From NCBI GenBank assembly GCA_038877255.1, contig JAVYWZ010000001.1, positions 7,661-71,660 of the forward strand: 64,000 nt of DNA. Direction: 5' to 3'. Of the stretch, positions 1-64,000 are shown in pieces. The notes under the pieces were generated by a model, which searched no databases, was not told the origin of the DNA, and worked only from the letters and a program-made list of their open reading frames with translations. The DNA is from Candidatus Micrarchaeaceae archaeon. Its GTDB lineage: Archaea > Micrarchaeota > Micrarchaeia > Micrarchaeales > CABMGC01. A program made the translations under genes and the position numbers. The number at the start of each line of letters is the position of its first letter. Positions within the stretch are counted from its first letter, which is position 1.

Positions 1-2
1 CC

Positions 3-731
3 GCATTAGTAATATTGCAAACGCTAAAGGAGAAGATGCGCATGGAAGGCTGGTCAGCAACCAAAGGCCTCAAGGCGCTTGTTGTTCTTGACGAAGCATG
101 GAAAATAGCGAGCGACGAGCGCAGTGACGCGGTAACTATAATAAGGGAAGGCAGGAAATACCAGTTCGGCTTAATCGTAGCGTCACAAAATCCTACTGAT
201 ATTAACGAGGCAATATTTTCAAATGTTGGAACAAATATCTTGTTAAGAATAAGATTCGAGCGCTTCCTAGACTATGTGCAGGGCTCGCTCAATTTCTCTG
301 AGTTTATGAGGCGCGAAATTAGCAAGTTTGGCGTAGGCCAGGCAGCAGTAGATATGTCTTTCCAGACTAATGTAGAATTTCCAGAGATATTCCTAATAGA
401 CAGGATAATAGGTGAGGTGCCGCTTGACGTATATACCATAAATGTTGCTGATATATTGAGCCAGAGCGAACTCAATGATGAAAGCGTGCAAAAAGAGTAT
501 TTTCTTGAAAAAGCAGACATAAACGCAAAACTAATAGAGAACAACATAGGGTCTGATGTCATAAATGAGGTTTTCAAGCAGCTTGATGCAAAAGGCAGGC
601 TTGTAGACATACGCAGCATAGTGCAAATGCTTCTTGGCTTGCAGGCAAGCAAGGAAGCAGTAGTGGGCTTTCTGCGCGCAGTGGGCATGCCCGATTCAGT
701 TATAACCCGCGCGTTTGTATATGTTACATAG
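3..731 (+). CDS. HerA/VirB4 (FtsK-HerA superfamily) P-loop ATPase, C-terminal part; 5' end outside window
   Basis: Frame is open from nt 3 with no start in the window. Walker-B-like 'LVVLDEAW' is followed by 'REGRKYQFGLIVASQNP', a pattern I know from HerA/VirB4/TraC-type ATPases. Ends in a ~110-aa helical tail. Confidence 0.7.
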   Translation, partial: ALVILQTLKEKMRMEGWSATKGLKALVVLDEAWKIASDERSDAVTIIREGRKYQFGLIVASQNPTDINEAIFSNVGTNILLRIRFERFLDYVQGSLNFSEFMRREISKFGVGQAAVDMSFQTNVEFPEIFLIDRIIGEVPLDVYTINVADILSQSELNDESVQKEYFLEKADINAKLIENNIGSDVINEVFKQLDAKGRLVDIRSIVQMLLGLQASKEAVVGFLRAVGMPDSVITRAFVYVT

Positions 732-739
732 GCAATTTG

Positions 740-1039
740 ATGGGCGCTACCTTCACCATATCAAGGCAAAAGTTGCAGCGCATGCTAACGATAATTGGTG
801 TAAGCGAAAAAACAATACAGGAGCTGCTTGCAGAGCTTAACAAGCAGCATAGGCACGTAAACGCAGTTTCTTTTGCGGGTATGCTCGAAAAATCGGGGCT
901 AAAAGCTGAGCAGGTAGTAAATGTGCTTAGAAGGATAGGCATAGACGATGTTACAATAACCAATGTGCTCAATATGCTTGACGAGGAAAAGATAAAAAAA
1001 GAGTATGGCAGGCTTGTTTACCTCGAACTGGGACCATAA
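740..1039 (+). CDS. hypothetical helical protein (99 aa)
   Basis: ATG at 740 (TTG at 737), 8 nt after the ATPase stop. 'VVNVLRRIGIDDVTITNVL' echoes the ATPase tail 'VVGFLRAVGMPDSVITRAF'. No family recognised. Confidence 0.5.
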   Translation: MGATFTISRQKLQRMLTIIGVSEKTIQELLAELNKQHRHVNAVSFAGMLEKSGLKAEQVVNVLRRIGIDDVTITNVLNMLDEEKIKKEYGRLVYLELGP

Positions 1040-1389
1040 TGCAAAAAAGCGTTTGTATAATTTGCGGCAAAGAGAAACCAGGGCTAGAAGTGCAAAACGA
1101 TTTTATAATAAGCAGCATAAGGTGGTTCAAGAAAAACATAACGAAGAATGAACAGAACAACAAACTAGTAGTGTGCAAAGAATGCTACACTGAATATTCA
1201 AGCGCGCGAAAAAGATACGAGGGAAGAATGAAGCTTTACTTAGCGCTTGGAATAATCTTCGCACTTTTTGCAATAATAGTATCCTCAGACAAACTTTACG
1301 CGCTGGGCATAGGCGTTCTAGTAGTGGCACTGCTTTACTTATTCTCATTGCTAAGCTACACGCCAAAGCTCAAAATTTTGAACAGATAA
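1039..1389 (+). CDS. zinc-ribbon-like membrane protein (116 aa)
   Basis: Start overlaps the previous stop (TAATG at 1037-1041). N-terminal CIICG...CKEC cysteine pairs. C-terminal hydrophobic hairpin with two predicted TM helices. Confidence 0.55.
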   Translation: MQKSVCIICGKEKPGLEVQNDFIISSIRWFKKNITKNEQNNKLVVCKECYTEYSSARKRYEGRMKLYLALGIIFALFAIIVSSDKLYALGIGVLVVALLYLFSLLSYTPKLKILNR

Positions 1390-1521
1390 CTGCTAAGCGC
1401 ATTATGTAAGTGCCAATAGCATATGCACGTTTGCGAAAAGGTTTATAAGTGCATAAGCCCTTAATCTCATTAATTGGCAAAGTGCGGAACTTTGTTTATA
1501 TGTTATTGAGGTGGCTTAGAA

Positions 1522-2244
1522 GTGGTTGAAGAAGAACAGGAACCCAAGGTTTATGAAATAGAATTCCCTGGCACAGTTTCTAGCAGTATAGATTCAATAA
1601 GGACAAAGCTTTCACAGGTGCCTTTTTACGCGATAAACCAGAATGCTGATGAGCTGGATGTAGTGCATGTAGAGAGCAGGAACATAAGGAAAGAGCCCTT
1701 TCTCTTCTACGCAGTGAAAATAAAGAAAGACAGCCTGGTGCTTACCTATTCGATAGTGCCGAATACAAGCGAAACGCTTAGACGCGCAACTGTAATAAAG
1801 AACCTTACGGGCATGCTTGCAATTATCGCTGATGATTTCAAAATAGACGAGAATAAATTCTTTCAGTATATTGATTCCTCAATTGCGGAGCTGCTTGGAG
1901 GCCTTAACGAAAGCTACAGCTCGCTTTTCAACAAATATGATGCGCTACTTAGCGAGTACGCTGAACTGAGGAAGCTCGCAAGCGAACTTACGGTTTCAAA
2001 TCACAATCTTACAGTGCAGGCCGCTCAACTCAGTGAAGAAAATAAAACGCTGCAAGCGCAGCTAAACGCCCTGCAAACCTATTCTGATGAAGCCATTATG
2101 GCGATGGTCCAGGACTGGCTCGAAGTACATGACAGCACAATAGACATAGGCGAGTTTTCGAAAACATACAAAATACCAGAGCCCCGCATAGAGCAGATAC
2201 TCGACAAGATGGTAAGCCTTGGGTATCTGGAATTGAAAGGGTAA
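1522..2244 (+). CDS. hypothetical coiled-coil protein with winged-helix-like C-terminus (240 aa)
   Basis: GTG start preceded by 'gaggtg' and a TATA-like 'tttatatg' (~1494). Heptad-rich segment 'LLSEYAELRKLASEL...LSEENKTLQAQLNALQ'. C-terminus 'IPEPRIEQILDKMVSLGYLELKG'. Confidence 0.55.
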   Translation: MVEEEQEPKVYEIEFPGTVSSSIDSIRTKLSQVPFYAINQNADELDVVHVESRNIRKEPFLFYAVKIKKDSLVLTYSIVPNTSETLRRATVIKNLTGMLAIIADDFKIDENKFFQYIDSSIAELLGGLNESYSSLFNKYDALLSEYAELRKLASELTVSNHNLTVQAAQLSEENKTLQAQLNALQTYSDEAIMAMVQDWLEVHDSTIDIGEFSKTYKIPEPRIEQILDKMVSLGYLELKG

Positions 2245-2253
2245 GGCGAGACT

Positions 2254-2409
2254 ATGATTTACACGGTTAGGATAAACAAAAAATATAACTATATAAAAGT
2301 TTACAAAATATTAAAACGAATAGGCGGCAATGAGAATAAACTTTCAAAAGCGCTTGCAAACTGGATAGATAAGCTTGCAAGCAAGAAAGAGCAAACTGGT
2401 AGTTTGTAG
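2254..2409 (+). CDS. possible small basic protein (51 aa)
   Basis: ORF below the track cutoff, translated by hand as MIYTVRINKKYNYIKVYKILKRIGGNENKLSKALANWIDKLASKKEQTGSL. It fills the gap exactly and stops 1 nt before the next ATG. Confidence 0.3.
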   Translation: MIYTVRINKKYNYIKVYKILKRIGGNENKLSKALANWIDKLASKKEQTGSL

Positions 2410-2410
2410 T

Positions 2411-4741
2411 ATGCGCGGAAAGAAATTCATAATAACAGGAATAGCACTTGTCGCATTTTTTCTAGTTCTTATTTTCGCAATAATTAGCGTTGCTAGGACA
2501 GCAATAAGAAGCATTTCAGTTTCACCGGCTCAGCCTGGCGCGCTGCATGCAACCGCAAGCGTTGTTTCCTCATCTTTTTTCGATTACAACAACAGCGCGC
2601 AGATTGCGGAATACGCGCTGATAGATTATTCGTTGCATAATGCAAGCAAGGCGAACGCATCTATAAGCGTGTATACACAGAATCCCATCAGGCGCGTCTA
2701 TCTGGTAAATACAAGCCAGTACTCGATAGATTCTTTTAATGAACAGGCACTTTACGAAAATTTGACGAACACACTGAACAGGTTTGGCTTGCTTATTAAT
2801 CAATCAAGCTTCGCATATGTGCCCATGCAGGACCTTCAGCAAATAAGCAACTCCATAATAATAATACAGTCGGGGCTCATGCCGCTGCCACTGCTTGAAA
2901 ACTATTCGATAAGCATTTTCAGAATGCTTGATAAAGGCAATACATTAATTTACATAGGCCGCAATTTCAGCAATGAAATAGACAGCTCAGGCATAATCTT
3001 CGTTACGCCTTCGAACGTCACCTCAAAGCTTGCTTCATATGGCATAAGCACTGTGCCCGCAGTTGTAAATGCGAGCGTGAAATCTACATTTGGATTCAGC
3101 AAACCTACATTCTATTTCAGCAATGGCAACAGGCAAGGAAACGTTGCATATGTTGGCGTTCACAATGGAACAATAATAGCGTTCTCAAATTATCCTACCG
3201 CTTCTTGGCGCAATGCCAGCGCCCTTGCAGAAAGCATAGCATCCAGCATAGGCTCTGATTTCTGGATAAATAGAGTGGCATATGGCATGTTTAATATAAG
3301 CACGGCAAATGCATCAGGTGAGCTAGGCCTGTTTACCAAGCAGCAAAGCATAGCAATGCCCAACAACACTGCTGCTTTTGCTGAACTCAACGACACCTAT
3401 TCGCTTGTGAGGCTTACGGCAAGTAATGCGACAGGCTTTTTATCAGTAACAGCGCCATTCGTAACTAGGTACTCGCTTTCCGGAACGTTGAGCATGCCTA
3501 GCGTTGTCAGCGATACGCAAAACATATCAATAGGAATAAACACCACTAGCTCAAGCCAATCTCAGTTTCACATAGATGTTTTAAGCAGCAATATGAGCTA
3601 TGTCACTTCCATAGGCATACTTCATTCATTTGTAGGACCTGTGCAGATAGTACTGACACAAAGCTTTTCGATTCCTTCTGGCACTTACATAGCGCTGCTA
3701 AGAAACCAAATGAATAAGAATTACACAGCCGCAATTTTCTCAGTAGCAAACCTGAGCGTAACACCTATTTCGCTGAATTTTAAGAATGGCACTTTTTCTT
3801 TCAGCGTTTACAGCGGTACATTTCCGGTAAATTCAAAGGCACAGATAAGCTTTGACAATACATACAAGGAGATAGTGCCTGTAAGCGGAGGCGTGCTTGA
3901 ATACAACTTGCCAAAGGGTACAATAATAAGCTATGGCACGCAGACGTTTGATATACTGATATTTGGGCAGAGGCTAAACTACACCGCGACTTACGCTAAG
4001 GAGATACTGCACATACCCACATTTTACATAGAAATAGGAGTAGTACTGCTTGCTATACTGTTGCTCAACATTGTACTCAAGCCGCCAAACCGGGATGAGT
4101 ATTACATAGACGTGCCTACATTCATACCCGAAAAACAAGAAGTGATGAAAATAAAGCAGGCAGATTTGTTGAGCGTCTTCGAAAAAGTAAATTATTACTA
4201 CCACTGGTCGTTCATGCCGCTTACCATAGACGAATTCAAGAATGGCATTTCTAGTTATATACGCTACAACAACATGCCTGTTTCGGTAACTACGCAGAAT
4301 GCGCAACTTCTTATAGATTTGCTGACAAAATCAGGAAGCGTCGTTGAGAAATCTGGGTACTATGCGCTCTCCTCTTGGCTTTCAATATCGAAGCACGATA
4401 TGGAATATCTTGTCACGTTCAGGGCGTTAAGAGATTACTGCGTAGAGCATGCAATACTTTTCACAGAGCTAAATGCTGATCCAAATGCAGACATGCTAAT
4501 AACAAAGAAGGGCAGGCAGGCCAAGGTCATGATATACTCTAGCGAAGGCGGGATACGAAAGTTTGAGATCGACAAAAATGACAGCATTTTTATAGCGTTC
4601 GTAAGTAGCGAGGCAAAGGCAGAGTTCAAAAACAGGCTTTATGATTCATTTACCAAAACTGCAGAGGTACTTAAAATAGCAATTCAATACGGGCACGTAA
4701 AGCTCGTAAGCATAGACGATCTGAGCGGGCTCATGCCGTGA
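2411..4741 (+). CDS. large bitopic membrane protein with sequon-rich ectodomain and ~220-aa cytoplasmic domain (776 aa)
   Basis: ATG at 2411 (the track ORF starts at an upstream TTG, 2375). N-terminal TM 'FIITGIALVAFFLVLIFAIISV'. Ectodomain of ~500 aa carries about 24 N-x-S/T sequons by my count. Second TM 'IEIGVVLLAILLLNIVL', then a soluble C-terminal domain. No family recognised. Confidence 0.65.
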   Translation: MRGKKFIITGIALVAFFLVLIFAIISVARTAIRSISVSPAQPGALHATASVVSSSFFDYNNSAQIAEYALIDYSLHNASKANASISVYTQNPIRRVYLVNTSQYSIDSFNEQALYENLTNTLNRFGLLINQSSFAYVPMQDLQQISNSIIIIQSGLMPLPLLENYSISIFRMLDKGNTLIYIGRNFSNEIDSSGIIFVTPSNVTSKLASYGISTVPAVVNASVKSTFGFSKPTFYFSNGNRQGNVAYVGVHNGTIIAFSNYPTASWRNASALAESIASSIGSDFWINRVAYGMFNISTANASGELGLFTKQQSIAMPNNTAAFAELNDTYSLVRLTASNATGFLSVTAPFVTRYSLSGTLSMPSVVSDTQNISIGINTTSSSQSQFHIDVLSSNMSYVTSIGILHSFVGPVQIVLTQSFSIPSGTYIALLRNQMNKNYTAAIFSVANLSVTPISLNFKNGTFSFSVYSGTFPVNSKAQISFDNTYKEIVPVSGGVLEYNLPKGTIISYGTQTFDILIFGQRLNYTATYAKEILHIPTFYIEIGVVLLAILLLNIVLKPPNRDEYYIDVPTFIPEKQEVMKIKQADLLSVFEKVNYYYHWSFMPLTIDEFKNGISSYIRYNNMPVSVTTQNAQLLIDLLTKSGSVVEKSGYYALSSWLSISKHDMEYLVTFRALRDYCVEHAILFTELNADPNADMLITKKGRQAKVMIYSSEGGIRKFEIDKNDSIFIAFVSSEAKAEFKNRLYDSFTKTAEVLKIAIQYGHVKLVSIDDLSGLMP

Positions 4742-4764
4742 CTTTGTAGCGCAAAACTAGCGCA

Positions 4765-5268
4765 TTACCACGGCACTTTTTTTATTTTAAGTCTGTATGC
4801 TGCCTTATTTGTCATTATGTGGAGAAGACCTGTTAGCGCAATAAGGAACAAAATGCCTATGACATCAGGCAGATGCCTCGCAGGAAAGGCAAACGCTAGC
4901 GCGAAAACAAAGAATAAATATTGATCTAGAATCGGCATGCTTGCGCCTTCCGCAATACCCGTTTGCCTCTTCGCAAAGCTACCCAATAAATCGCCTGCGT
5001 GTGCGCCAAGCGTAAGCAATACTCCAGTCAAAAGCAGGTATGGCAGAAAAAGTGATTCTAAGAACGCTATGAAAAATCCGCTTAGGAGACCAGCTACAAG
5101 TCCTCGCACAGTTTTATGATCGCCGAAGATGCGCTTGCCAAAAATTTTCCTTTTGAAATCTAATGGCATGCCGCCTCCAAACAAGACCGGTGCGCCATTG
5201 GCAACGTATGCTGGCAGAATAAACAATATAGGATATGCAATATAAGAATAAAGCGCATTATAAAGCAT
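4765..5268 (-). CDS. carS: CDP-archaeol synthase (CarS, DUF46 family)
   Basis: ~167-aa polytopic protein. 'ANGAPVLFGGGMPLDFKRKIFGKRIFGDHKTVRGLVAGLLSG' matches the CarS signature I know (ANGAP...G..K..RG). ATG at 5268. Confidence 0.8.
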   Translation of the reverse strand: MLYNALYSYIAYPILFILPAYVANGAPVLFGGGMPLDFKRKIFGKRIFGDHKTVRGLVAGLLSGFFIAFLESLFLPYLLLTGVLLTLGAHAGDLLGSFAKRQTGIAEGASMPILDQYLFFVFALAFAFPARHLPDVIGILFLIALTGLLHIMTNKAAYRLKIKKVPW

Positions 5269-5287
5269 ACATCGCACCAAAACAAAA

Positions 5288-7951
5288 CTAGCTTATCTTT
5301 CCTTCGGCAAACTTTTCGTTGCCGCCCCCTTTGAAATTTGCGAATTTACTCTTGACGAATTCAAGCGCACTCTTGTTTGAACCGCTGCCTGCTATGCATA
5401 CTACATTGCCATCATTATTTTTAAGCAGCACGATAGCGTTGTCTCTGCGCGACATCTCGTCTGCAATTTTTACAAGAAGCTTTGCCGGCAAATCAAGCTC
5501 CAGCATTATTTCTTTCTTTCCGGCGTATGCCTCTGCAATAGCCTTGGCAAGTACTGAGCTGCTGGCCTCTTGCTGCTTCAGCACCCGTGAATTGGCCAAA
5601 AGAAGCTCGTTAAGCTTCTTCTCTGCATTTTCCACATCAGCATTCAAAGTGCCTGCAATATGCGATAATACAGAATGCTCCTTTTGAAAATACTCAACGG
5701 CAGATTTGCCTGCAACAAATTCTATCCTATCAACACCGTCATGTATTCGGTAGCTATTTATTATTTTTATCGAACCGATCAAGAACTCCCTATTTACGGC
5801 GTGAAGCCCGCCACACGCCTCTGCATCGATAAGCTCGCCGCTGAGCGACCGTATCGTTATTATGCGCATCTCTTTTGCCGGCACGCCATGCCCTTGGTAT
5901 ATGGAAAAGCCGTACTTGCTTTCGGCATCGCCCCTGCTCATCACATTCGCCTCTACCTTTATTCCTGAAAGCAGCCAGGCATTTGCTTGCTGTTCTATCT
6001 TCTTAAGCTCATCTTCGCTGAGCCTTTCGTAGTGCGCTATATCTATATGCGCCTTTTCAGGCTCTTTTTTGGCTCCTTCCTGCCAAGCGTGATTACCAAG
6101 AATTTTCCTTGCTGCTGCGCTTATCAAGTGCGTTGCGGTATGATGCGCTATGAGCCTGTTGCGCCTATCCGCATCAACAACAGCATTTACAGAAGCGCCG
6201 ATTTCAAAGCGCTTTTCAGCTCCAAGTACATGAACTATCACGTCGCCTATTTTCTGCACATCTACTACTTTTGCACCATCTATTGTGCCTGTATCAGCAA
6301 CCTGACCGCCTCCTTCGGGATAGAATGGAGTCTGGTCCAACACTACAAACCTGCCTTTTGAATAAAGCACTTTTGCTTTTGATGAAATGGCAAACTCGTA
6401 ATAAAGCTGCTTAGTGGCATGCAGTTTTGAAATATCGTTGATTATAGAATCTAACGCAGCCTTTGAAGCCTTTTCTTTCTTGACTATGTCTCCAATAAGT
6501 ATATCGGCATATGCGCTTTCAGGGATTTTTATGTTAACCTTTTTCTCTGCAGCAACCTGCTCAAGCAACTCCGGGGTTACGCCATTGCTTTCATAAAGTC
6601 GTTTTATCTCTTTCTTACCAATCTCTTGCTCTTTGGCAAGCGTGGCTTCTGCAATCTTGCGCGCCTCGGCAATGGTCTTTTCGTAGCGTTTGCTTTCAAC
6701 CTCTATTACTTTCCTGAAAGTGTCGATACTTTCATTAAGCTCCGGGTATATACCATTAAGCTCTTTTGCAAGCAATTCTGCAATTTCATCTAGCTCCATC
6801 TTTATTCCATACGCTTTCTTGAAATCTAATGCCCTTCGCAATATTACGCGAAGATTGTAGCCGCCGCCAATATTAGAGGGCAACGCGCCGTCTGTTATCG
6901 CAAATAGCAGCGTTTTGACATGATCTATTATTGCGTATACGCCCTGGGCAGGCTTTATCTCGCGTTCGTACTGCTCTTTTGTTACGCCAGCATTATTGAG
7001 CATGCTGCTTATTTTATCTTTTATGTCCTGCGTCTCGGTAAAGTCTATGGATCCGAAAAGCCCAGCAACCCTCTTGTAAAGCTTTGTATTTATTTCTATA
7101 TTGCTCGCACTTGCAACACGCGCTACTGTGTTGTGAAATGCTGCTTCGTAAGCGGTATCATAACCTGTGTAGAACCATAAAGCCCTTTCAAAGCCCCACC
7201 CAACATCTATTGCCTTGCTCTTCAACTCCCTTGTTTGATTATCAACATACTCAAATTCTGTAAATACACTATTTACTATTTCAAGCCCCTTTGCAAACGT
7301 TTCAAGACTAGGCCCAAACTCTGAAAAGTCAGGCATCGCCCACACGTCCTCATTATAAATTATGTCTTCTTTTTTCACACCAAGAACATTTGTCATAAGC
7401 CCGAAGTTTAGCTCAATCGTTCTGTCTTTCCAATAGCCTTCCTTGGGCCAGTTGAACGCGGTCTGGTTGGCCATCATAAACGAGGTGAAATGCCTGCCTG
7501 TAACGCCCACGTTCTCTATATCATTGAAGCGAAGGCACATCTGAGGAACAAGTAAAGGATTTGCAGGGTATTCAAAGCCCATGACGCCATTTTCTATGCG
7601 CTGGAAATCTTGTATGCCTGCTATAGTAAAGTAAAGGTCCTGACGCCAGCGGCTTACCACAGGATACCTGTTTATTATAGCATGGCCGTTAGATTCAAAG
7701 AATCTGCTAAATTTTTTCCAAAAATCAACATAAGAGATTGCTTCAGGCTTTTCCTTGAAGAAACCATACGGCGTGTGCGAAGAATCGCTGCATGTTTCTC
7801 TGTTCGGGTCTGCAGTCCAGAAATATCTGCCACAGAGTTTGCATCTTTTTCTTTCGAAGCCTTGCTCATCAAACAATTTTACTTTATAATATTTTTCATA
7901 ATTCTTGCTAAAGTCGTCCTTGAGCAGATTCTTACTCATTTCAACCGGCAT
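5288..7951 (-). CDS. alaS: alanyl-tRNA synthetase
   Basis: 887 aa. Archaeal-type N-terminal zinc motif 'CKLCGRYFW'. Editing-domain 'HHTATHL' and 'CGGLH' motifs. Confidence 0.95.
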   Translation of the reverse strand: MPVEMSKNLLKDDFSKNYEKYYKVKLFDEQGFERKRCKLCGRYFWTADPNRETCSDSSHTPYGFFKEKPEAISYVDFWKKFSRFFESNGHAIINRYPVVSRWRQDLYFTIAGIQDFQRIENGVMGFEYPANPLLVPQMCLRFNDIENVGVTGRHFTSFMMANQTAFNWPKEGYWKDRTIELNFGLMTNVLGVKKEDIIYNEDVWAMPDFSEFGPSLETFAKGLEIVNSVFTEFEYVDNQTRELKSKAIDVGWGFERALWFYTGYDTAYEAAFHNTVARVASASNIEINTKLYKRVAGLFGSIDFTETQDIKDKISSMLNNAGVTKEQYEREIKPAQGVYAIIDHVKTLLFAITDGALPSNIGGGYNLRVILRRALDFKKAYGIKMELDEIAELLAKELNGIYPELNESIDTFRKVIEVESKRYEKTIAEARKIAEATLAKEQEIGKKEIKRLYESNGVTPELLEQVAAEKKVNIKIPESAYADILIGDIVKKEKASKAALDSIINDISKLHATKQLYYEFAISSKAKVLYSKGRFVVLDQTPFYPEGGGQVADTGTIDGAKVVDVQKIGDVIVHVLGAEKRFEIGASVNAVVDADRRNRLIAHHTATHLISAAARKILGNHAWQEGAKKEPEKAHIDIAHYERLSEDELKKIEQQANAWLLSGIKVEANVMSRGDAESKYGFSIYQGHGVPAKEMRIITIRSLSGELIDAEACGGLHAVNREFLIGSIKIINSYRIHDGVDRIEFVAGKSAVEYFQKEHSVLSHIAGTLNADVENAEKKLNELLLANSRVLKQQEASSSVLAKAIAEAYAGKKEIMLELDLPAKLLVKIADEMSRRDNAIVLLKNNDGNVVCIAGSGSNKSALEFVKSKFANFKGGGNEKFAEGKIS

Positions 7952-7965
7952 TCAAACACCAAATA

Positions 7966-8844
7966 TTATTTATTTTTCCACCACACTGTGCATTCCTTGC
8001 CAAAAAACTTGCAAAGATTGCATTTCCAAGCTTCGTCCTTGTTTACTGGCAGAGCAGGGCGAGCCCCATTCCAGTACTGCAAGGCAAAAGCTATGTCATT
8101 GTTTATTTTTTTCTCATCGTAATTTATTATTATGCTACCTGCCTTGTTGCCTGTGAACCTGTCCAAATATACGATTTCGAGCACTCTGCTTATCTCTGGC
8201 AGCGAATGCAATTCATAGAAAAGCAGCTCGTAGATTTTTCCTATGTCAGCAAACTCCTCTTTGACGCCAATTGCGTGCAAACCCCTCAAAAAAGCATTAG
8301 AGAGATGCATTGTGTTTGCTTTATACGCATATGTGAAATTATAAAGAGTGTAGATTCCTTTCCTCAAATCATCAAGCAGCCTCTTATATAGCATTATTTG
8401 CACAATATGCGGTCTAGCAGAAACAGAATCAATTTTTAGTGCAATGCCATTCTGCTGAACAGTTTTAAGCTCTATTATGCGAACTTCGCCTTTTTCAATC
8501 TTTAGCTCGTCTATCTGCCCTGCGATCTTGTAGCCATTAAGCGAGCCGTAGATGTGCAGTTCTCTGCAAACGCCTTTCTGCTTAAGCGTTTTAAGCGCCA
8601 TGTAATTCTCATAGCCAGTCTTGTAGATAAAGTCAGCATATGTAACTGGCTCTACATTAAGAGGCACAAAAACTTCTGCCTGAAGGTCTGCATGCAGCTG
8701 CTTGCCCCTGCGCATTGCCTCGGTGTATTTTTTACCGAACAGGTAATTAAGCTCCATTTGTTTTTCACACCAAAACTGGCTCGCTATATCTGTTACTGAA
8801 ATGCTTGATTTGCCTAGCCTTTTCAGCGCACTTTTTTCTTCCAT
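7966..8844 (-). CDS. PD-(D/E)xK nuclease of the Cas4/Exo5 type with Fe-S cysteines
   Basis: 'SVTDIASQFWCEKQ' (Cys26) plus C-terminal 'CNLCKFFGKEC' (Cys275/278/285). Catalytic-like 'GQIDELK...IIELKT' and 'QIMLYKRLL'. Start lies 1 nt after the stop of the upstream membrane gene. Confidence 0.7.
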   Translation of the reverse strand: MEEKSALKRLGKSSISVTDIASQFWCEKQMELNYLFGKKYTEAMRRGKQLHADLQAEVFVPLNVEPVTYADFIYKTGYENYMALKTLKQKGVCRELHIYGSLNGYKIAGQIDELKIEKGEVRIIELKTVQQNGIALKIDSVSARPHIVQIMLYKRLLDDLRKGIYTLYNFTYAYKANTMHLSNAFLRGLHAIGVKEEFADIGKIYELLFYELHSLPEISRVLEIVYLDRFTGNKAGSIIINYDEKKINNDIAFALQYWNGARPALPVNKDEAWKCNLCKFFGKECTVWWKNK

Positions 8845-8845
8845 A

Positions 8846-9955
8846 TCATATCGCTCTCAAAAGCCCCGATGATTTGGTAGCACCGCCTATAAATTCTGAA
8901 ATTATCATTATACTCTCATATACTATTGCTATAATCAGCGCAGGATAGAAAAGTATACTCATCCAATAGGCGCCCATGCCCTGCTGTATGTTCTTTATGG
9001 CTAGAACAAGCGGGCTTGATGGGCTTATCGCGTTAGATATACTTGAACTTCCCTGGCCGTTTGCCGCAATAGCCTGTGCGCCCGAATACAGCACGGCCAA
9101 CGAACTCGAGCTTGTGAAGTAAAAAGCAACGGCAAAAAGCACAGGCATCAGGAAGTAGAATCCTATTGCTATCGCCATCATCATGCCGCCAATGCTCCTT
9201 GTAGGAAATATTGCACGCAGGATTATTCCCGGTATGAGGAATACAGGTATGCTCGCATACATGAAGAACAGTATCATGTAAAATTCGCTATAAAGCAAAA
9301 GCAACGCCTCGAGCACTATTGAGGAGATTGCGGCTACAGGAAGAAGGTAATAAACGGTTATAGGCAATGACCATAGCATAGAAATAGGAATCACGAAAGT
9401 TCCAACAGTTATCTTCAAGGTCAGGCTAGCGTAGAAGCTGCCTATCATATATGAATTGAACATTATTTTCTGTAGGTATATTGTCTGGTTTATATTTTTG
9501 CCTATATATGTAAGCGCAGTCGTATATGGATTTATGTTACCTGTAGTTATTGCAGGCAGTATCCCGAACATAGTTGCAGAAATGAATAGGAACATGGCAA
9601 CAATTATCATTGTTGCAACTGACTCGTATATTTCGCCTATGCCAAATTCTTTTATTTTGCTGTTCTTGGATGCAACCCCTATTGTGAATATTATAACTGC
9701 AAGCATGAACGATGCCAACACTACTAATATTGCAATAGGCTCCCACTTGGCCCATATTGCCGCAGCAGCTTGGTTTATTTGGTTACAGTACCATGGTGCG
9801 ACTGCCTGAGCAATCTCAGGGCACGAAGACACAGTAGGCGAAACCCCGGCTGCGCTGCCCCCATTGGAATTGATAATTGGGCGTGCATAAACAATGCCGG
9901 CGCCAATAATGAATAATATAAGTACGAAGACAGCAACATGTTTTGCTTTTATCAT
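8846..9955 (-). CDS. polytopic membrane protein, paralogue F of tandem family (369 aa)
   Basis: Signal-peptide-like N-terminus ('...IVYA|RP'). Block 1 'KIKEFGIGEIYES'. Block 2 'LRAIFPTRSIGG' (9185-9217). C-terminal block 3 'ISEFIGGATKSSGLLRAI'. Confidence 0.85.
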   Translation of the reverse strand: MIKAKHVAVFVLILFIIGAGIVYARPIINSNGGSAAGVSPTVSSCPEIAQAVAPWYCNQINQAAAAIWAKWEPIAILVVLASFMLAVIIFTIGVASKNSKIKEFGIGEIYESVATMIIVAMFLFISATMFGILPAITTGNINPYTTALTYIGKNINQTIYLQKIMFNSYMIGSFYASLTLKITVGTFVIPISMLWSLPITVYYLLPVAAISSIVLEALLLLYSEFYMILFFMYASIPVFLIPGIILRAIFPTRSIGGMMMAIAIGFYFLMPVLFAVAFYFTSSSSLAVLYSGAQAIAANGQGSSSISNAISPSSPLVLAIKNIQQGMGAYWMSILFYPALIIAIVYESIMIISEFIGGATKSSGLLRAI

Positions 9956-9962
9956 AATATCA

Positions 9963-10952
9963 CTATATCAATCTTGTCAAAATGCTCATGAAATCCATTC
10001 TTTCGCCTATCGCCTGCGAAAAGTCGCGTATGAACACATCTAAAATAGTTAATATGAACATAGGCATAAAAACAAAGCCTGCAATCACGTACCCGACAAA
10101 TTCTATAACAAGATAAATTCCAGTAATAGCTGGTAAAACCCCTGTGATTGGGTACATAATAAAACCAAGCACCAAAGTTATAGGGTTTGAAGACTCTATG
10201 AAAGAAAGCATTGCAGCAGCCGCTTTGCTTGAAATGGTGGCTCCTATAAAGCCATAACCTATCGAAACCAGCAGCGGAAACAATATTCCTATTCCTATGC
10301 CAAATGCTATCATGGCTCCGCCAAATGTCCTTGTAATAACAAACATGCGCGAAATCAACCCGATAGCCATAAATACTGCAAAAAGCAGCAAAGAAACGGA
10401 AAGCAACAAAAGAAGAACGTCGCTGAGCATATAGAAAACGAAAATCAGACTCAGCTCTGTAAAGTCTATTCCGAAACTTGTTGCAAGACCTTCTATCACA
10501 GTAGAAAAGCTAACATAATATAAGTTTGCGCTAATTGGAACAGAGAATATTGACGGTATAAGAAGTATATACGCCAAGTAGTTCAAATCAGAGAGATAGC
10601 CATTAAACGTATTAAGATCGCACATTGCAAGCGAATAGATGTCAAAGTTATTAGTGCACGAATAAGGCGAGACGCTATGAAGCAGGCTGCCAAAATTTAT
10701 GCTAGTAAACAGCGCCATGAATGCAAAGAAAATAAAGACAAGAGCGATTGAAAACATTACTTCATAAATCTTTATTTTCGCCCATGCGCGCAGATCAGTT
10801 CTGCCAAGCATTGGGCTTAATGCATAAATAACAGAGAGTATGCTGATTACTGCAAGCGCTCCGACAAGAGCCACAGGGAACCACACATATGCTGGCGAAG
10901 TTATTGTGCCGTAAATATTAAACAAGAGCGATGGGATTGCAAACATAATCAT
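9963..10952 (-). CDS. polytopic membrane protein, paralogue E (329 aa)
   Basis: Block 1 'LRAWAKIKIYEV'. Block 2 'SRMFVITRTFGG' (10317-10349). Block 3 'LDVFIRDFSQAIGERMDFMSILTRLI'. Start overlaps the upstream stop by 4 nt. Confidence 0.85.
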   Translation of the reverse strand: MIMFAIPSLLFNIYGTITSPAYVWFPVALVGALAVISILSVIYALSPMLGRTDLRAWAKIKIYEVMFSIALVFIFFAFMALFTSINFGSLLHSVSPYSCTNNFDIYSLAMCDLNTFNGYLSDLNYLAYILLIPSIFSVPISANLYYVSFSTVIEGLATSFGIDFTELSLIFVFYMLSDVLLLLLSVSLLLFAVFMAIGLISRMFVITRTFGGAMIAFGIGIGILFPLLVSIGYGFIGATISSKAAAAMLSFIESSNPITLVLGFIMYPITGVLPAITGIYLVIEFVGYVIAGFVFMPMFILTILDVFIRDFSQAIGERMDFMSILTRLI

Positions 10953-12106
10953 ATCACCTTCTTAAGAAGCCCCTTGCTTTCTAGAGATGGAGCGCCAAGT
11001 AGGTCACCAAGGCCTTCAAGCAGATCGAACGAAATCAAGAATGCAATCACAAGCCCAAGCAACTGCAATGCGCCGTATGCGAAAAAGTTAGCAAAGTCTG
11101 CTATTTCGGTCATTATTGAGGTTATGTTCACTCCTGCAAATATGCTTTCTAATACAGAAACGATATTTGTGGATACACTGGATAAACTCAAAGTCGGAAC
11201 AATGCTCTGTAAGGTACTAATTGTATTTGTTTGGAGTATGGAAAATGCATAAAGTATGCTCGGAAAAACTATGAAAAACGAGATAAACAGAGCCACCAAA
11301 GAGCCCCCTGCCGCACGTGTCCATGGAAAAGAACGTAACAATATTCCTACATATAATAATAGAGGGAATATGCTATAAATTATTCCTAGCAAGAAGCTCA
11401 TGCCAATGTATATTGCCAGCAATGCGTACACAACGGCGTTCTCCGTGCCTATTATTTTTGCATATGGGTATATGCCTGCAAAAGGCGAGTAGCTGTATTC
11501 AACACCGGTAATGCCGAACAAACCAGAGTTGCCTATCGCTACTTGGAAATTTTGAAGAATAGAAAGGTCTATGATATTTGGTGCCAGCAGGTAAAATATG
11601 TTTGATAAGCCGCGATTTATGCCGTTAGTCAAATATGTTGTGCAGAGGGTGCTGTATAGACCGCGAGTGCTGCTTATACTAGCAGCAGTGGTTGAGCCGG
11701 GAGATACAGAAACTATGGCAAGGTTGCTTAGAAATGAAACCGACCCGTCTATGACCCCTATGCCGCCCACTATAATGACAATAAGCAAGATATTGAAGAT
11801 GCTTTCGATATATTCCTTCTTAACAAACTCCATTAATGTAGGTATTCCAAAAGCCCTGCCTATGGCATAGATAATGCCAAGCACCACTAGAACCAATAGC
11901 ACAATAAGCAGCGAAATGCCCAATAGCGCAGAATAGCTGCTGCCTAAGTTAGGCGCACTGCTTAACATGTCGTTACAAAGCGGGCTTACTACTCCGTTTT
12001 CTAAATCTTGTATGAAGTTTCCTAAACTTTGTGCTTTGGAAACACCTGAAAGAAGCAGAAACAGCGTAATTCCAAGGAACACAAACATAAAATGTTGCAT
12101 GCGCAC
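10949..12106 (-). CDS. polytopic membrane protein, paralogue D (385 aa)
   Basis: Signal peptide '...GVSKA|QS'. Block 1 'MEFVKKEYIES'. Block 2 'LRSFPWTRAAGG' (11303-11335). Block 3 'FDLLEGLGDLLGAPSLESKGLLKKVI'. Confidence 0.85.
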   Translation of the reverse strand: MRMQHFMFVFLGITLFLLLSGVSKAQSLGNFIQDLENGVVSPLCNDMLSSAPNLGSSYSALLGISLLIVLLVLVVLGIIYAIGRAFGIPTLMEFVKKEYIESIFNILLIVIIVGGIGVIDGSVSFLSNLAIVSVSPGSTTAASISSTRGLYSTLCTTYLTNGINRGLSNIFYLLAPNIIDLSILQNFQVAIGNSGLFGITGVEYSYSPFAGIYPYAKIIGTENAVVYALLAIYIGMSFLLGIIYSIFPLLLYVGILLRSFPWTRAAGGSLVALFISFFIVFPSILYAFSILQTNTISTLQSIVPTLSLSSVSTNIVSVLESIFAGVNITSIMTEIADFANFFAYGALQLLGLVIAFLISFDLLEGLGDLLGAPSLESKGLLKKVI

Positions 12107-12117
12107 TTTGTCACCTG

Positions 12118-13824
12118 TTATATGAACCTGCTCAGACCTAATATGTCTGATTCTCCTCCTAATATTTTTGAAAGGCCGATTGCCGCACCGTACACTATTA
12201 AGATATTAAGCAGAGGCAGTATGAATGCGGTTATGCCAGTAATGCCATATATATTTGTAAACGCAATGCCAGCGCTAAATGCTTTTTCAGGAGTGCATGA
12301 TATTGTTGGCGGGTAGCCAGGTATTGCGCTTGGGAAATAACCTGTTATTGCAGACAGCGAAGTAAATGTAGCTAATCCCAGACCGTAGAAAGGTATAAGA
12401 TAAAAAGCGTCTGTTGCAAGTTCAAATGTTAGCAGATTCCCTGTTAAAGGCCAGCATGAGTAGTATTTTACTGTTTGCGTTGCATTTGGCAGTTGGAACA
12501 GCGCTATGCCTGAATTATGCGGAGTTGGGCTCGCAGGGCACATAGGTATGTATTCTGAAAGCTCGCTTCCACTGTAACATGCTCCAGAAGGCGCTGAGGA
12601 ATTTGGATCGCCGCAGACGCTTTCATATACATATGGTTTAGAAGAACTTGGGCAAAGTGTGTTATCAGTGGTGTAGCCGTTTTGGCACAGTTGAAACTGA
12701 GAAATCTGGCCTTCAGCTTTGCAATCCGGAGGCGAGCTTACTGTGCTTATATTGCCGCATGTGCCTTCATATACGTAATCGCCTGCTGGGCAGCCAACAC
12801 TGCTTGCCGAAGCATTGGTCAAAAGCTCAAACCCCGAAGTTGCGCCATAAACAAGGACGTTGCCGTTAGGCGCAAGCTCATATATTGGCGTGTAAGGTAT
12901 AACGTTGCTGCCTATTGGAAAAGAGGATTCTGTAGTGCCCAAGGAAGCATATTCAAACAAGAATATCAGAGGCCATATAATCAACAAGGCAATAACTATT
13001 CCGATGAGCAGGCCGCCAAGTCTACGTGTATACGGGGTTGCTCTGAATATTATTCCTGCTGCAAGAATATAAGGCCAAGTAACAAGAAGCATCAAAATTA
13101 CAAGCAACTGCACGATAAAAGAGTCTATTGAGAGTGCGCTGACTATGCCTACTGCAAGGCTCATTTTAGAAAGGAAGGAGTAGCCTGCCAAAGGGGTATA
13201 ATCAAAGTAAATAGCAGTTCCTCCTGCTGTGCCAAAGCCGCTCACTGACGTAAGCGCTCTAAGGAAGCTTATTGTGCCATCGTATACGTAAAATGCGTTT
13301 AGATTGTTTATCGCTTGGTTTGTTACGTTGGCAATCACTATGTAAGTAGCGGCAACTCCATAGTCTATTGAGCGCGTAAGTGAAGAGCTGCCGGAGCCTG
13401 AAGCCAGCGGCGAGATAATAGTGTTGCATATTGTGTTAGTGGGCGAAATTTCATTGCTATTTAGAAAGCGTATCTGCGAGTTTGACAGGCTGTTGCATAT
13501 GCTGCTGACGTGCTGCGCAGAAACTACTGAAATCGGGGAAAACATGGTAGTGCCAATAACGCTAAGCAGCCAAACTATTATCACTACAAGAATGCCTGTG
13601 CCTATTGCTTGAATAAATTCAGCTATCGCCCTGGACTTTACCTTTTTGTTATTAAGCAGATAACCGAATATGTAGTAAACAGAAGCTATTACCAAGCTTA
13701 GCAATATTGCTACAAAAACTACTGGAAGCCAGTTGCTAAACGCAGAATAACTAGGTATTGTTATGGTTTGGGCTCCTGCGAGTGGCAAAACAGACAATAG
13801 AGCAAGCAATGCAAATGCTTTCAT
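12118..13824 (-). CDS. polytopic membrane protein, paralogue C, with Cys-rich ecto-insert (568 aa)
   Basis: Signal peptide '...PLAGA|QT'. Block 1 'KSRAIAEFIQA'. Block 2 'FRATPYTRRLGG' (13012-13044). A ~180-aa loop after block 2 holds 9 Cys. Block 3 'LSKILGGESDILGLSRFI'. Confidence 0.85.
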   Translation of the reverse strand: MKAFALLALLSVLPLAGAQTITIPSYSAFSNWLPVVFVAILLSLVIASVYYIFGYLLNNKKVKSRAIAEFIQAIGTGILVVIIVWLLSVIGTTMFSPISVVSAQHVSSICNSLSNSQIRFLNSNEISPTNTICNTIISPLASGSGSSSLTRSIDYGVAATYIVIANVTNQAINNLNAFYVYDGTISFLRALTSVSGFGTAGGTAIYFDYTPLAGYSFLSKMSLAVGIVSALSIDSFIVQLLVILMLLVTWPYILAAGIIFRATPYTRRLGGLLIGIVIALLIIWPLIFLFEYASLGTTESSFPIGSNVIPYTPIYELAPNGNVLVYGATSGFELLTNASASSVGCPAGDYVYEGTCGNISTVSSPPDCKAEGQISQFQLCQNGYTTDNTLCPSSSKPYVYESVCGDPNSSAPSGACYSGSELSEYIPMCPASPTPHNSGIALFQLPNATQTVKYYSCWPLTGNLLTFELATDAFYLIPFYGLGLATFTSLSAITGYFPSAIPGYPPTISCTPEKAFSAGIAFTNIYGITGITAFILPLLNILIVYGAAIGLSKILGGESDILGLSRFI

Positions 13825-13897
13825 ATAAACACGCAGTCAAACAATTGCCGCACAACGCAATGCCATGCACAACAACCAAACTTATTAAACATGTATT

Positions 13898-15100
13898 TCA
13901 CCAAAAAGGTCCGCTGCTTACTATGCCTGATAGGGCATTAAGCCCTTTCGCAATGCCCGCAATAAAGCCAACAGTTATAAGCAAATCAAGCGCGATAAGC
14001 ACAACGCCTTCGAACGCATATTCAGAAATTATATTAGTATAATTGAATGCCACTGTAGGTGCGTCTATTAGAAGAGATAATATGCCTGACAAGCCAGGAG
14101 CGGCGCCTGCTGAATTAATGGCGCTGAAGAAATTTAATGAGACGCTTGCACCGTTTATTGGCACATTCGCGCTTGTAAACAGCGAAGAGGCAGAGACCGG
14201 CGGCGGGGTTACAGTAAGGTATTTTGTGTTCAACCAAGTGCATGAAGAAGATGGTGCGGTAGTGCCGCTTATAGAAATGCAGTTAGTGATGTAGCTGTTG
14301 AATGCTATTGTGAGCGGGAACACGAAGAAAAGCCCTATTGCCAATGCCAGAAACGTATTGGAAACTTCCCTGAGTTTTGGCCCGGTAAACGCAAGCGTGC
14401 GCATGAATATTGCGACAGGCAATATTACGGTAAGCGCTGCTGCCTGTATTATAGGCAGCGCAAGAAACAATATAAAAAGCACGCTAAATACAGCAAGCGT
14501 TACTGCGGTAAACGTACCTGAAAATACTGAAGAATATATGCTGAATATAGACATAAGCTCGCCCGCATCGATGCTTGGATATATTAGTATAGGGTTAGAG
14601 CTTTTGAGCATCGCAGAGTAAAAGCTAGTGACTTGAGAAGACACATAAGCGGCAGTCTGTTCCGCTATCGCATATTCTATTGCGGTAGTGTAAATTTGCG
14701 ACGCAAGGACTGTTCCTCTGTTGAATACTAAGTTGCCAATATAAAGTTCGTCGCTGTAAAATACGCCTGGGTACGTGTTTGTTTGCGAATTGGCTTGTGC
14801 CAGGCTTGCGCCTGAGTAACATGCAAAGTTGGAGATCAGCATAATGACAAATATTATGATAACGCTGAGAAACGCTTCAAAAAGCTCGTAGCGCACTACG
14901 CCTCTGAGCTTCTCGCGGTGCTGCACAGGCATTATGCCGCTTATTGCGTACATAAGGCTCGAAACCATCACTATCAGCATTACAAGCATTACGTTTATCT
15001 GGAGCCAATCAGAAGCAAGTGTGCCTCCATAGCCTATGCTCACCCCGCTTGAGATAAAGCCGCACGCAGGTGCCGAAGCGCTCAATAACAGGTTAAACAT
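13898..15100 (-). CDS. polytopic membrane protein, paralogue B, most divergent (400 aa)
   Basis: Block 1 'LRGVVRYELFEA'. Degenerate block 2 'FMRTLAFTGPKLRE...LALAIGLFFVFP' (~14366-14401). Block 3 'ALDLLITVGFIAGIAKGLNALSG'. No obvious signal peptide. Confidence 0.8.
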   Translation of the reverse strand: MFNLLLSASAPACGFISSGVSIGYGGTLASDWLQINVMLVMLIVMVSSLMYAISGIMPVQHREKLRGVVRYELFEAFLSVIIIFVIMLISNFACYSGASLAQANSQTNTYPGVFYSDELYIGNLVFNRGTVLASQIYTTAIEYAIAEQTAAYVSSQVTSFYSAMLKSSNPILIYPSIDAGELMSIFSIYSSVFSGTFTAVTLAVFSVLFILFLALPIIQAAALTVILPVAIFMRTLAFTGPKLREVSNTFLALAIGLFFVFPLTIAFNSYITNCISISGTTAPSSSCTWLNTKYLTVTPPPVSASSLFTSANVPINGASVSLNFFSAINSAGAAPGLSGILSLLIDAPTVAFNYTNIISEYAFEGVVLIALDLLITVGFIAGIAKGLNALSGIVSSGPFW

Positions 15101-15108
15101 CTAAACGC

Positions 15109-16248
15109 CTATGCAATCTTAAGCTTTTCACCAAGGCTGAGCCTGAATGTGCCGCCAAGCAGTTTTGCTATATTGTCACCAAGCGCATACACTATAACCA
15201 AATCCAATATAAACAGCAAGAGCTGCAGCACGAAATACATGCTAAATTGTATGTATATGCTTATGAAAGAATAAATTTGATATATATAATTAGAATAAGC
15301 CAGTGGCAGAACGCTGCTGAGAATGCCTAGGAAGCCAAGTGCGCCTGAACTGCTTCCAGTAACCTGAGGCAGCTGGGAAGGCATTACAAACGTAAAAGCG
15401 TTTGATACAGGAATGTTGAGCAGCACGAGCGTAGCAGGGTAAATGACTGCTAGCGCGATGCCGATGCCGATGAGCGTGCCGCCTATGTTTCGTATGAACG
15501 GAAATGCCCTGAATACTAGGCCAAGCGGAATAAGAAAGCCAAGCGCAACAATTATTATGTAAGGAAGGCCTACCTGCTGCACCACTATCATAAATGCGAG
15601 CGGCGTGATTATAAGACCAAACAAGTCATTTATCATTGACTCGTATGTGCCGGTTGTCGGGCCTTGCTCAAGAAGCTGGTTTGCATAAATTCTTGAACTG
15701 AATCCAAACTGAAGTATAAATGTGGTAATGGTTATTGGATAAGCGATCGTTAGCGTTATGCTTCTAAGAGCTCCGAGCGACACTGAAAGCGTGTAAAAAT
15801 TCTGAATGCCGATGCTGACATCGTTTTTAGTATTATTCAAATAGCAATTTGCAACTGTTTCGAGCGAGCTTATGTCGGCAGAATAGGTACCAAAAGAGGC
15901 GGTGCTGCAAGGCGCAGAAGCGCCTAACCCCGAGCTGTAGCTGTTGTAGACAAGCAGGCTAACACTACCGACAAAGGCGAGTATTGCGTATATGCCTATA
16001 ATTATCATTGCGCTCTTTGCTATCTCCCAGTATTCGTTGTCAAGCCAGCTCCTTATGCCAGTTCCTGGAACAAGCCTCGCAATAATATAGCCTATTGCAA
16101 CAACGTCTATCGAGATAGTGAGAGCGAGCATCGATATGCCAATGAACGTTACAGGAAGCGCGTATGTTGTTGGTGTTGTTGGAGCAGCACTGGAAATGCC
16201 AAGCTCCGCAAAAAATGAAAACATAAAAAGTAGCAACACCTTGCGCAT
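15109..16248 (-). CDS. polytopic membrane protein, paralogue A (379 aa)
   Basis: Signal peptide '...GISSA|AP'. Block 1 'SWLDNEYWEIAKS'. Block 2 'FRAFPFIRNIGG' (15478-15510). Block 3 'LDLVIVYALGDNIAKLLGGTFRLSLGEKLKIA'. Confidence 0.85.
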   Translation of the reverse strand: MRKVLLLFMFSFFAELGISSAAPTTPTTYALPVTFIGISMLALTISIDVVAIGYIIARLVPGTGIRSWLDNEYWEIAKSAMIIIGIYAILAFVGSVSLLVYNSYSSGLGASAPCSTASFGTYSADISSLETVANCYLNNTKNDVSIGIQNFYTLSVSLGALRSITLTIAYPITITTFILQFGFSSRIYANQLLEQGPTTGTYESMINDLFGLIITPLAFMIVVQQVGLPYIIIVALGFLIPLGLVFRAFPFIRNIGGTLIGIGIALAVIYPATLVLLNIPVSNAFTFVMPSQLPQVTGSSSGALGFLGILSSVLPLAYSNYIYQIYSFISIYIQFSMYFVLQLLLFILDLVIVYALGDNIAKLLGGTFRLSLGEKLKIA

Positions 16249-16293
16249 GCTCTCAATAGCTTTATTGCAACAAATAATTAAAACTGATGCCCT

Positions 16294-17025
16294 TCAGCGC
16301 CTTAGCATAGGAAACTTCTTCATATAAGCGTGTGCCTGATATATCACAAAATAAGGCACTACAAAGAGCGAATTAATAATGAGAAGCGCATATGCGGAGT
16401 AGACGTTGCCAAGCGCATGTATCAGCAGGAAATCAAGCACAGAAACTACGAGCACTATGAGAACAAGCCACAGCAGGAAATACTGTGGCATCGAAAATGA
16501 AAGCTTCGCGCTGTCCCTTAGCGCAACGCCTATGCGCTTGTTATCTATTACTATCGCTGTTGGCGCAAAGAAGAGCGCCATGAAAGCGAAAAAGCCAACG
16601 AGCGCAGTAAGAGCTCCGGCTATGCCAAGATAATACCCAATGGCGTCGGCAAGCACCAAAAGAAATAGATAGAAAAGAAGCACAACAAAAACCTTGCCTG
16701 TGTATTTCTCGCTGTTCATTATAACTGCCTTTGTTATTGCTGTGTGCGTTTTCGCCGATTTTACTATTAGGCTTATCGCAACGAATGAAAAGCTTAGGAA
16801 AAGAAGCGCAAAGAACAAAGCAATTATTATTATTGCAAGTGTTATCGGATTAGCGTTTACGAAAATGCCTGAAGTCCTTAGAAATATGGCACCTGAAGCA
16901 ACGTATGAAGGCAATGGAGCTATTACTGGTATTATGAACGAAATAAGGAAGGGAATTGAGAATAGGAGCACTAGCTTTATATGCTTTAAGTACGTTTCCA
17001 AAGAGTCTGAGAGCACATTCGACAT
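16294..17025 (-). CDS. polytopic membrane protein unrelated to the paralogue family (243 aa)
   Basis: ATG at 17025 (the track ORF starts at an upstream TTG). At least 6 hydrophobic segments and a basic C-terminus 'KKFPMLRR'. Sits 45 nt upstream of paralogue A on the same strand. Confidence 0.7.
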   Translation of the reverse strand: MSNVLSDSLETYLKHIKLVLLFSIPFLISFIIPVIAPLPSYVASGAIFLRTSGIFVNANPITLAIIIIALFFALLFLSFSFVAISLIVKSAKTHTAITKAVIMNSEKYTGKVFVVLLFYLFLLVLADAIGYYLGIAGALTALVGFFAFMALFFAPTAIVIDNKRIGVALRDSAKLSFSMPQYFLLWLVLIVLVVSVLDFLLIHALGNVYSAYALLIINSLFVVPYFVIYQAHAYMKKFPMLRR

Positions 17026-17106
17026 GCTTATGCATAAGCAATAAAAGTTAAAAAAGCAACAGCATTGGCTAGCGCTAATCAAAACAAAAGAATAAGAAAA
17101 AGAAAA

Positions 17107-17120
17107 GGAGCAAACAAAGG
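17107..17120 (-). other. 3' half of pre-23S processing stem
   Basis: 'ggagcaaacaaagg' is complementary to 19947-19960 (13 bp with one G.U in the RNA). It is followed on the transcribed strand by a T-rich run (17083-17106), plausibly a terminator. Confidence 0.6.
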
Positions 17121-17124
17121 CATA

Positions 17125-19945
17125 AGTTAGGTTTTAGTAGCGGTCTGCTTACCGGTCGCTTGCGCTCCCGGCTTACACAGCCACCCTATCTAGTCATGTA
17201 ATACGACCACCCTAAATGTCTCGTTTCGGATTGGACTTCGCCCTTAGATGCTTTCAGGGCTTATTCCTTAGCGCGCAGCTACGCGGCGATGCAAACACAA
17301 CCGCTAAACCGGAGGCGCCGGTACCCCATTCCTCTCGTACTAGGGGTGCCTTATCCTCTGACATTAACACCCTCAGTAGATACTACCGTCCTGCCTCGCG
17401 GCGGACTTAACTCAGCTCATGTAGGTCTTTGACAGGCGAGCAGCCTGGCCCTTGGTGGCTTGTGCACCACCGGGATGACCTAAGCCCATATCGGTGTATC
17501 AAACGGCTGGGTCGATGTGAACTCTCACCAGCCACGAACCGGTTACCTCTAGAGTAACTTTTCTGACAGGTTGGAGCCCCGCTAAAAGAGCTGCCAACGC
17601 TCGGTAAGCCCCTCTTTCGAGTCTGCACCCCCTGCTTTCCAGAGTACAGTCAACCCTGCATTTGCCTTTTAGCTTTACGGTGGGTTTCCAACCCACTTAA
17701 GCAGAGCATTGGTCACTTTCGTTTCCTTATCGAAAGCAACCGCCCAATCTAACTACCCATCTGCCGCTGTTCCTTTTCGGTAAGTCGTGCCGCAAGAATA
17801 GAGTGGTGTTACATTGCCGCTCCGCATGCCCCGAAGAGCATGCATCGACGCTCCCACTTACGCTATGCAGTTCTAACAACACAACAACAACAGACTGTAG
17901 TCAAGTTTCATAGAGACTTCGTTTCCCACTGAGGGTACGTGGCATGTACACCACGCAGTGAGTTCACCGGGCACCAGGTTGGGACATTGGGGGAGTCGTT
18001 ACGCCCTTCATGCAGGTCGCCTATCAAGCGACGAGGTATTACGCTACCTTAAGAGGGTCAGAGTTACCCCCGCTCTTTGCTAGCGTTTATCCCTTTTCAG
18101 GGGTTTGCGTACTAGCGGTGAGCAGGCGTCACCCACTGTACAAAGCATTACTACTTAACAGTGAGTTGTGTTTTAAAGAAACAGTCGCTTCCCCTTTGTT
18201 ATTGCAATCTGCGCTTACTGAGCGCAGACATGGCTTATAGTTACCATATGCCACTAACTTGCCGAGTTCCCTAACCTGATTTATTCCCGACACGCCTTGG
18301 CTTTCTCAGCCAGCAGCACCTGTACTGGTTCTAGGTACGTTCAGCTACGATCGTTGCAGATTCTCTTTTCACGGGCTCAGGAATTCAGCCGATGTTCATT
18401 TAGCTGCTTCTCCTCATAATGAGACTCCGCAGCCATTTGCACTTTGCAAGCGGCATATCCCCAAGCGTCAAGAATCTGCCTTGTGTTGCCACGCCTACGT
18501 AGCTGGCGCATGAATATTAACATGCTACCCTTTTGCAGAGTAGTTATTGGCTCTCTGCTTAGGAACGGCTAACTCCCCGTCAACGATTGTCGCGAGGAAA
18601 CCCGTGTGCTTCAGGCGTAAAGGATTCTTACCTTTATTTGATGTTACTAACACCAGGATTTTCTCTACTGCATTGTCCATACCTCCTCACGGAAGTACTT
18701 CTTGCAATGCAGCATGCCCTCCTACTCGTCCTTGCGGACGCAAGGGTATCGGTACCTAGTTTAGCCCCGTCCATCTTCAGAAGGCAACATCTCAATCGGT
18801 ACGCTGTTACGCGTTTTTTGAAGGATGGCTGCTTCTGAGCCTACCTCCCGACTGTCTACGATGCTGCTTTCCTCCAACACACTTAACTAGGATTTGGGGA
18901 CCTTAACCCCTGTTACTGTCATTCCAGTCTCGTGGCGCTAGCTTACCCAACGCCGCCGACTCCCCATCTAAGCAGCGCATGCATTCGGAGTTTGACTAAG
19001 AAGCGGAAACTTTCGCTTCCGGCAACCTAATCGGTGGCTCTACCGCATGCGCAAGCTAAATGGAGGCTATCCTAAAGATACTTCGAAGGGGACCCGTTAT
19101 TGCCATGTTCGAACGGTCTATCGCCCCTACCCGCGACTCACCCAACAGGACACGCCATGACAGGTTGCGGGCCTCCATCAAGTATCAGCTTGACTTCGCC
19201 CTGGTCGCGCGTAGTTCACAATGGCTTCGGGTCATAAAAGAGTGACTCGGGCGCTTTCGCACCCACCCTTAACGGGTTTCGCTTTCGCTGCGCTATACGC
19301 TCGCCACTCCTATAAACTCCCTGGCTCTTGCTTCGAGAAGAATGATGGAACGCTACTCTGCGCGCTGCGCTCGCATATTACTATGCTTTGCTTCTGCGCG
19401 CTTCAATGCTCACGCTCTCACCTTCTTGTAACCACCTAGTTTCAGATCTTTTCACTCCCACACGTGTGGGTTCTTTTCAGCTTTCCCTCGCGGTACTTGT
19501 TCCCTATCGGTCTCTAGTCAATATTTAGGGTTGGAGTTTAACGCCCCATCTTCACATAGCATACTCGAGCTATGCTACTCTTTATGCAGCTATTGCGCGC
19601 GTGCTTCGCTTACGAGGCTGTCACTCTCTTTGGCGACCTTTTCCAAGGCCTTCAGCTCGCACACACGTAACTACTGCGCAACATCTCCATGCACTTGCGC
19701 ACATGGATTCTGCACGCCCTACAGCGCTTTCACTCGCCGTTACTTGCGCTATCCCATTGGTTTCTTTTCCTGCGGGTACTAAGATGTTTCAATTCCCCGC
19801 GTCTGCATGCACCATTATACATAGTGCAATTCGGCAATCTCGGGTTCAAAGCCTGACCTGCGGCTACCCCGAGCTTTTCGCAGCTTGCCACGGCCTTAGC
19901 AGCTACTAGAGCCAAGCCATCCACTAAGTGGTTTAAAATGTTAAT
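17125..19945 (-). rRNA. rrl: 23S (LSU) ribosomal RNA; ends approximate
   Basis: Reverse complements of universal 23S motifs are present. The 5' region reads 'cacttagtggatggcttggc' (19915-19935). The sarcin-ricin loop 'agtacgagagga' appears as 'cctctcgtact' (~17331). The 3' region 'gctgaaagcatctaag'-like appears as 'cttagatgctttcag' (17244-17258). The interval is GC-richer, all ORFs in it are short, and it is flanked by a complementary processing stem. Confidence 0.9.
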
Positions 19946-19946
19946 G

Positions 19947-19960
19947 TCTTTGTTCGCTCC
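19947..19960 (-). other. 5' half of pre-23S processing stem
   Basis: 'tctttgttcgctcc' pairs with 17107-17120, as expected for archaeal rRNA excision helices. Confidence 0.6.
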
Positions 19961-20114
19961 CAATCAAATCAATTGCTTTCGCAATCTCATAAGCAAGAAA
20001 GGTCGGCTATGCTAAGCCCCTTATTTTCACAAAGCAAACAGAGCCTGCTCTCAAATAAGTTCCTTTACAAGCTCGGTGCGTGCATAAAAGCACCAAACAA
20101 TATTTTGCTAAGCA

Positions 20115-20126
20115 ATATTTAAATAG
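20115..20126. promoter_or_regulatory. palindromic TATA-like box in divergent 23S / glycosyltransferase spacer
   Basis: 'atatttaaatag' is the only strong TATA-like element in the 260-bp spacer. It could serve either strand. Confidence 0.3.
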
Positions 20127-20220
20127 GTTACTATGAAGCAGCAAGCAAACGCATGTGTTGTAAACCAAAAGAATTTAAGAACTCAATGCCATACAATAAG
20201 AGTCAGTGCAGAGAGATTCA

Positions 20221-21285
20221 ATGGGACACAGAATAAGGGTATCTTTAGTAGGAGAATTTAGGCTTTCAGCTGGCGGCGTAGGCAGGTACTCGATTGAATT
20301 GGGCAAGCAGCTGGAAAAAAGAGCAGACGTATGTTACATAGGCAGAAAAGAAACTCTGAATAAAGCCAAGTTGAAGCTTTTTGGTCTTAAGCTAAACAAT
20401 TGCGATCTGGTTCACGCAACGTTCCCAAGCGTCGCAAAAATAAATACATGCAGGCCACTCATCGTCACATACCATGACAGCATGTTCATCACAAGATACG
20501 CAAAGACAACAGTGCTGCAGCCAAAAAATTATATACACAAGATTTTAGAGAGAAGCTCAGCACGATACAATTTTGCAAATGCAGACGCAATAATAAGCGT
20601 GAGCTCTATAGCACAGAAAGAGATGCTTGCTCTTATGAAGAGCTTCAAAATAAACATGGAAGACAAGACCTACGAGGTCATTAACAATGGCCTTTCAGAC
20701 ATTTTCATAAAGGCAAAGCCCGGCGCGCGCAGAAAAGATTTTATCTACATAGGAACAGTGCATTTGCCGCATAAGAACTTTGGCATGCTTCTTGAAGTCT
20801 TCTCAAAAATCGCTGATTCAGATCCAAATGCAAAACTGCACATTTTCACCCCTACAAAAAGAGAGATTGCAGAAAAGATCATTGAAGATAAAATGATAGG
20901 AAATGAAGAAGCAAAGGCTAGGGTAATAATTCATCAAAACGAGCCTGACGAAAAGCTTGTTGAGCAACTCAGGCACAGCGTTGCTCTACTGCATTTAAGC
21001 AAGGAGGAAGGATTTGGAATAACAATACTTGAAGCAATGGCTGTTGGAACGCCGGTATTGACGTTAAAAGACGCACTTATTCCAGAAGAAGTCAGGAAGT
21101 TCGCTTTCAAGGGCAGCGTAGATGAGATCGAAAGCCAGGCTCTGCGGCTGCTCGCCAATCCGCAAAGCACAAGCAAGAACGCAATAAATTATGCGAAAAG
21201 CTTTACTTGGGGCAATGCTGCTGAAAAGGCACTGAATCTTTATAAAAAAATATTAAAGAAGCACAATGTAAAATGTAAAATGTAA
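20221..21285 (+). CDS. GT4-family glycosyltransferase
   Basis: 'SKEEGFGITILEAMAVGTPVL' (E-x7-E motif). Rossmann-like N-terminal 'RVSLVGEF...GGVGRY'. ATG at 20221. Confidence 0.85.
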   Translation: MGHRIRVSLVGEFRLSAGGVGRYSIELGKQLEKRADVCYIGRKETLNKAKLKLFGLKLNNCDLVHATFPSVAKINTCRPLIVTYHDSMFITRYAKTTVLQPKNYIHKILERSSARYNFANADAIISVSSIAQKEMLALMKSFKINMEDKTYEVINNGLSDIFIKAKPGARRKDFIYIGTVHLPHKNFGMLLEVFSKIADSDPNAKLHIFTPTKREIAEKIIEDKMIGNEEAKARVIIHQNEPDEKLVEQLRHSVALLHLSKEEGFGITILEAMAVGTPVLTLKDALIPEEVRKFAFKGSVDEIESQALRLLANPQSTSKNAINYAKSFTWGNAAEKALNLYKKILKKHNVKCKM

Positions 21286-21304
21286 ATAAGCAAGTAACAT
21301 TAGC

Positions 21305-21349
21305 GCCCAACTTAAGTTTGGGAGCTTCAAGGGCTTGATTGGTCGTCAT
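21305..21349 (-). repeat. copy 1 of a conserved 45-nt element (encodes MTTNQALEAPKLKLG on the minus strand)
   Basis: 39/45 nt identical to 43048-43092. 5 of the 6 differences fall on third codon positions of the minus-strand frame. Confidence 0.7.
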
Positions 21350-21589
21350 GATGCCACACGTAGGTAACTCTTGCGAGTATTCAATGTTCAAGTATATTCA
21401 TTGATGGTTTTACATCTTCAGTTGCTCTTGCAACCACTTATTTACCCATGTTTCTTGTACAAAATAATATAACCCATACTACCGATGATAAATAGAGACT
21501 TTTTTAGTTTACTTATTTCTTAAATGAACAAGAGTTAAGGTTAAAATATATTAATATAGATAGATATTGCAAGTATAGAGTAAGATTAA

Positions 21590-22285
21590 ATGCCGATTCC
21601 GTATGTTATAGGCTTAATACCAGACGGCAACAGACGCTGGGCCCGCAAGCATGCGCTTGACCTTGCAGAAGCATATGGCGTTGGCGTTAAAAAGTTTATA
21701 AGCTTTGCTGAATGGTGCAAAGATTACGGCATCAAGAACATAGTGGTATGGGCATTTTCCACGGAAAACTTCAAAAGAACCGTGTTTGAGAAACATATGC
21801 TGTTTTCGCTCTACCAGCGCGTTTTCTCCGACAGGGCGATAATAAATCGCTTGCACAAAAACAAGACACGGTTCAGGGCTATAGGCGAGCTATGGCGCCT
21901 GCCTAAAAGCCTTCAACAAACCTTGAACGGCGTTGAAAAAGAGACAAGCAATTACAAGGAAAGAATTATCAATATGCTTATAGCTTATGGAGGGAGAGAT
22001 GACATACTCCACGCAGCAAAATCAATAGCAGAAAGGTACGCGGCACGAAGGCCTAGCGGGCTCAACCAAAACTCGCTGAGAAGGTTCATGCTTTCTTCAA
22101 ACGTTCCTGACCTGGATCTTATAATAAGGACATCGGGCGAGGAGCGCCTTTCTGGATTCATGCCTTGGCAATCAGCATACTCAGAACTTTACTTCTCAAG
22201 GAAGTTGTGGCCCGAATTCACAAAACACGACCTTTCGAACGCAATCTCAGAGTATAACAGAAGGCAAAGAAGATTCGGCAAATAA
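21590..22285 (+). CDS. uppS: cis-prenyltransferase (undecaprenyl/dolichyl diphosphate synthase)
   Basis: 'GLIPDGNRRWA' and 'IRTSGEERLSGFMPWQSAYSELYF' signatures. Confidence 0.92.
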   Translation: MPIPYVIGLIPDGNRRWARKHALDLAEAYGVGVKKFISFAEWCKDYGIKNIVVWAFSTENFKRTVFEKHMLFSLYQRVFSDRAIINRLHKNKTRFRAIGELWRLPKSLQQTLNGVEKETSNYKERIINMLIAYGGRDDILHAAKSIAERYAARRPSGLNQNSLRRFMLSSNVPDLDLIIRTSGEERLSGFMPWQSAYSELYFSRKLWPEFTKHDLSNAISEYNRRQRRFGK

Positions 22286-22305
22286 TTGGTTTATTTGGTA
22301 AAGAA

Positions 22306-24171
22306 ATGCCAGGAACAGACACCGTAACGCACTATTCCAAGTATTTTAAGTTAAATGCACCCAACAGCGCAACAGAAGCATCATTGATGCTTGCAATAGG
22401 CCTCGTTGCCGGTGCACTGGCAATGTTTATAGCACATTACAGCGCAAGCATAGACTCTAGGCTGCTTGTTATAGGTGCGAGCATAGGCATAATGATAATA
22501 AGCATACCTGCGCTGCTTACTGTGCTTTTTATAAAAGCGATAAATTGGCACATGCACCTAAAGCATGCACTCTTCTCGACAAACATAATCGTGCTATTCT
22601 ATAGCGCGTTTTTCATAATAGCTGCTGTGTTGTTTAAAATAGCGAATACTAACGGAGTGGTGATAGCTTACGCTGTGCTGCTGCTTGCAAACGCAGGCAT
22701 ATACGGCTACTGGTTCGTAATGGGCAATGTAGTAATAGGGCTGAGAAAGAGAAATGCAGTATTGTCATCTGCTATACAGCCTGTGCTCAACGTGCTTTTC
22801 TTCATGCCGTTTTCCGTATACGTATTCGGAGTCAACTTTCCGCTTAATATAACGCTTGTAAAGCTTGTTGCAGGCATGTTTATCTTCTTAGTAGCAAGCT
22901 ACGCGTTTTTGTATGCAGTAGACAGGCCGCCTAAAAGGCTTCTTGGCGAGAGCGGGGTGAAAATGATGAGCTCCATGCTCAGCTACTGGCTTTACAATCT
23001 CTCTGGGGATACGCGGCTCATAGGGGAGAATGCTGCAGCGCACAGAATTGCAGATATAGACATAATAACAATAACAACAAGGCAGGGAAAAAATATAGGC
23101 AAAAGCGGTTACGCAGCGGTGCTTGTCAATCCAGATATACACTTTGGTCCGTTCGCAAACGCCGGAGGCAGCGTAGCTACCGCATACATAGGCAACAAGA
23201 TTGAAAAGGCGTATGGCGCAGCGCCATTTGTTTTGCACAGCACAGTTGACCTTCGCGACAATCCGGTAAGTGCCTCACAAGTCTTCAGAATGTCAAATGA
23301 GATAATTTCAAAAATAAACGAAAGAAAAGGCATGCGCCAAGCTGTCGGTTCTGTCTCTTTTGGCGCATACCGCATGTGCAAAGCGATAGACATAAAGCTT
23401 GACAATACAAGGCTTTTCATACTTACAAAGGCGCCTTATGTAACTGAAGACATTGCAAAGTCAGTAGGCAGCGAGCTCAAAACGTTTGCAAAGGAAAAGT
23501 CAAAGAGCGAAAACGTTGTGCTAATCGATGCCCACAACTCGCGCTTCGAATCTGCTCAAAAGGACGAGCTGAGAGGGGTGTACGAGGGCAGCGCCTATGC
23601 GGAATATTACAAGAAGGCAATTGCAGCTGCTATAGAAAAGGAGCAAAATTATAAAATGGGAATGGGCTTCGCGCATAGAAGGCTTAGCGAACTCATAGGC
23701 AAACGCAAGGATATTGGCGAAGGCTACACGAGCGTGTGTGTTATAGAATATGGCAAAAAGCGCTTCTGCGTTGTTTACTTTGATGCAAATAATGCGCTCC
23801 CAAGTTTCAGGAAAGAAGTAATAAAGCACATTCGCGAAAAATTCAAAATGAACGCCGAGATCTGCACTACTGATACGCATTCTATAAACATGCTCTCCGA
23901 AGACGCAGGCACCGCGCTTGGTAGATACACAAAGCCGAGCGACGTCATTCCTGCATTGGACCTGCTCATAGGTTATGCCATAGGCAGCGTTGGCAATGCT
24001 TACTTTGCATACAGCGACTTGCACTTAGAAAATTTCATGGTCTGGGGCCCTAATGCTTACAAACTAATAGAAGAAACCGGCACTGAAATAAGAAGAACGA
24101 TTAAGCGTGTAACACCTTTCATAATATTGACAGCATTCATAATTGCAGCTTGGATTATTTCATTTGTCTAG
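22306..24171 (+). CDS. large membrane protein with C-terminal soluble domain (DUF2070-like; name from memory, unverified)
   Basis: 621 aa. ~200 aa of N-terminal TM segments, a soluble region with D/H-rich motifs ('LIDAHNS', 'TTDTHSIN'), and a C-terminal TM. Confidence 0.5.
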   Translation: MPGTDTVTHYSKYFKLNAPNSATEASLMLAIGLVAGALAMFIAHYSASIDSRLLVIGASIGIMIISIPALLTVLFIKAINWHMHLKHALFSTNIIVLFYSAFFIIAAVLFKIANTNGVVIAYAVLLLANAGIYGYWFVMGNVVIGLRKRNAVLSSAIQPVLNVLFFMPFSVYVFGVNFPLNITLVKLVAGMFIFLVASYAFLYAVDRPPKRLLGESGVKMMSSMLSYWLYNLSGDTRLIGENAAAHRIADIDIITITTRQGKNIGKSGYAAVLVNPDIHFGPFANAGGSVATAYIGNKIEKAYGAAPFVLHSTVDLRDNPVSASQVFRMSNEIISKINERKGMRQAVGSVSFGAYRMCKAIDIKLDNTRLFILTKAPYVTEDIAKSVGSELKTFAKEKSKSENVVLIDAHNSRFESAQKDELRGVYEGSAYAEYYKKAIAAAIEKEQNYKMGMGFAHRRLSELIGKRKDIGEGYTSVCVIEYGKKRFCVVYFDANNALPSFRKEVIKHIREKFKMNAEICTTDTHSINMLSEDAGTALGRYTKPSDVIPALDLLIGYAIGSVGNAYFAYSDLHLENFMVWGPNAYKLIEETGTEIRRTIKRVTPFIILTAFIIAAWIISFV

Positions 24172-24215
24172 CATAAGGTCTTTGCTTGCAATACATATTC
24201 GCAATCGACTATCTA

Positions 24216-25100
24216 ATGGCATTGGCGCTTGTTTTTTATGCAGCGTTTGCAGGCAGAAGAAAGTTCCTTGTAATGCTCTTTATCAGCGTGCTGTTAGCAT
24301 TTGCAACTGCAAACATAGAGCACGCGAGCACACCTTTGCTTATTTCAGGTACGATCATAATGGCATTTTTCATAAAAACTACAGGAGGCAGGTTCAATTT
24401 CATTATGCTGCCGCCGGCGTTATTTTATTTCTTCTCTGTAATACCGTCAATTGCCCTTGAAGCGCAGGCGCTTCTTTTTGGCATGCTGTCTGGTGTCGCA
24501 TACGTGCCCATTCAAAAAGCGGCAAAGAAGGAAAAAAGAGTAGAGATCAGTAGAGATATTGCACAAATAATCATAGGCATAGCCGCAATAGCGCTTTTTG
24601 CTGCAATGGGCATTGCTGCAGACCAGACAATAGTGCTGCTCATTCTTCTGCTCACATGCGTAGGCAGCTATGCGATGTTAAGACCCCGCTCTGCCATGTC
24701 AAAGTATATAGCTGCACTTGAACGAGAGGGGGTTGCGCTTGGCGTAGGCGCATTTTGGCTAGCATTTGGCGCAGTGCTCGCAATTTCATTCATAACAAAT
24801 GAGGCATATTTAATAACAGTACTCATTGCGCTCTTCTTTGGTGACAGCCTTGCTACTATATTGGGCATTAATTTTGGCAGGCACACACTCTTTTATAATA
24901 AGAACAAAAGTGCAGAAGGCACTTTGGCATTTTTTGTCATAGTATCCATTCTTGCATATCCGTTAATAGGAATTGCCTCTCTGCTCTTTGCTGCTGTTGC
25001 AGCAATTACCGAAACTGCAAAAATTGGAATCGATGACAATATTTCAATCTCCCTTGTTCTAGTCTTATTGTACTATGTTTTGTACGTGTTGCATGTTTGA
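24216..25100 (+). CDS. CTP-dependent polyprenol (dolichol) kinase / CdsA-family membrane protein
   Basis: Polytopic. 'FFGDSLATILGINFGRH...NKSAEGTLAFF' matches the cytidylyltransferase-family/dolichol-kinase motif. ATG at 24216 (TTG at 24186 is also possible). Confidence 0.7.
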   Translation: MALALVFYAAFAGRRKFLVMLFISVLLAFATANIEHASTPLLISGTIIMAFFIKTTGGRFNFIMLPPALFYFFSVIPSIALEAQALLFGMLSGVAYVPIQKAAKKEKRVEISRDIAQIIIGIAAIALFAAMGIAADQTIVLLILLLTCVGSYAMLRPRSAMSKYIAALEREGVALGVGAFWLAFGAVLAISFITNEAYLITVLIALFFGDSLATILGINFGRHTLFYNKNKSAEGTLAFFVIVSILAYPLIGIASLLFAAVAAITETAKIGIDDNISISLVLVLLYYVLYVLHV

Positions 25101-25193
25101 GCTATTGGTTCAATGCTGAATCTGTTTTATAGTTTACAGCAATTCAACTAAATATTAATATTTTGTTTGCATATATATTAAGGGAGTGATCGC

Positions 25194-26264
25194 TTGATAA
25201 AAAATGTTGCTAATTTTGAAATAAAGTATATGCAGATTTTAAGCGAAGATGGCACTGTTGATAAATCACTTCTTCCTGGCGACCTGAACAATGAGAAAAT
25301 AATCAGCATGTACAAATACATGAATTTTGCGCGTGCGCTTGACACAAAAACACTTAGTTTGCAGAGGCAGGGGCGCGCAGTAACATATGCTCCGTTAGTG
25401 GGCGAGGAGGCAACGCAAGTTGGAAGCGCAATGGCTATGCGTGCGAATGATATTTTTGTACCCAACTTTAGGCAGCATGCGGTATATTTGATAAGAGGCT
25501 TGCCTCTTGAGCTCTATTTCATATACTGGAGGGGGTTTGAAGAAGGAGGCGCAATACCAAAAAACGTTAACGGCTTGCCAGTAATAGTGCCTGTCGCATC
25601 GCAAGTGCCTCATGCAGTAGGCTTTGCTTTTGCACAAAAATACAAAAGCACAGGTAATGCAGTAATTACCTATGTCGGAGACGGCGGCACATCTGAAGGA
25701 GATTTCTACGAGGCGATAAACTTTGCCGGCGTATTCAAGCTGCCTCTGGTTATAATAATAGAGAATAACCAATGGGCAATTTCAGTTCCAAGAAGAAAGC
25801 AAACTGCAGCGGAAACGCTTGCACAAAAAGGCATCGCAGCAGGCATAGATTCAGTTCAGGTAGATGGCAATGATGTGTTTGCAGTTTACAAAGCAACAAA
25901 AGATGCCATTGAAGCTTCTAAGGAAAAGCCGACAATAATAGAATGCATTACATACAGAATGAGTATGCACACTACAGCTGACGACCCGACAAAGTACAGG
26001 ACAGATGAGGAAGTAGAGGAGTGGCGCAAAAAAGACCCCATAGACAGGCTTAAAAAGTATATTTACGCAAATGGCCTTTGGAATGATGAAAAGGAAAATG
26101 CCATGAGGGAAGAGCAGGCAAACGCGATAGACGCTGCTGTTGAAAAGGCTGAACAATTCAAGCCCGATCCGAAGAGCATGTTTGAAAATGTTTATAGCTT
26201 CATGCCGGACGTTCTGAAAGAAGAATACGATGAAAGTGTAAAAGAAAACTTCTGGCAGGAGTAG
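25194..26264 (+). CDS. 2-oxoacid dehydrogenase E1 alpha subunit (TPP-dependent)
   Basis: 'YVGDGGTSEGDFYEAINFAGVFKLPLVIIIENNQWAIS' and 'YRMSMHTTADDP'. TTG start at 25194 follows 'agggag'. An in-frame ATG at 25230 is an alternative. Confidence 0.9.
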   Translation: MIKNVANFEIKYMQILSEDGTVDKSLLPGDLNNEKIISMYKYMNFARALDTKTLSLQRQGRAVTYAPLVGEEATQVGSAMAMRANDIFVPNFRQHAVYLIRGLPLELYFIYWRGFEEGGAIPKNVNGLPVIVPVASQVPHAVGFAFAQKYKSTGNAVITYVGDGGTSEGDFYEAINFAGVFKLPLVIIIENNQWAISVPRRKQTAAETLAQKGIAAGIDSVQVDGNDVFAVYKATKDAIEASKEKPTIIECITYRMSMHTTADDPTKYRTDEEVEEWRKKDPIDRLKKYIYANGLWNDEKENAMREEQANAIDAAVEKAEQFKPDPKSMFENVYSFMPDVLKEEYDESVKENFWQE

Positions 26265-27239
26265 GTGACAGAAATGCAGATGAATATGGTAAATGCAATC
26301 AACAATGCGCTCGCGCAGATAATGGAAGAGAACGAGAATGTTGTTTTGCTGGGCGAAGACATAGGTAAGGATGGCGGCGTATTCAGAGTAACGGAAGGCC
26401 TGCTTGACAAATTTGGAGAGAATAGGGTCATTGATACGCCTCTGGCAGAATCTGCAATAATCGGCACTTCTATAGGTATGGCCCTTGCAGGCCTGCACCC
26501 AATACCAGAAATACAGTTCGCTGGCTTCATGTACGAGAGCTTTGAGCAGTTTGTAAGTCATGCGGCACGATACAGAAGCAGGACTAGGTCAACATTTACA
26601 GTACCTATGACCGTAAGGGTTCCTGTCAGCGGCGGCGTAAAAACCCTTGAGCATCATTCTGAGAGTCCTGAAGCATTCTATTCGCACATAGGAGGGCTTA
26701 TCGTTGTAGAGCCATCAAATCCATATGACGCTAAAGGACTTCTGATAAAAGCAGCGCACATGAATGATCCTACGCTATTTTTAGAGCCGACCAAACTATA
26801 CAGGCTCTTCAAGCAAGACGTGCCTGAAGACCCATATGAGGTAGAAATAGGCAAAGCAAACAAATTAAGCGAAGGCAATGACTTGACAATAGTAACATAC
26901 GGAACCATGGTAAAGGTTGTAGAAGAGGCGGTTGCAAAAAAGAATGTAGATGCTGAAATAATAGACCTGAGAACAATAAACCCGCTTGACGAATCTACAA
27001 TAATAAGCAGCGTGAAAAAGACTGGCAAGTTGATAATAGTACATGAAGCAGAACTTAGTTTCGGCGTAGGTGCCGAAATTGCAGCAAGAGTTGCGGAAAA
27101 AGCGATATACGACCTTGATGCACCAATACTTAGGGTTGCATCAAACAGCTTCCCATACCCGTTCCCTGGCTACGAACAATATTACATACCTAATGAAGTC
27201 AAGGTTGGAAAAGCAATAGATGAAATAATGTCGCAGTGA
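26265..27239 (+). CDS. 2-oxoacid dehydrogenase E1 beta subunit
   Basis: 'LLGEDIGKDGGVFRVTEGL...VIDTPLAESAIIG' transketolase-like pyrimidine-binding and C-terminal domains. Abuts the E1 alpha stop. Confidence 0.9.
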   Translation: MTEMQMNMVNAINNALAQIMEENENVVLLGEDIGKDGGVFRVTEGLLDKFGENRVIDTPLAESAIIGTSIGMALAGLHPIPEIQFAGFMYESFEQFVSHAARYRSRTRSTFTVPMTVRVPVSGGVKTLEHHSESPEAFYSHIGGLIVVEPSNPYDAKGLLIKAAHMNDPTLFLEPTKLYRLFKQDVPEDPYEVEIGKANKLSEGNDLTIVTYGTMVKVVEEAVAKKNVDAEIIDLRTINPLDESTIISSVKKTGKLIIVHEAELSFGVGAEIAARVAEKAIYDLDAPILRVASNSFPYPFPGYEQYYIPNEVKVGKAIDEIMSQ

Positions 27240-27240
27240 T

Positions 27241-28515
27241 TTGGTGAAAGAACTAAAGTTTGTAGATGTTGGCGAAGGCATAACAGAAGGCCATTTGCAG
27301 AAGTGGCTTGTCAAAGACGGCGACGAGGTAAAGGAAGACCAGCCCATAGCTATGATTGAAACAGACAAAGCAGTTGTAAGCGTGCCGGCACCGACCAATG
27401 GAAAGGTAAAGATAGTAGCTAAAGAGAACACAGACGTGCACATAGGAGATACGCTTGCGCTCATAGGCGAAGAAAACGAACTAAAAAATGCGGTTCCTTC
27501 TACTGGCGCATATGGCGAATCAGCTCAGCGGCAGCAGCAAACGCAGCAGGCTCCATCAAGCACTGCTGCAGAAGTGCCTAAGGCAAAGGCAGAAGCACAG
27601 GCAACTCAGCCACAAGTTCAAAAGGCTGAAATATTAGCCACGCCATCAGTAAGGAAGCTTGCAGAGCAGCTTAATGTGGACCTTTCATTAGTAACAGGCA
27701 CCGGACCGCACGGAAGAATCCTTGAGAATGACGTAAGGAGCTTCGCAGGCAAATCGCAGGCAAAGGCAACAATTCCAAAATTCTCCGAAGTCCTCGAGGG
27801 CCAGCACGAAGAAGAAATAGAGCGAGTGCCGCTGTCGCAAACAAGAAAGGCGATAGCAAGGAACATGGAGCTATCATGGACAATACCCAGGGCAACGCAC
27901 ATGGACCTGATTGACGCTACTGCGCTGTACGATGTGCTAACCAAGGAGAAGCCAAAGGCGCAAGAGGATTTTGGCGTTAAGCTCACATATACGCCGTTTA
28001 TAGTAAAGGCTGCAATAGAGGCACTCAAAGAAAACCCAAATTTCAACGCAAGCTACGACCACGAAAAGCTTGAGATTATTGTAAAGAAATATTTCAACAT
28101 AGGCCTTGCAGCAGAAGCGCCTGATGGCCTTAAAGTGGTAGTAGTCAAGAACGCAGATAAGAAAAGCATAATAGAGTTGGCAACAGAGATTGAGGTGCTT
28201 GCAAAGAAAGTCAAGGACCAGACGATAACTCTCGACGAGATGCGCGACAGCAGCTTCACAATAACTAATATAGGCAGCCTCGGCGGCGGTTTTCTTTCTG
28301 TGCCAATGATAAATTATCCTGATGTTGCAATACTTGGCATACACGCTGTGCGCGACTTCCCAGTTGTAGAAAACGGCATGGTCAAGATAGGCAAAATACT
28401 GCCTTTCTCGCTGGTGTTCGACCACAGAGTAGTAGACGGTGCAGAGGCAGTAAAGTTTGGCAACGCGCTCAAAAAGTACTTGGAAGATCCAGATTTTCTT
28501 GAGATGCTTAGCTAG
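27241..28515 (+). CDS. dihydrolipoamide acyltransferase E2
   Basis: Lipoyl domain 'MIETDKAVVSVPAP', an Ala/Pro/Gln linker, the subunit-binding domain 'ATPSVRKLAEQLNVDL', and the catalytic motif 'DHRVVDGAEA'. Confidence 0.92.
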   Translation: MVKELKFVDVGEGITEGHLQKWLVKDGDEVKEDQPIAMIETDKAVVSVPAPTNGKVKIVAKENTDVHIGDTLALIGEENELKNAVPSTGAYGESAQRQQQTQQAPSSTAAEVPKAKAEAQATQPQVQKAEILATPSVRKLAEQLNVDLSLVTGTGPHGRILENDVRSFAGKSQAKATIPKFSEVLEGQHEEEIERVPLSQTRKAIARNMELSWTIPRATHMDLIDATALYDVLTKEKPKAQEDFGVKLTYTPFIVKAAIEALKENPNFNASYDHEKLEIIVKKYFNIGLAAEAPDGLKVVVVKNADKKSIIELATEIEVLAKKVKDQTITLDEMRDSSFTITNIGSLGGGFLSVPMINYPDVAILGIHAVRDFPVVENGMVKIGKILPFSLVFDHRVVDGAEAVKFGNALKKYLEDPDFLEMLS

Positions 28516-28533
28516 CAGAAGCGGAGGAGTTAC

Positions 28534-29919
28534 ATGGTAATGGGATCGATACCTGAAGACGTTGATTTGGCAGTAATAGGCGCCGGCGTAGGCGGCTATG
28601 TCGCTGCGATAAGAGCAGCAGAGCTTGGCATGAACGTTGCTCTAGTAGAGAAGGAAAAGCTTGGCGGCCACTGCCTAAACTATGCATGCATACCTTCTAA
28701 GACACTGATAAACATTGCGGATACCTTCTACGCTTCAGCGCATTCCCAGAAATTTGGCATAAATGTAGAAAAGGCAAGCATTGACGCAAAGAAAATGTAC
28801 GAATGGCGCATGTCTGTTTCTAAAAAGCTTGAAGATGGAGTTGCTACGCTATGCAAATTGAACGGCATCGAAGCGATAAAAGCAGAAGCCACATTTATAT
28901 CGCCAAATACGCTTCAACTGACAAACGGCACATCATTGCAATTCAAGAATGCAGTAATAGCTACAGGCTCTGACCCTGCTGTTCTGCCAGGCTTTGAATT
29001 TAACAATGACAATATAATAGACTATAAGAAGGCGCTGATGCTGGACTATGTGCCTGAAAGCATGGCCATAATCGGCGCTGGCTACGTCGCAGTTGAAATC
29101 GGAACTCTATACGCAAAGCTTGGCACAAAGGTAGCAATAATAGCAAGGTCTGACGTTCTTTCAAAATTTGACAGGGATGCTGTGGCGATAATAAAAAAGA
29201 GGATGCAAGAACTGGGAATAAGCATCTATACTGGTTCTACTCCTTCTTCATTCGACGGCAAAATACTAAAGCTCAGCGATGGAAGCAAAATAGATGCGCA
29301 TCTTCTAGTTGTTTCTGTTGGGCTAACGCCATACACGAAAGGTTTAGGGTTAGAAAACACAAAAGTAACGCTTAATGAGAAGGGCTTCGTAAAAGTTGAT
29401 TCTTCGTTAAGAACTACAGACAATAATATTTTTGCAGTAGGCGATGTGATAGGCGAGCCAATGCTGGCGCATAAAGCAATAAGGCAGGGAGTTGTAGTAG
29501 CGGAAATAATAAAAGGCATTAGAAAGAGCTATGACAATTTAGTTGTACCATCTGTGATATTTTCAGACCCGGAAATAGCAATAGCAGGCAGCGTCGAAGA
29601 AAGAGAAGGAATAAAGGTAACAAAGTTCCCGCTCACTGCGCTTGGCAGGAGCATAGCGCTTGATACAACAAACGGCTTTGTCAAAATAGCCAACGATGAA
29701 AATGGAATAGTAAAAGGCGTAGAGATCGTTTCGCAGGATGCAAACGCAATGATCACAGAGGCGGCGCTCGCAATAGAGATGGGTGCTACTGTTGATGATA
29801 TAGCCTCTACGATACATCCGCATCCAACGTATAGCGAGGCTGTACAAGAAGCCGCAGAGGCTGCCTTAGGAAACCCAATACACTATTTCTACGGAAAGAG
29901 CCTAAAAGTAGGCGAATAA
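28534..29919 (+). CDS. lpdA: dihydrolipoamide dehydrogenase E3
   Basis: 'VIGAGVGGYVAA' FAD motif, the redox disulfide 'GGHCLNYACIPSK', and 'HPHPTYSE' near the C-terminus. Confidence 0.93.
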   Translation: MVMGSIPEDVDLAVIGAGVGGYVAAIRAAELGMNVALVEKEKLGGHCLNYACIPSKTLINIADTFYASAHSQKFGINVEKASIDAKKMYEWRMSVSKKLEDGVATLCKLNGIEAIKAEATFISPNTLQLTNGTSLQFKNAVIATGSDPAVLPGFEFNNDNIIDYKKALMLDYVPESMAIIGAGYVAVEIGTLYAKLGTKVAIIARSDVLSKFDRDAVAIIKKRMQELGISIYTGSTPSSFDGKILKLSDGSKIDAHLLVVSVGLTPYTKGLGLENTKVTLNEKGFVKVDSSLRTTDNNIFAVGDVIGEPMLAHKAIRQGVVVAEIIKGIRKSYDNLVVPSVIFSDPEIAIAGSVEEREGIKVTKFPLTALGRSIALDTTNGFVKIANDENGIVKGVEIVSQDANAMITEAALAIEMGATVDDIASTIHPHPTYSEAVQEAAEAALGNPIHYFYGKSLKVGE

Positions 29920-30657
29920 ATGCGCTATGAAGATTTTTCTGAAGAAGAGTATAAGACAAGTTATGGAAACATTTTTTATAGGCACAATAACGCAAGCGGA
30001 AGGTGCCTTGTGCTGCTTCACGGCCTAGGTGCAGATTCTAGAGTGTGGAAAAGATTTATTGAATACTTGCCAGAAAATATGCATGTTTTCGCGTTGGACC
30101 TGCTAGGCCATGGCAACTCTGAAAAGCCAAGAATAAACTACACGGTTGAAATGCAAGCAAATGCGATACGAGAATTTGTAAAAGCAAATTGCGATCATGC
30201 TGTGGTTTTTGGCCATTCATACGGCGGTTGGATAGCAGCATATTATGCCTATAAAGGATTTGAATGTGAAGGAATAGTGTTAGAAGACGCCGCTGGATTA
30301 GAGAGCAATTTTTACGACCTAAAGACCTCTAACAGATATGAAAATTACAAAGCAAGCCTGCTGAAGGCTGTGCTAATGCAGAACAACAATGAGAGATATG
30401 TTATTGAGAGCATAATAGACAATAGCGGAAAATGTGTTTTAACGCGGCAAATGCTTGATTCGATAAATAAGCCAGTGCTGATAATCTGGGGCACCAACGA
30501 CAATGTTATAGATGTAAAATACGCATACGAATTCAACAAGTTCGTAAGGAATTCAAAACTGATTTTAGTAAATGGCGCAAAGCACGACGCGCATTATACT
30601 AATGCAGAAGAGGTTGCAAATGCATTGATAGACTTTGGAAAAAGATTGCAGGCATAG
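29920..30657 (+). CDS. alpha/beta-fold hydrolase
   Basis: 'LVLLHGLGAD' and the nucleophile elbow 'GHSYGG'. Start overlaps the E3 stop (TAAATG). Confidence 0.75.
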   Translation: MRYEDFSEEEYKTSYGNIFYRHNNASGRCLVLLHGLGADSRVWKRFIEYLPENMHVFALDLLGHGNSEKPRINYTVEMQANAIREFVKANCDHAVVFGHSYGGWIAAYYAYKGFECEGIVLEDAAGLESNFYDLKTSNRYENYKASLLKAVLMQNNNERYVIESIIDNSGKCVLTRQMLDSINKPVLIIWGTNDNVIDVKYAYEFNKFVRNSKLILVNGAKHDAHYTNAEEVANALIDFGKRLQA

Positions 30658-31648
30658 ACCAATAGTTACAATTTTAAACACAGGGATTCTAAATCATTTT
30701 GGTGAGAGATTGTTTGATTATGAATACTGGGGAATAAACACACTTTCTATAAAAGAAAACATGGCGCTGGAGGAATACATGCTGAACCGTTCGGAGCAGA
30801 ACAAGGTTGCAACTGTCAGATTCTGGAATGTTAAAAAAGATTCAGTAGTGCTAAGTTATGGAGAAGACAAGAACAGCAACATAAAAAGGATAGATAGCAC
30901 GTTCGACTTGACTAGGCGCATAACAGGCGGCTCGCACGTGGAATTTGATAAAAATTGCATGGCTTATACCTTTACAACGCCAAGAGATGGCAGTTTCAAA
31001 CATTTTGATGAAATGAGAAAGTACTATGCAGAAAGGCTAGTTTCTGCGCTTTCTGATCTCGGTATTGATAATATATATGCGGATAACAAGGCCTCCACAA
31101 TAAACGTAAATGACAAAGTAATAGCAAGCCATGCTATGTTCTGGGGCGTTAAGAGTGCGCTCATGCATGGTCTAATACTAATAGATCACTATGATGTAGA
31201 CAGAATATATGCCAGAATGAGACTTAACGAAAGAAAAATAGGAAAGCACATTTACAGGGAATACGACGCGCTGAAAGAGGCGCCAGTAGCTAAAGAGATA
31301 ATCAAATTAGATGGCACTTATAGAAGCGAAAACGAGAAGCTTACATATATAAAGAATAAGATAGCAGACGCCATTCTTGCGACAGTAACAGAAGGCAGGC
31401 ATTCGCAAAAGCAAATAACCGATTCAATAGTGAAAGAAGCAAAATCGCTTGTAGAAAAAACACACGCGGGCCCTCTGTGGCTTGATGAAAGAGAACCGAC
31501 ATACACAGAAGAAAAGGTTGAGGCAATACCTGGTGAAGAACTCGCGGGCCCTTTGAAGAGAGAGTTAGGTTACTGCATGTATATAGCAGTAGACAATAAA
31601 GTATTCAAAAAGATGGCGTTACCTGCTGACGAAAAAAATCAGGTTTAA
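30635..31648 (+). CDS. lplA: lipoate-protein ligase A-like
   Basis: 'NMALEEYML', 'RRITGGSHVEFD' (compare RRxSGGGAVYHD) and 'NDKVIASHAMFWG' resemble LplA motifs. Adjacent to the lipoyl-dependent complex. The start is uncertain (TTG 30635; later TTG/ATG codons are possible). Confidence 0.65.
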   Translation: MEKDCRHRPIVTILNTGILNHFGERLFDYEYWGINTLSIKENMALEEYMLNRSEQNKVATVRFWNVKKDSVVLSYGEDKNSNIKRIDSTFDLTRRITGGSHVEFDKNCMAYTFTTPRDGSFKHFDEMRKYYAERLVSALSDLGIDNIYADNKASTINVNDKVIASHAMFWGVKSALMHGLILIDHYDVDRIYARMRLNERKIGKHIYREYDALKEAPVAKEIIKLDGTYRSENEKLTYIKNKIADAILATVTEGRHSQKQITDSIVKEAKSLVEKTHAGPLWLDEREPTYTEEKVEAIPGEELAGPLKRELGYCMYIAVDNKVFKKMALPADEKNQV

Positions 31649-31676
31649 AAGCAGAAGCAGAAGGCAATAGCTGCTT

Positions 31677-32177
31677 TTATACGCGCCTGCCCCTTCTGCC
31701 ACCCGGCCTTCTCGTGGTGTCAGTAGGTATAGGTGTTACATCTTCTATACTGCCTATCTTGAAACCGCTCCTTGCCAATGCCCTCACTACCGCCTGCGCA
31801 CCGGGCCCTGGCGTTTTTGCTCCGTGACCGCCAGGAGCGCGTATCTTTATGTTTATATGAGTTATGCCTTTTTCTATCGCTTCTGCAGCTACCTTGTATG
31901 CTGCTTGCATAGCAGCGTATGGCGATCCTTCTTCGCGGTCAGCGTTTACTATCATGCCACCACTGCCTACGGCAATGGTCTCTGCGCCTGTAAGATCAGT
32001 AAGCGTTATTATCGTGTCATTCTTAGAAGAATATATGTGAGCGACGCCCCAGCGAACACCTTTGGGCTTGTATTTTTCAGTTGCCTCTGCGACCTTTTCT
32101 TCAAATGAAACGATTTCGCCTTTTGCCTCTGCCTGCGGCTGCTTTGGTTCCTTTGGCTTTTTTCTTTTCTCGGCCAT
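31677..32177 (-). CDS. rps11: 30S ribosomal protein S11 (uS11)
   Basis: '[21 protein letters not shown]...[43 protein letters not shown]'. Confidence 0.95.
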
Positions 32178-32779
32178 TAGCTCGCCTCTCCTGCAACTGC
32201 GCTATCTTGCACTTCGCCTTGTTCATGCTGCTGTTGCTGCTGTGCCGCTGTCGTTTCTGGCGCTTCTGGCGCTTCTTGCGTATTTGTTCCTTTTACTCCT
32301 GCGTTGATATCTATCGGCTTGTAATAGCTTATTGCGCTCTCCTCGCTCGTCTTTACCAGGTAGCCAGGTACAGTGACCTTCCTGCCGTTTATAGATATGA
32401 AGCCATGGGTTATCAACTGTCTGGCCTGTCTGAGCGTGCGCGCCATGCCTTTCTTCACAATCACGCTCTGAAGCCTTCTTGAAAGAAGTGAATCGACGTT
32501 TATGCTTAAAAGTTCGTCTAAAGTTGCGCTGCTACTAACAATGCCATAACTGGCAAGCCTTCTTATTATCTGCTTACCTGTTTCTTCGCTCTGCCTGCCT
32601 GCGAGTATCTCGCGAACATTCTTTCTTATGCGCCTTAACTCGCTCTCAGCAAGCCATTCCTCATGCATAGTCTTCAAGCCGTATTTCGCTTTTATATCGT
32701 GCTCTTGTGTTATTCTTGCATTGTTCCACATTATAGATGGCGCTTCGTATTTTTTCCTAAGCCGTCTAGGACTACCCAT
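32177..32779 (-). CDS. rps4: 30S ribosomal protein S4 (uS4)
   Basis: '[13 protein letters not shown]', and an S4 RNA-binding domain '[35 protein letters not shown]'. Gln/Ala-rich C-terminal tail. Confidence 0.93.
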
Positions 32780-32783
32780 TTGA

Positions 32784-33386
32784 TCACTTTGCTTGCTGTT
32801 CTGAAGCGGCAGTTGCTTTCGAAGCAGGCGCAGCGGCCTTCTTCTCGGCCTGCGCCGCTGTCTTCAGCGCTTCCTGGATCTTCTTCTTTGTAACGCCGAC
32901 GGTTTCACCAGTTCTTCCTGTTGAGCGCGTGCGCTGTCCACGGACCTTCTGCCCGAATTGGTGCCTGTAACCGCGCCAGGTCATTGCCTTTATTTCTCTA
33001 TCGATATCTTGTTTAATCCTTATTATCAGATCAGTTCCTATAAAATTCAGATCTTTGCCAGTATCAGGATCTTTCCTGTGATTGACCATAAAACCAGGTA
33101 TGCCAAAGCTTACAGGGTCCTTAAGAAGCTCCTCTAGCTTGTGTAACTGCTCTTCGCTTAGGCTGCCTATGCTCACGTGCCTGTCTATGCTTAATTTTTC
33201 ATTTGCCACTTTTGCAATTGCATTTGACAGGTTGTAGCCCATGCCTTTAATTGCGTCGATCGCACGAGGAATGTTATAGCTTGCGTCTATGTCTTTGCCT
33301 GCGATTCTCACTATATTTATCGCTTGCGCTCCCTGTTGTTTCTGCGGCTTCTGCCTTTGCTCACGTTCTGACTTTTCGTCTACCAT
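32784..33386 (-). CDS. rps13: 30S ribosomal protein S13 (uS13)
   Basis: 'IVRIAGKDIDASYNIPRAIDAIKGMGYNLSNAI...WRGYRHQFGQKVRGQRTRSTGR'. Confidence 0.93.
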   Translation of the reverse strand: MVDEKSEREQRQKPQKQQGAQAINIVRIAGKDIDASYNIPRAIDAIKGMGYNLSNAIAKVANEKLSIDRHVSIGSLSEEQLHKLEELLKDPVSFGIPGFMVNHRKDPDTGKDLNFIGTDLIIRIKQDIDREIKAMTWRGYRHQFGQKVRGQRTRSTGRTGETVGVTKKKIQEALKTAAQAEKKAAAPASKATAASEQQAK

Positions 33387-33620
33387 TAAAACACTGAAAT
33401 AGAATTCATAAAGTATTTAAGCAGTTTATATTTATATGACACTGGTTTTTATACCTTTTCTAGGAACTTGCCCGCACCTCGTTATTGAGTCGACCGTGTT
33501 GGCTTCCTTGCTGAGAATGGGTGATGTTGATAATGTTGAGGTTCAAGCTCAGAAATCGCGCTAACGGCACATATATTTCTTATAAAGATACAGCATTCCT
33601 CTATATGACATAGATAAGCA

Positions 33621-33695
33621 TGGGCCCGGAGCGATTCGGACGCTCGACCTACGGCTTATAAGACCGCCGCTCTAACCATACTGAGCTACGAGCCC
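33621..33695 (-). tRNA. tRNA-Ile, anticodon UAU
   Basis: Hand-folded cloverleaf: GGGCTCG/TA/GCTC-AGTATGGTTA-GAGC/G/GCGGT-CTTATAA-GCCGT/AGGTC/GAGCG-TCCGAAT-CGCTC/CGGGCCC/A. The 7-bp acceptor stem has one G.U. U33, anticodon TAT, A37. No encoded CCA. Confidence 0.85.
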
Positions 33696-33742
33696 AAACA
33701 AAGCATTATTATTTGAAAAGTATATATATAAATTTGATTTGC

Positions 33743-35044
33743 ATGGATTTAGGCGAAGGATTAAGGCACGCAATTGCGAAGATAACCGGAGCTACGCTCA
33801 TCGATGCAAAGACAATGAAAGAATTTAGCAAGGAGCTACAGAAAACGCTAATAAGTGCGGATGTAGACTTGGATCTTGTTCTTGAGCTTACAAAGAAGCT
33901 TGAAGACGCAGCGCTTAAGGAACGTTTGCCAAGCGGTGTGAGTGCAAAGGAATATGTAATAGACATGCTCTACAAAGAGCTCGTCAACATGCTTGGCGGC
34001 TCTGCGTATGCGCCTGAGCTTGCACCAAAGAAAATACTGCTTGTCGGTTTATATGGTTCAGGCAAAACTACAACAGCCGCAAAGCTCGCAAAGTATTACC
34101 AAGACCGCGGGCTCGGGAGCGCGCTCATAGCATGCGATGTCTCAAGACCTGCTGCTTACGAACAGCTTGAAACGCTTGCAAAGCAAGCAGGCGTTGGCTT
34201 TTTTGGAATAAGAGACGAAACCAATGTCAAAAAGATACTCAATAGCGCTGCAAAGGAGCTTAAGGGCAAGAAAGTAATTATCTGCGACACAAGTGGCAGA
34301 AATGCTCTTGACAGCAAATTGCTAGACGAACTAAAAGCGATAAATGCAGAGTTCAAGCCTGACGAGCGCTTGCTGGTTATAAACGCGGACACGGGCCAAA
34401 TAGCTGGCAAGCAGGCAAGCGAATTTGATAAAGCAATAAGATTAACAGGTGTGATTGTCACAAAACTAGACGGCTCAGGAAAGGGTGGAGGTGCGTTGAG
34501 CGCTGTGCATGCATCTAATGCGCGAATAACATTCATAGGAACAGGGGAGAAGCTGGATGCACTTGAGCCATATAGCGCGGAGAAATTCGTCGGCAGGCTT
34601 CTTGGCATCCCTGATATTTCATCGCTAGTTGAAAAGGTAAACAATGCGATAAAGGAAGCCAACATAAAGCCCGAAGAGGTTGACACCGAAGAGCTTAACT
34701 TCAACACGTTTTATGTACAACTAAAGACAATGGGCAAGATGGGCCCGCTTAAAAGCATAGCAAGCAGCCTGGGCCTTGTCGACGTTCCGAAAGACGTTAT
34801 GGACCAGAGCGAAGAGAAGTTAAAGAAGTACAAAGCCATCATAGATTCGATGACGCCTGAAGAGCGCGACGATGAAAAGCTAATTGGCAATGCAAGCAGA
34901 ATAAAACGCATAGCAAAGGGCAGCGGGGTAACAGAACAAGACGTTCGCAGGCTTCTCAGTGATTTCAACAAGATGAAAAAGCTATTCAATACTTTCAAGA
35001 AAGATAGGACAGTGCGCAAGAAGTTTTCCGGAATGCTTTCGTGA
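33743..35044 (+). CDS. srp54: signal recognition particle protein SRP54
   Basis: 'VGLYGSGKTTTAAKLA', 'ICDTSGR', 'VIVTKLDGSGKGGGALS', and a Met-rich M domain. ATG at 33743 fits the usual N-terminus. Confidence 0.95.
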   Translation: MDLGEGLRHAIAKITGATLIDAKTMKEFSKELQKTLISADVDLDLVLELTKKLEDAALKERLPSGVSAKEYVIDMLYKELVNMLGGSAYAPELAPKKILLVGLYGSGKTTTAAKLAKYYQDRGLGSALIACDVSRPAAYEQLETLAKQAGVGFFGIRDETNVKKILNSAAKELKGKKVIICDTSGRNALDSKLLDELKAINAEFKPDERLLVINADTGQIAGKQASEFDKAIRLTGVIVTKLDGSGKGGGALSAVHASNARITFIGTGEKLDALEPYSAEKFVGRLLGIPDISSLVEKVNNAIKEANIKPEEVDTEELNFNTFYVQLKTMGKMGPLKSIASSLGLVDVPKDVMDQSEEKLKKYKAIIDSMTPEERDDEKLIGNASRIKRIAKGSGVTEQDVRRLLSDFNKMKKLFNTFKKDRTVRKKFSGMLS

Positions 35045-35344
35045 TTTTGTGAGGTACACAATAAAAAACAAAGCAAATATTAATATTAATATTAAAATTA
35101 AAAGCGACCAAATCAATCAGCATAAGCTTGTAGTTAAATCACGTCAAAATATCAATCACTATTAAATAATTATTCGTGCATTTGTAAAACCATAGTGAGA
35201 AAATGGCAAAGAAGAAGGGAGCGAAGAAGAAGAAGAAATAGATAAAAGAATTTTTGGATTGTTTTGTTTCTTTTTTCTTCGCTTCCTGTCCTGTTTCTTT
35301 TTATTATCGCTGTGTGCTTAGCTTTTTAGCATATACTTTTTACG

Positions 35345-35429
35345 TGGACTCCGCGGGATTTTCATTTGCATTTTGAACCCGCAACCTCCTGCATGCCATG
35401 CAGGCGCGCTACCGTTGCGCTAGGAGCCC
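35345..35429 (-). tRNA. tRNA-Ala (GGC) with a 13-nt insertion (putative non-canonical intron) in the T-loop
   Basis: GGGCTCC/TA/GCGC-AACGGTA-GCGC/G/CCTGC-ATGGCAT-GCAGG/AGGTT/GCGGG-[TTCAAAATGCAAATGAAAAT]-CCCGC/GGAGTCC/A. The G3:U70 Ala identity pair is present. The T-loop is 20 nt instead of 7, and removing 13 nt restores TTCAAAT. Confidence 0.6.
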
Positions 35430-35450
35430 ACTCTCAAGAATATTGTTTAA

Positions 35451-35678
35451 TCATGAAGACGGGGCAAGGAAAAAGATGTTGCCGCCCCTCAGCAGTATGG
35501 TGCCGAGCTTTGCCTTAGCTGTGCCGTTAGCATCTAGCTCTTCAGAGTTCTCTATCACCATGTTCATATGCATGTCAAAAGAGACAAGCTTGCCCCTTAT
35601 GCTCACGCCATTCTTCAGCCTGACAAGTATACTTTGACCGACAGACTTATTCAATAAATCAAAAGGTCTTTCTTGCAT
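35451..35678 (-). CDS. Sm-like archaeal protein (SmAP/LSm)
   Basis: 'LLNKSVGQSILVRLKNGVSIRGKLVSFDMHMNMVIENSEEL...LGTILLRGGNIFFL' (Sm1 and Sm2 motifs). ATG at 35678. Confidence 0.9.
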   Translation of the reverse strand: MQERPFDLLNKSVGQSILVRLKNGVSIRGKLVSFDMHMNMVIENSEELDANGTAKAKLGTILLRGGNIFFLAPSS

Positions 35679-35747
35679 CAAACCACTGCAAACAGCAGAA
35701 TATACGCAAAACATTTAAAAAAGGTTACTACCGCCGCACAGCGTTGC

Positions 35748-36800
35748 TTATTTCTCTTTTGCACTCTTTTCACTCTTGCGAGCCTTTAGTACTAATTTTA
35801 CCATACCTGTGCCTACTGGCACTTGCTTGCCAAGCAGTATGTTTTCTGAAACGTCGTGCATGTTGTCCTGTTTGCCGAATGCAGCGGCATTTACAAGGTG
35901 CTTTACGGTTTCTTCGAATGCTGCCTTCGCGAATACTGATTCTTTTGCGCCGATTATGCCGTGCCTGCCTATGCTCTTTATTTCACCTGTCACTGTCATA
36001 GCATCTGCTATAAGCTCCAAATGCCTATTGTCAACTGAAAGGCCCTGCTCGCGCATCAACTTCTCTAGTTCGATTACTATCGCATTTCTTGCTGCTTCAA
36101 TTCCGAAAACCCTATAAATTTCAAAAATGTCGTTTGTATAAATTTTTTCTGGAACAACGCCTTCTAGTTTCATTATATCCTCTATATTGTTGCCTGTGGT
36201 AGTTATGTAAAACTTGTTCTCTTTGTCCTGAAGTGCAATGGCCTTGCCTGCGCCTTCTATACCTCTAAGCAAAGAGTGCATCAGTTTTGTACTTGCATAC
36301 CTTATCTCACTGAGCTTCTTTGCATGTATTGTTATTTCTAGATTGTTATTCTTTGTTGGCTTTGCTCCGTAGCCGTACTTCTGCTTTATTATAGAAGCGA
36401 TCTGTGATGCAGTCAAGTCGTATTCTTTCAGAGCCTGTTTGTTTAGCACAAAAAGCACTTTCCCTTTCGAAAAGTTTTCTACAGCTCTGTTTGCAACATC
36501 GCTCATCCTTATTTCTGTAATTTCGTTTGATACCTTCATCGCTTTCTCAAAGTTTTTTGCATAATCGTCACGCAGATAAACAGTAATCTGCGGGGTGGTG
36601 GGTATGTGCCTTGCATCAAGCAATTCTATGAGCCTTGGCAGGCCAGTAGTAGTTATGGCTGCTGCCATTCCTGCAAAGTGGAATGTTCTGAGTATCATTT
36701 GGGTTCCTGGCTCTCCCACTGATTCTGCTGCGACCATGCCGACCGGCTCACCAGGGTTTACATGCAGCTCTTTAGCTTCTTTGTTGTTTTCGTCTTTCAT
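35748..36800 (-). CDS. rpoA2: DNA-directed RNA polymerase subunit A''
   Basis: 'PGEPVGMVAAESVGEPGTQMILRTFHFAG' and 'GIEAARNAIVIEL...HLELIADAMT'. Confidence 0.95.
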   Translation of the reverse strand: MKDENNKEAKELHVNPGEPVGMVAAESVGEPGTQMILRTFHFAGMAAAITTTGLPRLIELLDARHIPTTPQITVYLRDDYAKNFEKAMKVSNEITEIRMSDVANRAVENFSKGKVLFVLNKQALKEYDLTASQIASIIKQKYGYGAKPTKNNNLEITIHAKKLSEIRYASTKLMHSLLRGIEGAGKAIALQDKENKFYITTTGNNIEDIMKLEGVVPEKIYTNDIFEIYRVFGIEAARNAIVIELEKLMREQGLSVDNRHLELIADAMTVTGEIKSIGRHGIIGAKESVFAKAAFEETVKHLVNAAAFGKQDNMHDVSENILLGKQVPVGTGMVKLVLKARKSEKSAKEK

Positions 36801-36809
36801 CCAAAAACC

Positions 36810-39329
36810 TCACTGTTCCACAAATAAGACCTTAGTAGGGTCTATGCCATCTCCGCCATAAATCGTTTCGACAATGTTGTTACTCGGATCCCTTACGCTC
36901 AGGTCATAATAAACATAGTAGTCTTGCATTGCGTTTGAAAGCCTACGATAAAGATAGCCGCTCCTTCCAGTAAGCAGACCTTTGTGTATCAATGTTGCTC
37001 TTGCTCCGTTTGCATGCATGAGAAGCTGTGACGGAGTAATGCCATGCAGGAAATTGCTCGCTATGAAGCCGTGGTCGTCTGGTGCTAGTGATCCTTCTTG
37101 CATGATTGGCAGAAGCCTTCTTGTCATGTAGCCGCGGTAGATTCTGCCTCCTGAGATTGGCGCCTGCTGGCCCATGAACATGCTTATCCACGCTATATTG
37201 ATTGTGCTTCCTCTTGCTCCTGAGTTTGCAAGAACCATGGCAAAGTTGTCGCTTGGCACGCGCTTGCTAATAATCTCGTCTGCCGCGCTCCTCGCAAGAT
37301 TTAGCTCGACCATTATGAGCTGTTCGAGCGACTCCCTTGGCGTCAGGCCGAGCAGAGGCTCGAGCTTGCCAGACTTGTACTGCTCTATCAGTTTGTTTAC
37401 AGAATCATACATCTTGCTTAATATTTTCTGCCCTTCCTCCTCTATGCTTTTATCCAATACATATTCGCGTATGCCTATCGTAACGCCAGCAAGTGTTGCA
37501 AAGGCGTAGCCCATGCGCGCTGAGTTTGTTATGAATTTCTTAAGCACGGTTTCGTCGTATCGCTTGCCAATGGCAACAAGCAGGTTACTGCCCTCGCCGA
37601 GTGTTGATTTTGTAATCACGCCAGTTTCAAGTATGCCTTTTGAGATTTTGAAGATACTGCTGCCCTTTTTCTCTGAGTAATCAAAATCTTTTGGCAGAAG
37701 CATTGAAAATATACTTTTGCCGCTGTAAAGCCCTTTCTTTGCTTCCTTTGGTAACTCCGTTATTCCAACAAGGCTCAGCAGATGAGAAGCTTCAGTAATG
37801 TCTAAATAGGTATTGTCATTAGTAAGAAGGTAAAGGCCGACAATCGCATCTTGCTCGCCTGTGATTATTGCCCTGCCGTCTCTTGGCGAGAACACTTGCT
37901 TTTGCACCGCGAGCAGATGCTTCGCCTCTGCTTGGGCTTCTAGCGACTGCGGCACGTGCAAATTCATCTCATCGCCATCATAGTCTGCATTGTAAGGCGC
38001 TGCCGCACAGTCGTTAAGCCTAAAGGTCTTGCCTGAAACGACTTTTACCCTGTGCGCCATTATGCTCATTCTGTGCAGCGATGGCTGCCTATTGAAAAGT
38101 ACAAAATCGCCGTCTTGCAACTGCCTTTCTATTATCTGGCCGGGCATTAGCGCCTTTAGCAGGTCTTCACGGTTCGCATCGAGCACGCGTTTACGTTTGC
38201 CATCAGGAAGTATTACATTGATAGCCATAGGATACTCTGTCTTTTTAAGAAGCTCCTTTGCTTTGTCGAGGTTCCATTCGGTTACGTAGAAAGGCATTGT
38301 AAGCTCTTCTGCTATTGCCTGAGGCACGCCGAGCTGGTCTATGTCTATGAAGCCATCGGGGCTTATCACTGTTCTTGCAGAGAAGTTAACACGCTTACCG
38401 CTGAGATTGTATCTGAATCTGCCTTCCTTGCCTTTTAGCCTTTGCGCAAGCGTCTTCAGCGCGCGCCCGCTTCTGTGCCTTGCCGGAGGTATGCCGCTAG
38501 TTTCGTTGTTGAAATAAGTGGTAACATGATACTGAAGCAGCTCCCATAAGTCATCTATTATTATTTGTGGTGCGCCTGCATTTATGTTCTGCTCAAGCCT
38601 CTGGTTTATGCGTATAATATCGACAAGCTTGTGTGTAAGGTCGTCTTCGCTGCGCTCTCCGGATTCTAATGTTATTGAAGGCCTCACGTTAACAGGTGGC
38701 ACAAGCAACGCCTCGAGAATCAGCCATTCTGGCCTGGAAACAGAGCTGTCTATTCCGAGAAGCTTCAGATCTTCATTGGGTATTTTTGCAAGCATATCGC
38801 GCATTTCGTCAGGCTTAAGCCTTCGATCGCCGATATTGAAATAGGTAGGCACCGAGAACGAGAGCTTCTTCTGCTCTGCGCCGCAGTGAGGGCACTTCCT
38901 TATGTTCTTTAGCCCTTTTATTGCGTTGTCGAAACTTACAGTTTCTTCGTCGCTCTCTTTGTTTAGCTCGCGCGATATTACAACCTTAAACTGCTCTATC
39001 TGCTCATCGTCAAGAAGTATGCGATGGCACTTCTGGCATGTCGACCTGAGAAGCATATATATTATCTTTGCGAATTCAGCGTGTATAACAGGCCTTACAA
39101 GATCTATGTGACCAAAGTGGCCTGGGCATTCCTTAGCACGGCCTCCGCAGGTCTTGCAGACCAGGCCTGGTTCTATGACGCCGAGCCTTTGATCAAGCAG
39201 GCCGTTATCTATGGGATAGCCATCTTCGTTGTATGTATCAGGCACTGTAAGCTTCGCAACGCTCATTTTCCTTATCTGCTCTGGTGAAAAAACGCCGAAC
39301 TTTATTGCTTTTACTGCTTCGGGTTTCAT
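36810..39329 (-). CDS. rpoA1: DNA-directed RNA polymerase subunit A'
   Basis: Zinc motifs 'CKTCGGRAKECPGHFGH', and the catalytic 'NADYDGDEMNLH'. Confidence 0.97.
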   Translation of the reverse strand: MKPEAVKAIKFGVFSPEQIRKMSVAKLTVPDTYNEDGYPIDNGLLDQRLGVIEPGLVCKTCGGRAKECPGHFGHIDLVRPVIHAEFAKIIYMLLRSTCQKCHRILLDDEQIEQFKVVISRELNKESDEETVSFDNAIKGLKNIRKCPHCGAEQKKLSFSVPTYFNIGDRRLKPDEMRDMLAKIPNEDLKLLGIDSSVSRPEWLILEALLVPPVNVRPSITLESGERSEDDLTHKLVDIIRINQRLEQNINAGAPQIIIDDLWELLQYHVTTYFNNETSGIPPARHRSGRALKTLAQRLKGKEGRFRYNLSGKRVNFSARTVISPDGFIDIDQLGVPQAIAEELTMPFYVTEWNLDKAKELLKKTEYPMAINVILPDGKRKRVLDANREDLLKALMPGQIIERQLQDGDFVLFNRQPSLHRMSIMAHRVKVVSGKTFRLNDCAAAPYNADYDGDEMNLHVPQSLEAQAEAKHLLAVQKQVFSPRDGRAIITGEQDAIVGLYLLTNDNTYLDITEASHLLSLVGITELPKEAKKGLYSGKSIFSMLLPKDFDYSEKKGSSIFKISKGILETGVITKSTLGEGSNLLVAIGKRYDETVLKKFITNSARMGYAFATLAGVTIGIREYVLDKSIEEEGQKILSKMYDSVNKLIEQYKSGKLEPLLGLTPRESLEQLIMVELNLARSAADEIISKRVPSDNFAMVLANSGARGSTINIAWISMFMGQQAPISGGRIYRGYMTRRLLPIMQEGSLAPDDHGFIASNFLHGITPSQLLMHANGARATLIHKGLLTGRSGYLYRRLSNAMQDYYVYYDLSVRDPSNNIVETIYGGDGIDPTKVLFVEQ

Positions 39330-41168
39330 CTAAACACCTTCGCCAAGCTTTATGCTTGGGTTTATGTGCATTGCCTTAAGCTCATCGAGCAGGAGCTTGA
39401 AGGCATAGCTTATCTCGACCTTGCTGAGATTATTGCTTCCGCAGACAGGGCATATCGGCATGCGTTTTGCATAGTCGTAATAGCCTACTGAACCGCACTC
39501 GTTGCAAATCCATATCTCAGCCTTGTCGCTCTGGTCCAAAAGCCTATCCTTCAACAACAGGCTCGCGCCGTGGCCTACGAGAACATCCTTTTCCATCTCT
39601 CCAAATCTGAGACCGCCATGCCTTGCCTTGCCTTCAGTAGGCTGGTGCGTAAGTATCTGTACAGTGCCTCTGCTTCTCACCTGCAGTTTGTTTGCGACCA
39701 TATGGTAAAGTCTGTTGTAATAAACAACGCCTGTGAAGATAGAAGCTCTGAACGGCTCTCCTGTTATGCCGTTGTACAGCGTTTCATTGCCGTAGTGATC
39801 AAAGCCGTGGGCTTCAAGCACCTTGGCACTCTCCTCGATCACCTGCTGGCCATCTTTGCTGAACGCTGTGCCGTCCGCAAGCTTGCCGGTTATTGAGCTT
39901 GCCTTTCCAGTAATCATCTCAAGCAAGTGACCAAAGGTCATTCTCTGCGGTATGCCGCTTGGATTAAGCAACAAATCAGGCACAATGCCACTGCTGCTGA
40001 ATGGCATGTCTTCCTGAGGCACTATGCTCCCTATGACGCCTTTTTGCCCGTGCCTGCTGCCAAACTTGTCTCCAACTTCAGGTATGCGCAGGCTTCTTAT
40101 GCGCACCTTAACGAGCCTAGTGGCGCCGAGCGTCTCTGCAAGGACAACGCTGTCTACTGAACCGTCCTCCCCACGCTTCAACACAGTTGAGCTGTCTCTT
40201 GTCTTCTCCTCAAGGCTGCCAACGCCTATACTCTCCTCAAGGAACCTAGGTGGCGAAACTTTGCCTATAAGCACATCACCTTCGCTAACGTCTATGCCTG
40301 ACTCTATCAGGCCATCTTCGCCTAGCTTAGCATACGCATGCTCGCCAAGATAATCCTCGGTTGTTGCGGGAGGTATTTTAAATGAGTCGCGCTGGCCGCC
40401 AGGATATCTCCTTTCTTCATCGCTATATGTTTTGTAAAAGACGCTGCGGCCAAGCCCTCTGTCGATTGCGGCCTTGTTTATCACTACCGCATCTGCTATG
40501 TTATAACCATAATACGTTGCCACTGCAACAACGAAATTCTGACCGCTTGCGCGCTTCTCTAGGTGCAGATCGTCATAGACTTTTGTAGAAACTATTGGCC
40601 TCTGCGGGTAGAAAAGCAGGTACGCTCTTGAGTCGAAGCGAAGGTTGAAATTTGAGGCAAATAGGCCCTGGGCCTGCTTTATGTAGCTTGCAAACATCAG
40701 GTGCCTTGCAACGTTGTTGTGCTCGGGGTAAGGAGCAGTGCTTACAGTAAGTCCAAAGATAGAAACAGGGGTAAGCTCAAGGTGCGTCGTTTTATCGTTT
40801 ATTTCTTTCTCGTTAGTTGCTACGAAGGCATTTTCCTCCTCTTCAGCGTCGAGATATTCTATTATGCCATTCCTAACAAGGTAGTTGAAGTCTATCTCTT
40901 TCCTTTCAATCTTTTCTGCAAGCTCGTCTGTGAATTTTGACTTGCCTGATTCAACTATTATGTATGGCTTCCTTATTCTGCCTTTGTCTGTGTTTATATG
41001 TACTTCGTTTATACTTTTGAGATACGCTATGTTAAGCTCGCCAGAGACACGGCCCTGTCTTCTTGCAATTCTTACCGAATTTGCGAATGCAACCGGGTCT
41101 TTGACTGTGCCTATAGAAACGCCGTTGAGGTATACGTAGCATTTTTCTGGTTTTGGTTCGTCTTTCAT
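39330..41168 (-). CDS. rpoB1: DNA-directed RNA polymerase subunit B' (C-terminal half of B)
   Basis: 'GDKFGSRHGQKGV', 'GGLRFGEMEKDVLVGHGA', and the zinc ribbon 'CNECGS...CPVCGS'. Confidence 0.96.
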   Translation of the reverse strand: MKDEPKPEKCYVYLNGVSIGTVKDPVAFANSVRIARRQGRVSGELNIAYLKSINEVHINTDKGRIRKPYIIVESGKSKFTDELAEKIERKEIDFNYLVRNGIIEYLDAEEEENAFVATNEKEINDKTTHLELTPVSIFGLTVSTAPYPEHNNVARHLMFASYIKQAQGLFASNFNLRFDSRAYLLFYPQRPIVSTKVYDDLHLEKRASGQNFVVAVATYYGYNIADAVVINKAAIDRGLGRSVFYKTYSDEERRYPGGQRDSFKIPPATTEDYLGEHAYAKLGEDGLIESGIDVSEGDVLIGKVSPPRFLEESIGVGSLEEKTRDSSTVLKRGEDGSVDSVVLAETLGATRLVKVRIRSLRIPEVGDKFGSRHGQKGVIGSIVPQEDMPFSSSGIVPDLLLNPSGIPQRMTFGHLLEMITGKASSITGKLADGTAFSKDGQQVIEESAKVLEAHGFDHYGNETLYNGITGEPFRASIFTGVVYYNRLYHMVANKLQVRSRGTVQILTHQPTEGKARHGGLRFGEMEKDVLVGHGASLLLKDRLLDQSDKAEIWICNECGSVGYYDYAKRMPICPVCGSNNLSKVEISYAFKLLLDELKAMHINPSIKLGEGV

Positions 41169-41179
41169 TCAAACGCCTG

Positions 41180-42655
41180 TTATTCTTTTCCAAGACCTAT
41201 GCCTTTTATCTGCTCCTTTATTACATCTTCGTCAGCGCCGTTGCTGACTTTTGCAGTAATTGCAAGGTATTTTGTCAAGCCGACTTCAAGGCCTTCCGGA
41301 GTCTCAGAAATGCAGATCTTGCCTGACTGAGTGCCATGTACTTCTCTCGGTGCGAAGTGAGGATGCTTCTTTGCGAGAGGCGACTTGACGCGCCTTATGT
41401 GCGCTAACATTGATATCATATTAGTTCTATCAAGAACCTGGGAAACACCAGTTTGGCCTGCGGTCCACGTGCCTGTGCCCATTGCATACGCTATTTTTTC
41501 AGTAAGAGTGTCAGAACTTATTATGTTGCTTACGTTTAGCTTTCTTCCGCGCGCGCTGGATCTCTCAATCTGGTACTTGACGTCTTTTATGAAGAACTTT
41601 AATGCATATACAAAGAGCTCTTCCATCAAAGGCCCTGCAAACTTCACGCGCCTATTTGCGTAATGGTCTTTGTCATCTTGCCTTGCAAGCTTGTTTGCAA
41701 CCTTGCAGGCTTTCCTTGCCATCTGAATAAGGTATATGCCTTTTAATTCCCTGCTTTCGCTTGTTGTGCCTATGTGTGGGAGCAGGTATGTATCGATTTG
41801 TGTTTCTGCACGCCTTAGCTGATATTCCTTTGCCTGTCCGGGAGCGGCGCCTGCTCCGAGCTCCAAGAGAGCGTCGCTTGGGCCCATATTTCCTGCGCTG
41901 CTGAGTTCTCTGTTTAATAGCATGTCGTTCATGAACACAGTCAAATCGCTTGCTTGGTTCATAATGCGCTCATGCGTAAGACCAAGCGCACGGAGAAGAG
42001 TGTAAAGTTCTACTCCGCCTTTCTTTGAAGTAGGAAATTCAACAGAAAAAACACCATGCATATTCCTTGTGACTACTGTCCTTGCCCTGAAACCAGGTGC
42101 AGTTGAGAATACCTTTGAAGTTACAGAGCCGTCTTTCTCTTTTGTCACTATCACACGGTTTGGAGCCAGGTCTTCCAAGCCAATAAGAACACGTTCTGTG
42201 CCTTTAATAAGGAAGTAGCCGCCTTTGTCTTCAGGGTCTTCGCCCTGTTCAACAAGCTGGGTACTTGTCATGTTCTTTGTGTGGCAGAGGTTGCTGCCTA
42301 CCATAACAGGCAGCTCTCCTATGAATACCTCATTGGCATCGTTCCTTTTCTCTATGCCCCTTATTATTGGCATTATTTCAAGGAACATCGGTGCTGCATA
42401 TGTCAGATTTCGCAGCCTTGCCTCATTTGGCATGAGCACGCGCCTTGAGCTATCTGCTTCTATTACTGATGGCTTTTCAAGCCTCAGCCTGCCAAGCCTA
42501 AGGCCAAATCCTTCGACATTGGGCATTATTACATTGTTTGCGTCGATTATCCTCTGAATTTCTATCTCAACAAATCTGTTGTAACTTTCAAGCTGGTGCT
42601 GCACTATAGAAGTAGATTGAAGAAGCGAATCTAGCAACAAATCGGAGTGGTCCAT
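41180..42655 (-). CDS. rpoB2: DNA-directed RNA polymerase subunit B'' (N-terminal half of B)
   Basis: 'HQLESYNRFVE', 'GGYFLIKGTERVLI', and 'RVKSPLAKKHPHFAPREVHGTQSGKICISETPEG'. Confidence 0.96.
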   Translation of the reverse strand: MDHSDLLLDSLLQSTSIVQHQLESYNRFVEIEIQRIIDANNVIMPNVEGFGLRLGRLRLEKPSVIEADSSRRVLMPNEARLRNLTYAAPMFLEIMPIIRGIEKRNDANEVFIGELPVMVGSNLCHTKNMTSTQLVEQGEDPEDKGGYFLIKGTERVLIGLEDLAPNRVIVTKEKDGSVTSKVFSTAPGFRARTVVTRNMHGVFSVEFPTSKKGGVELYTLLRALGLTHERIMNQASDLTVFMNDMLLNRELSSAGNMGPSDALLELGAGAAPGQAKEYQLRRAETQIDTYLLPHIGTTSESRELKGIYLIQMARKACKVANKLARQDDKDHYANRRVKFAGPLMEELFVYALKFFIKDVKYQIERSSARGRKLNVSNIISSDTLTEKIAYAMGTGTWTAGQTGVSQVLDRTNMISMLAHIRRVKSPLAKKHPHFAPREVHGTQSGKICISETPEGLEVGLTKYLAITAKVSNGADEDVIKEQIKGIGLGKE

Positions 42656-42679
42656 CGAAACATCTAATTGCTTAATAAG

Positions 42680-42895
42680 TTACTGTCTGGGAACTACTAG
42701 CCTGTAGTACTTTGATTTGCCGCGACTTATTTCTATTACTTGACCTATTTTTGCTCCTAGCAGCTTTGCTTGCGGATCGTCTACAAAGATTTTTGGTAGG
42801 TTTGCAAGGCTAAGGCTTAGCTTTTTAAGCACGCTCTCGGCTTCGCTCTGGCTAAGGACTTTATGTGGCGGTACAAGGTAGTGATCGCTATTCAA
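42680..42895 (-). CDS. rpoH: DNA-directed RNA polymerase subunit H
   Basis: 71 aa. 'HYLVPPHKVLSQSEAESVLKKL...LPKIFVDDPQAKLLGAKIGQVIEISR'. Sits first in the rpoH-B-A order. Confidence 0.92.
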   Translation of the reverse strand: MNSDHYLVPPHKVLSQSEAESVLKKLSLSLANLPKIFVDDPQAKLLGAKIGQVIEISRGKSKYYRLVVPRQ

Positions 42896-43047
42896 TTCTA
42901 CACCTAAAAAAAGCTACAGGCTACTGGCTACCAATATTTATGCAAGAAAAGTCTTTTATAGCTTTCGCTGTTTGCAGAGCGGCTTCATACTATGCAGAAG
43001 CGCTGATTTTATGTACTGACTTTCGGAGTTTCTAAAAGCAATATTTC

Positions 43048-43092
43048 TCCTAATTTAAGTTTAGGAGCTTCAAGGGCTTGATTGATTGTCAT
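43048..43092 (-). repeat. copy 2 of the conserved 45-nt element (encodes MTINQALEAPKLKLG; 27-codon ORF 43009-43092)
   Basis: See 21305-21349. Lies ~150 nt upstream of rpoH on the same strand. Confidence 0.7.
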
Positions 43093-43200
43093 TATGCAAT
43101 AAGCATATTTCCTGCTTCGCAGGCAATTGCTTCTTATTTGGCAAGCTACTGCTAGGCAAAGAGATAAAAACCTTAAGTAAAATATTATTTGTGTGATTTT

Positions 43201-43617
43201 ATGATAACAGGACTAACTGTAAGCAGCGTATCTGCGAATAGGCCCACTAACGAGAGCATAACGAACATGAAGTTTAACATAAACTTTGATGATGTAAAAG
43301 TAGATAACGGCAATGTGGAGGTCTTGTATACGTTCACTGCTGATTACCAAGGAGGCGAGAATAACAGCAAGAGCGTCGGCGATCTTAAGATAGCAGGCAA
43401 AATAAGTGCAAAGGAAGACAAGAAAAAGTCAGACGAAATAAGCAAGACGTGGCTTGACAAGAAAACACTGCCCATAGATTTTGCTGAAGATCTTATCAAT
43501 CTGCTCAACTTCGAGTGCGGATCAAGGGGCACATTGCTTGCATGGAGCATTGGCTTGATAGCGCCGCTGCCTCTTTCAAGGGCAAAGTTGCAGGAGCAGC
43601 AAAAGCCTGCAACATAA
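43201..43617 (+). CDS. hypothetical protein (138 aa)
   Basis: ATG at 43201. The N-terminal half looks beta-rich, followed by a Lys-rich linker and a helical C-terminus. No family recognised. Confidence 0.5.
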   Translation: MITGLTVSSVSANRPTNESITNMKFNINFDDVKVDNGNVEVLYTFTADYQGGENNSKSVGDLKIAGKISAKEDKKKSDEISKTWLDKKTLPIDFAEDLINLLNFECGSRGTLLAWSIGLIAPLPLSRAKLQEQQKPAT

Positions 43618-43662
43618 AGCAGCAAGCACAACAATTATTAGAATTGACACAAAACAAATATT

Positions 43663-46083
43663 ATGCAATTACATGGCATAGTGCTTGACGTAGATACCAT
43701 TTCTGAAGGCAGCAGAAGCATAATAAGGCTGGCAGTAAAAACGCAGCAAGGCTTCATAGCAATTTATGATTACAACTTCATGCCGTATCTTTACCTGCAC
43801 CCTAGAAACGAGAGACTGAGCGCTGACGCGATAGCCAGCATAAAGGTGCCAAACGGCAATTCTTACGCTACGATAAAAAAGATTGAGAAAAAGGAAATGA
43901 GCCTGTTTGGCAGGCAAATAAACGTGTTCAAAATCTATACAGAGGACGCAAAGAATATACCGCAGCTTAAGTCCTATTTAGAAGAGTTCGGCACCTGCTA
44001 CGAGTACGACATTCCTTTCTGGAAACGCTACCTAATAGACAAAGATATTTCTCCGCTCAGTGGCATAAGCGCAGAAGTGCATGAGGAATCCGAAAAATTG
44101 AGCATAGACAAGATAGAAAATTCAGATGAAAGCGGAATAGAGCTATCGCATTTGTGTTTTGACATAGAGACGTATAATCCAAAGGCCGAGCCGAGAATGA
44201 ATATAGACCCGATAATCATGATAAGCTTTGCGAATGAAAAGGTAAAGCACATAATTTCTACAAAACGCGTTAACAGGGATTTTGCAATAAAGGCAAAAGA
44301 TGAGAAGGAAATGCTTGAACTGTTCGCAAAGGAAATAAGAGAAGGGGATTATGACATAATCGCAGGCTACAATTCCTCTAATTTTGACATACCTTATTTG
44401 CTAACGCGCGCCAAGAAGCTCAACGCGGAATTTGATATATGTAGATTTGAAAATGAAACGCCATACACTATGCACCACGGCCTACTGAACCTTGTCAAGA
44501 TACCAGGAAGGATAAACATCGATGTTTACAATACCGCCAGGTTCGTCGCAGTAGTCGGCACTGCAGAATACCTTATAAAAGTCAACAGGTTTACGCTCGG
44601 CGAGGTCTACAAGGCGCTAACGGGCAATGTGAAGAAAACAGTTAACAAGCCAGGCATATACAAAATGTATGACTCTGAAGGCGACGAACTAGACAAGCTT
44701 GCAGATTATTCGCTTGACGACTCTGTTTCACTTGAAGAGCTCTATCGATTCTTCATGCCCCTTGAAATAGAGATTTCTAAACTTGCAGGCACTACTCTAG
44801 CAGAAACTGCAATATCGACTACAGGCCAGCTTGTCGAATATTTGCTCATGCGCTATGCACACAGAAACAACCAGCTGATACCAAACAAACCAGAGGGCGA
44901 AGAGATAAACGACAGGCTCTCAAACTCTTTTGAAGGAGCATATGTAAAAACGCCGAGCGCAGGAATATACAACAATCTTGCCGTGCTTGACTTCCGCGGG
45001 CTATATCCTTCAATAATAATAGCGCACAACATAGACCCTTCTACATTGCTCAACGCGCAGGAAGGTGCAGGCATCGACTGCTATGAATCACCAACAGGGG
45101 CAAGATTCAGGAAAGAGCCTAAGGGAATAATACCTACGGTGCTAAAGCTTTTGATAAACGAGAGGGAAGGCGTTAAGAAAGCATATAAGCAGAACCCAGA
45201 CAACAAGGCGCTTGGCGCAAGGTCTCAGGCGCTTAAGATAATAGCAAATTCATTCTATGGCTATTTGGGCTATGCAAGGTCGCGTTGGTACTCGCGCGCC
45301 TGCGGGGCAAGCGTAACCGCATATGGAAGGGATTACATAAAAGAAACAATAGAAAAGAGCGAACGCGCAGGCTTCCAGGTGCTTTACTCAGATACCGATA
45401 GCGTGGTCTTGCTTCTTGGAAACAAGACAAAACAAAATGTTCTTGACTTTCTGAAGCAGGTAAATAGCGAATTGCCAGAGTCGATGGATCTTGAGCTGGA
45501 AGACTTTTATGTCAGAGGCGTCTTTGTAGGCAAGAAAGGCGGTGGTGATATCGGTGCTAAGAAGAAGTATGCACTTCTTTCAGAATCAGGAAGGATAAAA
45601 ATAAGGGGCTTCGAGCTAGTGCGCAGGGACTGGTCAAGTATAGCAAGGGAAACCCAGAAAAAAGTTCTTGAGGAGATTTTGAAAGAAGGCAGCAAGGAGC
45701 GCGCTGTTGCAATAGTAAAAGAGGTCATAAAGAAGCTGCAAACAGGCAATGTGGAGCTGAAAGACCTAGTAATCTACACGCAGCTGAGAAAGAGCATAAA
45801 TACATATGATGCCACTTCACCCGAGCTCAAGGCCGCACAGAAAGCGATAAAGAAGGGCAAGCTGCTTGCAGAAATGGAGAATGCAACAATAGGCTACATA
45901 ATAACAAAACATGGCAGCAGCATATCAGACAAGGCAGAGCTCGAAGAATACGCGCAAGACTACGACGCTGATTACTACATAAACCATCAGGTAATACCAG
46001 CTACGCTGAAGATACTCAAGGAGCTTGGCGTGAGCGAGGAGGAGCTGAAGGGCGAAGGCATGCAAAGAAGGCTAGGTAGTTAG
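43663..46083 (+). CDS. polB: family B DNA polymerase
   Basis: Exo motifs 'FDIETY' and 'YNSSNFDIPYL'. Pol motifs 'DFRGLYPSIIIAHNI', 'KIIANSFYGYLG' and 'YSDTDS'. Confidence 0.96.
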   Translation: MQLHGIVLDVDTISEGSRSIIRLAVKTQQGFIAIYDYNFMPYLYLHPRNERLSADAIASIKVPNGNSYATIKKIEKKEMSLFGRQINVFKIYTEDAKNIPQLKSYLEEFGTCYEYDIPFWKRYLIDKDISPLSGISAEVHEESEKLSIDKIENSDESGIELSHLCFDIETYNPKAEPRMNIDPIIMISFANEKVKHIISTKRVNRDFAIKAKDEKEMLELFAKEIREGDYDIIAGYNSSNFDIPYLLTRAKKLNAEFDICRFENETPYTMHHGLLNLVKIPGRINIDVYNTARFVAVVGTAEYLIKVNRFTLGEVYKALTGNVKKTVNKPGIYKMYDSEGDELDKLADYSLDDSVSLEELYRFFMPLEIEISKLAGTTLAETAISTTGQLVEYLLMRYAHRNNQLIPNKPEGEEINDRLSNSFEGAYVKTPSAGIYNNLAVLDFRGLYPSIIIAHNIDPSTLLNAQEGAGIDCYESPTGARFRKEPKGIIPTVLKLLINEREGVKKAYKQNPDNKALGARSQALKIIANSFYGYLGYARSRWYSRACGASVTAYGRDYIKETIEKSERAGFQVLYSDTDSVVLLLGNKTKQNVLDFLKQVNSELPESMDLELEDFYVRGVFVGKKGGGDIGAKKKYALLSESGRIKIRGFELVRRDWSSIARETQKKVLEEILKEGSKERAVAIVKEVIKKLQTGNVELKDLVIYTQLRKSINTYDATSPELKAAQKAIKKGKLLAEMENATIGYIITKHGSSISDKAELEEYAQDYDADYYINHQVIPATLKILKELGVSEEELKGEGMQRRLGS

Positions 46084-46108
46084 AGTTTAATGCCCGCGAT
46101 GTGATTTA

Positions 46109-47089
46109 ATGAATGACATAAACACAAACACAAACGCAAATATAAATACAAATACAAATACAACCGACATAAAAAGGAAAGAAAAGGAAGATGCAAAATA
46201 CAGTTATAACTATGCAGAGTGGCGAGAAGCAGGCGCACTGTCATACAAGGCAATAAACTATGCCAAAACGCTGATAAAGCCTGGCGCCAAGATTCTCGAT
46301 GTTGCAAACGCAGTAGAGGCGTACGTACTTGAAAATGGGCAAAGGCCAGCGTTTCCCATAAACCTTTCAATAAACGAAGCCGCAGCGCACTACACGCCTG
46401 GGGCAAGCGACACTGCTGTTTTTACTGAAAAAGATCTAATAAAGGTTGATTTCGGCTCAAAGAAAGGCACAGGCGCAGGTGATTGCGCACTGACCATTGA
46501 CTTGTCTGACAAATATGCTAAGCTTGTAGAGGCAAGCGAGAAGGCTCTGCAAGAAGCAATAAGCATAGTAAAGGCGGGAAGGCGCGTCGATGAGATAGGA
46601 AAAGCAATAGAAGCTGTGGCAAAGTCATATGGCTTCTCGCCGATACGCAACCTTGGAGGCCATGGCATAACAGAAACAGATCTGCATGCATATATGTTCA
46701 TTCCGAACTATGACAACGGCGATGCCACAGAGCTCGAAGAGGGCCAGGTAGTTGCAATAGAGCCTTTCATGACCACAGGTGAAGGCTATGTGGTTGAGGG
46801 CACAACCATAGAGATATTGGCTAAAACAGCAGATACAAATCCGCGCTCACAAGCTGCAAGAAGGGCGCAGACCTTCATAAATGACAATTATGGCACGTAT
46901 CCATTTGCAATACGATGGCTCACAAAAGAGCTCGGCGAATTTGAAGCCAGAAGAGCGATAGCAGAGCTTTCAGCGCTTGGCGTTATAGAAGCGTATCCAG
47001 TACTGATTGAGCGCAGCAAGGGCATGGTAGCACAGTCAGAAGCAAGCCTAATAGTAACGACAGATTCGTGCGAAATAATTACGAAATAG
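46109..47089 (+). CDS. map: methionine aminopeptidase, type 2 (archaeal)
   Basis: 'PAFPINLSINEAAAHYTP', 'GGHGI', 'EPFMTTG'. Carries a ~32-aa N-terminal low-complexity extension and has no alternative in-frame ATG. Confidence 0.9.
   Translation: MNDINTNTNANINTNTNTTDIKRKEKEDAKYSYNYAEWREAGALSYKAINYAKTLIKPGAKILDVANAVEAYVLENGQRPAFPINLSINEAAAHYTPGASDTAVFTEKDLIKVDFGSKKGTGAGDCALTIDLSDKYAKLVEASEKALQEAISIVKAGRRVDEIGKAIEAVAKSYGFSPIRNLGGHGITETDLHAYMFIPNYDNGDATELEEGQVVAIEPFMTTGEGYVVEGTTIEILAKTADTNPRSQAARRAQTFINDNYGTYPFAIRWLTKELGEFEARRAIAELSALGVIEAYPVLIERSKGMVAQSEASLIVTTDSCEIITK
46121..46164 (+). repeat. imperfect hexanucleotide repeat (ACAAAY)n within the map 5' coding end
   Basis: 'aacacaaacacaaacgcaaatataaatacaaatacaaatacaac' encodes NTNTNANINTNTNT. 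Confidence 0.85.
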
Positions 47090-47112
47090 AACAAATTGAT
47101 GCGCTCTGCAGG

Positions 47113-47220
47113 CTCAGCGTCGGTGAAGCGAGAAATGTAAGGCTTGCAATAGCATACAGCACAACGCAGCGAACCAATCACGTGCTTTTGCTCTGCATTA
47201 CGCATGCAGAGTCAATGTGA
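47113..47220 (+). pseudogene. argS 3'-terminal fragment (~35 codons), non-functional remnant
   Basis: Translates to '..GEARNVRLAIAYSTTQRTNHVLLLCITHAESM*', against the true ArgRS C-terminus 'GEARNARLAIVYITMQTIANGMLLLGITPAESM*'. Similarity stops abruptly at 47112, 22 nt after the map stop. Confidence 0.85.
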
Positions 47221-47282
47221 AACATAAAACAAAAAAACAATTCATTAAACGCTTACAAAAGCAGCATTACTGATATATAAGA

Positions 47283-47299
47283 ATGTGCAGTCTGCACAT
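47283..47299 (-). terminator. perfect 8-bp hairpin abutting the surface-protein stop codon
   Basis: 'atgtgcag t ctgcacat'. On the mRNA it is followed by the U-rich 'uucuuauauau'. The equivalent sequence in repeat copy B is degenerate. Confidence 0.4.
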
Positions 47300-50200
47300 C
47301 ACGACACGCTGCCGAAGCTGACGCTTGGCATTACGCCATTTGGCGGGTAGGCACGGGTGCGGAGCCAATAAATATATTGTAACGATGAAGTACGAAGGTA
47401 ATATTCATATGTTGCAAAATTGAAACATGAAAGGGTCTCTGTTGTAGCTGTTGTTGTAGAATAGATACTTGTATAATTTATTAGCATACTTAATGAAGTA
47501 CCTGAAGCCATAGACATAGTGTATATTTTAGTGCCGTTTGTATCGTGATAACCTGTAGAAGCACTAAATTCCACACCATTATTGCCTAAATATATTAAAT
47601 TAGATGTTGTGTTACCTTCCGAAAACGAATATCCTGAAAAGTTGCTTGGCAATCCTTCAGAAGTTCCTATGTAGCTACCATTTAATTTAATTGCATCATA
47701 CATATTACCATATACATCCCATACTGTTGTAGTGCTTTTTAATGATGCTGGAAGCGTGCAAAGTAATAGCCCATCCCAGCCCGATGAATTTGATGCTATT
47801 TCTGTATATGTTGATGCAAATGTTACAGCTGTATTACCCATCCTGCTCCAGTTTGAAGGAAGCCCATGTCCATTTAATCCTCCCCATCTTTGATAATATG
47901 TGAACACGCTTGCCCCATCATCGTATTGGGCGTAGGTGCTTGAGAGCTGCGGGGCTTCCCCTATGCCAGTTGTGCCTGAGCTTGATAAGAGGTTTGTGGT
48001 CTTTGAGGCAAAGCCGAGATAGAAGCTTGTAGTTGTGTTCTTAATCTTTACCCATGTGATAAGCTTGCCTGAGCTGTTGCTTTCAATCCAAGCAGGTATT
48101 ATCGTGCCATTCGCATAAAAGTATTCAAAGTTTGCGAAATTGTTGTTATACGCAATATATGAAGAATATGTGCTTTCTGTAATATTAACCATTTGCTGAA
48201 CGTATGCGCCGTGTCCAACATTCCATGAGGTTGAAAGGCTCAATTGCGTATATGTGGTTATACCTGAAGGTAAAGGTAAAGATCTTACAGTTAAACTTTG
48301 TGGTGTGCTGTTTTTGCCTGCTGTTATATCATTAGCGTAATAGCTGCTGTATGTGCCTGCTGCTAAAGCTCCTGCTGAATATGTATAGGTTGCGCTTCCT
48401 GTGCCTGTGGCTATGGCTGTGCCTAAGCTTGGGTAGTCTATTGCGCAGCTATCTGTGCTTGGGGTGCAGGTGGCTGTAATGGTTATGGCTGAGCCATAAG
48501 CAGCCGGGTTAGGGGAAATGGTGAGCGTAGGAATACCTTGCATACCACCGAAGCTGACGCTTGGCATTACGCCATTTGGCGGGTAGGCACGGACACGAAC
48601 CCAATATACATTTATAGGATAAGTTGTTGAAACTAAAGATTGAGCTGGGCTAAGCCAATTTGAAATTGTAATATATAAAGGAGTAGTAGGCACATATGTG
48701 GTAGTTGAAGCATAAGATGTAGTTTCACTGTTATACGCTACATAGAATTCAGAAGAGGTATACCAAACACCAAATATGTTATAATTTGAATTTGGCGAAA
48801 TATAATTACTTTTGACAAAACCATTATAATTTGATGCTGTTGTAGTTTCGGCATCTACTCCGTTAACCTGAAATGCATCTCCTACCCATCCACCACCTAT
48901 TTCATTCTCTGAATTATCTGCATGCCAAGCTTCTGAATTAGATGCTGTTACACTTAATGGAACAATTCTAAAATTGGTAGTATAAAATGAATTTAAATTT
49001 GCATAGCTTTCTATTATCTGATTTCCTGTTATTTCAAAAGAATTACTTGATATGTATGTGTAAGAGCCAGTAGCGGCGCTATATGGTATTGTTTCCGTTA
49101 AACCATTATTAATTGAAATTGTTCCTCCCGAGCTCCCACTATTCCATTTGGTTGTATTCAATGTCGTTCCAGCAAAGTTATCGTAGAAGTTGAACACGCT
49201 TGCCCCGTTATCGTATTCTGCGTAGGTGCTTGAGAGCTGTGGCGCTTCTCCAGTGGGTCCAGACGCTGACATGACATTGCTTGGCATGAAGTCCATGTAA
49301 ATAGTGATGCTGCTGCTGGCGCCTATGCCGTTAGGCAGGTTTATCCATACGATAGTATGCGTTGCCGTATTGCTGGCATTTGATTCTACCCATGCCTGCA
49401 GCGCTGTACCTGTGCCGTCGCTTCCTGTCGTAAATTCCACATTGCTCCACTGAGAATTAATGTAAGAGGAATAGGTACTGCTATTTACAACAACCATCTG
49501 CTGGAACGGCGCTGGCGTTGCTGTGCTCTGCGAATTCGTAAGTGTTATTGGCACGTAGTAGATGGTTGTGGTTGAGGTAGTGGATGTTGTCGAGGTCGAT
49601 GTCGTTGACGTTGTTGAAGTCGTTGAAGTCGATGTCGTCGATGTCGTTGAGGTAGAGGACGTTGTCGAAGTTGATGATGTTGAGGTAGAGGATGTTGAAG
49701 ATGTTGAAGATGTTGACGTTGTTGAAGTGATAGTGACAAACACTGCCATTATTGACCCGTTTCCAGACGATGAAAACGCAGTGCTCTGCGAAGACGTACT
49801 TTCGATTGAAACATTATGCGATACGCTCCAAGAGCCAAAGTCATATGTGCTGTTTGGCTGCGCAAAAATGGAATAGCTTACAGTATATAGCGTAATTACA
49901 TTGGCCCCGTTTCCATATGGCGTGCCATCCAACTTGATCTTGCCGATATTGCTCGGGCTCGTTTCAAGTGTTATGCGGTCGAAAACAGGTCTTTGCGGCG
50001 AAACCGTAGCGGTAGCAGCGCCGCTAAAATTGTAAGGCGTGCACTTTCCATCTGTACAAAGTTCATACGTTGCTGCAAAATTTACGTTTGATTGGGTGCC
50101 TATGCTTCTAAAAAGACCAGTTGCTGTGGCGTTGCAAACAATTAGAGAATAGGGCTTTGCAACATAAGGAGTGCATGTTCCTGTAAAGCCAGTCGTATTG

Positions 50201-50472
50201 TAATAGGGGAATAAGCTGAAGGAGTTTGCTGTAAAGCTTATATTTACGTTCATATAGTTGCTAAAAACAACAACGCCTTTAAGCCCTGATGCGTTTTCCA
50301 TAAGCAAGAAATCCTCGCACGGGAATGTTGGCGAAATGTAACATGAAGCAGGCGCATACGCGCTTATTCCCTTTGAAGAAACAAGAATCAAAATCACGCT
50401 TACAAATATTGCTATTATTATAAACGACCAGCCATATGTCGTAAGAAATTCAATTGCAGACTGTTCCCGCAT
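47299..50472 (-). CDS. giant surface protein with class-III (type IV pilin-like) signal peptide, Ser/Thr linker and two DUF2341/LamG-like modules (1057 aa)
   Basis: 'MREQSAIEFLTTYGWSFIIIAIFVSVILIL' at the M20 start (50472), which avoids overlap with trm5. A 56-aa S/T tract. Two modules of 'YY(V)PITLTN...VEF...AWVES...IVWINLP' type, each followed by 'GEAPQLSSTYA(E/Q)YD(N/D)GASVF' and ending in 'YPPNGVMPSVSFG'. Confidence 0.8.
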   Translation of the reverse strand: MREQSAIEFLTTYGWSFIIIAIFVSVILILVSSKGISAYAPASCYISPTFPCEDFLLMENASGLKGVVVFSNYMNVNISFTANSFSLFPYYNTTGFTGTCTPYVAKPYSLIVCNATATGLFRSIGTQSNVNFAATYELCTDGKCTPYNFSGAATATVSPQRPVFDRITLETSPSNIGKIKLDGTPYGNGANVITLYTVSYSIFAQPNSTYDFGSWSVSHNVSIESTSSQSTAFSSSGNGSIMAVFVTITSTTSTSSTSSTSSTSTSSTSTTSSTSTTSTTSTSTTSTTSTTSTSTTSTTSTTTIYYVPITLTNSQSTATPAPFQQMVVVNSSTYSSYINSQWSNVEFTTGSDGTGTALQAWVESNASNTATHTIVWINLPNGIGASSSITIYMDFMPSNVMSASGPTGEAPQLSSTYAEYDNGASVFNFYDNFAGTTLNTTKWNSGSSGGTISINNGLTETIPYSAATGSYTYISSNSFEITGNQIIESYANLNSFYTTNFRIVPLSVTASNSEAWHADNSENEIGGGWVGDAFQVNGVDAETTTASNYNGFVKSNYISPNSNYNIFGVWYTSSEFYVAYNSETTSYASTTTYVPTTPLYITISNWLSPAQSLVSTTYPINVYWVRVRAYPPNGVMPSVSFGGMQGIPTLTISPNPAAYGSAITITATCTPSTDSCAIDYPSLGTAIATGTGSATYTYSAGALAAGTYSSYYANDITAGKNSTPQSLTVRSLPLPSGITTYTQLSLSTSWNVGHGAYVQQMVNITESTYSSYIAYNNNFANFEYFYANGTIIPAWIESNSSGKLITWVKIKNTTTSFYLGFASKTTNLLSSSGTTGIGEAPQLSSTYAQYDDGASVFTYYQRWGGLNGHGLPSNWSRMGNTAVTFASTYTEIASNSSGWDGLLLCTLPASLKSTTTVWDVYGNMYDAIKLNGSYIGTSEGLPSNFSGYSFSEGNTTSNLIYLGNNGVEFSASTGYHDTNGTKIYTMSMASGTSLSMLINYTSIYSTTTATTETLSCFNFATYEYYLRTSSLQYIYWLRTRAYPPNGVMPSVSFGSVS
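47312..47356. repeat. exact 45-bp direct repeat inside the surface-protein gene (copy 1)
   Basis: 'ccgaagctgacgcttggcattacgccatttggcgggtaggcacgg' is identical to 48548-48592. It encodes the module-terminal PPNGVMPSVSFG. Confidence 0.9.
48548..48592. repeat. exact 45-bp direct repeat (copy 2)
   Basis: Identical to 47312-47356. Confidence 0.9.
49564..49731 (-). repeat. Ser/Thr-coding tandem-repeat tract
   Basis: Encodes TITSTTSTSSTSSTSSTSTSSTSTTSSTSTTSTTSTSTTSTTSTTSTSTTSTTSTTT from reiterated 'gtcgatgtcgttga'-type units. Generates spurious antisense ORFs. Confidence 0.9.
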
Positions 50473-50485
50473 TGTCTCTATGTAC

Positions 50486-51547
50486 TTATGTAGCAACAAT
50501 TTTAAGTTTGTTGCCATTCTTGTGAGCACCCATGCTTCTTTTGCCTATTATTTCAAAGTCTACTACTATCTCTACTTCACTGGGCGAATACGGCCTTACT
50601 GTCCTCGAGAACAAGAACCTCGGCTCTGCGCCGTGCGAATTTAAAAACGCCTTTATGGCCTTCTTGCTCTCTTCAAGCGCGCTCTCCTTTTTGCCAAATG
50701 TGTAATAGTGCACAATGCATCTATTCTTTGCAGTTTCTAATGCCTGTTCTAAGAAGTCGTAGCTGCTCTTGGGCAGAGGCATCACTATCCTGTCAGCCCA
50801 GCCGGCAAAGCGCCTTGCCACTTTCTTAACATCGCCGTGCACCGCTGTTATTTTTGTTTTGTTTAGCCTTGCGTTTTCAAGCATGCTCGTGTAGGCGTAC
50901 TTGTTTAGCTCTATTGCTGCTACCTCTGCTCTTTTGTGCTTTGCAATCTCTATTGCAAAAGGCCCAACACCTGCAAACATTACAAGCACATGCTCCTGTT
51001 CTTTAACCTGCTCAGTTATTCTCTTTCGCTCGTACGCTAGCCTGGATGAGAAGAATGCTTTTCTTATGTCAAACACGAACGTGCAGCCATTTTCCTTGTA
51101 AGTTGCTATGTAATTTTTCTTTCCAAGCACATATGCATAATGTCTTTTTCTGTACTTGCCTTTTACCGCGCCTTTCTTCATAACTACTGTTTTTATGTTT
51201 TGGTTCGCCTTCATAACTGCTTTTGCAAGCTCCTTTGCGTGCTCGCTTTCGTTTATTATCGCTATATTGCCAAGCACATCATATGCCAGTGCTTCTTTTT
51301 CCTCTGTGCTGATTAAATCTTTCAGCCTTTTTCCCATTTTTCTTTTCTGCATGGCAAATTTTCCAATTACAGGCTTAGCAGCAAATTTATTCAGCATTTT
51401 TGCTGCTGCGGAGTCTAGGCGGAAGACAGGAATATATATAAATCTGCCTTTGCCAAATATTTTGTAATTTAGGTTAAGCAAGTTTCTTTGCCTCAAATAT
51501 CTTTTTGCCTTTTCAGCGTTTTCCTTTCTGACTTTTATGCCTAACAT
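50486..51547 (-). CDS. trm5: tRNA (guanine37-N1)-methyltransferase Trm5-like class I SAM methyltransferase
   Basis: 'VLVMFAGVGPFAIEIAK' SAM-binding motif and 'IVMPLPKS' (NLP-like motif). ATG at 51547. Confidence 0.8.
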   Translation of the reverse strand: MLGIKVRKENAEKAKRYLRQRNLLNLNYKIFGKGRFIYIPVFRLDSAAAKMLNKFAAKPVIGKFAMQKRKMGKRLKDLISTEEKEALAYDVLGNIAIINESEHAKELAKAVMKANQNIKTVVMKKGAVKGKYRKRHYAYVLGKKNYIATYKENGCTFVFDIRKAFFSSRLAYERKRITEQVKEQEHVLVMFAGVGPFAIEIAKHKRAEVAAIELNKYAYTSMLENARLNKTKITAVHGDVKKVARRFAGWADRIVMPLPKSSYDFLEQALETAKNRCIVHYYTFGKKESALEESKKAIKAFLNSHGAEPRFLFSRTVRPYSPSEVEIVVDFEIIGKRSMGAHKNGNKLKIVAT

Positions 51548-51623
51548 GCAACCATATTTAAATAATGAACATGATAAAATAAAATGAATAGCATATGCTG
51601 AATAGAGCATTGAAATATATTAT

Positions 51624-51654
51624 GTGTTGTGAAGTGTTGTGAATATGCTGTGAA
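51624..51654 (+). repeat. tandem decamer gtgttgtgaa x2 plus a degenerate third copy, in the spt5 leader
   Basis: 51624-51633 and 51634-51643 are identical, and 'gctgtgaa' follows at 51647-51654. The repeats lie between the TATA-like 'gaaatatatta' (~51612) and the spt5 ATG (51667). Confidence 0.7.
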
Positions 51655-51666
51655 TTGAGCGGTTTT

Positions 51667-52119
51667 ATGTACTTTGTTGTAAGGGTAACTTCAAGCCAGG
51701 AGCGCATCTCGGCAGATATACTGCAGAACAAGGTAGAGAAGACAAACCTGCCTGTGTATGCTATTGTAGTTTCAGAAGGGATGCGCGGCTATCTCATTGT
51801 TGAAGCACAGGACCTTAATACCATAAAGGACCTAGTCCAAGACGAACCACATATGAAAGGCGTGCTTTCAACCCCGCTGAGCAAAGAAGAGCTGGACAAG
51901 ATGATAGCTATAAAGAACGTAATACAGGAAATAGCAAGCGGCGACATAGTAGAATTCGTGTCTGGGCCATTCAAGGGCTACAAGGCAAAGGTAATTAAAT
52001 CAGAAAAAGGCAAAGAGGAGATAACAGTAGAGCTTATGGATGTTGCAGTGCCAATACCTGTAACAACTAAAGCCGGCGCTGCAAAGATAATAGAAAAAGC
52101 CGAGAAAGCAGGCAGTTGA
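51667..52119 (+). CDS. spt5: transcription elongation factor Spt5 (archaeal NusG)
   Basis: NGN domain 'MYFVVRVTSSQE...' and KOW motif 'GDIVEFVSGPFKGYKAKV'. Followed by L11, as usual. Confidence 0.9.
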   Translation: MYFVVRVTSSQERISADILQNKVEKTNLPVYAIVVSEGMRGYLIVEAQDLNTIKDLVQDEPHMKGVLSTPLSKEELDKMIAIKNVIQEIASGDIVEFVSGPFKGYKAKVIKSEKGKEEITVELMDVAVPIPVTTKAGAAKIIEKAEKAGS

Positions 52120-52120
52120 C

Positions 52121-52588
52121 ATGGCAGAAACAATAATAAACGGTTTGATAGAAGGAGGCAAAGCCACTACAGGGCCGCCATTCGGACCAGCGCTCGGTCC
52201 CCTTGGGGTAAACATAGGCAAGATAGTCGCTGAGATAAATGAAAAGACAAAGGAATTTGCAGGCATAAAGGTTCCTGTAAAAGTGTTTGTAAACTCCGAC
52301 AATAAAGAATACCGCATAGAAGTGGGCATGCCTCCTACAAGTGCGCTCATACTTAAAGAAATTGGCGCACAGAAAGGCGCAAAGTCGAAGGACGAAGCAA
52401 TAGGCAATCTCACTATTGAGCAGCTAAAGAGAGTCCTTGCAATCAAGTCTGACATGCTTTATGGAAAGTCAGACAAAGAAAAGCTCAAGCAGATAATAGG
52501 CACGTGCAAGAGCATGAACGTTACTGTTGAAGGCAGTGACGCAAAGATAGCGCTCAAGAAAATAAGCTCTGGCGAGCTTAAATTGTGA
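52121..52588 (+). CDS. rpl11: 50S ribosomal protein L11 (uL11)
   Basis: 'GGKATTGPPFGPALGPLGVNIGKIV'. Confidence 0.95.
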   Translation: MAETIINGLIEGGKATTGPPFGPALGPLGVNIGKIVAEINEKTKEFAGIKVPVKVFVNSDNKEYRIEVGMPPTSALILKEIGAQKGAKSKDEAIGNLTIEQLKRVLAIKSDMLYGKSDKEKLKQIIGTCKSMNVTVEGSDAKIALKKISSGELKL

Positions 52589-52659
52589 TAGATACTGCGC
52601 AGATATTGCGCTTTTGAACACAGGTGCTTTTCATAGAGCTCACAGGCAATAACCTGCTA

Positions 52660-53286
52660 ATGGTTTATTCTTTGCTCCGTGCTCATTTTGGTTTTCTGAA
52701 CTGGTGGCCCGCAAGCACAGAGGACGAGATGCTGATAGGTGCAATCCTTGCGCAAAATACCAGCTGGAGGAATGTAGAGAAGGCAATAGCCGAGCTGAAG
52801 CGTAGGCGCCTGTTGCGCCTAAATGCAATATCAAAGGCAAACACGCGATCATTGGCAAATGCAATACGCTCTAGTGGCTTTTACAAACAAAAAGCAAAAA
52901 GGCTTAATTTATTTGCAAAATTCGTAATGCGCCAAGGCTCGTTCAAGGGGTTCTTAGCGCGCAATAGCGACGCAAGGCAGACGCTGCTTAGCATAAGCGG
53001 AATAGGAAGAGAAACAGCAGATTCTATGCTGCTTTATGCAGGCAACATGCCGTTTTTCGTTATAGATGCGTATACAAAACGCATAATGAACAGGGTATTT
53101 GGCACTGAAATTCTAGACTATGATTCGCTCCAAGAGCAGATTTCTAGCCTCATTCCAAAAGATGTTGAGCTTTACAAGGATTTTCACGCGCAGTTCGTAG
53201 AGCTTGCAAAGAATTTCTGCAGGAAAAAGCCCATGTGTGATAAATGCCCTTTGCGCAACGTCTGCAAGTTCAACACACATTTATAA
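52660..53286 (+). CDS. endonuclease III-related HhH-GPD DNA glycosylase with Fe-S cluster
   Basis: 'ILAQNTSWRNVEKA', the HhH 'LLSISGIGRETADSMLLYA', 'VIDAYTKRI', and the C-terminal 'CRKKPMCDKCPLRNVC'. Confidence 0.8.
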   Translation: MVYSLLRAHFGFLNWWPASTEDEMLIGAILAQNTSWRNVEKAIAELKRRRLLRLNAISKANTRSLANAIRSSGFYKQKAKRLNLFAKFVMRQGSFKGFLARNSDARQTLLSISGIGRETADSMLLYAGNMPFFVIDAYTKRIMNRVFGTEILDYDSLQEQISSLIPKDVELYKDFHAQFVELAKNFCRKKPMCDKCPLRNVCKFNTHL

Positions 53287-53314
53287 GTCTTCTTTCTGTA
53301 TCTGTTTCGTTTGC

Positions 53315-53944
53315 ATGCAGTTCCTAAAAGGATTTTTTCAGGGTGGCGAGGAAAGCATATTGCGCAGGTACAATACAATAATAGACTTGGCGCTTAAAGC
53401 AAACAAGGAAGTCGCGCTTGTGCAACGCACAAAAGACATTTCAAAAGTGCGCGCAATAGAAAAGAATTCTGACGAAGTAGTTTTTACAATATCCAGCATG
53501 ATAACTACAGGCGGCATAGCGCCTAACCTTATCGATAATTTGCTCCAATTGGCAGATCTGGAAGACAGCATAGTCGATTCAATATACAACCTTGCAAGAG
53601 AGCTTATAAGGTATTCTATAAAGGAAACAAGGGCGCGCAGTGTGCTTGAGGAATCATTTTCAAAAATGAATGGCTTTGCAGCCCAAGCACTCACACTTCT
53701 TCATAAGATGCAGGAGAGCGACAGCATTGGCGATATAAAAGAAATACGCCATTCAATAGAGCACATAGAAGAGGCAGGCGATGAGATAAAAGATTCGCTT
53801 TTCGATTTCGCATACGGCTCCAAAATAAACTTCAAGACCTTTTATCACATTTTTGAGGTTGCACACCTGCTTGACGATGTGCTCGACAACTGCGAGGACT
53901 CGTCAGACATGTATCTTACGATTATCACTTCTGTTTTGACGTAA
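53315..53944 (+). CDS. DUF47 / PhoU-like phosphate-transport accessory protein
   Basis: 'IEKNSDEVVFTI' and 'LADLEDSIVDSIYNLA' fit the two-repeat DUF47 pattern (lE.eaD / lDdi.D). Lies upstream of a PiT-like gene. ATG at 53315. Confidence 0.65.
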   Translation: MQFLKGFFQGGEESILRRYNTIIDLALKANKEVALVQRTKDISKVRAIEKNSDEVVFTISSMITTGGIAPNLIDNLLQLADLEDSIVDSIYNLARELIRYSIKETRARSVLEESFSKMNGFAAQALTLLHKMQESDSIGDIKEIRHSIEHIEEAGDEIKDSLFDFAYGSKINFKTFYHIFEVAHLLDDVLDNCEDSSDMYLTIITSVLT

Positions 53945-54192
53945 ACTGCCTATCCATGAATGGTGTGGGCTTTCCATAAGTTGATGAAACATGTTGCACA
54001 GCAACACTCTTTTCAACAACCACATCTGGAAGCAAATGGTCGTTTACAAGACCACTCCTATTGGAAATCTGGAAGGTTTTATGGTTAGTAATATCCTTCC
54101 GCTCCAAGAGGGATTTCACTTTATCAACTACACATATATATTTACAAAGATTTATAGTACTCTCGCTCGACAATTCATCACACCGCTAAAGC

Positions 54193-55140
54193 GTGTGGGC
54201 TTCCTTGTCGAGAATACGTGATCGCTTGTTGCTGTTTTTGCTCTTGGCACTTGCCTTTGCGCTTATCGCCCTTGTATCGGGAAATAACCTTTCCGCTTGT
54301 ACTGGTGCGGTAATTGCCAGTGGAATAACAAGCAAGCGCACAGGAATAAGCATAGCAATACTAGGTTTTATAGCAGGGCTTGTCCTTCAAGGGTCGCTGC
54401 TCAAGAAGGGCATAGAGGCGATTATGCCAGTATATTCAAGCATGCTTCTCGTGGAGATTTTCGCAATAGCAATAATAATATTCTTGATTGCTGATAGGTT
54501 CAGGGTGCCTCTGTCGCTTACCATAATTTTTACAAGCATGCTCGCAGGCATAGGCTTCGGGCTTAATATGCACGTCAATCTTGAATTCCTGTTTCTAATA
54601 GGTGCGTTCTGGGTTGCTGTGCCGCTTGCTTCGGTTCTACTTATGCCACTTCTGCTTCATTGGCTCACGCGCAGGCTCAACAAAGGCCGCGTGTGGAGCA
54701 AGGTTCATGCCATAAAGGTTTCCCTTATTGTTGTTTCATTTCTTACCTCATTCACGCTTGGCGCCAACACAATAGGCCTTCTCTACTCTTCTCTGCCAGT
54801 TGCTGCTACATATAAACTTGCAGTTTCTGTTCTTGCGATAATCATTGGCAGCATTTTCATAAGCCATGGCGAAATAAAGAGGCTTGGCGAAGAGATAGTG
54901 CCGCTTAGATATGTCAACGCTGTAATTTCTCAACTTGTCTCTGCTGTTGAGGTGGAGATTGCAACGCTGTTTGGCGTGCCTTTATCAAACACGCAGACGT
55001 TCACTGCAAGCCTTTATGGGGCAGGCTATGGCTACAAGGCAAGGCTCATGCGCAAAAAGCCAGCATATGTAATATTGTCTATCTGGTTTGCAAGCGCCGC
55101 ATTGAGCTTTATGCTCGCATTCGCACTAACAAAGATATAA
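54193..55140 (+). CDS. pit: inorganic phosphate transporter, PiT family (divergent)
   Basis: Polytopic. 'SGNNLSACTGAVIASG' and 'LGANTIGLLYS' resemble the duplicated GANDVAN motif. Paired with DUF47. GTG start is uncertain. Confidence 0.6.
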   Translation: MWASLSRIRDRLLLFLLLALAFALIALVSGNNLSACTGAVIASGITSKRTGISIAILGFIAGLVLQGSLLKKGIEAIMPVYSSMLLVEIFAIAIIIFLIADRFRVPLSLTIIFTSMLAGIGFGLNMHVNLEFLFLIGAFWVAVPLASVLLMPLLLHWLTRRLNKGRVWSKVHAIKVSLIVVSFLTSFTLGANTIGLLYSSLPVAATYKLAVSVLAIIIGSIFISHGEIKRLGEEIVPLRYVNAVISQLVSAVEVEIATLFGVPLSNTQTFTASLYGAGYGYKARLMRKKPAYVILSIWFASAALSFMLAFALTKI

Positions 55141-55197
55141 TTTATAAAAGTGAGCGGAAAACCCCCTATCCTTCAGATATGGGATGAGAGCGAATCC

Positions 55198-55405
55198 GCA
55201 GCGTGTCGTGATGCGCAACTGACATTCTTATATATCAGTAATGCTGCTTTTGTAAGTGTTTAATGGATTGTTTTTTGTTTTATGTTTTGTGTTTCACATT
55301 GACTCTGCAGGGGTAATGCCGAGCAAAAGCATGCCATTGGCGATTGTTTGCATTGTGATGTATACTATCGCAAGCCTTGCATTTCTTGCTTCTCCGCCGC
55401 CGAGC
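55198..55405. repeat. inverted repeat, copy B (~208 bp)
   Basis: Partner of 47112-47312. It covers the last ~112 nt of the intact argS, the spacer, and a 14-nt remnant ('gcagcgtgtcgtga', ..SVS*) of the surface-protein 3' end. Confidence 0.9.
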
Positions 55406-57186
55406 ACAGGCTCTTTTTCGTAGAACCCACTGAATAATGCAGAAAGCCTAAGCAAATACTCTGCCACTGTATTGGGTCTATATGAAATCGCCGCGCTAGT
55501 AAAAACATCTTGCGCATTCCCTATAATTTTTATAAGCTCGAATCCTGGTCCGCGACCTATTTCCTTGTAATCCTTTTCAGTAAGCTGTGCCTTTTTGTAC
55601 TCTCCTTTTTCAAGTATTCTGCGTGCTCTCGCATACATGTACATTACGTACGGGCCGCTGTTTGCTTGAAGGTTTAGCGCATTTTCCCAAGAAAAGACAA
55701 TGCCTTTCTCAGGAGATACTCTTAAGTATTCAAACTTTATGGCTGAAAGCGCTATGCGCTTAGCAGTTTCTTCTGCAGCTTCCTTTGCAACCTTTTTGCT
55801 TTCTTTTGTTTTTTCCAAAACCTTTTTTATAGCTTCTTTAAGCAGATCATCTGCGGTGTAATTGCGTTCTTCACCAAGCCAGCCGCCTTTGCGCCCGCTC
55901 AACGTGCCTTTTTCAAGTTCAACTTTGCCATAAGCTACATGCACAAGCTCTCTGCTTAAACCTTGCGCTGTTAGTTCAAGCAGTGCCTTTACCACATCTT
56001 GCTCTGCGCTTTGGCCCATGTCTATTATGTTGACTACTTTTTTTGCGTTGCCGAAAGCCATGTCTTTTCCAGATTCACTGCTCGTATACAGCGGTTTTCT
56101 GTTAGGCTGTTCCTCTATGAAACGCGAGAACCTGAAATTGCCCATGAGCAAGCCGAATTTCCACAAGTGGAAAGCAAAATCCTTCATTGCATATGTGGCT
56201 ACGCCATTGCTCCTTATGAGAACCTTGTACTTTTCCTTAGGATTTTCAAACTCCTTTGCCTGCGCCTTTGCCTTTTCCAAGTCGAGCACAAGGCAATCTT
56301 TGTAATCGCCTTCGCTGACCTTTTCCAATATTCCTTTTCTTTTAGCTATCGACAGAGCGCTCTCAAGGAGCTTGCTCTTCACTATGTTGCTTTCCCACAT
56401 AAGCACATCGTGATATATGCCAAATGCGAATGACGTTTCATACTGCGCCTTTACGCATTCTTCAGCGAGTCTTCTCGCTATTTTTGCCTCTTCAGTATTG
56501 CCAAGCTCCATTCTCTTGAGAATTGTGTCTATTTCTTCCTGCACGCCCTTCTGTTCAATAATTCTATTTACCTCGACGTACTGCTCGCCCAGGAACTGAT
56601 CAAATTTTTTGCCCTTCGGGTCTTTGCTTATGTGCAAATAGCCCCACAGCGTCTCTGCCATCTGAAGACCCAAATCGTCTATGTAGTTTTCGCGCTCTAC
56701 CCTATAACCACAGAATTCAAGCATGTTTGCTATGGCATCGCCCAGCAGCGCGTTCCTCAAATGGCCTACATGCCAAGGCTTAGTGGGGTTTACGCTTGGG
56801 TATTCAACAATTACCTTTTCGTCTTTTCCAATGTTGCTAGAGCCATAATCATCTGCTTCTTCCAGAACAGAGCCTATGACAAGCTTCGAGTATTCTGTTT
56901 CGTCAAAATATGCATTTACATAGCCATTAACGCTTGAAAAGGATTTTACAAGTATGCCTGGTTTTGCATGCTCTGCCAGTTTTGTTGCTATCTCTTTTGG
57001 GTTCTTTTTTAGCTGTTTTGCGATCACAAACGCGAGCGAAGAACTTATATCGCCAAACGATGATTCTGGAATAGTTATGCTCTGCAATGCCTCTTGCATG
57101 TCCAGCGAAATGCCAAATGACGCGTTAGCTGCGTTTATTACTGAGGTAGCAAATTCCTCCTTTGCTGCTAAAAAAGGACTTGGCAT
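55294..57186 (-). CDS. argS: arginyl-tRNA synthetase
   Basis: 'SVNPTKPWHVGHLRNALLGD' (HIGH-type motif) and the typical C-terminal anticodon-binding domain ending '...ESM'. Confidence 0.95.
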   Translation of the reverse strand: MPSPFLAAKEEFATSVINAANASFGISLDMQEALQSITIPESSFGDISSSLAFVIAKQLKKNPKEIATKLAEHAKPGILVKSFSSVNGYVNAYFDETEYSKLVIGSVLEEADDYGSSNIGKDEKVIVEYPSVNPTKPWHVGHLRNALLGDAIANMLEFCGYRVERENYIDDLGLQMAETLWGYLHISKDPKGKKFDQFLGEQYVEVNRIIEQKGVQEEIDTILKRMELGNTEEAKIARRLAEECVKAQYETSFAFGIYHDVLMWESNIVKSKLLESALSIAKRKGILEKVSEGDYKDCLVLDLEKAKAQAKEFENPKEKYKVLIRSNGVATYAMKDFAFHLWKFGLLMGNFRFSRFIEEQPNRKPLYTSSESGKDMAFGNAKKVVNIIDMGQSAEQDVVKALLELTAQGLSRELVHVAYGKVELEKGTLSGRKGGWLGEERNYTADDLLKEAIKKVLEKTKESKKVAKEAAEETAKRIALSAIKFEYLRVSPEKGIVFSWENALNLQANSGPYVMYMYARARRILEKGEYKKAQLTEKDYKEIGRGPGFELIKIIGNAQDVFTSAAISYRPNTVAEYLLRLSALFSGFYEKEPVLGGGEARNARLAIVYITMQTIANGMLLLGITPAESM

Positions 57187-58727
57187 CAGCTCACTTCCTT
57201 GTCAAAAGATTTCATGATATAAGGTATGCGTTCCACTACGTCTGTAGCCAATATATGAAGGCCTTTTTCCATCGCTAATGAGTCGCCTATATGCGAATGC
57301 AGATAAACGCCTGCTGCGCACGCATCAAAAATATCTGTGCCTGTTGCGGCATAGCCGGCAATCATGCCTGTTAGCACGTCGCCTGAGCCCATAGTGGCAA
57401 GCGCAGACGTCTTGGCCTCGTTAATCCTTAGAAAATGGCCGTTTGTTATTATTGTAGTGTGGCCTTTTAATACTACATTAGCATTAAGCTTTTTTGCAAG
57501 CATAATCGCTGCCGAGGCTCTTTCTTTGAGCTTCTCTCCTGGTTTTATGCCATAAAGCGACTCGAATTCGCCATCATGGGGCGTTATTGCAATGTTTGAG
57601 TTAAGCACGCCGAGCATCGATACCGCATCAATCGCATCTGCGTCTATTACCACTTTTTTCTTTAAAGACATTGCTTTTCCGATTATCTTTGCAGCAACAT
57701 CGAGCGTATCAGCGTCTTTTCCTATTCCAGGCCCTATTGCAATCGCATCTGCTTTCTCCAATTCAGCATACGCCAAATCGGCGCTGCCTTCGCCTATTCG
57801 GCTAATGCCCATGCTTTTAACGATAAGATTTGGAGACGTCTGCCTTGCAATGTCTTTGATGCGCTCTGGCACAAGCAATACAGCGTAACCAGAGCCAATC
57901 CTTAGCGATGCCAATGTGTTGTATGCTGCATCTGCCGCTAGAGACGGCGCGCCGCTATATTCTGCATTGCCGCTTACTATAAGAATTCTGCCATTGCTGT
58001 ATTTGTTGCCAGCTTTTCTTCTTGGCGTAGCAGCTTTATGCAATTCGCCAGGACCTGTGTAAAGCTCAGCCTCTGCGCATATTCCTATGTCTGCAACCTC
58101 TACAGTGCCAGCGTATGCATAATTAAGCAAGCCGATCTTGGGTTTGTGGAAAGTTATTGTGTAGTTTGCTTTGAAAGCATTTTTAGAAGCGCCGCCATCA
58201 GCGTCAACTCCAGAAGGCAGGTCTACTGCTACTACTGGCTTGTTTGACCTTTCAACAATGCGTGCTATTTTTTTAATATTGTCTGGCAGATCGCCGTGAA
58301 ACCCAGTGCCAAACACAGCGTCAATTATGACATCGCTTTTTTTAACAAGCGCCCCTGCCTTGCTATATGCATTATATATGATATCTATGAACTTGCTTCC
58401 CTCTATTGCTCGCAAGTTTAAAATTGAAGGCAACGATCTTATCTCTTCTCTATTGCCAAGTATTGCTACAGTAACTTCGTGTTTATTTTCAAGGTGCCTT
58501 GCAGTTGTAAAGCCATCACCGCCATTGTTGCCTGTGCCGCATAGTATTAATATCTTTTTTGACTTTGCAAATTTCTTGTCAATAAATCTTGCTACGGCAG
58601 CGCCTGCGTTTTCCATTAGCTGAACAGAGCTTATTCCAAGCGCCTCTGCGTCTAGCTCTATTGCTTTCATGTCTCTTGAACCAAGAGCTCTTTTCGTAAA
58701 GCTCGCAAACCATTTTAAGTCTTGCAT
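57186..58727 (-). CDS. nnr: bifunctional NAD(P)H-hydrate repair enzyme (epimerase/dehydratase, YjeF)
   Basis: N-terminal 'LCGTGNNGGDG' and C-terminal carbohydrate-kinase-like 'GSGDVLTGMIAG'. Confidence 0.9.
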   Translation of the reverse strand: MQDLKWFASFTKRALGSRDMKAIELDAEALGISSVQLMENAGAAVARFIDKKFAKSKKILILCGTGNNGGDGFTTARHLENKHEVTVAILGNREEIRSLPSILNLRAIEGSKFIDIIYNAYSKAGALVKKSDVIIDAVFGTGFHGDLPDNIKKIARIVERSNKPVVAVDLPSGVDADGGASKNAFKANYTITFHKPKIGLLNYAYAGTVEVADIGICAEAELYTGPGELHKAATPRRKAGNKYSNGRILIVSGNAEYSGAPSLAADAAYNTLASLRIGSGYAVLLVPERIKDIARQTSPNLIVKSMGISRIGEGSADLAYAELEKADAIAIGPGIGKDADTLDVAAKIIGKAMSLKKKVVIDADAIDAVSMLGVLNSNIAITPHDGEFESLYGIKPGEKLKERASAAIMLAKKLNANVVLKGHTTIITNGHFLRINEAKTSALATMGSGDVLTGMIAGYAATGTDIFDACAAGVYLHSHIGDSLAMEKGLHILATDVVERIPYIMKSFDKEVS

Positions 58728-58786
58728 GCCTACTCCTATTGTTAATAAGTAAGTAGAAAATGTTTAATAAAGGACGTGGTGTTTCA

Positions 58787-59638
58787 ATGGTAAAAGTATT
58801 CAAAAAAGATAACAAATACATAATTTACATACCTTACGAGGTTGTCAACCAGCTGCGCATAAGCCAAGATGACGAAGTCGATTTCTTCAGGTTCAGCAAC
58901 ACAGCGTTCCTGTTTGCGAAAAAAGCAGATGTTGCATCGCTTATAACAAGCACAGCTTCAAGCCCGGCAAAACGCATAAAAATTGAGATAGCGCCTGAAG
59001 AGCTTGCTGTCCTTAAGAAGCTTGACACTCTGCGCTATCCGGTAAGAACAGAAGCAAATGTGCTCAAGCTTTTGAACAATTCTGAGAAGCGCGTGCTTGA
59101 CAAGCTCATTGAGCGCAAGCTTGTTGCGCTGTTCAACGATGAAAAAAGAAAGGAAAAGCTCTATAGCATATCAAAATACGTTTATGACAACTTCCTTATG
59201 AGAAAGAAGCCGGTGCAGCAGCAAGTCCGTGCTGAGGAAGTAGACCAGGCGCGCGCATGGGGCGAGGTCGAAGCGCCAATGGCAAAGCCAAATATAGATA
59301 ACAAAGACATAAGCGCGCTTGAAAAGTATGGCTATGTGGTAATAGGAACAGAGGCAGAGGCCGCTGCGCTCTCTCTCGCTATGGCCGACAGCATACGGCA
59401 AGGCCAAGTCATCGGCGTGCGCGCATTCAACAAGAAATATTACATAATGCTAAGGAGCTTTTTTGAGAAAAACAGCGCAAAGCTTGTTAAAGAGCTGAAC
59501 AACGGCCCAAAAACAATAGCCGAGCTTTCAAATGCACTCTCTGCAGATCCTGATGCGCTGAGGGGCATGCTTTACTTAATGGCCGAACAGGGAGATGTTA
59601 CTGAGAACAGAAAAGATGTCTTCGCGCTCGTATCCTGA
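58787..59638 (+). CDS. hypothetical protein with AbrB/SpoVT-like N-terminus and winged-helix-like C-terminus
   Basis: 'MVKVFKKDNKYIIYIPYEVVNQLRISQDDEVDFFRF' looks like a swapped-hairpin barrel. C-terminus 'KTIAELSNALSADPDALRGMLYLMAEQGDV'. The ATG at 58787 lies ~24 nt after 'tttaataaa', suggesting a leaderless transcript. Confidence 0.5.
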   Translation: MVKVFKKDNKYIIYIPYEVVNQLRISQDDEVDFFRFSNTAFLFAKKADVASLITSTASSPAKRIKIEIAPEELAVLKKLDTLRYPVRTEANVLKLLNNSEKRVLDKLIERKLVALFNDEKRKEKLYSISKYVYDNFLMRKKPVQQQVRAEEVDQARAWGEVEAPMAKPNIDNKDISALEKYGYVVIGTEAEAAALSLAMADSIRQGQVIGVRAFNKKYYIMLRSFFEKNSAKLVKELNNGPKTIAELSNALSADPDALRGMLYLMAEQGDVTENRKDVFALVS

Positions 59639-59709
59639 TTATAAAAGCAATCATCAAATCAAGCCTGAACCTGAGCGCACTCTCTTGACCAATGTGTTGC
59701 TTTGCGATT

Positions 59710-59862
59710 TTATATTGCTGCTATGTGGTCCAGCACTATTACAAGGAGCGTGAACACAATAACGCTTATTAGCAATATCTTTATCGTTATGTGCGGGCCT
59801 TTTTCAGGCGCATCGTAGAAGCTCAATATGCCGGCTTGCTGTGCAGGCGTTGAAAGTGCCAT
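59710..59862 (-). CDS. preprotein translocase subunit Sec61 beta (SecG archaeal type)
   Basis: 50 aa from the ATG at 59862: 'MALSTPAQQAGILSFYDAPEKGPHITIKILLISVIVFTLLVIVL'. Shows the conserved (A)G(L/I)xx(Y/F)xD pattern plus a C-terminal TM. Confidence 0.8.
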   Translation of the reverse strand: MALSTPAQQAGILSFYDAPEKGPHITIKILLISVIVFTLLVIVLDHIAAI

Positions 59863-59934
59863 GTTATTTGTTTTTGCTACAAAGCTTAATATATTTTTCA
59901 GGAGCTTGAAGCAAAAACATTTGTGGCTAATGTT

Positions 59935-60684
59935 ATGCAAGATAAAATAGAAGTTGCAGGCAGGATTTTTGAAGTGGTGCTGCTTCGCAAAACAGGCATC
60001 TCTGCAACAGCAAGTGTATCAGGCAATCAAATAAGGATTCGTGTGCCTGCATTTTTGTCAGAAGAAGAGTCAAACGCGCTTTTCAACGAGCTAAAACAGA
60101 AAATAATTAGGAAAATAGTTAAAAAATTGAATGAAAATCCACGCGCTCTTAGCTTGCACGAAAGAGAGCTGAATTTTTATGATGGCCAAGTAATCAGCGT
60201 ATTTGGAAAAAGGTTTGTTATACGTGTAAAAGAATCACGCAATAGGGCATCAACAGCAAACATACTGGGAAATGAGATACATGTAGCTCTTGCAGAAGGC
60301 CTTTCCGTTGATGAGAGAAACAAGCACCTGTCAAGTTTATGTATTCGAGCAATTTCACACGCTATTCTTCCTGAATTGACTAGGCGCGTAAAGCAAGTCA
60401 ATAGCAGAAGTTTCGGCTTTAAATTCAACAAAGTTTCAGTTACTTATTCGCGTACAAAATGGGGAAGCTGCAACGCAAGAAAAAGGCGCGTAAACTTGAA
60501 CTTTCTTCTGCTGTTTGCGCCAGATTCAGTGCTAGATTATGTAATAGTGCATGAGCTTGCGCACCTAAAAGAGCACAACCATTCTAGTGCCTTCTGGAGC
60601 CTTGTTTCAAGCGCAATGCCCAATTATAAATCTGCAAGGCTGTGGCTCAGAAAAAACGGCTACACGCTAACAAGCATTTCGTAA
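59935..60684 (+). CDS. DUF45 (YgjP-like) zinc metallohydrolase
   Basis: 'WGSCN' and 'YVIVHELAHLKEHNHSSAFW' signature. Confidence 0.8.
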   Translation: MQDKIEVAGRIFEVVLLRKTGISATASVSGNQIRIRVPAFLSEEESNALFNELKQKIIRKIVKKLNENPRALSLHERELNFYDGQVISVFGKRFVIRVKESRNRASTANILGNEIHVALAEGLSVDERNKHLSSLCIRAISHAILPELTRRVKQVNSRSFGFKFNKVSVTYSRTKWGSCNARKRRVNLNFLLLFAPDSVLDYVIVHELAHLKEHNHSSAFWSLVSSAMPNYKSARLWLRKNGYTLTSIS

Positions 60685-62247
60685 CTATTTCTTTCTATGT
60701 CTTCTTCTGTTTCTTGCAACATACACTGCAATTACTATTGCTAAGATTAGGACTATGCCTACGCCCCATTCAGCGCCGCTTTCGCCACTGTACGCGCTTA
60801 TCTTCGCAAAATAATTTGTTGTGCCGTAATATTCCTGGTTTACCGCACCGTTTGGCTGCTTCCATTGCTCATAAATAGTTACTGGGTAATTTCCAGGTGC
60901 CGCTTGCGTATCTGCGCTTACAAGGAACGTTACGTTTGCGCTGCTTCCAGGAGCAATGCTGCTTATGTAATACGTGCTTGCCACCGGCGTTATTGGATAT
61001 GTGCTTTGCAGGCTGAGCTGTACGTTTGTAGCCTCTTCGTTGCCATTGTTCCTTAGTATAAAAGTGAGCGGCACATCTGTGGCGCCTGGTGCAAGCTCAG
61101 ATGCTTCTGCAACTGCTTCAAACTGTGCCGATGGAGCAAGCGTAATGTTAATGCGCTCATCAGCGCTGTACTCTTTTTCATAATTAGCCGAATAATAATC
61201 AGCATGCGCTATTATGCTCGCATTGCTCGCATTCGAGTCTGATGATATTAGCACCTGTTCGCTTTCGCTGCTTCCAGGCATTATTGCTCCAAAGAAAAAG
61301 TGATTTGCTGAGCTGATTACCTGCGTGCCTATGCCGGGGATTATGCCTATGCTTACGTTCTTAGCAATGCCGCCGCCGACGTTCTGTATGAGCAAATCAA
61401 GGGTTTGGTTGTACCCGTTATAAAGGGTTTCAGGAATTGCTCCAGCAACGCTTACTTTTATTTCAGGGCTCGGTGCTATTACCTCAACGCTAGCGTTTTC
61501 CGTAACGTTATAGGTTCTGTTTGTGTCTGTTGCATATTTAACATAGAATTGCAGCTCGTGCTGTCCTGTGCTCACGTTGCTGCTTATATAATAGCTTGCC
61601 TGCTCTTCAACTGCCTGGTTTGTTTGCAATGTTCCTATTTTGAATGTTTTTGTGCCTGCTACTTCGAAGCCGGTGCTGTTGAGCAGCTCAACAGATACAT
61701 TTCTTGCTGTGCCAAAGCCAGAATTAGCTATCGAAACAGATACAGAGACAGTACTGCCAGGAACTATCTCATTGGGCAACAGGTTTATAGTTATGCTTGG
61801 TTTGTTGTAAACATAGAGCGTGATAGGCATTACCGAAGAGCCAACCTCTTCACCTATTGCAGTAGGCGGCGTAGTTTCATAAGTAGCCACTATATCAAGC
61901 GTGTATGTGCCTTCAGGAGTTGTATTAGGTATGCGCAGATTGTAAGTATAAAATCCTGAGCTGAGACCCTCACCGAGAGTGCTTATCTCATACGTTCCAT
62001 ATGGTGAGAAATTAAGCAGAGGGTATGCGCCCTGAAGCTGCATGTTTATATTATTGAGCGAATTGTCATACGAGTTGTAGAGCCTGAACACTATGCTTGC
62101 ATTCTGACCTGCAATTACCGGATTTGGCTCTACCGCAAGGTTTGCCAGTGAAAGCGCGTTCTCTACCTGCGCGCCTGCATAGCTTGGCAAGAGCGCCATA
62201 ACGAAGAGCAGAGCCGCAATTCCAATTCCTATTGTTTTTGTTTCCAT
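60685..62247 (-). CDS. membrane-anchored surface protein with repeated CARDB/COG1361-like beta-sandwich domains
   Basis: Signal peptide '...PSYAGA|QV'. Four or five repeats of the type 'P..V.PG..V.V.V.I.N.G.G.A.NV.V.L'. C-terminal TM plus 'RNRRRHRKK'. Distal gene of the ABC operon. Confidence 0.7.
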   Translation of the reverse strand: METKTIGIGIAALLFVMALLPSYAGAQVENALSLANLAVEPNPVIAGQNASIVFRLYNSYDNSLNNINMQLQGAYPLLNFSPYGTYEISTLGEGLSSGFYTYNLRIPNTTPEGTYTLDIVATYETTPPTAIGEEVGSSVMPITLYVYNKPSITINLLPNEIVPGSTVSVSVSIANSGFGTARNVSVELLNSTGFEVAGTKTFKIGTLQTNQAVEEQASYYISSNVSTGQHELQFYVKYATDTNRTYNVTENASVEVIAPSPEIKVSVAGAIPETLYNGYNQTLDLLIQNVGGGIAKNVSIGIIPGIGTQVISSANHFFFGAIMPGSSESEQVLISSDSNASNASIIAHADYYSANYEKEYSADERINITLAPSAQFEAVAEASELAPGATDVPLTFILRNNGNEEATNVQLSLQSTYPITPVASTYYISSIAPGSSANVTFLVSADTQAAPGNYPVTIYEQWKQPNGAVNQEYYGTTNYFAKISAYSGESGAEWGVGIVLILAIVIAVYVARNRRRHRKK

Positions 62248-62249
62248 AA

Positions 62250-63350
62250 TTACACCGCATTGACTTTTCTAAACATAAGCAGGCTTATCGCAACAGTGGC
62301 AATTGCGAAGCCTATGAGAATTAAAGAATAAACGAGGAACGCAGAGACAGGGATAAATCCTTTGAGCATTACGTCTCTTACCGCATCTACCGAATACGTC
62401 ATTGGATTGTACACGCTGAACGGCTGCATGAAGCTTGGCAACGTGCTCGTTGGCATGAAAGCGCCAGAAAGAATCCACAGCGGCAGCGTTATGGCCATGC
62501 CTATAAGCGAATATACTTCTACTTTATTTATCCTGGTTCCTAGCGCGGTTGCTACTCCGCTGAAACCGACTGCGCTGAGAAACATGAACCAGATTATAGG
62601 CAATATGCCAACGCTACCTTCGGCTATTGTGCCACCATATGCGATGCCTATCCCAAGGGCAAGAAGCCCGCTTATCATAGATTGTGAGATGCCATAAGTC
62701 ATCTTGCCAAGAAGTATGGAGAGCCTTTGAATGGGCGTTGCCATGAACGCCTTAAGGTTGCCCAGTTGCCTGTCTGTTATTAGCGTGAAACCGCCGCTCC
62801 ACATAGAACCGAATGCAGCTACCATTACCACAATCCCTGCTATTAGGAATGTTTTATAGCTGCTGCTTGCACCGTAGACATAGTTAGTCTGCGCGCTTAT
62901 CCCTGTGCTTTGCAGGCTCGCCTTAACGCCAAACTGCGCTGCTGCCTGATCTATTGCAGCGTCTGCTTCCTCAGATGCTATCGGAGAAGAAACATCAGTA
63001 TATATGTATATTGCATTGCTATCTTTGCTTCCAAAGTTCTGCGGCAATACCACAACAGAAGTGACGTCGCCTTCGCTGAGCAGCAGCATTGCTTGCTGTT
63101 GGTTTGTCATCGCATATACGCTAAGCGCGTTTTGGCTGTTGAGATAGCTTACAAAGCTTATCGCTTCGGGGTTGTTGGCAAGGTTTACTATCGCTATGGG
63201 AGCATGGCTTATATTTGTTCCGAGATTGCCGAGAAGGAGTATCAGCGTCACTGGAAAGATTATTGACCTAGCTATGCTTGTCTTCCAATTCTTCTTGAAG
63301 ATTAGCATGTCGCGCATATAAAGATTGTAAGCGTCACCAAGCAAGCTCAT
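62250..63350 (-). CDS. ABC-2 type transporter permease
   Basis: 366 aa. An N-terminal TM, a ~120-aa external loop, then five TM segments, which is the typical ABC-2 layout. Follows the ABC ATPase. Confidence 0.8.
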   Translation of the reverse strand: MSLLGDAYNLYMRDMLIFKKNWKTSIARSIIFPVTLILLLGNLGTNISHAPIAIVNLANNPEAISFVSYLNSQNALSVYAMTNQQQAMLLLSEGDVTSVVVLPQNFGSKDSNAIYIYTDVSSPIASEEADAAIDQAAAQFGVKASLQSTGISAQTNYVYGASSSYKTFLIAGIVVMVAAFGSMWSGGFTLITDRQLGNLKAFMATPIQRLSILLGKMTYGISQSMISGLLALGIGIAYGGTIAEGSVGILPIIWFMFLSAVGFSGVATALGTRINKVEVYSLIGMAITLPLWILSGAFMPTSTLPSFMQPFSVYNPMTYSVDAVRDVMLKGFIPVSAFLVYSLILIGFAIATVAISLLMFRKVNAV

Positions 63351-63364
63351 GCAATCACTTATTG

Positions 63365-64000
63365 TTACCTTCCTCTGCGCATAAGCATAGACCTTGCAGA
63401 CTCTACATTTGCGCTTGCTGTGTCGCGCAGCGACGTGCCTGTAAGTTTAAGAAACACGTCATCAAGAGTAGGCTCGTGCATATTTATTCCGCTTATCTCT
63501 ATCTTTTTAGATGAGAGTTCATTCATTACCTGCTCCATTTTTTTAACTGCGTCGGAGCCGCCTATCGAGGCAACAACCCTGTCGCCAAGCACGCTTGGCG
63601 TTTGGCCAAGCACTTTCTTTACGACGTCTGCTACTGCTTCAAGGTCCTGCCTGTCTGAAGCAATTTCTAGGGTGCTGCCCTTGCCTATGCTGTGCTTAAG
63701 CTCGGTTGGCGTGCCAAGCGCCATCACCTTACCATGATCGATTATGGCTATGCGATTGCATATTGCGTCTGCTTCCTCTAGATATTGTGTCGTCATTAAT
63801 ATAGTTACTTTTTGTTCCTTGTTTATTTTCCTTATAAGAGCCCAAACCTTGGCTCTGTTCTGCACGTCAAGCCCTGTTGTTGGCTCGTCAAGCACCAGTA
63901 TTTTTGGATTGTGTATAAGTGATTTTACAGTTTCAAGCCTTCGCTTCATTCCGCCAGAGAATGTGCCAACATATGCCTTCTTGAATTGCGTTAGGCCTGC
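63365..64000 (-). CDS. ABC transporter ATP-binding protein; 5' end outside window
   Basis: Frame is open to nt 64000. Signature 'FSGGMKRRL', Walker B 'ILVLDEPTTGLD', H-loop 'TTQYLEEA'. Confidence 0.9.
   Translation of the reverse strand, partial: AGLTQFKKAYVGTFSGGMKRRLETVKSLIHNPKILVLDEPTTGLDVQNRAKVWALIRKINKEQKVTILMTTQYLEEADAICNRIAIIDHGKVMALGTPTELKHSIGKGSTLEIASDRQDLEAVADVVKKVLGQTPSVLGDRVVASIGGSDAVKKMEQVMNELSSKKIEISGINMHEPTLDDVFLKLTGTSLRDTASANVESARSMLMRRGR

Follow-up and report, generated by a model that had tools for sequence, protein, structure and literature searches.

Mobile elements that integrate into the 3′ ends of genes leave a duplicated gene tail at their att sites. Duplicative relocation, in which a flank hitchhikes with the moved segment and the original is then lost, is a known pattern among segmental duplications and gene relics. 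Surface proteins are commonly mosaic at the strain level, and in the Neisseria pilE/pilS system recombination occurs among pilin paralogs at conserved segments. In Drosophila, inversions with staggered breaks leave inverted duplications at their breakpoints (Ranz et al. 2007, PMC1885836). Proteins of the DUF2341 family have been proposed to be type IV pilus tip adhesins in archaea (PMC4858521).

Here we analysed a 64,000-nucleotide stretch of a contig from a Micrarchaeaceae species (the window), in which an inverted repeat of about 200 bp, made of gene 3′ ends, brackets an 8-kb segment between map and argS. A sequence-only reading of the window had taken argS and the gene of a large surface protein to be former convergent neighbours, and the block at 47.3-55.2 kb to have been inverted by staggered breaks that duplicated their junction. 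The part of this interpretation that stands is a duplicated junction of argS and DUF2341 gene 3′ ends that were once convergent, while the inversion of the 8-kb block does not. With moderate confidence, we regard the two repeat copies as leftovers of one former tail-to-tail junction between argS and a DUF2341 adhesin gene, one of them having been carried along when that gene moved beside map, and the original gene having been lost.

Anatomy of the inverted repeat

The repeat had been claimed by eye (47112-47312 against 55198-55405), and it is real according to both a repeat finder and global alignment. The repeat finder returned four collinear inverted arms (47112-47168/55349-55405, 47174-47236/55278-55340, 47227-47286/55222-55281 and 47293-47315/55195-55217). 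When 47112-47315 (204 nt) was aligned globally to 55195-55405 (211 nt) in reverse complement, 179 matches, 23 mismatches and 11 gap columns resulted, an identity of 88.6% over aligned bases, or 84% with gaps counted. The longest exact run between the copies is a 35-nt core within the two spacers, which occurs exactly twice in the window and in none of 100 shuffles. The make-up of the unit is also as had been described, namely an argS tail, a spacer of 78 or 82 nt, and the final codons (SVS*) of a DUF2341 pilin-like gene, and coordinates can now be given for both copies (Table 1). At the right copy argS is whole and only a short remnant of the surface gene is left, and at the left copy a dead argS tail, hereafter psi-argS, follows the map stop, all as first proposed.

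Table 1. Features of the repeat copies, the surface gene and the neighbouring genes, by position in the window (asterisk, stop codon)
Feature	Position	Strand	Remarks
50-aa ORF over psi-argS, GTG start	47068..47220	+	"hypothetical protein" in two conspecific MAGs (MEM0147281.1, MEM3211902.1)
map stop	47087-47089		
psi-argS, dead argS tail (LSVGEARNVRLAIAYSTTQRTNHVLLLCITHAESM*)	47112..47220	+	final 109 nt of argS including stop; 22 nt after map stop
Left spacer, 78 nt	47221..47298		T-rich on sense strand of surface gene; holds 35-nt core 47252-47286
Surface-gene stop	47299-47301	-	..FGSVS* read on minus strand
Surface-gene end, last 21 codons and stop (RTRAYPPNGVMPSVSFGSVS*)	47299..47363	-	last stretch of window collinear with four conspecific assemblies; D526 3′ end in these
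Surface-gene segment: module 2, Ig-like linker, C-terminal half of module 1	47364..49192	-	no match at >=90% identity in any other assembly or protein record
Ser/Thr-rich linker	49543..49749	-	9/15-nt periodic repeats; different length in conspecific L011
N-terminal pilin-like domain, class III signal peptide	49738..50475	-	ortholog of stand-alone 248-aa gene after trm5 in sister species
Block of trm5(-), spt5, rpl11, nth-like, DUF47, pit(+)	50486..55140		order and orientation relative to argS ancestral
pit stop	55138-55140		
DUF2341 gene 3′-end remnant (RSVS* = 55197-55211)	55195..55211	+	54 nt past pit stop; matches conserved C-terminus of family
Right spacer, 82 nt	55212..55293		35-nt core 55222-55256, identical to that of left spacer; plus strand T-rich, so now downstream of pit
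Live argS, 630 aa	55294..57186	-	last 109 nt and stop (55294-55405) form outer part of right repeat copy

Pfam confirmed the gene identities assigned earlier (PolB, M24 aminopeptidase, DUF2341 protein, Trm5, Spt5, L11, HhH-GPD, DUF47, PHO4 and ArgRS), and a Pfam search of all ORFs of the block and its flanks found no recombinase, in agreement with the earlier statement that none lies within the block. A terminator-like hairpin had been assigned to the left copy alone. The hairpin at 47282-47300 is indeed absent from the right copy, and it matches the consensus weakly, with 1 site found against 0.7 expected. The T-rich spacer itself is probably a putative terminator, serving the adhesin gene on the left and pit on the right.

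The psi-argS of the window has an open frame and is 83.5% identical to the live argS tail; the 50-aa ORF annotated over it is a by-product of annotating the pseudogene fragment. The DUF2341 gene remnant beside argS can be compared with a large family, since dozens of members have a C-terminus ending in ..YPPNGVMPSVSFGSVS, and many end in ..FGSVS. Thus RSVS* is a true gene remnant, and its match to the conserved family C-terminus bears out the earlier proposal that argS and the surface gene were once convergent neighbours. The right spacer was also found in an independent assembly (L001).

Gene order in relatives and the inversion model

The psi-argS and spacer follow map in four conspecific assemblies (L017-L020) and in the sister species, whose contig (L013) stops within the spacer. 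In L017 and L019 the order is map, psi-argS, spacer, a gene for a 526-aa DUF2341-like protein on the minus strand (D526), and an M48 peptidase gene, also on the minus strand, with no 8-kb block. L018 and L020 have psi-argS, the spacer and the same beginning of D526 after map, and both contigs end just inside D526. The block adjoins map in neither orientation in any of the other conspecific assemblies, which are GCA_038878495.1, GCA_038876895.1, GCA_038876905.1 and GCA_038729145.1. In the one outgroup in which adjacency of map(+) and M48(-) was seen (L014), the two genes are 36 nt apart and M48 is 73% identical. In comparison, the map-M48 gap of L017 is 2272 nt long and holds psi-argS, the spacer, D526 and the D526 upstream region, in which a search of 482 nt for remnants of a donor locus gave nothing significant.

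On the argS side, the sister species (L010) and outgroup L012 have a common order, which runs argS(+), a 342-aa gene, DUF460, SecY, V4R, a membrane protein, DUF929, pit(-)..spt5(-), trm5(+), a small pilin-like gene, RNR and PolD. The beginning of this order, argS followed by the 342-aa gene and DUF460, is also present in L005, L006 and L008. Six-protein identity is 78% between this species and the sister species, and 67% and 66% to L012. Since the argS-to-trm5 order is common to the sister species and L012 at these identities, the shared order is ancestral. The pit..spt5(-) trm5(+) unit has the same orientation relative to argS(+) in this species (L001), L010 and L012. The 6 kb that lie between argS and pit in the relatives, including the essential SecY gene, are missing from that place here.

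These gene orders bear directly on the proposal that argS once converged on the surface gene beside it and that 47.3-55.2 kb was inverted by staggered breaks duplicating their junction. A repeat of exactly this make-up is expected from an inversion of that kind, Drosophila offers a documented case of the mechanism (PMC1885836), and the right copy sits at a true break of ancestral synteny, with argS deprived of its conserved downstream neighbours. However, the orientation of the block relative to argS is the ancestral one, and both the sister species and outgroup L012 carry the block in the orientation of the window. The left copy follows map in the four conspecific assemblies, of which L017 and L019 continue to D526 and M48, and the sister species has the left copy together with an intact ancestral argS neighbourhood. 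The left copy therefore occurs in relatives without any inversion, an arrangement which the sequence-only reading had itself named as evidence against its model. In addition, although the copies differ by ~11-16%, the 47363 junction to which the bracket is due is private to one assembly, in a conspecific population with 99.5-99.8% identity elsewhere. We consider the staggered inversion very improbable. We also rejected an older, single staggered inversion, one of whose breaks would have fallen between map and M48: it predicts a flipped M48 at the far end, and M48(-) directly follows D526(-). A gene-end inverted repeat is thus insufficient for calling an inversion, and the question has to be settled by gene order in outgroups and by conspecific assemblies.

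The donor state that a former junction implies, an intact argS convergent on a full DUF2341 gene, was absent from the 7 argS loci examined. A metagenome scan with a 20-mer that bridges the end of argS and the beginning of the spacer gave a single match, unrelated and due to chance (L016), and the spacer had no detectable homology, past the coding tail, to the spacers downstream of argS in the sister species and L012.

The surface gene across the 47363 junction

Between 36109 and 47363 the window matches L017 and L018 at 99.75% identity, and its part from the map stop to 47363 is the same in all four conspecific assemblies. Its departure from all of them is abrupt and comes right after 47363, the position at which the conserved C-terminal motif RTRAYPPNGVMPSVSFGSVS* starts. 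Another conspecific assembly (L011) parts from the window at ~49193, right after a conserved GEAPQLSSTYAEYDNGASVF motif. Homologs of the surface protein at >=90% identity were not found, and queries under three alternative start codons, one of them weak (V instead of M at GTG), had no match in the protein collection. The N-terminal pilin-like domain is 74% identical over 246 aa to its counterpart in the sister species (L010, 11075-11812).

An abrupt change of this kind may reflect a chimeric contig, joined across the 3′ motif shared by DUF2341 paralogs and possibly joined again at ~49193, in which case the bracket would be an artefact and the two copies would truly lie at unrelated loci, like those of the other MAGs. 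We give this explanation slightly less than an even chance. The four conspecific assemblies agree with each other and all differ from the window from 47364 on, the segment 47364-49192 lacks a match of >=90% in any other record, and both junctions are at the edges of conserved motifs. Other assemblies also break in this region: L001 and L011 stop within the gene, L018 and L020 shortly after entering D526, and L002 and L013 at or in the 35-nt core. On the other hand, the ORF is intact and in frame, its domain order is known from homologs, and mosaicism of surface proteins at the strain level is frequent. The public MAG contig has a probable weak point at 47363 and possibly another at ~49193. A chimeric bracket leaves the origin of the repeat copies as it is discussed below unchanged.

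Origin of the copies and comparison with known systems

The left copy can be dated and sourced by its divergence. At 23 sites, psi-argS and the live argS of the same species agree against the argS of the sister species, and of 17 polarisable differences between psi-argS and live argS, 12 are on the psi-argS branch and 5 on the live branch. Between the two species, the live argS tails are 73% identical, and psi-argS is 65-67% identical to the sister-species argS, whereas the psi-argS copies of the two species are 97% identical to each other. Similarly, map (76%) and polB (79%) are less conserved between the species than the segment after map (92%; Fisher p = 9e-7). A dead tail at 97% next to flanking genes at 76-79% points to recent lateral exchange of the psi-argS cassette between the species. 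Since the psi-argS of the sister species has a stop and a frameshift, its conservation is not accounted for by selection at the protein level. Scanning of viral contigs with the spacer core gave 0 matches and thus no indication of descent from a virus or plasmid.

The anatomy, the synteny and the order in which the copies diverged are observed; from them we infer a mechanism of copying followed by loss, and likewise which way the transfer between species went. In this reconstruction, argS and a DUF2341 pilin-like adhesin gene would have lain tail to tail in the ancestor of the Micrarchaeaceae species studied here. A piece of ~2.3 kb, made up of the adhesin gene (today's D526) with its upstream region, the spacer and the terminal 109 nt of argS, may first have been inserted as a copy in the narrow map-M48 gap, giving the left copy. 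The original adhesin gene beside argS would then have been lost, with the spacer and RSVS* staying behind as the right copy, and the map-side cassette would later have been exchanged with the sister species. Finally, in this contig, the 3′ end of D526 would have been joined to the trm5-linked paralog at 47363/47364, at the start of the conserved C-terminal motif, which would place the old copies 8 kb apart and inverted. Whether by homologous recombination between paralogs in the strain or by chimeric metagenome assembly, the two routes to this last join appear about equally probable. Features of relocation are present at both places, with an argS fragment carried by the map-side insertion relative to outgroup L014, and the RSVS* relic and spacer beside live argS; counting against this history, it needs at least two events, compared to one for a staggered inversion.

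The direction of copying might also be reversed. The map-side unit would then be the older one, derived from a third lineage, and the right copy would have arisen when that unit overwrote the native argS tail and downstream sequence by ectopic recombination or gene conversion. The timeline fits, with copies at 83.5% within this species and left copies at 97% between species, and at one spacer site the right copy of L001 has the left-copy base while that of the window differs. Nevertheless, the conversion tract would have had to stop 14-23 nt inside a gene that the target locus does not contain, and the polarised changes given above (12 on psi-argS, 5 on live argS, and the 23 shared species-specific sites) fit a pseudogene derived from the species' own argS. 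This makes the reverse direction quite unlikely.

Equally doubtful is that the repeat has been kept for a function, whether as a bidirectional terminator or 3′-UTR module, as a small RNA, or as the crossover site of a programmed flip-flop inversion of the block. Conservation is slightly higher in the spacer (89.5%) than in the argS part (83.5%), a difference without statistical significance (p = 0.29). Between species, the left unit is conserved at 97%, but equally so over the frameshifted pseudogene part, which fits recency and not selection. In both copies, T-tracts lie on the strand that is sense for the upstream gene. Against these points, there is no Rfam family in 46800-55700 at E<=1, no recombinase in or beside the block, a longest exact match of just 35 nt between the copies, and no assembly with the flipped isomer.

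If the preferred history of copying and loss beside argS is right, the dead argS tail is a marker of an adhesin cassette that moved within the genome and was recently shared by two co-occurring Micrarchaeaceae species. Such traffic bears on surface-protein variation in host-attached archaea with reduced genomes. A broader and unlikely, though conceivable, proposal is that the conserved unit at the 3′ end, composed of the C-terminal motif, the T-rich spacer and the argS fragment, and the conserved class III signal-peptide end are portable homology arms for swapping DUF2341 cassettes between loci, strains and species. If so, the arms would be an archaeal counterpart of pilin cassette variation in host-dependent Micrarchaeota, with psi-argS as a natural barcode of the traffic, and the mosaic gene of the window and the 97% unit in a species with ~78% identity elsewhere would be two outcomes of cassette swapping.

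Recombination among pilin and adhesin paralogs resembles the present case in the large paralog family, the class III signal peptide and the conserved C-terminal motif, in assemblies that differ exactly at the borders of conserved motifs, and in a conserved 3′ flank that goes with the gene. Unlike Neisseria pilE/pilS, there are no silent copies and no sign of non-reciprocal conversion here, and the mosaic junctions may be assembly artefacts. As with mobile elements that integrate into gene 3′ ends, a dead copy of a gene tail lies away from the intact gene; in contrast to them, the copies are inverted in this contig, the repeat runs into a spacer and a second gene, and there is no integrase.

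The likeness to Drosophila breakpoint duplications is that a few hundred bp of a single-copy junction, including gene ends, are doubled in inverted orientation, each copy with one live gene and one dead fragment. In contrast to those duplications, the DNA between the copies is not inverted here relative to outgroups, and one copy also flanks other genes in other genomes; thus the link between duplication and inversion is absent here. Compared with typical duplicative relocation, the moved cassette seems to have crossed a species boundary, a transposase or integrase is lacking, and the donor state is reconstructed. In common with it, the moved gene takes along a piece of argS, its former neighbour, and leaves a relic of itself behind, and by comparison with the outgroup the new site contains an insertion.

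Anatomy of the inverted repeat

A repeat finder recovered four collinear inverted arms joining 47112-47315 to 55195-55405, and a global alignment of the two copies (204 and 211 nt) gave 179 matches, 23 mismatches and 11 gap columns, or 88.6% of aligned bases. Thus, the ~200-bp inverted repeat reported by the sequence-only reading is real, and its anatomy agrees with that reading: an argS tail, a spacer and a surface-gene end, with the surface gene live and argS dead in the left copy and the reverse in the right. The longest exact core spans 35 nt (47252-47286, equal to 55222-55256) and occurs twice in the window and not at all in shuffled sequence. No Rfam family matched the repeat region. A 50-aa "hypothetical protein" in two conspecific metagenome-assembled genomes (MAGs; MEM0147281.1, MEM3211902.1) is the dead argS tail translated from a GTG start upstream of it.

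Coordinates of features in the window and in contigs of other assemblies (L-numbers)
Feature	Position	Strand	Remark
map stop	47087-47089		left copy
Dead argS tail	47112-47220		left copy; 109 nt
Left spacer			78 nt, between dead argS tail and surface-gene stop
3' end of 1076-aa DUF2341 (surface) protein gene	stop 47299-47301	minus	left copy; ..FGSVS*
pit stop	55138-55140		right copy
Remnant RSVS*	55197-55211		right copy
Right spacer			82 nt, between RSVS* remnant and argS
Live argS	end at 55294		right copy
GTG-started 50-aa ORF	47068-47220; L018 10960-11112; L020 3636-3788		over dead argS tail
Conserved module blocks, first pair	47312-47375 / 48548-48611		surface gene
Conserved module blocks, second pair	47901-47961 / 49191-49251		surface gene
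D526 N-domain comparison	L017 11191-12771; L010 14543-15019; L012 14208-14693		pilin-like genes

Dozens of DUF2341 homologs end in ..YPPNGVMPSVSFGSVS*, and because they share that C-terminus, the RSVS* beside the right spacer is a true gene relic; the alternative, sequence into which the left gene merely happens to read, was rejected on the same conservation. The claim that argS and the surface gene were formerly convergent neighbours therefore stands. In some genome of the lineage, argS and a complete adhesin gene must once have lain tail-to-tail with this spacer, and the two repeat copies are relics of that one junction. In the left copy the spacer is T-rich on the adhesin gene's sense strand, in the right copy on that of pit, and it is probably used as a terminator. 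The terminator-like hairpin described earlier is confined to the left copy as claimed, but matches the consensus weakly. Position 55257 of the right spacer differs between the window (AAACACTTAC) and the conspecific contig L001 (~11934; AAACGCTTAC), and L001 has there the base of the left copy, perhaps as a polymorphism or a small trace of gene conversion.

Orientation of the block and the insertion after map

By its argS protein, the source is a Micrarchaeaceae (DPANN) MAG. Several further MAGs of its species, W, are 99.5-99.8% identical, a sister species, S (GCA_038881455.1), shows a mean protein identity of 78% to W, and W and S alike show 66-67% identity to an outgroup, L012 (GCA_023270025.1). 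In both S and L012 the genes run argS(+), a 342-aa gene, DUF460, SecY(-), V4R, a membrane protein, DUF929, pit(-), DUF47, nth-like, rpl11, spt5(-), trm5(+), a small pilin-like gene, RNR and PolD, and the argS/342-aa gene/DUF460 adjacency also occurs in three more distant relatives. The pit-to-trm5 block of W keeps the orientation relative to argS found in S and L012, and therefore the 8-kb block was not inverted. The mechanism first proposed, an inversion with staggered breaks that duplicated the argS/surface-gene junction, is thus not supported. W differs from its relatives in that 6 kb between argS and pit are gone and the gene that follows trm5 is far longer, its N-terminal 264 aa being the ortholog (74% identity) of a stand-alone 248-aa gene of S. 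The missing segment (L010 539-6700; L012 746-6677), comprising the 342-aa conserved gene, DUF460, SecY, V4R, the membrane protein and DUF929, is absent from the argS-pit gap (55141-55194) and the rest of the window; SecY of this genome must lie outside the window.

On L013, the S contig carrying polB and map, the dead argS tail and spacer again come after map, with an identical junction, and the contig stops within the spacer core. Four independent conspecific assemblies (L017-L020) follow the window collinearly as far as 47363 (from 36109 at 99.75% identity in L017 and L018) and identical to it from the map stop to that point, past which all four change to another sequence, identical among them. 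In L017 and L019 this is a 526-aa pilin-like gene (D526) with a class III signal peptide, one module 49-57% identical to those of the window gene, a Pfam DUF2341 match below threshold and the same C-terminus as the surface gene, ..RTRAYPPNGVMPSVSFGSVS*; M48 peptidase(-), PNPOx and OTCase follow. Since map(+) and the orthologous M48(-) (73% identical) are only 36 nt apart in one other outgroup, L014, the dead argS tail, spacer and D526, with the 482 nt upstream of that gene, are a ~2.3-kb insertion between ancestral neighbours. An inversion with a breakpoint at map-M48 was ruled out by the unchanged relative orientation of these two genes. The D526 N-terminal domain is ~37% identical to a further small pilin-like gene, between RNR and PolD in S and L012, another paralog of its family. 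Additionally, an inversion that involves LeuRS-FtsZ relative to polB-map distinguishes L014 from L015, both from related Micrarchaeia, and across the family this neighbourhood seems to be readily rearranged.

Divergence and order of events

The dead argS tails of W and S are 97% identical, compared with 83.5% between the dead and live tails of W, 73% between the live argS of W and S, and 65-67% between either dead tail and live argS of S. Polarised with S argS, the pseudogene branch has 12 changes and the live branch 5, and the dead tail agrees with W argS against S at 23 sites; the fragment therefore came from W-lineage argS after the W/S split. Identity between W and S is 92% in the post-map segment, 76% in map and 79% in polB (Fisher p = 9e-7); the S copy is far younger than the species split. 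That copy carries one stop and one frameshift, so protein-level selection fails to explain its conservation. Judged from divergence, the simplest reading is a recent lateral exchange of the cassette between W and S, probably from W to S. The order of divergence is species split, duplication, then exchange. The adhesin gene would have been relocated by copying, its original then being lost.

In principle, 204 nt at 88% identity could support flip-flop recombination, but the copies share at most 35 exact bases, the flipped isomer appears in none of the assemblies, and no recombinase was found in the flanks or, as already remarked by the sequence-only reading, inside the block.

Apparent surface-gene mosaicism and known systems

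The surface gene consists of two ~410-aa modules with conserved blocks 89% identical in DNA, and these blocks are the places where other assemblies leave the window. All four of L017-L020 part from it exactly at 47363/47364, immediately upstream of the conserved C-terminal motif, while the conspecific trm5-linked contig L011 follows it through the N-domain, Ser/Thr linker and half of module 1 and departs at ~49193, directly after another conserved motif, GEAPQLSSTYAEYDNGASVF. No other record matched 47364-49192 at 90% identity or more. The Ser/Thr-rich linker (49543-49749) has 9/15-nt periodic repeats and differs in length in L011 (474 aa align to 451 aa). Here and at the 35-nt core, other assemblies are broken up; L002 ends 36 nt past the argS stop and L013 16 nt into the core, as would follow if the shared core disrupts assembly graphs. 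Homologous recombination between paralogs at the conserved blocks could have made the 47363/47364 join, and break points at conserved motifs are the pattern it would give; chimeric de Bruijn assembly would give this motif-edge pattern equally well, and we consider the two about equally probable. Under either, the bracket, with its two old repeat copies at a distance of 8 kb, is secondary.

As a rearrangement relic, the finding is of an ordinary kind. Two points are of modest interest: two species have a marker-tagged adhesin cassette in common, and this public contig holds either a misjoin or a recombinant specific to the strain. For DUF2341 proteins, a role as tip adhesins of archaeal type IV pili has been proposed (PMC4858521). 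The motif-bordered mosaicism among paralogs here may recall pilin cassette recombination. Staggered breaks leave inverted duplications at Drosophila inversion breakpoints (PMC1885836); the window repeat looks similar, but it fails both features tying such duplications to an inversion, and agrees with the general picture of duplicative relocation in which a piece of the neighbour hitchhikes.
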